Origin: Minutocellus sp. GHC0000111
Lineage: Eukaryota
DNA length: 64,000 nt
Assembly: GCA_977018835.1 (NCBI GenBank)
Contig: OZ361257.1
Location: 2,170,001-2,234,000 of the forward strand
Direction: 5' to 3'
In this document: one piece after another, positions 1-64,000 of the stretch
Layout of the letters: each line of letters starts with the position of its first letter
Position numbering within the stretch: the first letter of the stretch is position 1
The notes under the pieces: model-generated
What the model was told of the DNA's origin: nothing
What the model saw: only the letters and a program-made list of their open reading frames with translations
The model's database searches: none
Program-made: the position numbers and the translations under genes

Positions 1-343
1 TGCCCTCGCTACTGGCAGCAACGGCCGACATGGGGATCACTATGCTTGCGGTGGTATGGCAGCGAGAGTGAGAGCAAAGAAAATGAGGCAAGATGGTTCT
101 GTCCGTCCGTCGATAATAAGCAGGCTTTCGGCCGCCGTTTCCAGCATGATGGCGACTTTCCAGCCGACTGATACTCGTGGCATCGCGTGTTGGGTGAGCA
201 GCGGCAGTACCATACCATCAACGCAACAGCAAGGGGGCGGGGGACACCACCGAGGCGCTCGATCTTGATCTACCGTGATTGAATATCGAAGCGGTCAAAA
301 CTCGCACGCATTACAACGACAAACAACACTCGGCTCGGTGAAA

Positions 344-652
344 ATGCCTCAGTCGAACGAAGTTGTCAACCTATGGATGTACTTCGACGAATGGTCCAGG
401 TGCATATCGTCAGGATATCAGAAGGATCACCTGTATCGATTTGGCAAGTTCGATGCCTGCTCCCCACAATATGCCGACTTGAAGATTGCCGTGAGCGCTA
501 AGATGAAATCAGATGAGGAGGAAGCCCGGACGTTGGAGGCGACGACTCATTATCGGAGAGTACGGTTGGGCAGTTCCAAGGAAACATCACCGACGGCTGG
601 GGTTATATGGGAGCTGAAGGAACCAACTGGATGGGACGTACATGAGGAGTAA
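344..652 (+). CDS. DUF3128 / Emi1 / C22orf39-like small protein
   Basis: ORF from ATG 344 with the pattern FDEWSRC...QKDHLYRFGKFDACSPQYADLK and a C-terminal VIWELK, recalled from this family. Confidence 0.7.
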   Translation: MPQSNEVVNLWMYFDEWSRCISSGYQKDHLYRFGKFDACSPQYADLKIAVSAKMKSDEEEARTLEATTHYRRVRLGSSKETSPTAGVIWELKEPTGWDVHEE

Positions 653-728
653 GCAACGCAGTCATGCTAAACCACCGAAACGCAGACATGATTTTTCTAC
701 AGTGTACAACTGGCTTTCGTTACAAATA

Positions 729-1368
729 TTAGATCAAGTTATTGTCCTGCTTGACCGAGGCATACTTCTCGGGTTCGGCCTTTTCCAGCGGGCTGGCCCT
801 GGCCCATTCCTGAATTTGTTCCACGACACCAGCGCCGCCTTCTCTCTTCATTTCGTCCGGAACATCGGAACGTAACGTAATGACGTTGAATATATCAATG
901 GTCTCGAGATTGACAAATTGCTCGAATTGGTCCAGCTCGTCGGCGCCAAGGCTGTGAACGTTCTGGTTGGCCCACGTGCCAAGGAGGAGATCCACCTCCA
1001 ACCAACCCCTCTGCTTGGCCCGGTACACCAACCTCTTTCGTCGGACGTCGAGCTCCATCTCTTCCTTGCTGCCGGCAGCTGAGGCGGTACCATCGGGGAG
1101 ATTGTGCGACGGAAATGTCGTCGAGCTTCGGCAGCCGTACGTGGCGCTCATAGATGGCATCGGCACGAGGTTGGGCGACCGAGAGCAATTCCTGCTCCTT
1201 GGCAGAGAGGGTGGTTTCCATCTCTCCCGAGTCTCCTCGGTACCACCTCTTGGTCATGGCTGCTGCGTCGTGATCATTTGCAAAGCTGGAAGACGGCAAA
1301 CCACTACGCAAAACTGTACCACGACGCGCCACGGCCTGCAGGCCACTACGAAAGGGGATAAGAGTCAT
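729..1368 (-). CDS. SDHAF2: Succinate dehydrogenase assembly factor 2 (Sdh5), mitochondrial; apparent 1-nt frameshift near 1100-1117
   Basis: RKRLVYRAKQRGWLEVDLLLG Sdh5 signature in ORF 729-1166. The Arg/Ser-rich presequence is in a different frame (ORF 895-1368). One extra base joins them and no intron is evident. Confidence 0.85.
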
Positions 1369-1690
1369 GTTTTGGTTTGTTGCCAGCTAAGGGAATGCAA
1401 CTTTGACTTGAATTTTTGCTTCGAATATCGGTCGAAGGGGCAGCTGCTGCAGTCTGCATGGCGCTTTTGCTCGGCGTTCAGCAGCTTCGCGTTACCAGCT
1501 CAGACGGGACCAGCTTGTGACTGACTGACAATCGCGCGCATTCGCCATTATATTGAATGAAGTGAAGAAGGCTGATAGTGAAATACCGTCCCAGCTACCT
1601 CTCTCTCTGCTACTCTATCACGGTACTCTACTCCAGCAGACTGCGTAGCTAGATAGTATTCGTTAAAACTGACTTGCAGCAGCCGCAACC

Positions 1691-2164
1691 ATGCCACTCA
1701 AGAGAGCGTTACGGTCTACACCGGCGCTTGTTTTGGGCGTATCGGGGGCGTCTCAACTGGCTCAGTCCTTTTCACCACATAACAACCTCAGATCATCGAC
1801 CAAGCGTGCTGAACAGCTAGCTCGTACTACCACAGACACAATGGTAGCGGTGCGCGCAACCTCTGACTACTTATCTTCGCTTTCTTCGGCGTCAGAACGG
1901 AAACAAACTGTGGATGAAGCACATAAGCAATCACCAGTACCTGCGCTTGACCAACAAGACGAGGAGGACATACCCGACGATCATTACAGTAAGAACTATC
2001 CAAATGCAGGATGGCGAGGCTACGCCAATCCTCAATGGGGCGGATATTTCGATGCCCTGCCGAGCAATTGTCTGCAAGAGGGGAAGAAGTCTGAATATGG
2101 CGACGATATCAGATGGGGGGCTGAGGTTTATCTCAATTCGATAGAAGCGGGTGAAGGCAGCTAG
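1691..2164 (+). CDS. Hypothetical, probably plastid-targeted protein with repeated Y-[LF]-x-x-[LI] motifs
   Basis: Hydrophobic N-terminus, then AQS-FSP (ASAFAP-like); motifs SDYLSSL, GGYFDAL, EVYLNSI. Confidence 0.6.
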   Translation: MPLKRALRSTPALVLGVSGASQLAQSFSPHNNLRSSTKRAEQLARTTTDTMVAVRATSDYLSSLSSASERKQTVDEAHKQSPVPALDQQDEEDIPDDHYSKNYPNAGWRGYANPQWGGYFDALPSNCLQEGKKSEYGDDIRWGAEVYLNSIEAGEGS

Positions 2165-2341
2165 AGCTAATGAAGGAAATCGCACACATGTAATGATTTT
2201 GTCTCGAAATATTCGAGAAAGGCTGCCTCCGATGAAGTGGCAACAATTCCAAGTCTCAGGTGCATGCCGCTCATGATTAAGGGCGTGGCATAATCTAAGG
2301 AGTGCCCATTCGGTGCTATTGCTCGTCGTTTCTATTCAAAT

Positions 2342-3768
2342 TCATTTAGATAGCAGTTCAGCTTCATCCCCCCCAACCGCCAATGCACTGTTCATTTTAC
2401 TGGCTTCAGGAGCTTTTCTATTATCAGTTGAACTCGTTTGCCGTTGGCATTGTTGCGCCACAATTTCTTCTTTGACTTCCCGCACGGTCTCCAAAAATTT
2501 ACGTCCGAATACATCACTCGGCTCCAGCGTCATTCCCTCAGCCCATTCGTTCCAAGCATTCACCAAAATGAATTTGTCGTCACCCCGAGCATCTTTATGG
2601 ATACAGCAATATTCGTAATGCATTGCGGCCTTGAGAGAATCCCTGAATGTCGCCACCACTCCTTCACTATCCTTGTCGCTCAATATTCTAGCCTCCTCGA
2701 ATGATCGACGAGGTGTGTTATCGAATGACACGATGATGCCAGGTATTTCCGTTGAATGCTGTTGATCGCTGCGCTTGACGGCAATGTCCCTGCCGTTCGA
2801 GCTTGCTTCAACACACCAATCTGGGACAGTCAATGTCCTATTGGTCCACTCCGCTGGGTTTGGATAGGCCACCGTTCGATTGTAAGTATCAAATCCTTTG
2901 AAGCGCTGGATACCACGGAAGGGATAAAAGCTCTGGAGATCCGCATGGGGGCGGGTTAATCCGACGGTAAAATACATTCCATTAAATCCGTCCTTTATTG
3001 CGAGCCGACGGAACTCGTCAAGCACTGGCGCCGCCTTCGGCTTCTTTTGATAGAGCATGAACAGCGGCTGCCCATCAATTTTGATATAATTCTTGTGGTG
3101 GAAGAATCGTCGCAACCAGTTGTAATGCTCTTCAATTTTAGATTGTCCTTCGGCTTCATTTGGATCAGGAAATTTTGCAGTTGTAGGACACCATCTTTTG
3201 GTTGTTTCATATCACTGCCGTTTCCCCCAGAACTCTGCCACGTATTCACCCACTTCATGGCAGCCCAATGCAGACAAAATGGCACATCTGGTTCTCCATC
3301 CTTGAGCATCAACTCCAACGGTGTCTCCAGATTCGGCCCAGGATGTTCTTCGTCGTAAAACCAATAATGATGATAGGCAAAAGCGTCGATACCATATTCC
3401 CTGGCAAGCTCCCCTTGCTTTCGCCTAACGTCAGACGCCGTGTCTGACAAGTCATAATAACCAAGTTCCGTTGGTCTTGGAATTTGATACCCCAGTCGAT
3501 TCGTCTTGGGAGCTCGACGTAAGCTGTCCCAGTCAGTGAAATTCACCCCCCATAGGCGATCATTGATGGGATCTGGATGAAATTGGGGGAAATACAGGGC
3601 AAGTATACGCGGTAGCGACGGATGTGCTGCTGACGAATTTGTGTTCGTTCGTTGTTTGTTGCCCTGACCGAGTGCCAAATTATGACGGTGAAGAGAAAAT
3701 AACTGAAGATTGGTGAGGAACCAAAAGAGAGCCAGCGATCCCAAAATGATTGTTTGAATCCTCATCAT
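2342..3768 (-). CDS. WbsX-family (GH99-like) glycosyltransferase, type II membrane; frameshift near 3170
   Basis: ALYFPQFH, FTDW, P-ELGYYDL, YGIDAFAYHHYWF, NYIKIDGQP, FDNTPRR and VNAWNEWAEG motifs split over ORFs 2995-3768 and 2342-3115; the shift falls in an A/T run. Confidence 0.85.
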
Positions 3769-4049
3769 TTATTTGCGATCGACGGGTACTAGCTAGCTAC
3801 GTAGCTGCTCTAGTTACCGTAGTAGGAGCAGTTGCAGCATGCGGCCCCAGCGCGTCCCATGGCGCAGGGCGGCCGAAAAATGGACCCATCACGGTCGGGA
3901 CCCCAATGGCCTTATTACGTCATTTCAGAAACCAAGGCATCTTGAAGGTCAGATTCGTTCGACTGTAAAGGAAACCCGGCACTTTTTCCGGAAGAGTGCA
4001 AGACGCCGCCTGCGCTCTCGCTCGCGATCGCTCGCGATCGATCGCTCGG

Positions 4050-4430
4050 CTGCAAGTTCTTTCATCTTTTTGCTTCAATAAGCCCAAATAGTGCAGAGGT
4101 CTCTGTCTGAACGACACGTGCGATCGAAGTATAGTTTCAGAGATCTGCTCTGCATATCTCCTTACAACTGTATCTCAAATTATGTCGCGATAAGTCTCTC
4201 TGTTCGCAAGTTATTATACATGAATCTCCGCATTTCGCGCTTCGCTCCCTCCACGCAAGTTCTTCCATCGTTTTGCTACAATAAGCCCGAATTGTGCAGA
4301 GGTTACCATATGAACGGTGCAAGCTATCGAAGCATCGCCCCCGAGATCCGTTCTGCATATCATCCGATAGGCCTGTCTTTAATCATTTAGCGCTGATGTC
4401 TTCCGTTCGCAAGTAATTACATGCGAAAGT
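4050..4430. repeat. Two diverged tandem copies of a ~200-bp unit inside the TIR element
   Basis: Shared blocks gcaagttctt, caataagccc, gtgcagagg, tctgcatatc and gttcgcaagt recur about 205 bp apart. Confidence 0.75.
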
Positions 4431-4939
4431 CAGCTTGATGCAAGCATCGTCAAACAGCGTGAAACCGACGTCAACGGTGCATGTTCTACCCAACATATGC
4501 CGCCCGGTCTGACATACACCAAAAACAGCAACCGTTCCAAAGCAGTAGTGATATTGATGTGGGACGCAATATGTTTGAACTGACGACGTTCCGACCCTTT
4601 CTTTTCATGACACACCTGCCAGATAGACAAAGATTTATTGCTTCGTCCATGCCTGACATGCATGTGCCAGCATCATGCTTGTACGCAGCAGGCGTATCGG
4701 GAGCAACGGAGTAGCAAAAGGATAAGGCGCCAATATGAGACACGGAATTGAACGAAATGAGACTCGGCTTTGTTGCATAGATGGATTGAGTCCTTCACAC
4801 ACATGTGCATTTCTGGAAATGTCAAATCCGACACTCATGTTCTGGAATCCATGGGGCCACATCGCAGGTACAGGTACAGATAAAAAGAATCCGTACCAAA
4901 ATAAAAGGAATAAATACTAGTATCTAATTTAAACAGAAA

Positions 4940-5699
4940 TATCCATACTATTTCTTCTTGTTTTTTGCTCTTCTCTCCAAAGGAGGCATTTTGCGCTTAG
5001 CCTGGCTTGATTTCTCTGTGCCTGCTACGTTCGACGATGCCATGCCACCTTGGCTGTTGTTCCATCTCTCCTTGTCTTCGATGGAATCCTGTATCTCATG
5101 CAAAAGAGAATCGTACTGGTCGGCCTTGAGGGTTGGCTTGTCGGCCTGTGCCAGCAGTTGTGATGCAGGATGTACATGTTCTAAAAATGATATTTACATA
5201 ACAGACGATGCACATAACTCAGTGATTTGAATGCAAGAAACGCGACCGACAAAGCAAATAAATTAAAAGCAGCAAAACTTACTGCCAGCTTCGAGCTCGC
5301 GCTTGGGTGGCCACTCTGAGGCATGGAATATGCCCCTCCACCAAGCATCATTCCCATGCTAAAAGTAGGAGTTGCTTGTGCTAGTGTTGGCATGGCGGCA
5401 CCTTGCTTGTACTGCTGGACGGGACTCTTCGATAGTGATGGCATCACTGTCGCCATCGGCATGTGCATCGGCGGCACGTACTGCATCTGCTGCACATACA
5501 TGCTTTGCTGGTACTGCTGGTGCTGATGCTTGGCAACAACTTCAACTCCATTATTGCCACGGAGCATGCCGGAATGAGGGAGGTGCAACGAGGGAGTGTT
5601 CGAAGACGAAAGCGCACGCTCGACGTTCACGGAAGCTGGTTCAATCGATGATGCTACATGAGCCTTTGCGAATTCGCCTGCGGCATTACTGTCTACCAC
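4940..5699 (-). pseudogene. Q/M/P-rich gene fragment inside the TIR element with a probable intron at 5181-5282
   Basis: Low-complexity ORF 5181-5699; GTAAGT donor at 5282 and TTTTTAG acceptor at 5181; ends uncertain. Confidence 0.35.
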
Positions 5700-6293
5700 G
5701 TGGACGGTTTGCGACCCGTCGGCGGCCGCTCCAATGGACGAGGGACGAGGGGTCAGCGTCGTCCGATGCCTCGTCCGCCATGGACAGCGTCATGGTTACA
5801 GACGCTCAATCAGATCTCGCCGCCGGATAGTAACGACGGGGTGCCGAGCAGCCGTTGCGCTTATCACCAAGAGACGCAACAATAATACATGTAGCAATGA
5901 CATGAGAGGGAGAGGCGACTGCGAAGGTTGAATTCAAACGAAGAGGTGCTCAGAGCGCCGGCCGCCGCGCCCCGCGCGCGCCGGTTGGCCGAAGGGCGTT
6001 TCTGCAATGACGTAAAAAGGCCATTGGGGTCCCGACCGTGATGCTCGGCGAGTTTGCTCGCGGGACCGCCATCAAACCAACACCACAAGCGAGCCGCCGC
6101 GCAACCCGCCCGCTAACCGTCGCCGAACTGCCAAGCCGCCGCCGCCGGCGTTACAGCCGAATCTCTAAAACGAAGTAGGAAGAGTCGAACAAACAAGGGA
6201 GTCTGGCTCTTGGTGTGGGAAGGAGGACGTACTTCTTGCACCAATGGTACCGACAAGACCATAAGGAATTTGCTCGACTGGCGACTGCCGAAC

Positions 6294-7097
6294 ATGAAGA
6301 AATTCACACGACGACTTGCATCGATGTGTTGTTTCTTCGTTCTTCTTCTGCGCATTTTCAGTACCGAACAAAGACGAAATAATTCCATTCAGCAAGTTTT
6401 ATTGCCAATGGGACAGCAATTCGTCGATTCTATCCTGTCCTCAAATGCTGGTGGTAGTGCCGTTTTTGAGAAGGCCATTGATACCAAGGCCCAACAGTTG
6501 AGCGCGCAGAACTTGCGTTACTACATGTATGACGAACCAGAAATTACTTTGAAGGGATGGATATTCAAGCGGCACCCGGACAATTTTATTTTCTATCAGT
6601 CAAGGCGAGAGGGGTCCTGGTTCAATGCAACCATATATCGCCATGCGCCCATCACCAACATCACAAATTCCACCGGTTTGTTCCCGAAGAGTAGCATTGG
6701 ATTTGGACTGGAATCAGAGGACTGGTTTCGGCAATATAGAGACTCTAAATTCTGTTTGGTCGTAAGAGGCGACAATCCCATGACACACTCGCATTGGAGA
6801 GCAATACGAAACGGTTGCATTCCAGTCATTGCATCGGATTCCTTGCCAATATATTCCCCTCTTTTCAAGTCCACAATGAATGTCCTCGATTACGCCATCT
6901 TTGTAGGAGAAAGTGAACTTGTTGAGAATCCAGAAGGGGCTTTGCTCAAGCTGACCACAATGAGTGTTACCGATATTGAGACAAAGATTAGGCATTTGGA
7001 TTTCGCTCAACGAGTGATATTCACTGATCATCCCAACAGCTTGTTTGTGCCGGCGTTTTTGAGGGAGGCAACAAAGGCCACTGAAGTGAAGTTGTAG
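6294..7097 (+). CDS. Exostosin-family (GT47) glycosyltransferase, possibly internally shortened
   Basis: N-terminal TM anchor; YYMYD and SKFCLVVRGD...AIRNGCIPVIASD motifs. Confidence 0.8.
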   Translation: MKKFTRRLASMCCFFVLLLRIFSTEQRRNNSIQQVLLPMGQQFVDSILSSNAGGSAVFEKAIDTKAQQLSAQNLRYYMYDEPEITLKGWIFKRHPDNFIFYQSRREGSWFNATIYRHAPITNITNSTGLFPKSSIGFGLESEDWFRQYRDSKFCLVVRGDNPMTHSHWRAIRNGCIPVIASDSLPIYSPLFKSTMNVLDYAIFVGESELVENPEGALLKLTTMSVTDIETKIRHLDFAQRVIFTDHPNSLFVPAFLREATKATEVKL

Positions 7098-7137
7098 AGA
7101 CGGTGACACTTCCTAGATTTACTCAAACTTGCACTTT

Positions 7138-7730
7138 CACAGGCACAATGGTGCTCGTAACCTCTGACTACTTATCCTCGCTTTCTTCGGCATCAGAACG
7201 GAAAACGATGGATGAAGCACAATTGCCCGCGCTTGACCAACAAGACGAGGAGGACATACCCGACGATCATTACAGTAAGAACTATCCAAATGCAGGATGG
7301 CGAGGCTACGCAAATCCGCAATGGGGCGGATATTTGGATGCCCTGTCGAGCAATTGTCTACAAGAGGGGAAGAAGTCTGATTATGGCGACGATATCAGAT
7401 GGGGGGCTGAGGTTTATCTCAATTCGATAGAAGGATGAAGGCAGCTGAAGAAGCAAAAATTGTGATTTTGTCTCGAAATATTCCAGAAAGGCTGTGTTTG
7501 ATGATGGCGACGATATCAGAAAAGGTGCTGAGGTTTATCTTAATTCGATAGAATCGGCTGAAGGCAGCTGAAGAAGCAAAATACACGTAAAGATTTTGTC
7601 TCGAAATATTCGAGAAAGGCTGCGTTCGATAAATGTCTCCACTGCCAAATCTCAGGTGTGGGGATTATAGAAGAGTTGTGTTGCATAATCTAACTAATGT
7701 GTGACCATTTGGTGCTGGATCGTCGTTCTC
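7138..7730 (+). pseudogene. 5'-truncated duplicate of the gene at 1691-2164 plus its 3' flank (ORF 7148-7438), with an internal ~120-bp tandem duplication
   Basis: Near-identical to 1831-2333; lacks the targeting N-terminus; 7383-7503 is repeated at 7504-7630. Confidence 0.85.
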
Positions 7731-7870
7731 GTTTACATGTGCTCGAATTCATAATGTTGGCATCTATCTAAAGGAATGGCACGTGGGTGGCGATTGTGTA
7801 ATATAATTTCATGCTGCCATACGTGCAACGTGCAATGCGCCAATGTGCACCAAATGCCATATTGGTAGCT

Positions 7871-9504
7871 TCAAACTAGAGCCACCACCGCCAGAGTCGC
7901 CAAGGCAACCCCAGATTCTGGTAGGACGAAAGCGGAAGAAGACACGTCCGATGCGTCATCTCCAGCGCCTAAAGACTCATCGCCCCTGGACTTGTGGCGC
8001 AACAGCCAAGCTTTGAGCACGTCGGCTGCCATTGTAAGTGCAATGTTCCGGCCAGGACATACTCGGGTACCATCACCTGTTGGATTATAACCAATGCCAT
8101 TGTAGTTCAATATTTGTGACAGGAGATTGCTTCGCTTGTGGTCAAACTTTTGTGGATTCGGAAAGACCTTTGGGTCCAAGCTGCCAAGTCCGAGACTTGC
8201 AGCGACGACAGTGCCATTTGGGAAGATGATGGATTCTCCATTGACGTTGAATGGCGTTGGCTCTGACAGGATAATGTTGATATTGTTTACTGGAGATTTG
8301 ATTCTGCCAGCCTCGAGGACAGCAGCTTGATAATGAAAGAGGACGAAAGTCATTTAGTGTATCGCATTACAATGTAGGTAGAAGATGGATATTAAGTACT
8401 TGCAGCAAGGTACGAATCTCAATCCACACTTTGCAACTTACCTGCGATGTCGCCATGCTTACTTTCGTCAATTTGCATCATATAATCTCGTGGAATTTGC
8501 GTAAATAGGTTGTCTACCAAGTTCCGCCCACCTCCCAAGGCAGCGATCCCAAATATAGGCACAAGCTCATCGGCCCACTCCTTCTTGGATAGGTTGTTAT
8601 TTTTGTCCGATGGACTGTAATCAGCAAGTGACGGAGAATTTTGGATCAAACTACTGAGTTGTTCCTGCGCTTGTTTGATTCCGGCATACTGCTCTGGGCT
8701 GACAGGAGAAGGATCAAGAATTGCGGCAATGGCATATCCTGGGGTCTGCCACAGCCCTCGTAGGTTGGCAACAAGCTCATCATCGACTTCTACGTCGAAC
8801 AGTGCCTTCATCAGATATCGGCATGTAAATTCCTCAGAGAGTCGTTTGGTAACAGAAGGGTCTACATGTACGCCCTTGTCAATTCCACCGCTCTCACTGA
8901 TGACTTCAGAGACGAGGCGATCGACGTAGGAGGCAAGGGCCAGCTTCACATCTTCCTCCTGTTGGACTCGAATTTGTGCTTTGGCAATTGTATCGAACCA
9001 GATGAAGTCGTGAAGGGTCTGGTGGATGCCTGTTCTGCCGTCGTCAGTATCAGTTCCAGGGTCCGATAAGGATAGAAGGAAGTTTGGCGGCAGGCGATCT
9101 AGATTGATCCTCGCCCGTCCGAGGAAGGCACCTCGTACTTGCGATGACTGAATGATTTGCGTTACGTCGTTGTGCTCTCCAATGACGAGCCTACCCAAAC
9201 TCGCGAAGTTCCTCGTTGTCCCCCCACCACAGCTCTCGACGCGGCTGGTAAGGAATGCCAGCGGATCTTTATTGTACTGGACAAAGTCTTGCAGATAAAG
9301 GTTGTCGTTCATAGCTGCATTCTCCTCACTTGGATTGAGGATGTTGAAAAGCTGAATATCGCAAGATTTCTGTAGGTCAGAAGAAGGAGATCTGCCGCCA
9401 GTTACAGGCGCAATGCCTGTCGCTTCTACAGCGCCGGTAGTTACGCGGATGCCAATACATGATGCTACGACGAGCAGTCGTCCCCGTTGACTGAGAAGGC
9501 GCAT
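7871..9504 (-). CDS. CYP74-clan-like cytochrome P450 (fatty-acid hydroperoxide-metabolising type); exons 9504-8442 and 8325-7871
   Basis: ExxR (VLEAGR), DPKVFPNPQKF, extended heme loop YNGIGYNPTGDGTRVCPG, I-helix IAALGG lacking AGxDT; the phase-1 GT-AG intron 8326-8441 splices in frame. Confidence 0.85.
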
Positions 9505-9800
9505 TGCTCGGTCTACTCTTCGAAAAATCACTTGAGAGGAATTGCCCTATCTATTGCAGAAGCAGCAGAGCTGGTCACAGATGACAGAAATCTTCCAGAA
9601 TTTGCCCAAAGTTCCGGCCGGACGCGTCGCTCGCTGTCGCCACGCACTGGTACGTACGTAGCGTACTACGTAGTTCCGGTACGTACTAGTAATAGTACGC
9701 GCGCCAATGAATAATTTCGGTCTGTTTGTCGCCATTCTGGAATCGGCCGGAAGCAGCGATGAAAGGAGAAAAGGAGCAAGAGGAATGAGGCAGTGAGGCA

Positions 9801-11372
9801 ATGAGTCTACCATCGTCACTCTCATCATCGTGCCAAACATGGTATGAGTGGTCCACAGCTGGAACCATCGGTGGGCGGTATTTCAGCGGTAGCGAGCCGA
9901 GAGGCGTGGATGATCATCTCTCCTTTTTTGACACACCTCTCTTTAGGAAGCTCGACTTTCTCGAGCAGATGCGCGCCAACAATGCTACGGACTTGGCCGC
10001 GATAATACCAGATGGAAGAATAATGGGAGCATATTGGCCATCGGGAGAAGGAGAGTCCTTCCTGGCTTCGGGTTTGTGGAATTTTCATTTCTTTGGTGAC
10101 GAGGGGGGGTGGCTCTCAGCCAACCTTGGCTTTGGAGTTGGCAATTCAACATCTAGCAGTCCAGCCGTAGTAACAGGGGGAAGCGGGTCTTATCTTGGAG
10201 CTATGGGAAGGATCGAAACAATGGTACTCTCTTCAGATCCATTTGTTATCCAATACGAGTTTTGCTCGGAAGAGGCAAAGACTTTTGACAAGAGTGATTG
10301 CAAAGACGTCTTTGAGTGGTCGTCCTTTGGATCTGGAGAAATAGACGGTGAAATCTTTAGTGGGAGTGTCCTAGCTGCGCCTCATACCGGTGTGGCCAAC
10401 ACTCCAATATTTGCAAGTCAAGATGTCGAGACCTCTCCCCTCATCGGACGTCTCGTAGCTCAGTATTTCCTCGATTCAATTACGACTGCATCTGGGTCCT
10501 TCAACTTCCAGTTCTTCCCTGATGCAGGGCTAAAAGATGATGTAAACAATTCTGGTACAGTAGAGACCTCGGCAGGTGCAGTTTCGATAAATTTCGGCTT
10601 TGGGCCTCTCGACACAACAATGTTTGGATCTTTTACTCGGGGCACTCCAAATATTATTGTCGGCGGAACTGGGGCGTTTGCAGGGCTCGTCGGAAGTATG
10701 CGTGATCGTGCCGTCAATTCCGACCCTCTTGTTTTCAACTACCAAATCTGCCCCTCCCAAGACGCCAAACCGGCACAAGAGGTGATGACTTCACCATGTC
10801 GCAAGATTTACGAGTGGTCAACTAGCGGAGAATTCAATGAATATAGATTTAGCGGCAGCGTTGAGTACGAAGGCGGAGCAATCGGCGTGTTTGACACCCC
10901 CTTTTTCGATCAACCAGATGTGGCCAATGCCAATGTTTCGGGGAGAGTCATGGGGTACTACGTCCCCAATAAAGGAGGATCCGTCGTGGGGAATTGGAAT
11001 TTTGCATTCTTTGATCATGATCACGACCCACTTGGTGACGTGCCAACTGAACATGAGGATTGGATAGCTGCGTCACTTGGATTTTATCAGGACGGAGCAG
11101 ACAAATCCACCCAGGACGGAGTACCCAATATCATCATGGGAGGATCAGGCGCATTCGCAGCATTTTCAGGTACCATCACAAGCAATGTCATCTCGAGCGA
11201 GCCTTTTGTAATTGATTTGGAGATTTGTTCATCAGGTGCAAAGGGTGGCGACGCAGCATCAGGGGACAAGCCAATGGACGGTTCGTCTGCTTCTGGTGGA
11301 ATCGAAAGGTGTTGCCATTTCCTATTGTCGCTCATTGCTACAGTGTATGCTATTTGGTGTTCAATAATGTAG
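9801..11372 (+). CDS. Protein with three tandem allene oxide cyclase/dirigent-like domains and a GPI-like tail; 5' end uncertain
   Basis: Three repeats, each C-x3-[YF]EWS...GG[ST]G-x-[YF]-x-[GA]...C, at 9831-10265, 10299-10751 and 10797-11228; hydrophobic C-terminus. Confidence 0.8.
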   Translation: MSLPSSLSSSCQTWYEWSTAGTIGGRYFSGSEPRGVDDHLSFFDTPLFRKLDFLEQMRANNATDLAAIIPDGRIMGAYWPSGEGESFLASGLWNFHFFGDEGGWLSANLGFGVGNSTSSSPAVVTGGSGSYLGAMGRIETMVLSSDPFVIQYEFCSEEAKTFDKSDCKDVFEWSSFGSGEIDGEIFSGSVLAAPHTGVANTPIFASQDVETSPLIGRLVAQYFLDSITTASGSFNFQFFPDAGLKDDVNNSGTVETSAGAVSINFGFGPLDTTMFGSFTRGTPNIIVGGTGAFAGLVGSMRDRAVNSDPLVFNYQICPSQDAKPAQEVMTSPCRKIYEWSTSGEFNEYRFSGSVEYEGGAIGVFDTPFFDQPDVANANVSGRVMGYYVPNKGGSVVGNWNFAFFDHDHDPLGDVPTEHEDWIAASLGFYQDGADKSTQDGVPNIIMGGSGAFAAFSGTITSNVISSEPFVIDLEICSSGAKGGDAASGDKPMDGSSASGGIERCCHFLLSLIATVYAIWCSIM

Positions 11373-11495
11373 AAAAAAATAGGACCAACAGTATCAATAT
11401 CATATTCTCTATTCTATTTTAGCATAAAGTCTGGGTTCGTGTTATCACTTCCAACACTTTATGCATGCGCGTAGCTACGTAAAAGGCACACGCAA

Positions 11496-12878
11496 CTACA
11501 TCGATTCAGATCCGTGCGCATGAGCAGTCGCGGCTACCGAAATACTCGCGACTGGCTCGGCTTCCTCTTCGAGGTATACCCACTTATCGAGCTCCTCCTT
11601 GTAGTGCAACAACCGAAAGGCTCGATTTTGGACGGGAATGCCAGTGTCAATCAGCTCGTCGATGGCCACCTTGGAGAAAAGGGGACGCTCGCTGGCGCCC
11701 TCCCTGCGCTCCTCGTGCATTTCGATACCCTCCCAAATGCAGTCCAAGACGTCGCGAGCATTGAGCAGGCGGCCGACCTGGGCCTTCTGCCGAAGGCCCG
11801 ACGGATGGTTCTTGTAGAGGAAGTCACTCAGCGCGCAGACGTCAGAAAGGATCGCCTCATTGTAAAAGTATACGGGCGTATTGGTGCCGTCGGCGTTCTC
11901 GGCAGGTCCCTTGCTGACACAGGTGAGAAGATGTTCAAAAATATCCTTGGCCTTCTCCTCAATGCGCTTCCTCCCACCAGGACGAGAAGCAATCGTTTCC
12001 AGCCTCTCGGCACTGGTGAGGCAGAGGCCATTGTAGAAATCAGCAAATGGTTCGATCAGCCCCTCCTCGGATCCTTGATGCTGCCAGAATATGACCGTGT
12101 CGAGGGGAAAAGCACGGCACATCATGCGACAATGTTCGCAGGGTGGAGGATTGGGGTTGGGCTGGCCATTGATCAGATCCTCGGCCGGGTCCTTCCGAGG
12201 ACAGCCGGGTCCGTTGATGGCCTTGATGCCCGACCGGAGCAGTCCCAACTTGAAGCCACCGCACAACGAGTGGATGAGGGCAATCATAATGGGCCGGCCC
12301 TGTTGGTCACTGGCGCAGGTTTCCGGGTCGTACTGGAACCACCCGGAATCCTCCGGATCGTGATCGCACAGACCGAGGAGGTTGGATTCCTCCAACTTGG
12401 GAAATCGGGAGAGGAAGGGGGTGACGCGGCTGGCGGCGTCGGCGTTGATTCGGTGCAAATTGCAGTTGCCGGGGTGGCACTCGACGATGCAAAACATGTT
12501 GACCTCCGTCACGTTGGGGAAGCGGTAGGTCGGACGAAGGTGCATTTCCGATGGCTTCATGATGCACAGGCGGGTGATTCGGGGCGTCACCTCTCGGATG
12601 AAGGCCTTGCTGACGAGGCAGGTATCGAGCACCTCCTTGTAGAGGAGGAACTCCATGCTGAGGGCCCACACTTCGGGAGGGAGACAACCAATGTTGGCAG
12701 CCAGTGGCGCGCTCTTTCGGTTGGCGCGGTTCTTGTTGGCGTTGGATGTCCGTTTCTTCTTGCTGTTGCTGTTGTCTCCGTCGGCATCTTCCACGACCTC
12801 CGACATCTTTCGTCGCTTGGTGGGAGGGCTGATATCATCCACGGCGTACTCGTAGATCTTTTTGCTGCGGGTCTTCAT
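11496..12878 (-). CDS. F-box-like protein
   Basis: LPPEVWALSMEFL...VSKAF F-box pattern after a basic NLS-like N-terminus. Confidence 0.65.
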   Translation of the reverse strand: MKTRSKKIYEYAVDDISPPTKRRKMSEVVEDADGDNSNSKKKRTSNANKNRANRKSAPLAANIGCLPPEVWALSMEFLLYKEVLDTCLVSKAFIREVTPRITRLCIMKPSEMHLRPTYRFPNVTEVNMFCIVECHPGNCNLHRINADAASRVTPFLSRFPKLEESNLLGLCDHDPEDSGWFQYDPETCASDQQGRPIMIALIHSLCGGFKLGLLRSGIKAINGPGCPRKDPAEDLINGQPNPNPPPCEHCRMMCRAFPLDTVIFWQHQGSEEGLIEPFADFYNGLCLTSAERLETIASRPGGRKRIEEKAKDIFEHLLTCVSKGPAENADGTNTPVYFYNEAILSDVCALSDFLYKNHPSGLRQKAQVGRLLNARDVLDCIWEGIEMHEERREGASERPLFSKVAIDELIDTGIPVQNRAFRLLHYKEELDKWVYLEEEAEPVASISVAATAHAHGSESM

Positions 12879-13614
12879 GGCGTGTATTCTTATAGTGGTT
12901 GGGCTTTTTCCTTTGCTTCGCCAAAGATTTCTGATGAATGAATGGGTCCAAAGGGAGATACACGTACATGTAGATGGCGTGACTGGAAGAGCGCCAGAGA
13001 TGGATAGAACTCGACTGAAGTCAGGTCGAGCCGAGTCAGGTCAGTGTCGATCAGAGGTTGATGTGTTTTTGACGATGCGATGGGAATGGACCGCTGGTTA
13101 TGGTTTATGGTGATGGTGGCCTCAGCAAATAAATGCAAACAGCGCAACTACTGTAACGCAACTCGCTCACGACCAGCGCAGCAGCAGCGATGAGATTTTC
13201 ACGTGAAGTGTGTCTGATCTGAAAGCTGACAGATGGTCAACGTGCATGAGCAACACGCGGCAGTCGCCACACGAAGCGTGGAGGAGGAGAAGAGACTGGG
13301 AGAAAAATGACTTCAGAATTCCTCCTCAAGGACGCTGAGCTAGGTGGTCAAAGGGTACAGCAAAAACGATACGATGGAGAGGCGTGGGCAGCAAGCGGAA
13401 ACAACACCGCCCCGGCCGGCCGTATCTTCACGAGCCTTTCACAGCACAAATAAATGAACACATGACTGATGTGCTCTTTGGCGCTCCGGGTTTCCAAACA
13501 ATTTGCACGACCAACGGATTTACACCCTAAATTCGTCTGGCCGTCGCAACCTCGCCGTCGGGCGGTGCGTTGCTTTGCGGCCATGTGGACCGACCAAACA
13601 ACCCGACCACCACC

Positions 13615-16600
13615 ATGAGCTCCCTCCCGCCAGCCTTGGACTTTGCCAAGGCCGAGGAGGCCATCTGCGACAAGTGGGCCGAGGAGGGAACCTTCAAGAC
13701 GCAGGACAAGCTCGGCAAGGAGCGCGGCGATGAGGTGCGTCCATTATTTTGCATTGTTGTGTTGGAAATGTGGAATATGGATGATGCACGAGATGGATGC
13801 AGGAGCCAGCCCAGAGACCAGAGTCGACTGGGCCGTGTTCCTCTATCTACGCATAGTGGTAATGCATTTCGGCATGCAGATATGCCAAAATGACCCTTCA
13901 TATGTTGGCGCTGTTGCATGTAGTCTGGAGCAATCATAATGATTGGTATCTCGCTTCACATTTTGTCGTCTGCCGATTATGCATGCATGTGCCGATTATG
14001 CTCACGTGAACTTCAACTCCTCTTCTACGTATACTTTCGACTCTTCTCGATCTTTCGATGCCTTGATATAAAACTCATCCCCGTCACCGCAACAATAATG
14101 CAACAACAACATCATTTCTATATTTGCCGCAACAACAGGAGTTCACCTTCTACGACGGCCCGCCCTTCGCCACCGGCCTTCCCCATTACGGCCACATCCT
14201 CGCCGGCACCATCAAGGACGTCGTGACCCGCTACGCCGTCATGTCCGGCAAGCACGTCGAGCGCCGGGCCGGCTGGGACTGCCACGGCCTCCCCGTCGAG
14301 TACGAGATCGACCAGAAGCTCAACATCACCCACCGCGATCAGGTATTGGAGATGGGCATCGACAAGTACAACGAAACGTGCCGGTCCATCGTCACGCGGT
14401 ACACCAAGGAGTGGGAGTCCACCGTCACCCGCCTCGGCAGATGGATCGACTTCGAGAACGACTACAAGACCATGGACCCCACCTTCATGGAGAGTGTGTG
14501 GTGGGTCTTCCGTCAGCTCTTCGACAAGGACCTCGTCTACCAGGGGTACAAGGTCATGCCCTTCAGTATGGCGTGCGGTACTCCCCTGTCCAACTTTGAG
14601 GTTGGACTCAACTACAAGGACGTGCGGGATCCGGCCGTCGTGGTCAACTTCCCCCTTGTGGACGACGAATCGGTGTCGTTCGTGGCGTGGACGACCACCC
14701 CCTGGACTCTCCCGTCCAACATTGCCCTTTGCGTCCATCCCACCATGGACTACGTCAAGATCGAGGACAAGAAGACCGGTAGCAAGTACATCCTGTCCAA
14801 GGGACGCCTTCCCCAGCTCTACCCCATCATGAACAACAACAAGAAGTGGAAGCCCGACAAGGCCGGGGAGCACTTTGAAGTTTTGGAGAGCATGAAGGGT
14901 GCCGACCTCGTAGGGAAGAAATACAAGCCCGTCTTTGACTTTTTTGTGGGCACCGAAGGTTCCGACCAGTACTTCCGCGTCATTTCCGACACCTATGTTA
15001 CCGACGACGCCGGTACCGGCATCGTCCACCAGGCCCCGGCCTTTGGTGAGGACGATTACCGCGTCTGCCTCGCCCACGGCGTCATCGCCAAGGGCAAGGA
15101 CCTGCCCTGCCCCGTCGACGGGAACGGTTGCTTCACCGACCAGGTCCCCCCCGTCACCGGGAAGAACGTCAAGGACGCCGACGACACCCTCATCAAGCTC
15201 CTCAAGGAGTCTGGCCGCCTCGTTCAGAAGGACAACCTCGATCACTCCTACCCCTTCTGCTGGCGGTCCGACACCCCCCTCATCTACAAGGCCGTGCCCT
15301 CGTGGTTCATCAAGGTCGAGGAGATCCGCGACAAGATCGTCGCCAACAACAACAAGACCTACTGGGTCCCCAACCAGGTCAAGGAGGGACGGTTCCACAA
15401 CTGGCTCGTCGACGCGCGCGATTGGGCCGTCTCGCGCAACCGCTTCTGGGGCACTCCCATCCCCATCTGGGCCTCCGAGGACATGTCCGAGGTGGTTTGC
15501 ATCGGCAGCATCGATGAGCTCGCCGAGCTGTCCGGCGTCCGCGTCGACGATCTGCACAGGGAGACGGTCGACAAGATCGAGATCCCGTCGAAGAAGAATC
15601 CTGGCACCGTCCTCCGCCGTGTTGACGAGGTGTTCAATTGCTGGTTCGAGTCTGGTTCGATGCCTTATGCTCAGCAGCACTATCCGTTCGAGAACAAGGA
15701 GCGCTTCGAGAAGGGCTTTCCCGCCGATTTCATCGCCGAGGGCTTGGATCAGACTCGCGGTTGGTTCTACACGCTGATGGTATTGGCAACGGCGCTGTTC
15801 GATGAGCCCGCCTTCAAGAATCTGATCGTCAATGGCCTTGTCCTCGCCGGTGATGGAAAGAAGATGTCCAAGCGATTGAAGAACTATCCCGACCCCAACC
15901 TCGTCATCAGCAAGTACGGTGCCGATGCCCTGCGGCTGTACCTCATCAACTCGCCGGTCGTTCGTGCCGAGTCGCTCAAGTTCCAGGAGGCCGGCGTCCT
16001 CGGTGTGGTCAAGGAGGTATTCCTCCCGCTGTACAATGCCTTCCGATTCTTCCTGCAGAATGTTGAGCGTTGGGAGGAGAACGGTGACAAGTTTGTTCCC
16101 TCGGCGGATAAGGTCAAGGCTACCACCAACCCCACCGACGTTTGGATCTCGGCGGCGACGCAGGGACTGATCAAGTACGTCCACGAGGAGATGGCGGCGT
16201 ACCGATTGTACACGGTGATGCCCGCCTTGGTGACGTTCGTGACGCAGCTCACCAACTGGTATGTCCGACTGAATCGCGATAGGCTCAAATGCCTGGAAGG
16301 TGACGACGCCGAAGCTGAGGCTGAGACTGGTTTGCAGGTGCTCTACGATGTCCTTCTTGATGTGACGATGCTCATGGAACCTTTCACCCCCTTCATCACG
16401 GAGTACTTTTACCAGGAGCTGCGCAAGATGCAGCCATCGTACAAGGACAGAGTTGACGGAGGCGGTGCTTCCAACCCCGTCATGCCCGGTAAGAGCGATT
16501 CGGTTCATTACCTGCCTCTTCCCAAGTATGATGAATCTCGTCTCAATGAGGATGCTGTTCAGGCAATGGAGGCACTTCAGGCCATTGTCGAACTCGGCCG

Positions 16601-17534
16601 CAACGCTCGTGAAAAGCGCAATATCAGTCTCAGAACGCCCATCAAGAGCGTGGCTGTTGTCCTTCGTAATCCATCGCAGGTTGTCGTGGACGGTATCACA
16701 GGACCGCTCAAAACCTACATCCTTTCGGAGCTCAATGCCTGGGACTTCCAGGTCATCCCCAAGGAGAACGAGCATGACTGGGTCACCCTTTCTCTTATCC
16801 CCGACTTCAAGATCTTGGGCAAGAAGCTTGGCAAGAACATGAAGGCCGCCAAGGCCAAGATCACCAGCCTTACGCACGACGAGGCAGTTGCCGCTCTCGA
16901 GAGCGGATCGTTGGAGGTCGAGGGCGTTGCCATTGATACCAAGACCGAGGTTGTGTCCAAGCTGTCCTTTTCCAAGGAGGGCGAGGAGTGGGAGGCCACG
17001 CCGAGCCAGGAGGGCGATGTTGTCGTTGCCATCGACTGTACCCAGGACGAAGCCATTTTATCGGCAGGAAAGTCCAGAGAGCTTATCAACCATGTCCAGC
17101 AGCTTCGTAAGGCCGCCGGCCTTGATCTCAAGGATACCGTCGAGGTATTCTTTGACGAAGAGGAGGGTGTCGTATCTACCGAGAACGCAGTAGCCATGAA
17201 TGTATCGCTATTTGAGACCAAGTTCAAGGGCAACGTACCACTTCCTAAGAAGTTTGCCCCCAGCTGGAGCGTCCCCCTTCGCAGCGACAACGTCGAGGTG
17301 GGTGGTTCCAAGGTTGAGGTTTCCATCTGCCGACCGGCTCTTGCCGTGAAGAATGGCCTCCCTGATTCGGCATCGATGTTCCTATCGACTGTCGATCCAG
17401 CCACCGTTGATGCCGGGGCAACCTTGTCCTGCACCGTCGATGGAGCTAGCCACACCGTCAAGGAAGGTGAGGACTTTTGGCTCAGCGCTGCTGCCATGGT
17501 GAAGGCCACCAAGGCTGTGAGTTGGATGTCATAG
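13615..17534 (+). CDS. IARS1: Isoleucine--tRNA ligase, cytosolic type; exons 13615-13734 and 14139-17534
   Basis: FYDGPPFATGLPHYGH (HIGH), GWDCHGLP, KMSKR and EGLDQTRGWFY motifs; in-frame GT-AG intron. Confidence 0.97.
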
Positions 17535-18296
17535 AGAATGAATATCGTATAAATGAAATAATAGATCTCACTATATGACTTAGCGTAAATTCTGTGTGCG
17601 GTGGCTCTCGGTAGCTACCGTACATGGTCATCATGATTGGCGGAACGAACATGGGGCAAGAAGCATGCCGCCTTGCTCTGCTCGCTCGCGAGCGCTCGTC
17701 GCGGGCACGGCGGGCGGGCCGTGGCTGGGTGCCATCGTCATAATGACATAAACAAGTTGTCAAACGGAAACACCCTTGCACTTTCGACAGGCGACAGCTC
17801 GCTTTTCCCATTTTCCGTCACGAAATGACCAACTCATTTTTCGCGCCGATGGACCTTTGCCATCACTTGCTATTGCCTCTGGCTGACGGACATGCAAGTG
17901 AATAACGGTTCAAGGTGAAACGGCCAAGGGGTACATTACCAACGATCTGACTGGAGAGAGTGAGCTGTCGCCTCATAAGAAATCGCTTCTATTCACACCC
18001 GTACCCATCCATTCGCATCGCCCAGCAGCCCAGCAGCATCCTTCCTCTCGCGACGCGCGCCCAAGTTCTCAACTTAATGCCCCTGAGGAATTTGTCACTT
18101 CCGGAAGTCTGGGCGTGTCAGGGGGCTTACTGCCGTAATTTGAGCTGATTTTGCCAGGCACTTTCCCCCTTTCAGTGCAATAAGTACGAGAAAGACTCTT
18201 GATGGCACTGCATCGTATCCAAGATCCCTTTTCAACAATCGTATCATTTCACCATTTCACCGTACCTAGGCCTACTTTGAACGTATTCGCCGAAAG

Positions 18297-19560
18297 ATGA
18301 GCGGTGACAGCTTTGATGAGCGCACAGCTCTTACCGTAGTTTGGATCATATTATTGGTCATATTTCTGTGAGTTGCGTCGCATGCAGGTACAGCCATGAT
18401 AATTTCTCGCACTCTTTACCAAAATAAGTTGTTCTCACTCGCTCACTCAGAATTCTTCTTCTTCGTTATTCTGCTCATATTCCAATATTGCCTTATTCTG
18501 TCCTTCAGGATCTTTCCATGCTGTTCCTCTGCAAGGAAACGGAAGATATGGCGCAAGCGCATCAAGGAGAGGCGGTGGCACGTGTATGTGGCCCAAGAGG
18601 AACCGGAGGATTGGTTCCTCGCAGCTTTGGAGAGGTATCGGGCCGCTCAGCAGAGAGAGGATGAGGCACAACGACAGGGGGGAACGGCCAACAGTTTGAC
18701 GCAGGTAGCCGCGGACATTGTTTGGAAGGAAAAGGAAGAGGCGGAATTGCGCAGAGCTCTCACGGATGATCTCCTGCGCGACTTTACCAAGGTAAGGACG
18801 TTTACAACATTATGGTGGATCTTGGATCTTGGATCGGTCTTGGATATCTTCTGGGTTCTCATTTTAAGAAGATGCCGATATGTCGATATTGACATTATTG
18901 CTTTGCCACACCTGCCTCCCCACTTTTCTTGCAGGAACTACAAAAGAAGGACTTTGTTGAGGTGCCTACTTCACCTCGATCTCCGCAAGACGATGTTGAG
19001 AAGGATGTGGCAGCGGAAGAAGAACCAACACCAACAACCGCCGATGGTGATACTGAAGATGGTATTTCTGACGTCGAGCTTGGCATACCAGTCGTCGTAC
19101 CAGACGAGAATGGTATGCCCCCGAACGAGGATGAGATTGATATCTTTCAGAGCGATAGCATGATGGAAAATGCCTACAGAGTACGATTGCCTGCCCCAGG
19201 CAGTGGGACTTTACAACCCAACGAGAAAGCCGAAGGGGAAGCGGTAGTGGCGGTGGCGGTGAGACGACTCGAGAGGTACCCAATGGCTGCGCCGTCTGCA
19301 TGGACCCATTCGGCATCGGCGATCGCATCTGCTGGTCATCCAACGCTGGATGTCCGCATGCATTTCACGAGAAGTGCTTGATCAATTGGCTCCTTGTTTT
19401 GGGACGTCGACGACGGATGCAGACGCTACAAACACCTTCGGATGATGTCGATCTTACCGATTACGACATGCTTTGTCCCTGCTGCCGGCAAGAGTTTGTG
19501 GTGAAAACTGGTGTTGGCAGCAACGATGATGAAGAGCGGCCGGATAGCCAGGGAGCTTAG
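18297..19560 (+). CDS. Membrane-anchored RING-H2 E3 ligase; exons 18297-18367, 18509-18791 and 18935-19560, frameshift near 19260
   Basis: N-terminal TM; CAVC...CPHAFHEKCLINWL...CPCCR; two in-frame GT-AG introns; the RING is out of frame with the start of exon 3. Confidence 0.8.
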
Positions 19561-19776
19561 TGACGATTCATTGTCGCAACGACCCTACTATTGCATGTAG
19601 AAGATGATGTAAACAATAGACTGTGTATATATAATTTGTCCTAATATATTCTCCCATTTGTCGCGTAGCCGTGATCATTTGGCTTGAATGACACTGAAGT
19701 GCCTCGCACTAATTTCGACAGTGGAAAGTGGAAAATAGATCTACTCACTCGTAGATATTTTCTACTAATAGCTCTA

Positions 19777-20820
19777 TTAGTCATCCTCGTAATACTCTCC
19801 GCTTCCAACACCACGAGCACCACTCCAGACGGTGCCCCGGGGGGTGATGCCCATCCGCTTCATCTCCTCCCTCAGCTCGTCGGTCGGTGGGGTGTACTCG
19901 ATGGCCCCGGTGCTGGCCAACCACTCCCGCAGCCGTCCGGTGTGCCACTTATCGGGCTCCCTCGGATCGATCGCCAGCTTGTCAAATCCCGTCAGCCGAT
20001 CGACGGCCTTGCCATTCTGAAAGACCAGGAGGGCGGGCAACGTCCGGATCTGCAGCTTGGCCACAAAGAACGGTGCCTTCTCGGCATCGATCCGCAGAAA
20101 CTTGCACGACATATGCATCGGCGCCACGAGCTTGAGGTGGTGGTCCATGATCTTGCACCGCTCGAACTCGTCGTGGAAAAAGTGGACGGCCACCCACTCG
20201 GAGCTGCCGGTGCACTCCGGGAGGAAGTCGTCCTGCGCGATGGTCCGGAGCTCCCCGTGGCCCAATGCGCGGTGCTCGGCCTGCCGCATCTGCGCGGCCC
20301 GGATTTCCGCCATCCGCCTTGCTCGGATGGCCTCGATCTCGGCCGTTTCGTCGTCGTCGAGCAGATCGTCGTACTCGTCGTCGGACGAATCGTTCCCATC
20401 TCCATTGCCGTTGCCGTCGCCCCCATCTCCGCCTCCGCTCGACTTGCCATTCTCCTCGTTCTCCTTGTCGAGCATCTGCCTCCGCACCTGCTCCCGCAGT
20501 CCCTTGACGCGCTCCACCTCCTCGGCCCGCCGCCGCTCGGCCTGAGCGACGTGCGACCGCTGCGCCCGGCTCCGCTCGGCCTGGATGCGGTTGGCCTCCC
20601 GGTAGGCCGCCCCCGTTGGGGCTCGGTCCGGGTCGTCGATTTCGTTGGTCCCCGCCGCGTGCTTCTGCTTCAGCTCTTCCATCGACTTTTGCATCCGCTC
20701 GTTGACGTTCTTGGACATCTCCTTGTGGTATTCCTTGGAATCGTCGTCCTGGTGGGGTTTTGTTGGTGGGTAGATGGGAGGGTGGATGGGATTTGTGGGG
20801 TGAGTTTTGAGTTTGGTCAT
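19777..20820 (-). CDS. Phosducin-like / thioredoxin-domain protein (TXNDC9/Plp1 type)
   Basis: GHGELR, VHFFHDEFERCKIMDHHL and FLRIDAEKAPFFVAKLQIRTLP motifs. Confidence 0.9.
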   Translation of the reverse strand: MTKLKTHPTNPIHPPIYPPTKPHQDDDSKEYHKEMSKNVNERMQKSMEELKQKHAAGTNEIDDPDRAPTGAAYREANRIQAERSRAQRSHVAQAERRRAEEVERVKGLREQVRRQMLDKENEENGKSSGGGDGGDGNGNGDGNDSSDDEYDDLLDDDETAEIEAIRARRMAEIRAAQMRQAEHRALGHGELRTIAQDDFLPECTGSSEWVAVHFFHDEFERCKIMDHHLKLVAPMHMSCKFLRIDAEKAPFFVAKLQIRTLPALLVFQNGKAVDRLTGFDKLAIDPREPDKWHTGRLREWLASTGAIEYTPPTDELREEMKRMGITPRGTVWSGARGVGSGEYYEDD

Positions 20821-21413
20821 TGGTGTAAGTAAGAATGATAATGAGGGTGGCTGTTGCATGGCAGCAACTTGCAAACTAAAGATACGCCGCCCCCAATATA
20901 GAATCAAAGGGGTGTCGAATCATTTGGAATTCGTCAACCATAATACTAGTACACAGCTACGTAGCAACTCCAATACTCACCATGCCAGCGAACGGGTCGG
21001 CCATCGGCCCGAGGGGGTTGGCGGCCACAAACTTGGCCGCCTTGCCCCCTCCGGCACTCTCTTGGTTGGAGGGCATTGCTGTTGGTGATTGTTTATTTCG
21101 ATTCTCAAATCAATGACAATACACAACAAAAGGTTTGCAGTGCACGCTGGATCGTCGAGATGGTGCAATGGCCCAACTAACATAAAATGAGGATGAGGCG
21201 TGTGCCTCGATCGATCGGTTTGACAGTAGGTAAGTTGAAAAGTTGAAAATGAGGCAAGCTGCACGAGATTTCAAAATAATCCCCGAAAATTGAAAAAATG
21301 AGACCAGAGCTGTGACAGCTGTGAGATGCTCGGCTCCATATGCTCCATGCATTGCTTGCGTTTCGACCTACTACGTAGAAGCTTGACGCAGCAAAGTTCA
21401 GAGCTAAAGGATC

Positions 21414-23216
21414 ATGAAGACGCTTACTACGTGCCTGGTCGCTGGTGCCATTGCTCTTCATGGATCAGCTGCGGCGGCGGCAGCAGCAGCCCAAGAGGAA
21501 GAAGCACCGGCGCGGGATGACGGTCACGGACCATCGCGCCCGCCATCATCGCCCTACTGTGCCAATGACCACGATAATCACGATAATACATCCCCTGGCC
21601 CGTGCATCAACGCCGATCCCGATTGCTACCGCCGAGCTGCTCTCGGCGAATGCAAGTTGCAGTCGCACGCACAATACATAACAACTCACTGCTCCCGAGC
21701 CTGTGGACGCTGTTCACTGACACAACTTCCCGACGAAGCCACCATCCAGAAGGAGGAAGAGGAGGAATTGAGAAGCAACGAGGCCAACGACTCCCCAGAA
21801 CTAGATTTGGACTGCCACGATTTGCACGAGATGTGCCCCATATGGTCCGGCCAGGGAGAGTGTCTCCTCAACCCCAAGTACATGGCGACGGCATGTCGAG
21901 AATCGTGCCTGCTTTGCGTCAATGCCCGCACCAGCCGGGAGCGTGGGGAGGACACCGAACGGATCCGACGGAAGCGGACGTACGTGACGTCCGTCGATGC
22001 CGGCCCGCAGCAACGGATGGACGGATCGATCACCGAACAGCAGCAGGACAAGATACGGAATCTGTTGCAGCACATGGACCGTTATGCCAAGGTCAACTTG
22101 ACAGATGTGGAGGTATCTCGCGAAACCAGAATGCTTTGTCGCAACGACCACGACGAATGTGCCATCTTGGCGGTACAGGGCCAATGTCGAAAGGACACTC
22201 TGTACATGCTGGCTCACTGTTCACTCGTTTGTCGATTCTGTGACAAGGTTGAGAAATTCCATCGATGTGCGGCCACTACTGACAATGGCATTGGTAATGC
22301 TGAAACGAGTGGCTTGTTTCATAAAGCTGGAGATTTGAATTCCTTCTTTCGCCAAGCCAAGGAAGGCGGTCGATGGGACGAGTATCGACCAGAATACCTT
22401 TCACAGCCCGGTGGCCACGCCAATGCCGATGGCGAAGCAGATGCCAATGATGGCAGTCCCTGGGTCGTTCGATTCGATTCATTTTTGAGTGCATCAGAGA
22501 GCAAAAGAATGATCGACATCGCAAATATTATTGGTTGGTCAGACTCAAAAGTTGAGGAGAAAGATATGTTTGGAGGTAATCCAGAGAAGGTGCCTCCTCA
22601 ACGATCTTCCAAGAGTGCAGTGTGTCGTGCGGGTGCAGCGTGTGACTCGGAACCGGTATACACTGCAGTGATGAAACGAGTTGCCGACACCATTGGAATT
22701 CCGAGGGAACATTTTGAGCACACACAGATTGTCAAATACGAGCATAGAGATTCATTTGGTGTTCATCACGATTATCGTATCCACGACCTTTGGAAGCCAG
22801 GTGGGTGCAGCAGTAGTTTTGCCCTGACCAATGTGCATAAATTTTGCTAATATGTGGCCGTGTCAACTCTCTTTCTTTTCCGTCCAAACCGCTAAAATAT
22901 CTCCCAAATTCACCATACTGTTTCTTCTTCTTCTTCTTCTTCGATAGCCGGCCCAAGAGTCCTCACAATGATGTTGTACCTATCCGATGTCGAGGAGGGG
23001 GGGTCGACCGGATTTCCGGATCTTGACTGGTTGTTTGTTGAGCCGAAAAGAGGACAAGCTTTGCTCTTCCCGAACGTTTTAGACAGCGACCCAACGAAAG
23101 CGGACCAAAGAATGGTTCATGAAGGTCTTCCGGTGGTGAGCGGCACCAAGCACATCGCAATCGTGTATATCCACATGCGAGAATGGACGGCGGCATTAGA
23201 GCAAGACTGTGTTTGA
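21414..23216 (+). CDS. Prolyl 4-hydroxylase-like 2OG-Fe(II) oxygenase with ShKT domains; intron 22801-22947
   Basis: Signal peptide, three ShKT Cys patterns, HHD, GPRVLTMMLYLSDVEEGG and HEGLPV..GTK. Confidence 0.9.
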
Positions 23217-23400
23217 TCAATGATAAAATAAAGGCATGGCCAATCGACCCACCACCTTACACTGGTGCGCAGTCAGCCTCATTCTTCTCGCTTGAGCTAG
23301 TCATTCATTAACATAAATATGTGGGGTGTACAGCTTTTTACTTTACTTATATCGCAGCATGGGCAGCCCTTGGTTTTCTATCTATTTCATTTTTCTTTGA

Positions 23401-24288
23401 TTAATAGAAGAAGCCCAAAATTTTGCCACCGGTCTTCTTTCTACGAGCCTCTTCGTGGGTCATGATGCCCATTGAGGTAGTCAAAACAATGTGGCCGAAC
23501 TGGCGGGAGGGGAGGAGGTTGACGATCCACTTCTCGATCTCGTCCTGGGTAACATCGAATCGGGGGCTGACAATGCCGCACTTGTTGAGGCGTCCCGTGA
23601 GCTCAATTACGATCTTGCCGGCCCGGTGATCGTCGATGATCTCGAATTCTCCGATGTATCCTGTTGTCATTTGGGTTGTCACGGATAGGAGAAAGAGGAG
23701 GGAAACAAAATGTGAGAATACATGTTCGATACTAGCGTGATATGTCGCAAGCGTAAAGGCTGTGCCGCTTCATGGTCGCCCAATTGACTGGTGCGGAAGG
23801 GCCCGTGAGTGTAAGAGCTATGCATGTTGCTTCTCCGGGGCAAAACTATTCCGGAGGGGGGCAAAGCATGCACCGGGTCATCGCAGCACGTCGACCATTC
23901 GCGAGAACGGAAGCGGCGCTAAGTGCGATGCGCGCTCATACGACGCGGCCGAGGCCACGAAGTACCCCCACTTTCGCCCCGTTGCGTTCGAAGTCGGCAG
24001 GACCGTCCGATTTTTCCGTCAGGAGCGGTACCGAAAATATTTCGAGGTCGGTCAACGTCGGGAGAAAATACCACTGCCGCCGCCTCTACCGGTCTACACC
24101 AATTTCGTTCGATTAAAATCCCAAACATAAACGGAAGATTCATGAGGAAACTTACCGTGTTGCTGCATCTGCTGGAGGAATTTGACAACGACCTTGGACG
24201 AAGGGCGGATGAGGACCTGCCTCTTGCCGCGCTTCTCGGCGTTGGTGATTGTCTTGAGACAATCAGCGAGTACTGACATACGAACCAT
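23401..24288 (-). CDS. RPS15A: 40S ribosomal protein S15a (uS8); exons 24288-24156 and 23660-23401
   Basis: [12 protein letters not shown]...[16 protein letters not shown]...GGKILGFFY; in-frame intron. Confidence 0.97.
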
Positions 24289-24861
24289 CTGTGATTAGGA
24301 ATAAGATACAACGCAAAATGTTTGCAACAAGGAGAAGCGTGTGAGACCAAGTACAATTGAGAGGTGAGAGCTGAGCCAACCAACCAGAGGTGGGTGACGT
24401 CCGCCGCAAATACGTGCGAGAACGACGGACAGGCATGCTCCAGAAATGAAGGGTCGGGTGGAGGCCGCTCCGTCAAAAGGCGGTGGCGCCGTTCGCCCAT
24501 CCCTGCCGACGCCATTGTCCATGTGCGCCATCTGGACGATACCCTCCGCGTCGTTGTTTCGCAATCGATCGCCGATCCTCTCCATCGTCGTACCTTGAAC
24601 GTGACCTTCCAATAAGCAAAAAGCAAGCAATCTCTCGGCAAGTGCCGGTAACACAAAATTGTTTTCCGAAAGGGTTATGAGCTGCACAGCATTTGTCACT
24701 CCTCATTAGAATCTTTCTCCGCAAAAATCCTCAACTTTTAAAAAAGAGGAGTATTTTTCATCAAGCAGTAAGCCGAAAAGCAGTAAAGTGACTGACTCGA
24801 CTCAATGTTCGTTCGTTGCTCATAACCTGTTCTGCACCGATTAGGAGCACTTTCAACGAAG

Positions 24862-25237
24862 GTGAGGCCAACCATGGTGGAATGGGAAGGGGCCCTGGGC
24901 TGAGACTGATGGAAGCGTCGGAAAGAATTCAGTGGAATAGATCAGGAGTGAGAAGCGACAACGCCAGTCGGCTGTGCGCTCGATGCGTCTGGGCGGTCGT
25001 CGCGGTTTGTTGGCGGTGCGGCAGTGGTCGTGAGACAGGTTATCCGTCGGGTCGTTCCGCATGCGGCTCGGTCGACCGGGGTGGAGCGTAAATGGTGGAT
25101 TCCGCGTGGATGTTGGAGAACAGCAGCCCTTGCAGCATCACCACATGCTTATGCCAAGTGCTGATAAACATATCTACTCTGTATCGCATGGTGCACTAAC
25201 CTTTTCCTCCTCTTTGCGCTCCTTTCGATTCCCACAG
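24862..25237 (+). other. Probable 5'-UTR intron of RPL35A
   Basis: AG|GTGAG donor, CACTAAC branch point near 25194, pyrimidine tract and CACAG acceptor. Confidence 0.55.
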
Positions 25238-25281
25238 GTCAAATTTATCTCAAATTTTCACTTACAAAATAATACCCCAAA

Positions 25282-25608
25282 ATGGCCTCCGAACCCTGCA
25301 GACTGTACGTAAGCGGTGCCATCCTCGGCTACAAGCGCGGCCTCCGCAACCAGCACAACTCCACCTCCCTCATCAAGATCGCCGGCGTCGACTCCAACGA
25401 GGAGACCGAGTTCTACCTCGGCAAGCGCGTCGCCTTCATCACCAAGGGCTCCACCGAGCGCAATGGCACCAAGTACCGAGTCAACTGGGGCCGCGTCTGC
25501 CGCGCCCACGGATCCAACGGCGTCGTCCGATGCAAGTTCGCCCGGGATCTCCCTCCCCAGTCCATCGGTGGCCGCGTCCGTGTTATGCTCTACCCCTCCC
25601 GCGTGTAA
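25282..25608 (+). CDS. RPL35A: 60S ribosomal protein L35a (eL33)
   Basis: LGYKRG, FYLGKRVAF, HGSNGVVR and RVRVMLYPS motifs. Confidence 0.97.
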   Translation: MASEPCRLYVSGAILGYKRGLRNQHNSTSLIKIAGVDSNEETEFYLGKRVAFITKGSTERNGTKYRVNWGRVCRAHGSNGVVRCKFARDLPPQSIGGRVRVMLYPSRV

Positions 25609-25994
25609 GAAAATGGGATTTGTTCGTTTGGGGGTACTGAGCGTGTCGTTGGTCTAACAAACAGTACGAGTTGATCTCTGATGTTATACACTGTGAGGCC
25701 CGGCACGGCGGTACTCTTGATTGAGCATAGTAAAAATAAAAGAAACCAATACATCTGTAATCTCTTGGTGTTTGTATGGCTACGGATGAAAAACTTCTCG
25801 TGTTTGAGTGTTTGCACATGTGTTACTATCTGGGCTACCACTACTCTAGCGAGCTAGATCTACTACGTAGTTACGCAGAAGCAGGTGCATGCAGTGGAAG
25901 GCAATTTATATCTCTACTAGAATCATATATTGTGTACTATAAAAGGTGGAAACATGGTAATATTCCTGTTCCTGTATAGCAGCAAGCAATCCCG

Positions 25995-27770
25995 TCACCG
26001 CTCGTTCGATTCGTCCTCGTCGTCACCTTCTACATGTATTCCTTCTCTCTCATCGGAAGCAGCAAGGTCCTGCTCCTTCCGCGGGACCAAGGGAATCAAC
26101 GGAATAAAGCAAAGAACCCCAACACTTTGGATGATGGCAGTTATGAGGAAGGTGAACGTATAGTCATATTTATCAGAAAGCCAACCCCCGATGGCTGCGC
26201 TGCCACACCAGCCAAACGATACGACACTGTCCAAAGACTTCCATCGAGCTCGCTCGTTCTTCGGAACAAAATCCATTAATATTGACTCATTGAGAGGGTA
26301 TGTACAATTCATGAGTGCTGTTCGTAGAACATATATTGGGACCAAGGCCAGTGGATGAGAGTCAAGATAACGCTTACCAAACACCATGGCATAAAGACAG
26401 GACACGCCCATGGAGTTCAACAGGATCATGGTCTGGACCCTACCAAATCCAGTGGAAGATATCTTCTCTCCAACGCCGGAAAATGCCACCATGGAAAGAG
26501 GGACGAGAACGTAGATTAGTTGCACCTGAGAGGGAGAAAGCTTGACCTCTTCTTTGAAGAATAAAGGGAAGAATTTGATCGTCATCCCGGATCCGAGAGC
26601 AAAGACAAGCGATTGGAAGCACAGTATGATTGGGATCAGCTTTTGTTTCCTCTTCGTGCTCAGTTCATCCGCGGTATTGCCTATTTCGTCTGAAGTATGA
26701 GCATCCGACGCGGATTCCTCTTGAGCAGTACTCTTTTCGGTATTTTCAATATCCCTTAAATCACTGCTGCCGGCAATTCTAGTCTCGTCATCATCATTAT
26801 TCGTTTCTTCGTTTGCCCTTGCATCATCCTCGTCCAAGCTCTTCTTGTCATCAAAAAAGAACATTATGGTGGCAGCAACACCCTCCAGACCAAGTCCAAC
26901 GTACAAAACAGCACGAAGGTGGCTAAGATCCCACTCATCGCCAAGTGTCTGGAAGAGAATTATCGACACCAATGGTCCGAGACAGCTGCTGATCATGTAG
27001 GCTGCGAACAAATACATATAATAGACAGACCTGGACCCAGCCGGAGTAGAGTCTGCATACAAAGCTTGCGACGGGCCGTTGATGACGCCACCGCCTATGC
27101 CCCAAAGTGCCATGACAGCCGCAAACAAGATGAAGGACAGTTCCCTCTTTCCGTCGTCGTGGTTGAGCGCCTCCTCGTCTGTACCGATCCACTCCAACAA
27201 CGCAGCGTGGGCGACGGCCGTAACAATGATGAGCGCACCTCCTGCCCCAATCACCTTGTCTCGTCCGCATTTGTCTGCCAGATACCCCACGGGCAATGCC
27301 GAGAATAGCGAAGCCAGACCCGACACTGCCTCAACGTCGCCCGCCGGGCCGTTCTTTTCCCTGCCCAGACGCTTGAGATAGGCGGCAATGACTGTTCCTG
27401 ACCAAAGAGAATCGGCGAGGCCATACACTCCAGAAAGGAGTAGTGACAGAAAAACATTGTGGTTCATTCTGGGGCGTGATGCTGGCCTTGTACGGCATAG
27501 AATCCATGGAAATAACATGTCCTTACTGCACGCAGTACTGTTGGTATTATTGTCGTCGTCATCGGCAGCAGAGGCCGGAAGAAGCGGCTCGTGCAGTTGT
27601 TGCCCATCATCGTCGTTCGATGCCATGATGGTTCTACTATCAAGTCCAGGCGAAGAGATGAGAAGCTCTCGCAATTGATCAGTGATGGTGGCCTCCCGAT
27701 TACATGTATTCCTTCTTCTTTTAGCGTTGCTGGCGACAGAAGCAGCAGCCCCGTCGTCGGTGTCCGCCAT
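25995..27770 (-). CDS. Major facilitator superfamily transporter
   Basis: About 12 TM segments, GYLADKCGR motif A, central acidic loop; start codon uncertain. Confidence 0.88.
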   Translation of the reverse strand: MADTDDGAAASVASNAKRRRNTCNREATITDQLRELLISSPGLDSRTIMASNDDDGQQLHEPLLPASAADDDDNNTNSTACSKDMLFPWILCRTRPASRPRMNHNVFLSLLLSGVYGLADSLWSGTVIAAYLKRLGREKNGPAGDVEAVSGLASLFSALPVGYLADKCGRDKVIGAGGALIIVTAVAHAALLEWIGTDEEALNHDDGKRELSFILFAAVMALWGIGGGVINGPSQALYADSTPAGSRSVYYMYLFAAYMISSCLGPLVSIILFQTLGDEWDLSHLRAVLYVGLGLEGVAATIMFFFDDKKSLDEDDARANEETNNDDDETRIAGSSDLRDIENTEKSTAQEESASDAHTSDEIGNTADELSTKRKQKLIPIILCFQSLVFALGSGMTIKFFPLFFKEEVKLSPSQVQLIYVLVPLSMVAFSGVGEKISSTGFGRVQTMILLNSMGVSCLYAMVFGKRYLDSHPLALVPIYVLRTALMNCTYPLNESILMDFVPKNERARWKSLDSVVSFGWCGSAAIGGWLSDKYDYTFTFLITAIIQSVGVLCFIPLIPLVPRKEQDLAASDEREGIHVEGDDEDESNER

Positions 27771-27971
27771 GGTTGCGAAAGAGTAAGAACATCCCTGCCT
27801 CGGAGCGAGCCTCGGAAGAATGTGAGTGACTGCGAGCAAGCATTGCTGGTCGCATCTCACAACTTGCAAACTTCAAATGATGATGAGACCATCCAACCAA
27901 CCGCTACAAGTAGACTACTAGCTGCGTAGCGAGTGTTATGGCGGGGCAACAGCCACCGAAAAGAAATGTAA

Positions 27972-28802
27972 ATGAAGCGATTCCTGGTATCAAAGACATC
28001 TGATGCACCGGCAGCTGCTGCAGCGGCGGCGGCGAAACGAGCCAAATTGTCTCCTCGCGCTGGTCCTGGTTCTCCACCAGCTGCTCCACCGCAACTGAAA
28101 CTGCCTCGACCACGAAAGATTAGTCACCACGGCGATTTGGATGTGCTGTACTATCCCCGATTCCTAAACGATGGGTCAATAACGCCGGCACTTGCAAATT
28201 TACCGCTCTAGGAGTCTGTCATTGTCATGTTTGGCAAAACCATCAAAGAGCCCAGACGGACGGGCTTCTTCTCGTCGAATGGCAGGCCATTGAAATACTC
28301 CGGATCGATTCGGCATCCCCTGCCTCTTACAGAGGAATTGGATTCGATTCGACGAAAGATTGAGGAATTACCCGATGTGCAAAAGGCGCTGGTCAAGGAG
28401 CGGGGGGGGAGCAATAATGTACCAAACAAATCGAAGTATAACAACAACAGTGGTGAGATGGATAAAAAGAATGATACATCATCGTCATCGCGATATAGCT
28501 TTACAGGATGCTTCGCAAACATGTATGAAGACGGAACACATTACATGGGGTTCCATTCAGATGATGAGGCAGAGAATGGACCATCGAAGGACAATCGAGT
28601 CATCGCGTCGGTGACATTTGGCGAAGCGAGAAGATTCGTCTTCAAGAGAAAGAGTGATGGTACCAAGGTGGAGCTTACGTTGGAGCCTGGGTCGCTCCTA
28701 CTGATGAAGGGCCGGACGCAGAGTATATGGAAACATGCGGTGCCGAAAACAACAAAGCCAATGGGGAAAAGACTCAATCTCACATATCGAATTATTCTGT
28801 AA
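27972..28802 (+). pseudogene. AlkB/ALKBH2-like dioxygenase with an in-frame TAG at 28209-28211
   Basis: FGKTIKEPR, NMYEDG..MGFHSDDE, WKHAVPK and RLNLTYR motifs; the two ORFs share a frame and are separated by one stop. Confidence 0.8.
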
Positions 28803-28943
28803 ATACACTGTAGATCATTGGGATCAGGAGCGTCGACGTTACTCGTAGATGCTGTACATGAACGGCATAATTGAGGTTTCTGATACTTTCTTATTTTATA
28901 ACATATATTGCATTGTTGTATTGTGTAAAGATATGTGCTTTCC

Positions 28944-31292
28944 TTAAACGACGTACACCGATGACTCGTCCCTGTCCTCCACTGACACTTCTACCGAGAC
29001 ATTATCATCATCCTTCTTCAGTCCGTGCTTCCTTGTTGATTTCATAATGGACACGCTTCTACCCATACCAGCACTATTGGCAGGTACCCTGGGAGGCCTT
29101 GATCCCTGCACATTCTTGGTATTCTTCGATTTGACCCATTTGGTACCAGTGGGTTTGCGCTCTTCGTACTGTACTCCAGCTAGCCACTCGGTGACCGTCT
29201 TCTTCGGGCGGCCTGCTGCCTGCTTCCCCTTCCGAAGGCCATTGCTAGATTTGATCACCTTCATGCGCCTGCCGCTACTTGCTGACGATTCACAAGTAGA
29301 GGGTTCGTCGTTCTTTGCACCTTTTGTGATTGAGCGTTGGGAAGGAGAGCTGGCACTTTGCTGGGTTTCTTTGGGCAATTGCTGGGTTTCTTTGGGCAAC
29401 CCAGAGGCAGGGCCTTGATACACGGGTCCATTGATGTTGGCTTCTGTCTTGAGTAGAGACGATGTAGAGGGCGAGGGCTTGATTAGAGTCACCGTAGTAG
29501 TGGATGTTTCGTTGCCAACGCTATCGTTCGATCGGTTGGCATATTTCAGTAGATGGGCGTTGGGAGATTGATTTTCGTGCTCGTTCGAAATTAGCTCGGT
29601 ACCACCCACGACGGTCCCTTTGCCACTCGCTTCGACCTCGACGCTTTCGTCAGCGATGCTTGTACCACCACTGTGGAAAAAATATGCCACACCACTTCCT
29701 ACCTTTCGCAAAGCGGCTTTGGTAGAACGAATGTAGTCTCCATCTTCATCGGCAGAGGGGTTAATCACGGACATTTGTCCTCCCTTGATCATCACGTGAG
29801 ATTCAGGGGTAGTATGTTTGGGGCTCGTGGTGGCTTCTGCCACTTCCGTGTTGTGAGGGGCTGGTGGTGTTGGAGGACGAGGAGCGGGTTGTTTGGCGCC
29901 AAGACCATCATCGCTATCGAGACGAGATGGTTCATCGTAGGAAATTCCTGATACTAATGCAGTATCATCCTCCTTGGCGGACTCGACATCGATCGGTGGA
30001 GGCTTTCTGGGTGCTCCTGCATTGGCCTGTCCATCGTTATCATCAAAGTCAACAACAACGCCAAGCGACGGAGTGAAGCTGGCTGATGAGACGAGATCGG
30101 ATTCGTTCTGAACAATTTGGGAGTGATCGAGGTTCTTCAGATGCTCGCCCCATGCCTCAAGTCGCCTAGCTCCTCTTCCGCGGGGTGATTTGCTCCCGGT
30201 GCCCATATTGAGCTTGTCGTTGATCATGGCAACCAGGCTGACCTTGCCTTTACTTACGAGCTTGTCAATCTGTTTTTGTAGGACTCTAAAGTCGCAAATT
30301 TGAACATCTTCGAAGTTGTCTTTCATGTCACGCTTCTCCTCGCGCCAATCCCTCCGCATTTCCTTCATTTCCTTCTTCACTTCTCTCATCAGGTGGTTGG
30401 TGTTGGGGTTGGTCCTGTCGTCCGTATATGCGGAATATGTGTCAGAGGTGAAGCGGCTGTCATAGCCGGTGTCATAGCCAGTATCGTCGTCTCGGGTGTA
30501 GTCCTCTGTAAGGCCGGTACCTACGCTGGTATATCCGGTGATGCCCGTATCCTTGGAAAGCACGCTGGAGTAATCGGTGATGCCCGTGTCCTTGGAAAGC
30601 ACGCTGGAATATCCTCCGCGGGAGTAGGCGTCAGAGTATCCGGTGTAGTTGGTTCCTCCATAAGCGCTCTCGTCCTCGATGAAGGAGGCGCTGGCGTCCT
30701 CGTTGAGACTGGGCATACGACCACCACCGCGACCGTGGCCGTGACCGTCACCGCCGTAACTGCGATCGCGGTTGTGATGACCTCGGTGCCCATTTTTCGA
30801 CGTCAGGCCTCGGAGCTTGTTGAAGTCGGGCGAGGCCATGTGCGACATGGTCGATACGACCATGAGACGGTCGCTCTCCTCACTGTATTTGCTCTGGATC
30901 CTGCCCCGATGGTCACCGTCACCGCCTACGTAGCTCGATGCGTCGTCGTACTTGCTCGCATCGTAGTTGGTGAAGCTTTCGGTTCCAATGTCCCGCAATT
31001 CGTTGGCAGCTTCTTTGGGATGAGGAGCAGAGTCGCCGAGGGCACCGTCGTCCATGGGCGGTTGGTCTCTCCTCCCACCACCGCTAGTACCGGCGGTGCT
31101 CTTCTTCTTCGGTGCCTTAGGAGGGCGAGAGGTAGGTGTTCTGCCGCCGTAGTTGGCGTTGGCTTTGGAGTGGGCCTTAGGGCCACCACCTCGTGGGGAC
31201 GGATCGTCGATGTACTGATCGCCATTTCTGCCATCACCATGCTGGTGGGCACTGCCGCGACGACGGTCGCGTCCACCGTGATGCCTGACCAT
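28944..31292 (-). CDS. Hypothetical low-complexity protein with a Y/T/D/S-rich tract
   Basis: Long open frame; internal 39-bp (30536-30613) and 21-bp (29358-29399) tandem duplications. Confidence 0.7.
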   Translation of the reverse strand: MVRHHGGRDRRRGSAHQHGDGRNGDQYIDDPSPRGGGPKAHSKANANYGGRTPTSRPPKAPKKKSTAGTSGGGRRDQPPMDDGALGDSAPHPKEAANELRDIGTESFTNYDASKYDDASSYVGGDGDHRGRIQSKYSEESDRLMVVSTMSHMASPDFNKLRGLTSKNGHRGHHNRDRSYGGDGHGHGRGGGRMPSLNEDASASFIEDESAYGGTNYTGYSDAYSRGGYSSVLSKDTGITDYSSVLSKDTGITGYTSVGTGLTEDYTRDDDTGYDTGYDSRFTSDTYSAYTDDRTNPNTNHLMREVKKEMKEMRRDWREEKRDMKDNFEDVQICDFRVLQKQIDKLVSKGKVSLVAMINDKLNMGTGSKSPRGRGARRLEAWGEHLKNLDHSQIVQNESDLVSSASFTPSLGVVVDFDDNDGQANAGAPRKPPPIDVESAKEDDTALVSGISYDEPSRLDSDDGLGAKQPAPRPPTPPAPHNTEVAEATTSPKHTTPESHVMIKGGQMSVINPSADEDGDYIRSTKAALRKVGSGVAYFFHSGGTSIADESVEVEASGKGTVVGGTELISNEHENQSPNAHLLKYANRSNDSVGNETSTTTVTLIKPSPSTSSLLKTEANINGPVYQGPASGLPKETQQLPKETQQSASSPSQRSITKGAKNDEPSTCESSASSGRRMKVIKSSNGLRKGKQAAGRPKKTVTEWLAGVQYEERKPTGTKWVKSKNTKNVQGSRPPRVPANSAGMGRSVSIMKSTRKHGLKKDDDNVSVEVSVEDRDESSVYVV

Positions 31293-31883
31293 TCTTGCCT
31301 GACTTTGGAAGTACAGAGGAGAGAGGGAGGAAAGAGTGGTACTGGGGTAGTGGATAGGAATTCCTACCACTTAAGAAAGTAGATGGCCAACTTTTGGTTT
31401 TTTCCAATGCCAATGTTGGAGATCTTGCGGTAGGCACGGCACCACACGGAGACAGCCACAGCACAGAGAGGAACGAGTCGGCTAGATACCTTGGACAGTG
31501 AGCAAAGGATTGCAGAACTGTAGCTTAGCGATGAGATTGAATCGCGGGGTAACTGTGGGCCTGACTACACGATCTTTCTTTGCGCAGAAGATACTGGGAT
31601 AGCAAATGAAGCGGAGGCGATCCGAAGTATCCCATCTTGTGCATAGACATTTGACCGGGCAGGCTTGCATGTTGACTTATTCGACTCAAATACATAAAGT
31701 ACAAAAACCTGGAGCTGGCGAGGTGGGCATAAGCGTTGAGCAATGATGATGATGAGGCCGAGCCAGCTGGGCCGCGCCGGGCACGAGCATTTTTCCTCTT
31801 TCCTCTTGGTCGTTCGCCCGACCCATCACGCCGGTACCTTGCTGCTTGCATACGAAGCAGCAAAACAAACTAAGCAAGACAAG

Positions 31884-33098
31884 ATGGCCGACAACCGACT
31901 TCGATGCGCCCTGGTGTACCGCCTCGACGCCGGTGACGAGACCTCCGTCACCATGCTGGCCAAGTACGACCACGCGTCGCAGTACGAGACCAGCCCGGGA
32001 GGGTCCGACCTGTACGGCGGCCGCGACAAGAGCTACGCCGATGCCGTCGGGATGGTCATCGGGAACGACCCGCCGGGCGCCACCTCCGAGGCCGGGACCA
32101 TCGGTGGCTTCAAGGTGTGCCAGTCCGAGGTGCACCAGGTCGTTTACGGTTCCGATACGGATGGATTGTGTAAGTCTTGTGGCAAAACAGCACATACATA
32201 AATGTTTTACATGTTCGTCCAAAGGATTTAAATTGTTACTTGAATTGTTCATGTAATGGGCGCCATAACAATATGCATTCGGGGCATGTTTGTCGCCAGT
32301 CAATGATTGAGTGGGTTAAGCGCTGCTGGCGTTGGGAGTATTAACCTGCTGTGTGACTACTCTTATTCGGGTGCAGATTCCAATGCGGTACCCACTGCTG
32401 CGTCGTATCTTTAGTTCGTGTTGCCCGAAAAAATTGTTGGACGCGACCAAATCAAAGCACTGGCCCGGGTGGGGTCGAGAGTCGTCCGATTAGATTGTAG
32501 CCGATGCCTTCGATGTCCATCTTACATTTGATTTCCCCGTACCTCTTTCGCCTCATCCTGTCCCTGTCCTCCCTTGACCTCATCGGCCTGCACCACCGCT
32601 TCCCGCCGTCCTGGACCGCACTTGAAAATCACAGGCCTCGCCGTCATTACCGGACTCAAGTATCCCTCCCGCGTCGCCATCCAGGCCCTCATCGAGCTGT
32701 ACGGTAAGTACTCCGAGCAGTTCGGCCTCCAGGCCAAGTCGGCCACGACCAACTCCCTCACCAAAAAGTCCAAGCCCGTCCTTCAGGCCATGTGCAAGAA
32801 GTACGACGACCTCTCCAAGGTCGACAAGACCTCCGCCCTCATCGGCAAGGTCGACGAGGTCAAGGTCCAGATGCAGGACAACATCAGCGCCATGCTCAAG
32901 AACACCGAGCAGGCCGAGAGCCTGGCCGAGCGGTCCGACCAGCTCAACGAGCAGGCCAGCGTCTTCAAGAAGAAGAGTACCGACCTCCGGAAGCAGATGC
33001 GATGCAAGAACTTGAAGATGACCATCATCCTTACGCTCCTGGTCGTCGGTGTTTTGGCCATCATCTTGGTCCCACTCATCATGAAGGCGAGGAAATAG
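31884..33098 (+). CDS. Longin-type R-SNARE (VAMP7-like synaptobrevin); intron 32170-32634
   Basis: KVDEVKVQMQDNI...ERSDQLNEQASVF R-SNARE motif, C-terminal TM, in-frame splice. Confidence 0.9.
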
Positions 33099-33531
33099 TC
33101 GTGTTGTGATCAGGTTGTTACTAATTTGGGTGCGTGAAAGGAAGTGTGCGCGGTGTCCTTTCAGCTCATCATTCCAACATGTGATACTATGTTTATGTTG
33201 CAAATCGACTTGTCGGTGATGGGGTGGACGTTTGTTTCGGGATGGTTTGGTCTGGGAATTCGTACTGCTAGAAATTCTATCCGTCGAGTTGAGTTGGAAA
33301 GGGGTCCACTATTATTTGGAGACCGAAAGGCCAACAGCTTCACTTTGCAGTAGGAATACAAAAAGGATGAATTTATTCGCTTAGGGTAGATAGATGGTAT
33401 GTAATTGTTACATGGTATTTCAACATGTATTGGAATATGTAGTGCTCTAAGGATGGACAAGGAGAGAAATTCCAGGCTCGCTGATGTGCCAATGATTACT
33501 GGTATAAAATGGTCGAAATGTAGGAAGGAAT

Positions 33532-34860
33532 TTACTTCAGACAATCTCCAAGGGATTGCCTTGATTGGTTGCTCGTTTCGCTGACAACAGAGTGGCTTGG
33601 TCTCATCGCGGCACCGAAGGTGGGGTGGGGGTAGGCACCCTGCTGCTGGGGGTAGGTCGGAGATAAAGGACCAGCCGTTTCGCAAGCGAAAATGCTTTTC
33701 ACTCCCCTTTTGAATCGTTTGGACAGATCCTTGAGGTCAAAGTCAAATATTTCCTCTCGGTCATCGTTGTCAAAGGTCTCTCGGTACCTCCTGGAGTCAG
33801 GCAGCTCGGTATAGGCTGTGCCCGTGTAGGCGGTGTCGTATGCGGTGCTCGCATCTGTGTAGTTGGAGTAATCGTCAACCGATTGAGTTGGTCTTTGGGC
33901 GAGGGAGTAGGCAGTCGCCGTTCCCATCGTGTAATTCGTCGCTCCGGTCGAATAGGCTGAGTAATCACCCATGTTGGTGTAGTCTGTGTAGGCGCTCAAA
34001 TCTTCAGTGGCGTCGGTCATGGCCGTGTAATGCGTGTCGTAGTTCGTCTCGTTGTCCTCGGTGATGCTGCTAAGGCCAGTGCGAATGCTGGCGCCGGTTG
34101 TGGTGTACTTGGTTCCACCAGCGTTGGCCCAGCCCCCACTTGGTCCTCCCATCTCGCTCATCATTCCAGTGTACTCCGTGCCATACTCTGTGAAGTAGGC
34201 CGTATTCTCGTCGAACTCGAATTCTGTGTTGTACTCTCGCCTTCCAACGCCAGGACCAGGTGGCATGTCATATTCGGTATTGTAGTTCGTCGCATCCTCT
34301 TCGGCGTCGTCGCTGTTGTGGCCAGAGAAACTGGAAATGATGCCGCTCATACCACTGTAGGCGCTCTCGGCCTCACGGATGGTTGGCAAGTGGCTGTTCT
34401 GCAACGCCACCCTATTCCACGCCGAACTCGGAGCATTGTTTTGGGGTCTACCATATGGATTACTTGTCCCTGAACGCGCGGTACTAGTATTGTAAATAGA
34501 TGATGGCTTGGACGGCAACTGCTGCTGCTGCTGCAATTGTTGCTGCAACTGCTGCTGGCCCTTCTTTGGCTTTCCAAGACCCTTCTGGATTTTGTAGCCA
34601 GAGGAAGCGGTGGATCGGTTGCTTGGGCTGGCCGACGAGTACTTGCTGGTGGCATCCGAGAAGGGTTCTCGGTTTGGTTTGGGACTTCGTGAGCTCATGG
34701 TCGATGGTCGTCTCACACTACCCAGAGGTGGCTTCGCGTTGGTGTTGACGGACATGGCCCGAGCTCCGTTGGAGGCGGCATTATTATTTGCCGGCCCCGA
34801 GGGTCGCGGCGGTCTGCCCGATGGAGGTTTCTGTTCCCTCTTGAATTTCTTCCTGAACAT
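33532..34860 (-). CDS. Hypothetical disordered protein with a Y/T/D-rich tract
   Basis: Long ORF starting MFRKKFK; basic N-half, Tyr/Thr/acidic C-half. Confidence 0.7.
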   Translation of the reverse strand: MFRKKFKREQKPPSGRPPRPSGPANNNAASNGARAMSVNTNAKPPLGSVRRPSTMSSRSPKPNREPFSDATSKYSSASPSNRSTASSGYKIQKGLGKPKKGQQQLQQQLQQQQQLPSKPSSIYNTSTARSGTSNPYGRPQNNAPSSAWNRVALQNSHLPTIREAESAYSGMSGIISSFSGHNSDDAEEDATNYNTEYDMPPGPGVGRREYNTEFEFDENTAYFTEYGTEYTGMMSEMGGPSGGWANAGGTKYTTTGASIRTGLSSITEDNETNYDTHYTAMTDATEDLSAYTDYTNMGDYSAYSTGATNYTMGTATAYSLAQRPTQSVDDYSNYTDASTAYDTAYTGTAYTELPDSRRYRETFDNDDREEIFDFDLKDLSKRFKRGVKSIFACETAGPLSPTYPQQQGAYPHPTFGAAMRPSHSVVSETSNQSRQSLGDCLK

Positions 34861-34979
34861 TGCAGATAGATCGATATGTGAAAGGTTTGGAGCGAGCCAC
34901 TTTAGAATTCCTGCCAGTGAGCCTCCTCTACAAAGAAAGGGTTGCAATGGAACGAGAACCGGCTGGCAAGAAATACGAG

Positions 34980-34996
34980 TTAGGGTTAGGGTTAGG
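34980..34996 (+). repeat. Short interstitial (TTAGGG)n tract, almost 3 units
   Basis: TTAGGGTTAGGGTTAGG. Confidence 0.6.
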
Positions 34997-35410
34997 ACGT
35001 AAATGATGCGGATGGAATGCTTTTTTATGTATGCTTGGTTCCTTCGCTTGCTAAGTGGGCCTAAGGTTTGGTCTTGTCTTGGGCGATGAAATAGAGCACA
35101 TTAGCCCCTGGGCGATACAACTGCGATGCTTTCTCATCCCTCCCAGTATTGATGATAGCCCACATGAGACCACGGTAATTGCAAGTCCATCATCCATCTC
35201 TTTTGAGCATACAAAAATTTGAGCGACGCGGGGGCCGGGGGCCTTTTCCTCCTAAAAAAATCGTGATGGCGCCTGTCCGTCCGTCGTCGAGCGTGGCATC
35301 GGCTGACTTTCAGCAGCAGCGGAACCACCAAGATGAAGTCAAACGCCCGGCAGAGCACCAGTCCAGTTGGAGGAAGAAGGAGTAGCCTCTAGTAGATAGA
35401 TCAGCAGAGC

Positions 35411-36719
35411 ATGTCGTCCACGCAGACGCAAAGAGATGCGCTCCTCCAGCAGATTGCTCGGGAGAGGAGAGAAGTGCGCATCCTGGAGTCCGAACGGGCC
35501 CTTCTCCTGAGCCGGTTCAACCATCGTCAATCGCAAGGAACCGACAAAGGGGCGAGAGATACCTGCTCCGATACCGCCAACACAGCAAATGCTCGGAATA
35601 GCAGTAAGAAGAGGCCACGCCCTCGTTATCATGGCGGAGACTTTTCCGGGGATCAAATGGCCAGGCTGACACATGGTGCTGCTGACCAAGACGGCGGTAG
35701 GGATCTGCTCGACGTGCTCGATGCACTGCAGTGCCGAACGCTGGAAACCATGAACGCGAACAATATTGGGGAAGCACCATCTTCTACGTCAGGTATCTTT
35801 GTACCAAGGAATGCTGCCACTGGTGGCGGCGGCGTTCTGAGAGAAGTGGACGCAGATTCCTACCGGATGCATCCTATTCTTGGCGGCATTACCTTTACAA
35901 AGGTGGAGGGACCGCTTCCGCCAGGCGAGCAGAAGCGGTCACAAGAAAAAGACATCGACAATGGAGATCCCAAGAAGAGTACACGGTCATTGTACATCCT
36001 TTCGGGACATACCAATGCCAATATATCTGCAATTCCTGGGTCGGAACACAAATCGGAATGTTGCTGCATAGGTCCGAGCGGAGATATCCTTTGCAGATCA
36101 ATCTGATGGTGCTGATGACGAAAGGGCGACGGTGTCATCGGTACACACCAAGTTCTTCCCGCATCCGTCAAATGAGATGGCTCAAGACGATGATTCCAAA
36201 TTTGCCCTGCCCATTCCCTTTCCAAAGGAGGAATTGGAAGAACTTGCCGATTTGGTATCCAAGACGCGAAGTCTGACGCAACTGTTTCGGGAATTGGTGG
36301 CCTTTCACGAATTTCATCAAGAACGATCGGCATCGACGGAACGGCTTGTCAAGGAATTTGGTACGGACAGTTGTCTATCAATCACATGCGCCGATATGAT
36401 GGAGATTAGAAGCAGCGATGGCAACAAGAAGGCCGACAAGGATTGCATGACTGGTGACAAAGCAGCTGGTGCTGGTGCTGGTGTTGGGCCACTTCTGCAC
36501 TTTAAACTATCGTGGTCCCGATCCTTTTCGGAGCTCGGCCGGGAGGATGATCTCTGCGTTGAAGATTGCACCGTCGGGAGCAACGGTGAGGCGGATAATG
36601 CTGTCGATGCACTGGTGGATGCCATCTTGGATCCCGACGGCATCGATTCTCTCGTCCATATTGCAGGTGGCATCGAGGAGGCTATCCGTGCGATCATCCG
36701 GGCCGTCACAGGGACGTGA
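35411..36719 (+). CDS. Putative centromere protein P (CENP-P/Ctf19)-like; frameshift(s) at 36040-36130
   Basis: N-terminal coiled coil, LGGITF, YILSG, LFRELVAFHEFHQER and terminal GIEEAIRAII resemble recalled CENP-P segments. Confidence 0.5.
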
Positions 36720-37249
36720 CGCTTGAACACTCGGCCAGTCATTGGTCCCATACCGCGGTAGATACGTGTAAAGCTAGCTAAGCTGCATGTTGGAGTTTCA
36801 AGATCAACATCTTCTCACTATAATAAAATCAAAAATCAATTATATCTACCAAAACATCGACCATCGAAGAAAAAAAGAAATCTAGAATATCCCCAACTGC
36901 ATTGGCAAGGAAGCCAAGCGGTGTGCGTAATGCGTAACAAATGTGCGGTATGCGGTGTTCGTGGCGAGAGAGGGGGGAGGTAGCTACGTAGGTGTGCGGT
37001 TTGACGTGTAGGGTGGTGGGTAACGGTGGCGGCGGGAAAGGGGGGTCGGTGGTGGTGGATCCGGGAACACAGGAGTCCCTGGAGCCCACCCACAGCGGGG
37101 GTCCGGAGCCAAGAACCTCTCTTGGCTCCAGACGGCGCTGCCTCTAAAAATTTAATACCACTTCCGCTTTGCCTCCAGCCCCACACTAGCTAGACTTTGA
37201 CACTTACTCCTCCCTCTCTCCTCCCTTCCCTCGCCCCCTTCTCCTCTCT

Positions 37250-38542
37250 TTAGGCCTCCTCACACCATTTGTTCTCCTCGCGGACCTGGGCCTCCTCCTC
37301 GGGGCTGAAGTCGTTGGCGATGTTGAAGGTGCGGCGGATCTCCTCGGGGGTCTTGCCCTTGATCATGGAGGCAACGGTGGCGCAGGTCAGGTCGAGGAGG
37401 GGCTTGATGTCCATGTAGTTGGCGGCGAGGATGAGCTCGAAGAGGAGGACCTGCTCGACGTTGACGAAGTCAGCGTACCACTTCTGGACGACCTCGGACA
37501 TGACGGCGGACTTGAGGGGCTTCTCGATCTCGGTCATGGGCTCGGCCTTGTGGTGCTCGCAGAAGTCGATGACCTTCTTGAGGACGGAGGCCTTGACGTT
37601 GGGGAGGGGGATCTCGGCGACGGCGTCGTCGTCGTCGTCCCCGTCCTCGTCCATCATGGTCTTGACGAGCTCGGACATCTTGGCGACCTCGGCGGAGACC
37701 TCGAAGGAGTCTCCCTCCTTGCTGACCTGTTATGTATTACGACGGGCCGCGGGGCGGGAGGAACCAGATGGCATGGAAAATCGCACCGGCGATCGAGAGT
37801 TGGTTCGACGGGAGTGACGGGCCGGACCAGAACGGAACCGGACGATCGAAACCAAGAAGAGAAAGAGTACGTCAGTGTGAGATAGAGCGTGAGCCGGGGG
37901 ACCATGAATGAACATACATAGATGATAGATACATCAAAATGTGGTGTGGCCGAGAGCTTGCGGTCGTGCGGCGGGGGGACCCGAAAGGATACGGCACATC
38001 ACCAACTCCAAATGCAACTACAACCAATCAAAATGAAAATAAAATTCATTGGCCGAGACCGCAAACCACCCGAATAATTGGTCCGGATCGGTCGGACCGG
38101 AGGGGAGAGGCCGGCGATGCAAAGGTTCCACGGCCTGCCGACCGACCGACCGATCGCAAAAATTCGCCACATTCATTTCTCAACAAATGCGGGGAATTTC
38201 CAAGGCACAAATCCAGACAAAATTATGAAGAAATGGGCCAACCGACCCGCAAACCGGCCGGACCGTCTCCCATTTTCAACCCTTGGAAAGGATGGAAGCA
38301 CCGCCGGGACCGGTCCGGTCCGAACAAGGCTGGGCAAAGCCGGCCGATACCAAAGCTCCCTCCGGCCTCCGGCCTCCCGCCTCCGACTGCGATTCTGTTC
38401 CCGTGGATTGGGGGTCGCGGACTCGACTCTCCCTCCTCAAACTGGACGGGGAAACCCCACAGAAACAAATTGATACGGCTGAACTAAAACTTACAAGGTT
38501 GACCTTGGTGGTGTCGGCGTCGGCGGCGGCGGCTTCGGACAT
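37250..38542 (-). CDS. SKP1: S-phase kinase-associated protein 1; exons 38542-38495 and 37726-37250
   Basis: [27 protein letters not shown] and [15 protein letters not shown] motifs; phase-0 intron. Confidence 0.97.
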
Positions 38543-39378
38543 GGTTGTTGGATGATAACGAGCGGGAAGGCTTGGAACAGCAAAAGGCAAAAAATCTGCA
38601 AAAATGAAGTGAGCCAGAAAACAGCAAAGAGTTGCAAAAGCCGAAAAGCCGAAGCGGCGCTGGAGCCCGGTGACGGCCAGACGACAATTTGGGCAATTGG
38701 ACTCGCTCGACCTGGCATCATGCTTGGCGGGCGCGGGAGGAACTTTCCCCAACGCACCTGCCGCCCGCGCCGATGGCATCATATTCCTCCGCCACGGACC
38801 GTGGAAGGCCGTGGTATACTCAATACCGAACTCAATTTCGGAGTCGAGTGAACGGAAGAGTGATCCAAATCTGTTTCGCTTCCACGGCTTTGTTGTTGTG
38901 CAACGCCGTCGTGCCTTGGGGGACGCACGCATGCATGCATCGCATGGGAGCAAAGCACATACATTTCATTCCTTCATCCATCCGAGTCAAAGGTGGCACC
39001 TCTTTTGCACATGCATACATCTGCGTGCCGCACCCAATACACGAACAAAAGCACGCGTCCTGTGAGGTCGGAAAGATCCCCTTGAAGCTACGTACTTCGC
39101 ACAATAACGAAAAAGGTCGGTCGGCGGAGCGGAGTGGTCGTCACTGACTGAAGCGAGGCAAAGCAAACATTAACGGTGTGTGAGATAGCACCGAACTGAT
39201 CACCGCTCGCTCGGCGCGTGGCAGCAGCGTTGCAGCACAAAAAGGAAGAGGGTGCAATTTACCTGCCGCCCAAACAAAAATAAATATCGCAGCAATCGAA
39301 CGGCGTGGACACCAATATAATAGCAGGTGCGAATATTAGTACCCGAGGAAAGATACCGTTTCGCATATCAATAGATAA

Positions 39379-42300
39379 ATGAAGGAAGCGTCGGGATCAT
39401 CTGCATCGTCGGTCTTTGCCGACAAAGGCGGCAACATGAACAACGGCGGAAGTATCAATGGCACCAACGGCACCAATGGCAATGGCACAGGAGCTGCGGC
39501 GCCAAGAGGTGGCAGGCCGCATCAGATCTCGTTCGGGTATCCTCCGTCGATGCCGGGCGCGATCTGACCTCGGCCTATGGGAGCTCGTACGACGATGTGA
39601 TGGACGGCGAATCGACGTCGGGAGAGGATGGCAACGGAGGCCTAGCGGAGGCAGAGAGGAGAAGGCTGGGCGTGGAACAGCCGACAACTTCAACTGTCCC
39701 CGCTGCCGGAGATGGTGCAAAATCAACTTCCGTCGGTGGCGCGTCAGGGATCAGCTCATTGGTGTGCAGCATCCGCCGCATCTTGTTGGTTCTTCCTCCT
39801 CGCAACAAAGGCAGCAGCATCAATCGCAGCATTCGTCGCGATCGAACCATTCCAGCGCCAGCAACTCGGTGGCATCGTCCTCGGCGGCTCAGAGACGGAG
39901 GGGCTCACTCCGACGCAATCGGCACCGTCGTCGCGATTCGTACGACGGGGAGGACGACTTCAGCGGAAGCGATGGAGAGTCGTCGTACTTCAGTGAGCAT
40001 CAGGCCAGTCCCAAAAGCGGCAGTACAACACCGACCGCCTCGGCAATGGCGGCGGCTGCTGCTGCTGCGAAGCAGCATGCTAGTGGGGTGCCGTCGGCCA
40101 GACCTGTATCGATGGGTGTGGCGTCAAATGCCAATGTGAATGCAAATGCGTTGCCTCAGGTGCCATCCCTTGGCTTGCCGTATCTTTCGCATCAGCAGCA
40201 GTTGACTGGTAGCAGTATGGATAACCTTGACACCAGCCTTAGCTTCTCAGATGATGACGACGATAACGACGTTGGGAACGGCGGTAACACTACTCGGCTC
40301 GGAGGCATCCCGTCTCAGCAACCAAGGCCTCATCACAATGTTCCACGGCTTCATCGACGATCCAGCTCGGACGAGCAATTGCAGCTGTATACGAGGACAG
40401 TGGAAAGAGGGACGTCGGCGCAATCCGTTTCCAGTATCGTTTCTAGCTCTTCGGACGAAGCGGCAGGTCCAGAACCAGCCGTTTACAATGCCGGACCGGG
40501 TTCTCGAGAGGCTCCGCCCTCTGTGTCCATACCGACCATTCCCCGTGGCGCTGCTAGTGGCAGAGGCAATCCCCGCACTCCGCGCGATCCCTCCGAAGCG
40601 ACGCACAGTACAGATGGATCAAGGGAACAAAGATATGCCCAAGCACCATCCGGCGCTGGCGCCGATGCTAGTATGGATGATTCCACTGTCTTCTCTTCTT
40701 CGGCGACGTCTCCATCATCTGAATTCACCTCCAGTACGAGCAGTGATCCTTCCGTGAGGAGTGAGCTGCGAGAGATTGGAGTTCAAGGAAGCTTCGAGGG
40801 TGCAGAGAGTGGTCGTTCCAGCGGCAGGCGGAAGCCTATCAAGGACGTCGGTGAAATAAGTGGGGCAACTCCTAGCTCAATGGATGGACGGCAGCAGGCG
40901 TCGTCGCGACAGTCCTTGCAGCCCCCACATATCTCCACAAGTTCAGATGGTGCACAGGCTACTGCCGCACATCCTCACGCGGAAAGGATGCCTCCCGCCA
41001 GCCAAGATCAAATGGCACAAACTTGGATCTCGATGGCATCTGTACCAACCAAGCCTCCATCGTCACCAGGAGCAGCTCACAGTCCGAGCAGACGAGCAGC
41101 GACTGACCGTGGTGGTAGCGTGCTTTCATCTACAGCGTCTCGCACGACCAGTCTAAGTGATGGAGGCCACAGTCACTACTTTGCAACACAATCATCTCAT
41201 CCTTCTGGCTCAACATTGAACATGCACTACTCTGAAGATGATGATACTGCTGGCGAAGGTGGCTTTAGTAGACATGTCAGCCATGCAATGGGAAATAGCC
41301 GGGGGCGAAACGGGGATTTGAATCTCTCTGAAGATGCCCAACGGGGCAACCGACGCGCCATGTTTGCCGATAGCAAAATTAGCAATGCTTCTGGAAAGGA
41401 GAGTTCTATGGGAGGGGGCGGAGGGGATGTTGTGGCTGGTGGTTTTCGGGTCTACTGGCGCCGATGGCTAATGCTCATGTATATGTCTCTCCTCAATCTT
41501 CTATCTGATTGGACTTGTTACTCTGTTGCGCCGATCGCGGTGCTCACCTCTGAAGCATTTGGTGCCATCGACCCCGAAAGCCTAGTTACGATCTTTCTGT
41601 CTGCCAATGCAGTTGCAAGTGGTCTGGAACCCATCATTCTGGGTCGTCTTGGCCTCCGACGAACAGTCGTTTTTGGATCACTCCTCCTCATGTTGGGTAG
41701 TATCGTCAAATCGGGAGGGCTGCCTCTACTCATGCCTAGGTGAGATTTTTGGCAATTTTTGTTCTTCCTCCTTACGACAGTACTAGTAATATCCATGCAG
41801 GGCCCTAACGGCAACTTTTTTCTCTTGCTCATCATTATTCTTCCCCCCAGCACCCTTGAGAAAGGCCATGGTGAATGGCGAGTGTATCTAGGCTTCTTCC
41901 TTGTCGGACTCTCCCAACCTCTTTATCAGTGCACTCCGGCATTGCTATCAACGTCATGGTTTCCCGAGAAAGAAAGAACAATGGCAACTGGAGTTGCTCT
42001 GAACTCCAACCAGCTCGGCATTGGTTTTGCTTTTGTATTCGGTACTTTACTCGTTGGTAATTCCGATGACATCATCCCTTACTTCGAGCTACTGAGCCTC
42101 ATTAGCACTCTCGTTTTTGTTGGATGCGCTCTTCAGTTCGATGATGCCCCGCCGACGCCGCCTTCTGATACAGCGCGAGTCATTCGAGGAACTTTCGAGA
42201 TGGGCATTCCTTCGCTGGGTCAGTTCCAGGATACCATCAGCCAAAGTGTCCGTTATCTAAGCAAGAGTGTTCGCAATCTCGGCACCGGTGGGAGTGGAAT

Positions 42301-44843
42301 GCACCGATCTTCTGGGTCGCTCAAAAGTCTTGGAAGTAGGAGCAGCGGGCGAATGGAGCGTTTCTTCCCGTCACTCTAGAAGAGCGAGCCAAGAGAGTGT
42401 CGCCTCTGAAGGTGGTGGCACAAAATCAACTCGAGCTAAGAGTACTACCAACAAAAGTATTGATCCGGTGTCGGGTGCATTCCGCACAGCTGCACCTGTC
42501 AACAGAGAACGCACCAGATCAAGAGACTCGGCACGTTCGACTGATGCTTCCCGGAGACGTTCCAAGCGCCGGGGATCGGGCAGCATGGGGGGTTCCATGT
42601 CAGGTAATCGGGTGCGAACGAGTAGTGAACATAGCACTGGCAGCTTGAGCAGTAGCGCCCCCCTCGCTAGTACTGGCAGACCTCGCCGCGCCGAGAGACA
42701 GGCATCAGGCGGTAGCCGCGGTGGATCAGGAAGCCGCCGAAGAAGCTCCGACGCACGAAGGTCTTCAGGAAGCAAGGGCAGATCTTCTGGAGGTCGTAGA
42801 TCATCGAAGGGCGGTGGAGAAAGCGCCAAACAACAACATCGACAAACATCATCTGGCACACGTCAGACGGCTTCGGCTGACTTTGGCTTCCTAACAGGGC
42901 CTGTGGCACCAGCTCCCTCTCCTGCCATTTCAGATGGCCAGCCAACACGGTCGGCAATAGATAATATTACCGCTATGGAGCGCGAAGCTGCAGAATTGGG
43001 CTTTTTGGGCCCACCGCCGTCTCCTGTGATGGCTGGTCCGAACGCACATGACGGCGATGGTGTCTCCGGCCCCGACTCTGGGGGTGGAGGCGGCACTGAC
43101 GAGCATTCGCAACGGCCTCGACAAGAGGGTCTCGCACCTGTGCCTCCCCCGAACTCAGGGACGCCACCTCGGCCAGGCAGGGGCCGTCCTCGAGGACAAC
43201 CACATCGCGAATTGACTCCCGATGCCGATGAAGGTAGTGATGGTCAAATTCCTCCTGGCTCTCCGTTTCCACACCTTCAGTATGATAGTCAAGCAATGCA
43301 TCAGCAGCAGTATCCTCAGCAGTATTCTCACTTTGGACTAGAAGGAACCAGCGGCGTGTACACAGCACCAGATGGGCAGGTTGTTTACTACGGAATGCAA
43401 GCACCAGGCTCCATCTCCGCGGGGGGTGGCTATTACCCGCAGCAGCCACAGATGATGATGCCATTGCAAGGACCACCTGCAGCCGCGCCATACTTCAGCC
43501 CATATCAGTACGGTTCTGTACCATATTATCATCAGCGGCCGCCACCCGTCTATTTTGACCAACGCGGTGGGCAGTATTCGATGGTGCATCAGACATATCC
43601 ATCGCTACCTGAAACGGAGAATCCACTTGACGAGGGTGCAGAACCTGTTCTGACCCTCACGGCCCACAAGCTCGACATTGATATTCGCGACGATCAGATT
43701 CTTCTCTCGCTCCGAGCCTGTTTTTCCCGGCCGGGCTTCATTCACTGCTTAGCCTCGTTTACGGTCAGTGGCATTGTCATCAATACGCTCAGGTGAGACA
43801 CTTGTTATAGTAGAATAAATTCCCAGCTGTCCAGCTTGTTCGTTTGATTAGCATTGCCCATGCCTCGACTGGGGAAGACCTCGTGATTTTTTTTCCCCAT
43901 GCAATAAGCTCAAGCCTGCTTTTTCGTTTTGGTTGGGCACCTTTTTCTTTCTACCCTTTTTTGCCAAAACAGCACCTACATGGACTATCTGGTTCGATTG
44001 GGAGGTGCCGGTAGAGAATATGTCGGTGTGGTTGGAGGTCTCTTCCAGCTGCTTATTATGATATCCTCCTTAGTAATTGGTGGCTTTACCGACCGAACCA
44101 GGGCTTACTATTCATCAGTGTCGATGGCCATGCTGGTGCTCGGAGCCTTTGCCCTCGCTGAATGTGGGGTAAATCTGGACGAGGATCGAGGAAATGGTCT
44201 CCGATGGTCGTTACTGGTAGTTGGCATCCTCGTCGGCCCTCTTCAACCTATATCAACTGGGCTCGGTGTCGATGTTGTCTACCCTTTGAGTGAAAATACA
44301 GTTCTGGTCATCCAACAACTCTTTGCCAACCTACTAAGCGCCATGTTCATTCCAATCTTCAAGGCGCTCAAAGATGTGGATTTCAACAGGGATCCAGATC
44401 TGCCTGAACAACCAGAGTATACCTTTTCCTTTTACTTGCTCATCATATTGCACGCGGGCATAACCTTCTTCTTCGCGACGTTCAACGGTCGGTACTTGCG
44501 TCTTGAGGCCGAGCTTGAGAAGAAACGGAAGAAGGAGGAAGAGGAAGCTCGGGAGGCGTACATGAAAGGCATGTCCGCAGATGGTGCCCCATTTGGCCAC
44601 GAAGAGGCGGTAGGATCCTTCGAGCCCGTCTCTTACGATGCTTCATCGTACCGATACCACTCCCAGCTCCATCACCACCAGCAACAACAGCGACTGCAGC
44701 AGATGTATCAGTACCAATACAATCCATACTACGCTAGCAGCGGCGGAGGACAAGCCTTTGCCTATGGTGGCGAGCGTCAGCAACAGCAGCAAGAGCAGGA
44801 GCAACACGGAGAGCACGAGCCTCTCATGGCACAACGAAATTAA
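39379..44843 (+). CDS. FLVCR/SLC49-like MFS transporter with very long disordered N-terminus and loop; introns 41740-41850 and 43793-43972; frameshifts near 39565, 39790 and 42350
   Basis: FRVYWRRWLML, WFPEKERTMAT, NQLGIG and PPTPPS motifs; both introns splice in frame. Confidence 0.8.
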
Positions 44844-45028
44844 ATAAATTCATAAAGAAAGTACAACAAACCCAGTCAAGTCACGATGCGATAAATGTGT
44901 TGCCAAGCCGCGCGCATGCATTGCAATTGATTTCATAGTTTAATATTAATATATTCTCATTGTTTTTGTGTAATGAAGCGGAGCCTGTATACTACTACGT
45001 GTAGGTATTTGTACCAATAAGAATGCAT

Positions 45029-46282
45029 TTATGTATCTAAGTTTTTTTCTCTTTCACCATTATCATCAGGGCCAATACAAGCCATGCACGACAAGGGACA
45101 ATTCCGAAGCATGAATTCCCTCTTGTCGTCGTGGCACCGCCCTTTGCCAGCCCAAAATGCACAGTTCGGGGAGACGTTGGCACAACCAGCCCTCTGGTCA
45201 TCGGTAACATCATCTGCTAGCATGACCCGTCTCAAATACTGATCCATCTGTCGCAAATTGTCTCTTGCCCCCTCCCGTTCTTGCGGTGTGCCAGCAATGT
45301 CTTGGTACGGTCCCAACCGGAGTCTTTGGTATATTCTGCTCCTTCTAAGTTCATCTTCAGCCCCATCATCAGACGGGGCGCAAAAGTAGCAACTTCTGCG
45401 ACATTTGGCCAACATGGTGCCCCTCTCGACCAAGCAGTCTCCACGGGCCACGTAGTCGTGACAATTTTTGAAGACGTCCTCACAAGCAACCGCTGCATCG
45501 GCACCGGTACCGGTACCGGCACCGGCACCGCCGCACAACCCACAGCTAGCCGCGCACATCTTGGACATGAAGGGGACGTTCCTTCGGCACTCCCCGCCCT
45601 GCGCCCAGTACTTGCACTTGTAGTTCCTGTCGCGGCATCCTCCATCGTCGTCTTCTTCATAGTCGTCGTCGTCTTCGTCGTAATATTCGTCTTCTTCATA
45701 TTCTTCATCGTCTTCTTCGTAATATTCCGAGCCATAATAATCATCATCGCCGCTGTCTTCCTCGTCACCATAATCATCATTATCACCGTCATCGCAGGCA
45801 TCGCAGCTGAGGGCGCAGTGACTTCGCATGTAGATGGCGTTATTGTCGCACTCTCCCTTGGCCGCCCAGTACGGACACCGCTCGTTGAGGTCGCGGCAGT
45901 TATTGTTGTTGTTGTTGTTGTTGTTGCCATTGTGATCGTTCTGGTCGTTGTCATCATCATCAGCTGCATCTCGAGCACCATCGTCAACACCATCGCCGCC
46001 GCTGCCGCCGTCGGTCGTCCCATCATCAGCAGCAGCAGTGCCGCCCGATCCGCCGTCGATGCATGTACTCGAACTAGTATCCTCCTCGACGGAGGCCCCG
46101 TCCTCGGATGCCGAGGAGGAGGAGGAGGAGGCCGGCTGGGCCGCAACCAACATGTATAATTGGAGCGACGATGTGCCATCGCCGGTAGGGAACCAGCAGC
46201 AGCTCACAAGCAGCAGGAGGACCACCACCGCCACCAGCGGTACCGCCGGGGGGCAGCGCGCCGCCGCTGCTGCTGCCATCAT
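45029..46282 (-). CDS. Secreted ShKT-domain protein (four ShKT repeats, acidic linkers)
   Basis: Signal-like N-terminus; repeated C-x-[DN]-x4-C-x2-[WY]...C...M-x3-C-x2-SC-x2-C. Confidence 0.85.
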   Translation of the reverse strand: MMAAAAAARCPPAVPLVAVVVLLLLVSCCWFPTGDGTSSLQLYMLVAAQPASSSSSSASEDGASVEEDTSSSTCIDGGSGGTAAADDGTTDGGSGGDGVDDGARDAADDDDNDQNDHNGNNNNNNNNNCRDLNERCPYWAAKGECDNNAIYMRSHCALSCDACDDGDNDDYGDEEDSGDDDYYGSEYYEEDDEEYEEDEYYDEDDDDYEEDDDGGCRDRNYKCKYWAQGGECRRNVPFMSKMCAASCGLCGGAGAGTGTGADAAVACEDVFKNCHDYVARGDCLVERGTMLAKCRRSCYFCAPSDDGAEDELRRSRIYQRLRLGPYQDIAGTPQEREGARDNLRQMDQYLRRVMLADDVTDDQRAGCANVSPNCAFWAGKGRCHDDKREFMLRNCPLSCMACIGPDDNGEREKNLDT

Positions 46283-46482
46283 CTTTGCGGGTAAGTAAGT
46301 AAACAAAATGAGGGAGCGAGCCTAAGATTACGCTTACGCTTACAGGAATTACCGATGACCCAAGAGCTACTAACTGGGGAGCGCGGAGCGCGGGCCCGCC
46401 CGCCAAAGCACTCCGTGTGTGAGCGAGGCGAGGACACAAGGCAGCAGCAGGCAATCGGGCCGCCACTTCGCACAACCTTGGG

Positions 46483-49400
46483 TTGGCGCAGAGTGCCGCC
46501 GCCGCCGCTGCCGCCGCATCGGCAGCTGCCCCATCGGCACCTACAAGAACTGTACAACAAGAGGGGAGGGACCCGCTGCCGTCGTACCGCAAATCGGCGG
46601 CCCTGCACCGGCTGTGCCATGCCCTGGTCTCCTCGGGCCGGGTGCGGGAGGCGCAGATGCTGGAACGGGAGGAGTTGTCCTCGTTCCTCCGTGACTTGGA
46701 CAACAACAACAACGGCAATGACAACAACAACATCAATGGTAACAACAATAGCAGTGGTCGGCGGCTGATCTGCGCCGAGATCCACGCGGCGAGGTCCCTC
46801 CTGGCCACGGCCGGGGCGCTGGCGGAACGGTCCGACGTCGACGGGACCATCCACTGCCACGAGGAGCTCGTGAGCTTCCTCCTGGGGGACGACGCCAACG
46901 ACAATGACGACGGCGATGGCAACGACATTGACGACGATGATAATGATATTGGTGGTGCTGTTGGCGATGCCGGGGATCAGAACAGCCTCTTGGACGATGG
47001 TGGATCGGTGGATGAAAATAACAGCGACGATGCACGGCCGACGGAAGAAGACGCGAGTGTACATGATGATGCTGATGACGGCGGTCCACCGGCCATGATG
47101 AGTCCATCTTCTTCCGCCTCTTCCACCACTGCAGGAGAAAACGACAACGACAAGGACATCGGCGCTACCAGTGTTGCTACTGCTGGTCGTGCGCGCACCA
47201 CCGCACCGCTCTTTGTTACCATGAACGAGCATCAGAGGATGCGCCTGATATCCAACTCCCTCAACGCTCTGGGCAATTTGTACTCCCGCCGGGGGGACGA
47301 CGAGGATGCCATCGTGTCGTTCACCGACGCGTTGGATCTGCTCCGGTCCATCGAGGATCCCGTGGGGATCGTCGACGACGACCCGACCGCTACTAGTACC
47401 AACACTAACAGCCGCAACGGCAATGTTGGAGAGGATGTCCGAAATGACAATGACGATGATGATAACATCAACGCATCAGGGACAACAACGATTGACATTC
47501 GAGATGACATCGCTCGAACCCTCTTGAGCCTGTCGACGCTGCATGGGCGGAGAGGTGAGCTCGATGATGCCATCGAGTACGGCGAAGAGGCATTGGCGGT
47601 CCTTACGGAGCGGCATGGAGATTCCGATGCCAGGGAAGAAGAGGGCGAGGACGGACCCAACCGTCATCCCGCTGTCCTCTCTGCGTTGCATGCGCTGGGA
47701 CGGCTCTACGATCTCGACGGTGATTTTGACAATGCCATGGCATGCTACGAGGACTCGTTTCTTGGCAGGTGCAAAACCGTCGGCAGCGATGACATCTGTG
47801 TCGCAGATGTGTTGGTGGACATGTCGTCAGCTCTGCAGAGAACCGGAAACAACGTCGATGGCGCCTTGGAGCTGAATTCTCAGGCCCTTCGAATATACCG
47901 TCTCCTTTTGACGCAAGAGGACGGCGATGGACGTGCCGAAGGAGCAAATCATCGCGCGAACCAGCGGAAGTGTAAGGTCTGTCTGGCAGGAACGTTGCAG
48001 AATCGTGGTTCCATGTACATGGAGAAGAACAATTACGATGAGGCCCTCATTTGCTATGCAGATGCTATGGAAAGTCTTAGAGAAGCCAAGGGGGAGGACC
48101 ATCCCGACGTTGCTGCACTTTGGGCAGTCATGGGCGATGCGAACGTCGTCGGGGAAAGATTCGATGTGGCCAAGGATTGTTACGCTGCCGCACTTGAGGC
48201 TCATAGGATGAGAGGCCTGGAAGATACGGAGTCCCCGATACTGTGGATGCTCCAAAAGATAAGAGTCATCGAAGACATTGTGGCGAGTGCTCACAAGGAA
48301 GACGATGAATTCATTGAAGATCTTGCAACTCGTGCAGAAGATGTTCCTGAAGATGAACCAAGCCCGAGGAGATCAACGAAGGCGGCAGAGCAAGATGCCG
48401 GCGCAACGGTTAAGGCCGACCAAGATTTCCTGAATGAGTTTGCAACGACTGCCGGAAGTGAGTCCAAAGAATCTCCCCAGCAACGCGCCAAACGTCTTTT
48501 AGTGCAGCAGGAGGAAGATGCGCAATTTATGCGAGAGATCGATGCCGTATCGCCTCAAGACAATCGCCCCCCAAGCCGCACAAATGAGCAACTTTCTTCT
48601 CTTCTCCAAGAAGAACAAGCCTTCCTTGCTGAATTGGCCTCAGGTACCATGAGTGATGATGATCATAAAGATATCACTGCTGTAACCAGACAACAACCTC
48701 CAAAGCAGCCGATGCCAAATCTTAACAAAGAGTATTCGTTGAAGGAAAAGTCTCCGCCACAAGTGCGCTCTCCCAAAGGTCTCGAGCTTACTGAAGAGGT
48801 AGAATCCGTGGCGGGTCCAGCTGGAATAAAAGAAATCATCCCACAAGCCAGTGCGGATGATACAGTTTCTCTCATCACTTTCAAGGAGGAAGCAATGTTG
48901 AGCAATGCAGGAAATGGAAATGGAAAGCGCGGGCCTTCCCAACGGCAGAATATTCATCGCTCAAAGTATGGCAGCGGTAAGTCCCAGCAGGCAGATTGGC
49001 TGACGAATACTCTCGGTAACATTGTGGAACAGGCAGATAATTTTCTACGGCCGTTGGCAGAACATCCGCAGCAACAATCCAGAGATACTAGGCCTAGTAG
49101 CAGCTCCAATTCAAAGGGACAGGCCCCAATATCAGAGATTATTTTCTCTATTGGTGGGGATGGGCAAGAGATCGCGAGAACGAGGAGTGCTGACTCCGAC
49201 ATTACCGATGCCATGGACTTGTATGGCAGTAATCCCGTCTCTGGACCGCGTCGGATTCCAAATCAAGCTGCAGAGGAAGAGATTGGAGAAGAAATTGGAG
49301 TGAAAGTTGACGAATTGTTGGCACAGATGGCATCTGCCGAGGGAGACGGCACTTCTCCGGCAACCTCGGAAGGCCAAACTCTGGAACACCGAAAACCGAG

Positions 49401-51265
49401 GGAAGCACGCATATCGATATCAAGTCCAACATCGGCGGGAAGCAGCGGGGGCGCCGAGCACATCCAAGTATCTCCAACATCAGGAAAATCGCGCAAGGTT
49501 GCAAAGACAGCCGAGATAAAGGCTGCCAAGAAGGAGTTGAAGCGTCTAAAGGCTTCCAAAGGCACCGAGTCGGCAGAGGTTGCTGCCTGCCTCATGAGTC
49601 TTGGTAGTCTATTTATGGTCGAAGGCGATACCGATTCAGCATTCAATGTTTGGACGCAAGAACTGGAAGTTCGTCGAGCTGTCTACGGCGCAGGACACTT
49701 TGGTGTTGCGGACGTCCTCAATCGGATTGGAACTATTCGTCTGGAGCGTGATGAGTTTGAGCTTGTGAGTTACATTCCCCCACAATACTAGTATCCGGCT
49801 TTCTACATCACCTCATGCTTTTTGATTTGCTTTGACCACGTTCATCTCACCAATGAATATCACCTTGTTTCCTCTTTATATCTCACAGGCCAAGCATTGT
49901 CACACCCAGGCCCTCGAAATCCAGCAAGCATGCCTAGGAGAGAACGAGCACAACCCAGATGTCTCTAGGACTCTTGTTAACATTGGAAACGTCTACTATA
50001 AAGAAAGGAACTCCTTGTCAGCTATCAAATCTGGCGTTCACGACGCTCTCTATGACGACGTTGTCGAATCTGGCATGCTTTGCCGCGTTGTATTCGCCCA
50101 CGACGAAAGAGGAGAGTACCTTCGAGCTATCCATTTCTATGACGAACACGTCGAGCTTCTGAAATCTAGTGGCGAGAACAAGCACATTCCAGGAATAATT
50201 AACGCCCTGAATTGCCTCGGATCACTGAATAAGAAGATTGGACGATACGTCGAAGCATTGGACTATCACACCAAGGCACTGAATATGCAGCGAGCCGTAC
50301 CTAAGATCGCCAAGGTGGAGCTTGCGAATACTTCAGTACTTATTGGAATGGTTAAACACAAGGCCGGGCAATTCCAGAAAGCGCTATCGCTCTTTTCCGA
50401 TGCCCTGCCCGTGCAGCAGAAAGTCTACGGTAAGAAGCACTCGATTCCCGGAAGGACAATCTTCAACATGGCAGTGACATATGATGAGTTGGCCGACCAC
50501 AAGAAGGCCATGTCCTCACTTGAACAAGCTCTCTCTATCCAGAAGTCCGCGTTACCTCCCGATCATCCGGACACTCTCTCAACTCGAATGTATATTGCAC
50601 GGGTTCAATCGGCGGCAGGAAAGTTCGACTATGCTCTCACTACTTTGCTTGGAGTTCTCAATTCGCAGAAGCAGTTGTTTGGCCCGAAGCACCCACTCGT
50701 GGCGGATACCTTGCATCAGATTGGAATCTGTTATGCACGGAAGGGCAAGATGAATTCCGCGCTCAAAACCTACGAAGAATGCTTCTCCATACGAAAGGAG
50801 ATTCTCGGATATGACCATCCCGATATCGCTTCCTGCCTAAACTCCATTGCCGCGGTTCACGCCTCGAAGAAACGCAACGAGAAATCCCTTCCCATCTACG
50901 AAGCTGCCCTCAAGATCCGACGCGACGCTCTCGGTGATCAACACGTTGACGTTGCGAGGACACTCAGCAATCAGGGTGTTGCCTACGCAGCGCTGCGGGA
51001 CTTTGACCGAGCAATGGCTGTTTACAACGAAGCAAAAGCCATCCGGGAGGCCGCTTTGGGCGAGGCACACCCGGCCGTTGGCGACAGCCATGTCAACATT
51101 GGCAATGTCTTCCTGCGGAAATGCGCCTTCACCGATGCGAGGCGCGAATTTGAGTCCGCATTGCTGATCTACAAGAAGTCCAACCTACCCCCTGACGACC
51201 CCAAGCTAGCTAGAACAATGGCGGTCATCGAGAGAGTGAAGCGAGATGAAGAATTGTGTGTGTAG
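46483..51265 (+). CDS. Large TPR protein (kinesin light chain/NPHP3-type repeats); intron 49765-49888; start uncertain, possibly ATG 46355 with a frameshift
   Basis: Many HPDVA/HPDIA-type TPRs in two blocks; in-frame GT-AG intron. Confidence 0.85.
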
Positions 51266-51517
51266 AAAACACCTACCTAGCTGAGTACTAGCTAGCCAGG
51301 TACCGAATGAAGACTCGCGAGGAACTAGCTAGTAGCTTACTAGTACTGCCGGTAGTAGGAGTACGATCGTAACACAGTAATTATTTGATTGCAGCCGCAA
51401 GTAATCAGACTGCTTCATTAGGGAAGTATTTGAGAGAACGGTCCAATTGCAAAAAATCATATGCACCACACACACATACACGTACTCATTACATAATAGT
51501 AACATGATCAAACAAAA

Positions 51518-53396
51518 TTAGTCAAAGAAACTCATAAAGGCCGAAGCGATACCATAGTCATCGACACTAGTATCGCCCTTCTTTGCATCACTCTCGCTCT
51601 TCACACTTTGATCCTCCTCTTGGTTCTTGTTCTTCATGGACGCCGCCGCCTTTTCAACCGTCTCTTCTACTTTGTGACCTACATTTCGGAGTTCATTGAT
51701 AATCATTTTCGTATCGATGCCTTGCTCCTCTGCCAAGTAGCGAAGTTCTTTTGCAAAGGCCTTATGGTTCATGTCGAAGACGTTGGTGTAGATAGTGCAG
51801 CCCTCAAAGCTGAAGTCATCATCGTAGTCAAAATCGTTGAGAGTAGCAGTGGCATCATCGTCGAGATTTTCCTCGTTCAGGAAAGAGAGATGATTCTCAT
51901 CGCGCGCAACTTCGTTGCTGTCGGAAGATGTGGAAGGCCAAAATTCAACTGGAGGCTTTGATTTGAAGAAGACGGCGTAGCAGGTCCTTGTAAGTTCATA
52001 TCTTGCCTTAAGATCTTCGCCGACCGCAGCACTATTTTTTTATAGTACGCATCAACTATGGCAATATTAGACTTGCATCCCATTGACTGGCACACCTCGG
52101 CGTATAGGTCAGGGCACTTTTCCACAAGGATGCTGTGTGCGCAGTGGATCTTGAAACTAGGAACAAACGCCTGGTAGTTGTCCTGAACAAGCATTGCTAG
52201 GAAGCACAGCAGCTCATCCACTATGGTGTCGATGCTGGTGGAAGTGGAGAGAACAGTCTCCGTTGTGCCATATACGTCAATCTGGGCACTCAGAAGAGCA
52301 TTGATGAACGAAACATACAACGATGTGTTCCGAATCATCACCTTCTTGCCTGCGACGGCGCGCTCCTTGGCTCTTTCTGATCCCTTCGAGGCTTCAAGTA
52401 GGATATGGACCATGTCTCCGGAGACATTGTCTCCCTTCGGAGCGAACGAAACAAACGACTTGGTTTTCGATGGTTTGGCATGGTACCATTTGATTACCTT
52501 CACTCGCTTCCTGTCGATATGGCCTCGAACGATGGCCTGTAGAGGAACGATTGCAACTTCGGCGGCCTTTTTCCTATTGCGAATGATCATACCACGAGCA
52601 TATGCCTGCGCCAAGACAATCGATGAAATTTGAGCCTTGACGCGACGTCTGACCATGATGCCGCGAGCCAGCGATTGGATGCAAGCGGCCGACGCGAAGA
52701 TGTGTTGTGTCTTGATAGCCGAGTAGTTGCGCCGAGCAATCATACGACGAGACGCTGCCTGCAGCACAGTGGCTGCGTTGGCAAATGTGATTTCTTTGAT
52801 GCGACGCTCTTCCTCACGTTTTTCCGCGGCGGCGATGAAATCTGCCATCATCGTGGCTTCTTCTTCGATGTTTCCGAGGGCCTTCTGGGCCGTGGCGATG
52901 GAATTAGTAAGTAGTTCAAGATGAGAGGCTGCCTCCTGTTCCTTGCGAGCAATGGCGTCTCGATCAATCGCAGTGATTAGTGTTTTCTCACCATCAACCT
53001 TCTCCTCCCCGAGAGTCGGCACAGAGATTTCCTCACCGACGAAGGAATCAGCATCATCGCGAAGCTCATGCTCGACATCACGGATCGAAGAGCTCGGAGG
53101 GAGGTCTTTTCGGGTCGAGTTCTTCGGCGGGGGTGGAGGAGGCGCCACCTTGCCCTTGCCCTTGCGTTTGCTGCTCAAGCCTGTTTGTCAATTGGTGCCG
53201 TCCATTGCAAAGCGGGATTGAAAGATACGGAATGGAATGGGTGAGGTGAGAACATAAGATGAGTGTCGGTTCGACAAATCTAACGACAGTCAAGACAAGT
53301 GAACTGAATGATACCAGCAACATGGTAGTTTCAACTGCCCAATGAATACGTGTTGCATTCATGCCACTCACCGACAATGGAGCGGACGCCAACCAT
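51518..53396 (-). CDS. IQ-motif (calmodulin-binding) protein; exon 1 53396-53372, exon 2 from 53180; frameshift near 51885
   Basis: Four IQ motifs (LQAASRR, IQSLARG, AQAYARG, LQAIVRG); removing one TC unit joins the C-terminal ORF 51518-51772. Confidence 0.7.
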
Positions 53397-54172
53397 CTTA
53401 AGAGACGAATTGACCTTCATGGTTTGTTGTTGCCGACACTAGTACTATGTCGGGAGTACTGTGACCTTTCCAGCCGTTGACAATCTGTGTAGCGGCGGCA
53501 CGGTGGGCTACTTTATGCCTCCTAGCTCAGCTACGCAGCAGGCCTCTAGCTACTACGTCGTAGCCTAGGCCTAGAATCTCACGGCCCTGTGATGGTGCAC
53601 GTACGGCGAGTGCGAATCCAATAAATACTGACAAAATCATCAGGCCATCCCAACGCATGCAAATGTGGCACGATGCGCTTTGATGATTGGGTGATAACCA
53701 AACATAATGCGCTTTGGCATGCGTTGGATCTCGTCCCCTGGAAATTCATGGCGCGCAGCAGCTGTGTCCCGGAGACATTGACCGTTTGGTTGCATTTGGT
53801 TGCTTGGTTGTTACAAGTGGTAGACTCGTTCGACCGAAGCGTGATCTTCTTCTCTCTCGAGGTTGTATTCGAGAGGTCGAGGGTTGGTTGTGTACGTGTA
53901 CCGGTACACGTGCTGCGGTAGATTCTAGAGACTCTAGGCTAGCTACGTAGTAGTAGAGATAGCCTACATTTCATACCAATACATGAACCATCACGCTATT
54001 GTTAGATTCCTACTCAATTTTTTGCTCATGCAGGCATGCCGGTAATAATGCCGGTGTGGATCTACTTTTATATATAGATCTAGATCTACCGACCACCACC
54101 GCGCCACCACGACCATCACTCTTGACTGAACAGCAGACTCTGCATGTAAGCCTGCTCTCTTCTTCCAAAATT

Positions 54173-55129
54173 CTACAGGCTCCGATACTTTTCCATCAGA
54201 ACTCGGATTTCCTCATGTCCAGATTCGCTCCCATCACGGAATTTCTGAATCAATGACTGGAGTTCGGCATCAACCCTCTTCTTATTATCTCGAACTTCTC
54301 TCTTATTGGAAATGAATTTAGGGACACTTTTGCCCCCATCCCTTTCATCAATGCTTTCTTCGTCGAGCTCATGTTCTTCATGCTCCTCACGCTCCTCACC
54401 CTTTGTTGCCGCCAAAACATCACTTATGAGAGAGTCAAAAAAGTATTTCAGAGGAATCATATCTAGCCATGACGGCAGCTTCTCCTCTGCATTTTTTTCA
54501 TCATATCTCTTCCTCTGCATGGATAGAGCGGAGCCAGAGTTTTCGGAGATATTTGAAGCAGCAGATGATGAATTGAACGTTCCCAAGCTACATGCATCAT
54601 CGTCAGCATAGATGCGACCGATGTTTTGACGCAGAAGGTCAATGTCGATGTCGATGTCAGTTGTGCTGAACTCCTTTGCCCCACTGGCCCTTGCAATCGC
54701 AGCAAAGTGGAGCTGAACAAGCTCATTGAGATCGGACGGAAGTGCATGTGCACCCTCCCTCTTTTCCTCACTCCTCCTGCTCACTGTTTTACTTTTGGCG
54801 GCCTCAAAATTTGGCTCGATGCGTTGCTCTTCTTCTTGTGTGTCCACTTCTGGCTTTGGTGGGCCTGCACCAACCCGCTTTTTCTTCTCTGAAGCCAGTA
54901 TCTCATCCTTGCGCACAACAATACCTGAATCACCTTCTTCTCTATCCATATTCGACCCATCATCAGGCAAAGTTTTCAAGGCAAGCTCACGGAATTCTTT
55001 CGCAGATATTCCTCCATCAAGATAATCGAGGACGAAAGAGTCAATGGCCTTCATGTTTTGTTGGAGGGCGGCCGGTTGGGTGTCGACGTTTTCATTATCG
55101 TCTTGGTTGGAAGACCCAATCATCTTCAA
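54173..55129 (-). CDS. Hypothetical acidic protein
   Basis: 318-aa ORF with plausible composition; no recognised motif. Confidence 0.55.
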   Translation of the reverse strand: MKMIGSSNQDDNENVDTQPAALQQNMKAIDSFVLDYLDGGISAKEFRELALKTLPDDGSNMDREEGDSGIVVRKDEILASEKKKRVGAGPPKPEVDTQEEEQRIEPNFEAAKSKTVSRRSEEKREGAHALPSDLNELVQLHFAAIARASGAKEFSTTDIDIDIDLLRQNIGRIYADDDACSLGTFNSSSAASNISENSGSALSMQRKRYDEKNAEEKLPSWLDMIPLKYFFDSLISDVLAATKGEEREEHEEHELDEESIDERDGGKSVPKFISNKREVRDNKKRVDAELQSLIQKFRDGSESGHEEIRVLMEKYRSL

Positions 55130-55635
55130 CGAATATATGCTACGATTGAGATCGAGAAACGACAGGCAATGAATCCTCTGCCACCAACATTAACTTGCCT
55201 ACACGTATGGCAACTGCCGCAACCAACGGGTGAAGCGTTGAAAATGTGGCGGTGCGCCAAAGTGCAAAAATTACGACTGCTGAGAAAAAGTCGAAGAGTA
55301 GCGATGCGTATGCATGCCGATGCAAATAAGACAATGCTGCAATGCCTCCTCCTCTCGATATTGACAGCCCAAAAAGAGAAAGCACGACGTAATTGCAAGG
55401 AGCAAACTGTAGCTGAACAAACTGGTAGGAATTCCTATCTTCAAATTTTTGTCATCTAATATTTTTTCACATCTAATTTCAACAGTGACAGTGTCGGGCG
55501 TCTGGAAAACCATTCGACCTGTCTCGGGGGATTGTATGTAATATCTAGCTAGGAGTCCTATAAACAAATAAAACAGCTCGCATGCTATCTTTTCCGACGG
55601 CGCTATGCGCGTGCGCACTCTCTCATGGATGGCAT

Positions 55636-56745
55636 TCACATCTCACTCTTGGAAGCATTTGGCCTGTAGACGGACCTCATGAGATTGCGAACACTGCAGA
55701 GAGTTCCGAGCCAAGTACTGAACATTCCATTTCCAGCCTGCGCGAAGGGGCCAACAGCAGCAAGGAAGATAGCAGCAAAGACCCACATGAGTGCAAGGAC
55801 GATAGAAATGGTGAGGTCGAGGGTGGCGTTGACATTCTTTACGAATCCGAGGATCGCTGTGAGGAAGACCGAGAGCACAGCAGCCAAAAGGCCGTAGACG
55901 AAGTTGCCCTGGGTGAAGTTGCCCCAGTCTCCAAGCGATATGATGAGAACGACAGAGGAGAGGCCGATCATGCAGAGAGTTTTGTCCTTGTCGCTCTTTT
56001 CGGGGTCCTTCTTCTCATCAGTATAGGGAGGCACCAATGGGGCCAACCAGAGGAGCGAGCCGATGAATCCCAACCACGCGGCGAAATATCTGTGATCAAA
56101 ATTAAAACCAGAGCAAGAGCATTCGAGTTGTGTTGATTAAATTTGCACGCAAAAAGAGATTATACTGCATGATAAACAGCGACAAGCGCCACGATTATGC
56201 TCTTACCCGTTGGAGGCCTCGACATAGGGTCCCTTGAAGGTCATGACGCCAGTTCCAATCAACCACCAAAGTGCGTTGGACACGGCAAGAATTTTCTCAA
56301 TGGTAAATCCGGTCTTGCCGAAGAAGGAACGGGGCTCGACGAGAGTTCCTGGACGGCACTTTTCGATGACACGGATCGTCATGCACATGAGAAGAGTCAC
56401 GATCGCAACGCCGAGGGAGTAGTTGAGCAGCGTGGCGTTGAAGGTGGAAGCAAGGAAGAGGGATGCCTGGTCCTTCCAGTTCTTGTTATTGTTCTGTTCG
56501 CCGTCGTTTTTCAGGTAGCGTCCTCCTTCGCCGTTGAATCCGGCGAGCGAGGCCTCGGCGATGGTGTAGGAGCTGATGCCAATGAGAAGAATACATGCAC
56601 ACTCGATCAAAACGAGCTTCTCGCCGACGTGATCGGGTGGACCGGCCGGCTTCTTTGGCTTCTTCTCCTTCTTTTGCGCAGGTGCGGCCTGAGGGGTGGT
56701 TCCGGCCTCCATCTCAACGTAGGAATCATCTGATGTCATCGACAT
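55636..56745 (-). CDS. Polytopic membrane protein with a duplicated NG[YM]FxxW module; intron 56090-56206
   Basis: Two halves ending GPY..ASNGYFAAW and GPF..AGNGMFSTW; in-frame splice. Confidence 0.75.
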
Positions 56746-57328
56746 GGTGGTATACGATGATCAGTATTAGCAGGATATGTTCTGGAGCAGCTTGTGCTAA
56801 CGGTCGGTTGAATGAAAAAATGAGAGATCGAAGGATGGAGTCGATGCATGCGGTTCCTCGGCCGGCCACTCGCCGCCGGTCCCGATCAAACGGATGACAT
56901 GGCGCAACTTCTTGAGCCATCACGTGTACGTGTGGAGGCTTGCTTTTTTGGCGAACTCTTTCCTGCGCGTAAAAAGCCTTCCGAAGAGCCGGCACACAAA
57001 ACGGACGGTGATGGCAACGTCGGCCAACAACAAGTGCGCCATGTCGGGAAAGCAGAAGATCGCGCGCCCTTTCGCGCAACTACTTATCTCGCTGACGTTC
57101 GCATTGTGGGCTATTGGAATCCTCCTATCAGTGCAATTTTGCTTCCTCAACGCACGGGCACCGCGCAGCCATAACTACTTACTTGGTTTTGTGATTGTTT
57201 GCTCATTCTGCGTACAAAGCGAAGCACCAGAGAACCGAAGAGCGAGGCAATCTTACCTCTTCCATATTTCAAATCGAGCAGATCGATAGATCGATTGATT
57301 ACTTACCGTTGGCCAGGCGTATCTAATC

Positions 57329-58082
57329 ATGGCGACAAAGGCTGCGAAAACTCGTCGGTCGCTAGGTAAGTTTGCTTCAAAAGCCCCCGCCCCGCGCGAG
57401 ATATGACGCACTCCCGTCCGTTCATTTTGATGTATGTGGCTATTACTGCCCGCTGCCTCTGCCGCTATCCAACAACCCACGGAACTAATCTCTCACCACC
57501 ATACAATTGCATTATATTTATTCAGCGTCAAGACTAAGGGGCAAAGAGAAGGCGAAGTCGGTGCCTCCACCTCCCCCACCACGTCCCAAGACAAAAGCCG
57601 AGTCAGGCGCCGAGGAAAAAGAATCCGCAGCAACTGTTCCCAAGACAATCGATGCCCGTGACGACTCATCACTCAGCAGTGGATTGACAGATACTAGTTC
57701 CAGCAGTAGCGAGGCGTCGTTGAAGCTTCCGCCTCCACCTCCTCCTCGTCGAACGGGGTCGCTGGCGAAACACCCCGAGACCTTTGTCAAGGCCGTGGTT
57801 CTCCTTCAGGCCATGTTTCGTGGTCGGAAGGCAAGGAAGAAATATGCCCTAATGAGGTGGTACCGCGGTCTAGACAAGCCTTCCTCCTCTGCAAAGTCTA
57901 CATCTGCCATAAACTCTGGAAAGAAGGAAATTCAATCGGTCAACAGAAGTGTCTTTCTTTCTCACCCAGTTCCCAAGACGAAGACAACCGTCAAAACCGA
58001 GAAGGCTAGCCCTTCCGCTGGCAACATCATCTTTGCCCCCCGCTCCTCCGCCACTACGATCGTACACATTGTCCCTTCATAA
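57329..58082 (+). CDS. Short IQ-motif, proline-rich protein; exons 57329-57365 and 57526-58082
   Basis: LQAMFRGRKARK IQ motif; phase-1 GT-AG intron. Confidence 0.65.
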
Positions 58083-58266
58083 CCTGCACGTCTGATCAAA
58101 TAAATAAATAATCATCATTTGTATGTTAGAGCCAATTTAAGTTTTGAATATGCACATAAGTATTATACATGTAGCTTGTCTCTAGCTACGTAGCTAGGAA
58201 TTCACGCCATTCTGTCCATAAAAATACTTTTCATGTGCATAGCTAGTCTAGAAATCAAGACAATAT

Positions 58267-59475
58267 CTACGTCATTGAAGGGAGCTCCTTCACTTTCATT
58301 CGCAACACATTCTTCTTGACAAATTTCACCGACTTTCGAAGGAAAACCAAGGGATAAAACAGGAACACTTTCAAAGCAGTGCCAAGAACAGTGCGAAAGG
58401 AGTCGATACCAATAATGGCAGCCGCCTTGAACAATGATGACACGAAACCCATACTCGCCGCTCTCGTCTTTATTCCCCAAAGTATGGCCTTTGCACGCGA
58501 CAAGCCCCTTTGCTTATGCAATATCTTCATGGCAGACTTTCTTCGATTGGCTTGCTCACTAAAGAAAATCTTCGAGACGGGCAGTAGAATTTTTAGTAGA
58601 AGCGGTCTCTTCTTCTTGACTTCTGCTTTTGAAAGGGTATTGACTGCCACTGCGGGCATATTCTTGGCGCTGTTGGCGCTAAAGAAACCAATTTGCCGTA
58701 TCTGCAAATCAAAGAAGCCGGGGCGGAAGTTCTCCAGCTCAGTAGTATTCACGCCAATGACAAATTTGCTGAGAGACATGCCAATCTGATAAATCCCTCC
58801 AGTTACATTGAGTTTGGGGGCATCAGGAACCACGCGTGGACCACGTACCAGTTGAAAGTCATCAAAGGGCACAAAAACTCTACTAAAGTCCGAGCCTGCA
58901 GCCAATGGAAATGCCGCCTGGTACACCATCTCTCCCCGGCTGGTATCGGTCCGGCATGTGATCTTCCATACCCGCCGCTCGGGTTCGTCGTCACTGGCCA
59001 GCCGGCAGTCGACAAATATTCCATCGCTCCCGGCTGCATCAAGAGGTTCACGGAATGGGAGTGTGCGCATGCCACAGAAGCCTCCTCCGTCAGTCCGACA
59101 TATGCCACTCCAGCTCGCGTAGTCTTCGCTGGTGTCCTTCAATGCTGACAAAGAGATACCTCCCATGATGGCATCGTCGATGCGTTCAAAACTCATCGTG
59201 GCGTTGCCAGTCGCAAAATCAAACACCGTTTGTAGATTGGCGTCTGCTTCGGCAAGTGGTACAGTACTTGCGTCCCGTTCAGTACCAGGACTGCGGCGAT
59301 GAGGGTTAACTGGCAGCTCAGCACTATGGGCACGTCGAGGTCTGAACGTTACTCCCGACCCCAGCATATCGCGGCCAACACGTCGAGGCGCCTGGGATCG
59401 GGAGGAGAGAGGCGAGAATGAAATGCATGGTACGACAAGAAGCGCCGCCAAAGAAATAATGCAGTGCGTGACCAT
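58267..59475 (-). CDS. CIA30/NDUFAF1-domain protein, probably plastid-targeted
   Basis: DDAIMGGIS, GGGFCG and VPFDDF motifs; signal peptide then CIS-FSP. Confidence 0.85.
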   Translation of the reverse strand: MVTHCIISLAALLVVPCISFSPLSSRSQAPRRVGRDMLGSGVTFRPRRAHSAELPVNPHRRSPGTERDASTVPLAEADANLQTVFDFATGNATMSFERIDDAIMGGISLSALKDTSEDYASWSGICRTDGGGFCGMRTLPFREPLDAAGSDGIFVDCRLASDDEPERRVWKITCRTDTSRGEMVYQAAFPLAAGSDFSRVFVPFDDFQLVRGPRVVPDAPKLNVTGGIYQIGMSLSKFVIGVNTTELENFRPGFFDLQIRQIGFFSANSAKNMPAVAVNTLSKAEVKKKRPLLLKILLPVSKIFFSEQANRRKSAMKILHKQRGLSRAKAILWGIKTRAASMGFVSSLFKAAAIIGIDSFRTVLGTALKVFLFYPLVFLRKSVKFVKKNVLRMKVKELPSMT

Positions 59476-60599
59476 GTTGGTGTAACGTCAGTTATTGTAT
59501 TTTAATACCGCAGCGTTGGTGCGTAGGTGCTATTGCTGACTGCATGCACTGCTGGACTGGCACTTGCGTCTTGCGTGTGGCGTTCGTGGTTTCGTGGTGC
59601 TGTGGCCGATCGTGGCGTGTGGCCGTGACTCACTCATCGTCGTTGCGTACGCTACGTACGGTAGCAACAGATGGGCGATGAAGCTCAACTGATCAACTGA
59701 TAGGATCCCTACCATGGTACCACCTCATCTATGTATCTCATCGTGGAAGACTTCACGCAGGGCTTTGTGTCTGTACTACCAGGTAAATCCTGTTTCATTT
59801 TTCTTGAAGTTGATCATCATTACAAGGAGTTCACATACATGCAGAGCTCTGTAAACACAACGAGGGTGAGTTAGTTGTTCAGTTCTTTTTGCACAGCGCC
59901 CCCTTTGGTTAGAGAGCTTGAGAATGTCTTCCGAAAGGCCGAAGCGGTGCTGGTGCTGTCTTGTAAGTCGAGAGCCCAAATTGGGTTGGAGTCCAATTTC
60001 GGTTGGTACATCCAGAGGAAAAGTAATCCCTTCTCGTTTTGAACGCATTCAGCCGACGAGTAGGATCGCAAAGAATACATGTAGATCTGCGTTGGCCTAG
60101 CAATATAAAGTCGACTTTACTACTAATGCAATTGAAATGTCATTCCGTTTGTTCTCCCTCTTTCGACAACGCCAGAATTTAGCTTCGTGCGCTTCGCTGA
60201 CTCCTCACGCCCACACAGCGTGAAAGAGGTCCGCCACGAAGATCGCTGCTCCTCGCTCGAGTTACCGCTGATAGAGGCACTGGTACTTCAAAGGCTTACT
60301 ACATGTAGGAGCGAAGATAACTCTTGCTACACACGACCCCCGCAATTTGACAGTAGATCAACAGTATTCTGGATCCCTTATTGTGATTGCTCTTCTCAGT
60401 GCACTTTTTATTCAGGTTTCAACAGCATACAAACTGCTTTCCACGCTCCCGACTGCACTGCCTCCTGGCGGGCGTTTATTCTCCCCGAAATAGTAACAAG
60501 TACCCATGGTCTCATCCTGCTCTAGGATGCCCTCTCCTTTTTCTGAAGATAATAGGATCTATTGCTGTCGGTGCTATTTTAGCGGCATCTCTTTATAGT

Positions 60600-62841
60600 C
60601 TAAGCCTCGGCGGCAGCAACCGCTTCCACTTGAACTTCTGCTGCGAGTTGACCAACTCCCTTATCAAGATTATACCAGGCAGTTGGATACTCGCGAGCAA
60701 AGAAGGGAAAATGGATGTGGCTGTAGGACTTCATGCACATCTTCTTGTCTTCTGGCACAAAATAATAACTCTCCATGGTTCCATCCGCAGATCCCTCAAG
60801 GTGGTGCTTATCGATGTAGTAACCTCGCATCCTATTGATCCAACCGGTAAAGGTGCTGTGGAATGTACCGTAGAATATTCTGCCCTTGGACGCTATTAAT
60901 TGATCCAACATACCGAAATTATTGGGATTCATGCCCTCGAATAGATGCATTACATCGTCCAAGAAGATTAAATCGTAATGATCTCTTAATGGCTGGAAGA
61001 AGGCCTTGTCTCTCTCATCTGTCGCCACGAAAACAGTGGCATTCTCTGTTAGCTCCTTCATACTCTCTTTGTAAAGCACATCGGCATCTACACGAGTGCG
61101 CTTGTACTGGAAGTCACCCCTTCGAATATGTACTGAGTCAAACAAACCATCCGGGTTGCCCTTGGGATCTCTTGCCCTTGCTCGATCTCGGATAAAGTTG
61201 ACGGCCCTGGCTGCCGCACATTGCATTTCATCTTTATACCGAAGATGGTCTCGGATGAAGCGCTTGGTCCACAGGTCTTGCAGCGCACTCTCAAAATAGA
61301 GAAAGGCATAGAAATGCACCAAGAGTCTCACTCGCATCTTATGGTAGCACATAAAATGGATGACGGGAGCCTCCTGCATTTCTTCGTCGTATATGCAAAG
61401 ATCCCTCCCGAGCAAATTTTGTTGCATCCGATCTTGCGCCGAGCCCAGGACATCGGGGGCGCTCTGATCCTGTTCTTCCAGTCCCTTCCGACCATGCTCG
61501 GCCATGATATTGGCGCGCATCTTGTGCAAATTTTCAATCTCGGTTGGTCCAGGCGCCGAAGGAAATGCCGCCAAACATTTGTCCGGCTTCCACAGAGGCG
61601 TCAGCGTTACCTCTCGGAGGTATTCCTTCAGACTGGTAATCTCGTCCTTGCTTCCTCCATCCCAATTGGTGCGATTCCCCGGGGGATACAAGACAATGCC
61701 CGTCGTTCGATTCTTCAAATTGCCCGACATTGCTTCGCGTTCCAAGAACTCCTCCATGGAGATAATGTCGAGGCCCTTGTGTTCATCGCTTAGGCTCTCA
61801 AGATGGTAGAAATCTCCAAAGCCAAAATGTTTCTTATGTTCCTTGTCACCCTTGCCCAGAAGATACATTCGCTGCTCCGGTGGCATTACCAGTGTCCGGC
61901 CCGTGGCGTGGGCCAGAGCGACGACTGTTTCCATTGCCATTCGAATATTATTCCAGCCTCCTGTAGAATGAATAGAGAGAAAGTCGAGTGCTTATTTATT
62001 TGAGCAAAAATGCAAGGAGACTATGAAACGAGCGAGCACATTGCAAGCATCACGGTGGAATTGTCCATGTATGAAAATTGCAGCAAACGCCAACAAAAAA
62101 CTCACCACCATCGGGTTCGAACGTCATGTATTTGGTCTCCCCCTCCTTCTTGAAGTGGCTCACAAATTGACTGTCGCTGGGAATGTCGCTCCAGTAGACC
62201 ATTTCGGCTGCTACTTCGTCGGATGGTCCACCGTGCTTGGCACAAGACAGACCTCCGAGTGTATGGCCATCTCCGATATGATTGGATGTGGTCTCTCTTT
62301 CATCCTTGGTATTTACATCATCTCCCACTTCCACTCGACGGTCACCACCCTTGTTCAGCCACGGTTTCATACCATTATCTTCGTCATCTCCGTGCCACAC
62401 ATGTCCCAAATGATTCTCCAGCTGATGGACCTCCGTCTCCAGGACGTCCATGGCCGTGTTGAAATGTTTGGCCAAAAAATTTTCGGCCGCCCGCACCGAT
62501 ACCTGCGCCGCTCCGCCGCCGGTAATGGTGTGGTGGGCAACGTTCAGCCCGATCGTGGCCGTCAGCGTTATGACCAGCAGGAGAATGTACGTGCCGTTGC
62601 GCCGCTGGCTCCGCTCTCGGGAGGAACGTCCTGCTGCACCACGCCCACCACGATTGCCACTGCCGGCATTGCCTCCGGCGGAGGCGGAGGACATGGATCG
62701 GGAGGGAGGCAGCCCCCCCGCCGCTGCTACCGCCGCTCGTTTTTGTTCCATTTCCCTCTTTCGTCGCTCGGCCTCCTCCAGCCTTTGCAGGTGGGCCGAG
62801 GCCCCGTTGCCGTTGCTGGTACCGTTGCTTGCCGGCCCCAT
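60600..62841 (-). CDS. GDP-fucose protein O-fucosyltransferase-like protein; intron 61961-62105
   Basis: FEPDGGGWNNIRMAME, GRTLVMPP, HIRRGDFQ, VATDE and STFTGWINRMRGY motifs; type II TM. Confidence 0.9.
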
Positions 62842-63282
62842 CGTTGCCACTGAAGTAATTTTCAAGTGCAAGTAAATGACTGAGCCAAAACGAAACGGAC
62901 AAAAGATGTGTTTTGAGAGGGGCGTTTGGCTTCGGATACATCACGATGACGATCATTTTTCATATTGAAGAAACCCGGAGGTGAAAAATTGTGTGAGGCG
63001 TCTGGGAAAGAAAAGACCGCCCAGAACGCTCCAGACGCCATTTGCATCCGAAAGAGCGGAAGAAGCCCAGGCAGATTGACCATAGGCGCTTCATTCATTC
63101 ATCGTGGGCCACGCATCTTTCTCGCGAAGCGAAGACCAACCATAATATTTTACCGACCTCCAAGAGTCATTCATCGCCTTGTCTCATTATCCAGTCTCTA
63201 AGAGCTTGAACACAAACAGTTCATTTCCACTGCGACACAACACACAATAAGCGAGCCATATCACCATTTACCATACCATAGC

Positions 63283-64000
63283 ATGATGATCTCACACAAA
63301 ATTAACTCTCCCATGGGAAGCAACGACCTTGTCAAGCTGGTCGACAACGAGCAATGGGAGCTCGCGATCCAGCAGAGCAACAGCAACCGTCATCTAGCCG
63401 AGGCTTGGAGTGCACGTCCGGGCTTCTTCGAGGGCATCAAGACCAGCGACGTATTGCCCATTCACATTGCTTGCGCGCGTCGTCCGACCGTGGAGGTCAT
63501 CGACGCCCTGTACGAGGCCAACAGGATGAGTCTTCGGCAGAAGGAGTCGGCCTACCGCCGCATCCCCCTGCACATTGCCTGCCGATCCGATGCTTCTCCT
63601 GACGTCGTCAAGAGGTTGCTCAAGTACTATCCCGAGGGAGCCGCAGCCGACGACTCATTGGGCAGATTGCCCATCCATTACCGACTTAGCAACGGAGCCG
63701 ACGACGAGACTATCGATGCCCTTCTCAAGTCCTGTCCCGGAAGTGCGCGGGCGTTTGATCGACGGGGATGGCTCCCTTTGCACGTGGCGGCCAGTGTCGG
63801 CGCCAGTCCGCACGTCATTCAGAATCTCGTCGAGGCCTACCCCGATGCCGTCCTCTTGGCCACCAACAAGGGCAGCACTCCCCGCCGATGCCTCAACATG
63901 GCACCGCACAGCCCCCACAGGGACGCCAACACCGCCTTCCTGCAAAAGATGGAGGTGGAAGAGCGATCCAAATTGGGCCGGAAGGCCGCCAAGCCGAACC
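63283..64000 (+). CDS. Ankyrin-repeat protein, runs off the window end
   Basis: LPIHIAC, IPLHIAC, GRLPIHY and GWLPLHVAA repeats in an open frame. Confidence 0.85.
   Translation, partial: MMISHKINSPMGSNDLVKLVDNEQWELAIQQSNSNRHLAEAWSARPGFFEGIKTSDVLPIHIACARRPTVEVIDALYEANRMSLRQKESAYRRIPLHIACRSDASPDVVKRLLKYYPEGAAADDSLGRLPIHYRLSNGADDETIDALLKSCPGSARAFDRRGWLPLHVAASVGASPHVIQNLVEAYPDAVLLATNKGSTPRRCLNMAPHSPHRDANTAFLQKMEVEERSKLGRKAAKPN

Follow-up and report, generated by a model that had tools for sequence, protein, structure and literature searches.

Does the plus strand around positions 9831..11228 of the window (the whole 64,000-nt stretch analyzed here) encode a single-chain mimic of the AOC trimer, as a sequence-only reading had proposed, and what could such a protein do at this site? 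We observed that the barrel chain described in that reading stands and that its span covers the repeats, but that 10 codons at its start were missed, as were 47 residues at the C-terminus comprising a spacer and a hydrophobic tail, and that both the tail and an adjacent P450 gene had been overlooked. The features of the locus are as follows:

7871..8325, minus strand: exon 2 of the P450 gene, with ExxR, the heme Cys (residue 444) and a GPI-signal-like hydrophobic tail (Pfam p450, E 5e-11)
8326..8441, minus strand: putative 116-bp GT..AG intron of the P450 gene, from frame joining (no RNA contigs spanning it)
8442..9504, minus strand: exon 1 of the P450 gene, with a signal-peptide-like start and an I-helix without the acid/Thr pair or the CYP74 Asn (from the alignment of relatives)
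9505..9800, no strand: 296-bp spacer between the divergent genes, likely a bidirectional promoter (from the gene starts)
9801..11372, plus strand: single-exon ORF of 523 aa, three AOC/dirigent-type barrels and a tail (in-frame stop at 9786-9788)
9831..10265, plus strand: barrel 1, Cys11-Cys155, with Glu16 and Tyr78 (sequence, model, structural match)
10299..10751, plus strand: barrel 2, Cys167-Cys317, with Glu172 and Tyr222, the most divergent repeat (sequence, structural match)
10797..11228, plus strand: barrel 3, Cys333-Cys476, with Glu338 and Tyr387 (sequence, structural match, weak Pfam Dirigent)
11229..11369, plus strand: Ser/Gly/Asp-rich spacer and terminal hydrophobic stretch, probably GPI-signal-like or a tail anchor (hydropathy)

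All seven motifs quoted in the sequence-only reading lie in frame within the ORF at 9801-11372(+), with repeat starts at 9831, 10299 and 10797 and GG motifs at 10170, 10659 and 11136. As had been noted, a Cys closes every repeat (residues 155, 317 and 476), the final codon ending at 11228. The three Cys-bracketed repeats of about 145 aa are 29-35% identical end to end in pairwise BLASTP, and the repeat-versus-repeat E values of 3e-19, 2e-24 and 2e-23 are far beyond chance; the linkers between them measure 11 and 15 residues, and the protein contains four N-glycosylation sequons. The gene is real, because it has full-length relatives (8 proteins of 433-576 aa with 35-86% identity among 7,988 scored candidates), because a contig of another run, possibly related to the source, spans 7600-11700 with 21 substitutions and with indels outside the coding sequence only, and because 14 of 16 RNA-library contig pieces (four runs, 2 studies) fall on the barrel ORF, with 1 on the P450. 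These RNA-library contigs are compatible with expression of the barrel gene, although contigs cannot prove transcription. Read variants in the barrels gave a mixed selection signal, 8 of 15 being synonymous in one run and 1 of 7 in another among the variants listed. At 11216-11218, where barrel 3 forms its final strand, the window reads Asp-Leu and two other runs as well as most relatives read Glu-Trp, so that either an allele or an assembly error is present there.

Profile searching of 1.84 billion representatives yielded 44 matches at E<=0.001, comprising triple, double and single-domain proteins, and an informative protein name was attached to none of the barrel relatives that we looked up. 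We calculated a domain tree from 56 of the 109 domain rows, after removal of some fragments and of cluster members that were nearly identical. In the nearer lineage the repeats clustered by position (support 99/97, 99/94 and 99/95); for the two proteins furthest away, the tree left repeats 1 and 3 unresolved. Repeats at the same position share an identity of 0.54-0.57, compared to 0.33-0.42 across positions. Judging from this position-wise grouping and from the identities within and between positions, the triplication is old, the repeats having split apart early and each barrel having kept features of its own. No relative was found among 91 pattern matches in viral contigs, and a metagenome scan returned 1 locus of 2 kb without neighbours. 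In the ESM Atlas, taken as a lead only, the whole chain matched a plant dirigent (0.80) and repeat 3 matched giant-virus and bacterial clusters (0.82-0.86). As the Atlas clusters nearest repeat 3 include Nucleocytoviricota proteins, giant viruses may be carriers of the barrel family, again as a lead.

The AlphaFold model and structural search that had been proposed as a check on the fold recovered three AOC/dirigent-type barrels, with each repeat at Z 13-15. The AlphaFold2 model, based on 46 sequences, reached a pLDDT of 86.2 (84-86 for the five models) and a pTM of 0.88 and is composed of three all-beta units. By structural alignment, repeat 2 matched GePTS1 (Z 14.7, rmsd 2.7, 128 aligned residues; VIA), repeat 1 matched AtDIR6 (Z 13.8), PodA (Z 13.2) and AOC (Z 12.7-13.1, 123 aligned), and repeat 3 matched the dirigent domain of JAC1 (Z 13.2). 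The best 28 rows of the structural alignment were all small barrels of the AOC/dirigent kind, and a Foldseek-independent structure search had the same outcome. For the modeled repeats the Z values of dirigents, AOC and PodA are nearly tied. Shared traits of the superfamily, which includes PodA, DUF3224 and the spirotetronate cyclases, were present, namely the barrel fold and the GG motif before strand 7. On the basis of the model, each repeat almost certainly adopts an AOC/dirigent-type barrel fold. Large beta proteins crowded the Foldseek output for the whole model, in which dirigents took ranks 5, 7 and 9; no match at E<=0.001 came from the viral library. Over the two structural searches, no solved chain aligned across more than one barrel (longest alignment 133 residues). 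Three loosely linked domains usually give a much lower pTM, and the value observed here agrees with the compact arrangement claimed before. Because this high pTM goes along with such short linkers, the chain is predicted to form a compact unit and hence would quite probably pack as a pseudo-trimer, the trimer being the form described for AOC and dirigents (PMC4340379, PMC6218421).

AOC had been taken as the closest family, and by sequence this did not hold: the domain profiles matched dirigent structures only (E 1e-5 to 0.05), and neither the profile nor the single-sequence PDB searches gave an AOC sequence match at E<=10, the single-sequence search returning nothing relevant. The window protein did not match PF06351 at E<=1, and 2 of the 46 relatives matched it weakly (best E 0.0028). 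For Pfam Dirigent (PF03018) we obtained 24.2-25.0 bits against a cut-off of 29.1, with E 3e-5 in barrel 3, and 27 of the 46 relatives matched this family at E<=0.1; PF18678 (PodA / AOC_like) reached E 0.13 for the window protein. By the family tests run, the barrel protein falls outside both the AOC and the dirigent families and would be AOC-like in its fold and in one Glu of strand 1.

This Glu deserves a closer look. The alignment ranges start at residue 16 of AtAOC2 and at residue 11 of PpAOC, so that, given an ungapped strand, Glu16 falls on residues 23 and 18, and the excerpt of PMC13364333 gives the catalytic Glu of AOC as Glu23 in AtAOC2 and Glu18 in PpAOC. The earlier assignment of the Glu to the AOC catalytic place is therefore supported, as judged from the range ends with the first 8 residues assumed to be ungapped and not from a residue-level alignment. 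Its proposed retention in all three repeats applies to the window ORF, but 3 of 10 relatives have lost it from repeat 2: we found the Glu in repeat 1 of 8 of 8 relatives, repeat 2 of 7 of 10 and repeat 3 of 10 of 10, as well as in 20 of 24 single- or double-domain rows. On the modeled fold we lean towards a catalytic Glu in at least one barrel. The suggestion of possibly specialised sites also gained ground, as the repeats have diverged and hold position-specific residues. A Ser stands two residues after the Glu in all three repeats; in AOC this place is taken by an Asn, which belongs to the water-binding set Asn/Ser/Pro. The column of GePTS1 Tyr103 is occupied by Tyr78, Tyr222 and Tyr387 (Tyr in 5 of 8, 9 of 10 and 10 of 10 relatives, otherwise Phe), GePTS1 Tyr181 is kept in repeats 1 and 2, the Asp83 column holds Thr in the barrel repeats, and the Arg145 column holds Ser120, Thr282 and Val441. 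The excerpt of PMC7450108, which also lists the polar pocket set of GePTS1, describes the dirigent motif as Phe-His-Asp, with the catalytic Asp being Asp50 in GePTS1 and Asp40 in DRR206; this motif is absent from the repeats, which have Glu-Trp-Ser on that strand. Judged from the range starts, the register of the dirigent Asp is ambiguous and falls on Ser in 5LAL and 4REV, Trp in 6OOC and Glu in 6OOD. Since the Glu is at the AOC place, Tyr103 is kept, the dirigent Arg and Phe-His-Asp are gone and Ser replaces the AOC Asn, the pocket reads as a hybrid of AOC and dirigent features.

The sequence-only reading had further described the protein as secreted, which is doubtful: the window ORF lacks a signal peptide, and its start, preceded closely by an in-frame stop, is ten residues away from Cys11. 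Five close clusters share this start and have no hydrophobic segment, four distant clusters have clear signal-like starts, and at locus L001 a stop lies four codons before the ATG with no AG between. We rejected a hidden upstream signal exon, as the 12 most hydrophobic of 51 in-frame splice candidates all begin within the opposite-strand coding sequence of the P450, and also a frameshift masking a signal peptide, as the contig of another run shows no indel from 9655 to the ORF. The hydrophobic C-terminal tail scored a hydropathy of at least 2.0 in 11 of the 12 triple proteins scored and 1.5 in the twelfth. Judged by these termini, the ancestral triple-barrel form looks GPI-anchored, and the window copy may be tail-anchored or reach the membrane via an unrecognised route. 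A clade of five single-barrel relatives without a visible signal (P0033, P0034, P0035, P0039 and P0043) also lacks the flanking Cys pair, which fits disulfides in the secreted forms, those of the window copy being putative.

The neighbouring P450 is unusual as well. Its intron is inferred because joining the frames yields 505 stop-free codons and because the product is colinear with intronless relatives. Most of the 46 relatives revealed by a profile search are about 410 aa long; they stem from diatoms and from bacteria (Methylococcales, Myxococcota, Acaryochloris), and Attheya and Chaetoceros are the only named eukaryotes among them. The acid/Thr pair is missing throughout the family, and the window P450 has Ala at the place of AtAOS Asn321, followed by an aligned Gly-Gly like that of plant AOS (AOS motif as given in the excerpt of PMC13049297, by which a non-polar residue above the heme does not speak against a peroxide isomerase). 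ExxR and the Cys ligand are present, together with Ser-Pro-Val (Pro-Pro-Val in some relatives) and a heme loop that is 8-9 residues longer on one register and shorter in several relatives; CYP74 features given in PMC8124189 are ExxR followed by a PPV-like motif and a nine-residue heme-loop insertion. We did not file the window P450 under CYP74, because no solved CYP74 was found among the best 60 of the 95 PDB matches of its profile search. Its model, with a bacterial relative as first row, reached a pLDDT of 48 and supports a generic P450 only. A GPI-like tail is present in the window P450 and in 0 of 36 full-length relatives; judged by this tail the enzyme appears to carry a GPI anchor, an oddity among P450s, and in the literature on GPI-anchored P450 in diatoms we found nothing relevant. 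In the family member P0095 an extended N-terminal leader includes a motif resembling the diatom plastid-targeting signal, and some family members may be plastid enzymes.

The P450 start at 9504 (-) and the barrel start at 9801 (+) lie head-to-head, 296 bp apart. In the 86%-identical relative the spacer measures about 330 bp, and the same layout can be deduced because the upstream extensions of barrel and P450 fit antisense over 22 codons (at most 6 in 30 shuffles); the P450 reading frame of this relative (P0017) stops early. By these sequences the linkage is found in one other lineage only, a close one. At three bacterial P450 loci we observed no adjacent barrel, lipoxygenase or redox gene (ORFs read; 7 of 17 ORFs scanned), the barrel profile matched 0 of 2 bacterial genomes with a P450 match, and a weak dirigent-like gene occurs about 350 kb from the P450 in 1 of 3 bacterial genomes. 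Co-occurrence with lipoxygenase was discarded as support, as it amounts to 1 of 3 P450 genomes compared to 10 of 301 genomes of Methylococcales, which is no enrichment; a lipoxygenase of a Methylococcales genome was recorded (L004, G001:C14:2139-3125). The ORFs of the window that were examined included none recognisable as lipoxygenase-like. Since the P450 has a signal peptide and the barrel protein has none, the two may face different compartments. That the P450 is a functional partner of the barrel protein is a possibility that we would sooner doubt than assume. Within the spacer, a cluster of short palindromic TACGTA/GTAC-type words occupies 9640-9705, with a similar word near 11465-11482 after the barrel gene, and these words are possibly regulatory.

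The window reads as eukaryotic, with intron-broken genes, a long IleRS and ShK-domain and O-fucosyltransferase proteins, and a diatom host is likely in view of the named eukaryotic P450 relatives. A small gene lacking any Pfam match is duplicated locally, at 1849-2262 and 7150-7658 (87% over 377 bp), the two copies bracketing the glycosyltransferase genes; shorter repeats lie at 7375-7630 and a 46-bp inverted repeat at 3887-3932 / 5998-6043. A WbsX-type glycosyltransferase (PF14307) at 2342-3768 (-) is split over two overlapping frames, suggesting a frameshift or an intron, and an exostosin GT47 piece was found at 6210-7097.

Our preferred reading, which we put forward tentatively, is that of a tethered single-chain pseudo-trimer that needs no cofactor and works as a cyclase or as a catalyst steering stereochemistry, possibly with a P450 product as substrate. 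Each barrel would bind a hydrophobic intermediate, with the strand-1 Glu, like that of AOC, serving as an acid/base or stabilising a cation and the dirigent-type Tyr nearby. Fusion would let the three pockets differ, barrel 2 being the most altered and Glu-less in some lineages. The P450 would be peroxide-driven, because it is without the acid/Thr pair, seemingly secretory and away from reductase, and could supply the barrels with an unstable intermediate, most likely one derived from a fatty-acid hydroperoxide (epoxide, allene oxide or radical). In a true AOS-AOC pair, the P450 would convert a hydroperoxide to an allene oxide and the barrels would convert this to a chiral cyclopentenone (OPDA- or prostanoid-like). 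Such a pair is improbable, given that no AOC sequence matches at E<=10, that Ser stands where AOC has Asn, that the P450 carries Ala at the Asn321 place with no CYP74 among the best 60 of 95 PDB matches, and that lipoxygenase linkage is missing. What speaks for it nonetheless is the Glu at the AOC position, the I-helix Gly-Gly as in plant AOS at the acid/Thr place and the occurrence of the P450 family in diatoms and Acaryochloris, in addition to the ExxR-then-PV and a heme loop that is long on one register, which are among the CYP74 features listed in PMC8124189, and the complexes that plant AOS and AOC form according to PMC6627107.

Two further readings dispense with the P450 as partner or with catalysis as a whole. 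The barrel protein may serve other small-molecule or cell-wall chemistry, the adjacency being incidental in a compact genome: the fold hosts Diels-Alderases, PodA and pterocarpan synthase (Z 11-15 throughout), compact genomes often contain divergent genes separated by a short spacer, the linkage was seen in close relatives only and the signal peptides do not agree. We judge this fairly unlikely, as both genes are rare and unusual and both have GPI-like tails; since all 36 full-length P450 relatives are tailless, the two tails suggest adaptation to the same place. Little credence is given to a non-catalytic, surface-anchored ligand-binder or scaffold on the trimer fold with a structural Glu. 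The signal peptide plus tail of the distant relatives, the four sequons and the loss of the Glu from some repeats and single domains would suit such a binder, but no relative in the 35-86% identity range has lost the Glu from repeats 1 and 3, the residue lies where catalysis is known to occur, and position-specific pocket residues are conserved. The tethered catalyst remains our preferred reading, and its boldest form, a diatom-assembled, membrane-anchored two-gene oxylipin module with parts unrelated by descent to plant AOS-AOC, seems quite improbable to us. If true, a reductase-independent P450 would make an allene oxide or a related intermediate, and a single-chain barrel protein with three specialised pockets would cyclise it, giving chiral cyclopentenone or prostanoid-like signals in a jasmonate-like pathway.

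The excerpt of PMC7450108 states that dirigent proteins are absent in algae, and we found no publication that deals with AOC- or dirigent-like proteins in diatoms, judging by title or abstract start and with subscription papers not covered. The locus would represent an unnamed AOC/dirigent-like family, likely of diatoms, that includes a fused form; the P450 beside it belongs to a family that is likewise unnamed and lacks the residues by which oxygen is usually activated. A fused chain would let the trimer pockets specialise, which a homotrimer cannot do. Taken together, the gene pair offers a lead to the enzymes that are still missing after the lipoxygenase step in diatoms, and a scaffold from nature on which multi-site barrel catalysts could be built.

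Compared with known systems, the window P450 has in common with the CYP74 clan and other peroxide-isomerase P450s the missing acid/Thr pair, ExxR..PV and, on one register, an extended heme loop. It differs from the CYP74 clan in having no Asn at the Asn321 place and shows no special kinship to it among the best 60 of 95 PDB matches, and it belongs to a diatom and bacterial family of about 410 aa, signal and tail having been added in the lineage. The spirotetronate cyclases Cyc15, PyrI4, AbyU and PloI4 share the barrel fold (Z 10.8-13.5) and perform cofactor-free ring-closing chemistry, whereas identity is 12-15% and the window has no polyketide pathway context. PodA pyocyanin demethylase (5K21) and the bacterial dirigent-like/AOC_like proteins (PF18678) have the same fold (Z 13.2), and this group has membrane-tethered or exported members, like the tail of the window protein; the bacterial dirigent-like proteins tabulated in PMC9344732 are single-domain and 96-258 aa long. 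The plant dirigents GePTS1 (6OOC), PsPTS2 (8TH2), PsPTS1 (6OOD), AtDIR6 (5LAL) and DRR206 (4REV) have the barrel in common (Z 12.8-14.7, rmsd 2.7-3.2), are the best sequence matches (E 1e-5 to 1e-4) and share the GG motif and the Tyr103 equivalent. The window protein differs from them in having three domains per chain, in lacking Phe-His-Asp and Arg145/Arg141, in scoring below the Pfam cut-off and in coming from a likely algal host. Plant AOC (AtAOC2 2GIN, PpAOC1/2 4H6C/4H69) likewise has the barrel in common (Z 12.7-13.1, rmsd 2.6-3.0) and, if ungapped, the strand-1 Glu at the catalytic position, whereas the window protein gives no profile match to it and shows Ser after the Glu, a hydrophobic tail and no visible plastid targeting. 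Finally, AOC is a homotrimer, while the window protein carries its three barrels in a single chain.
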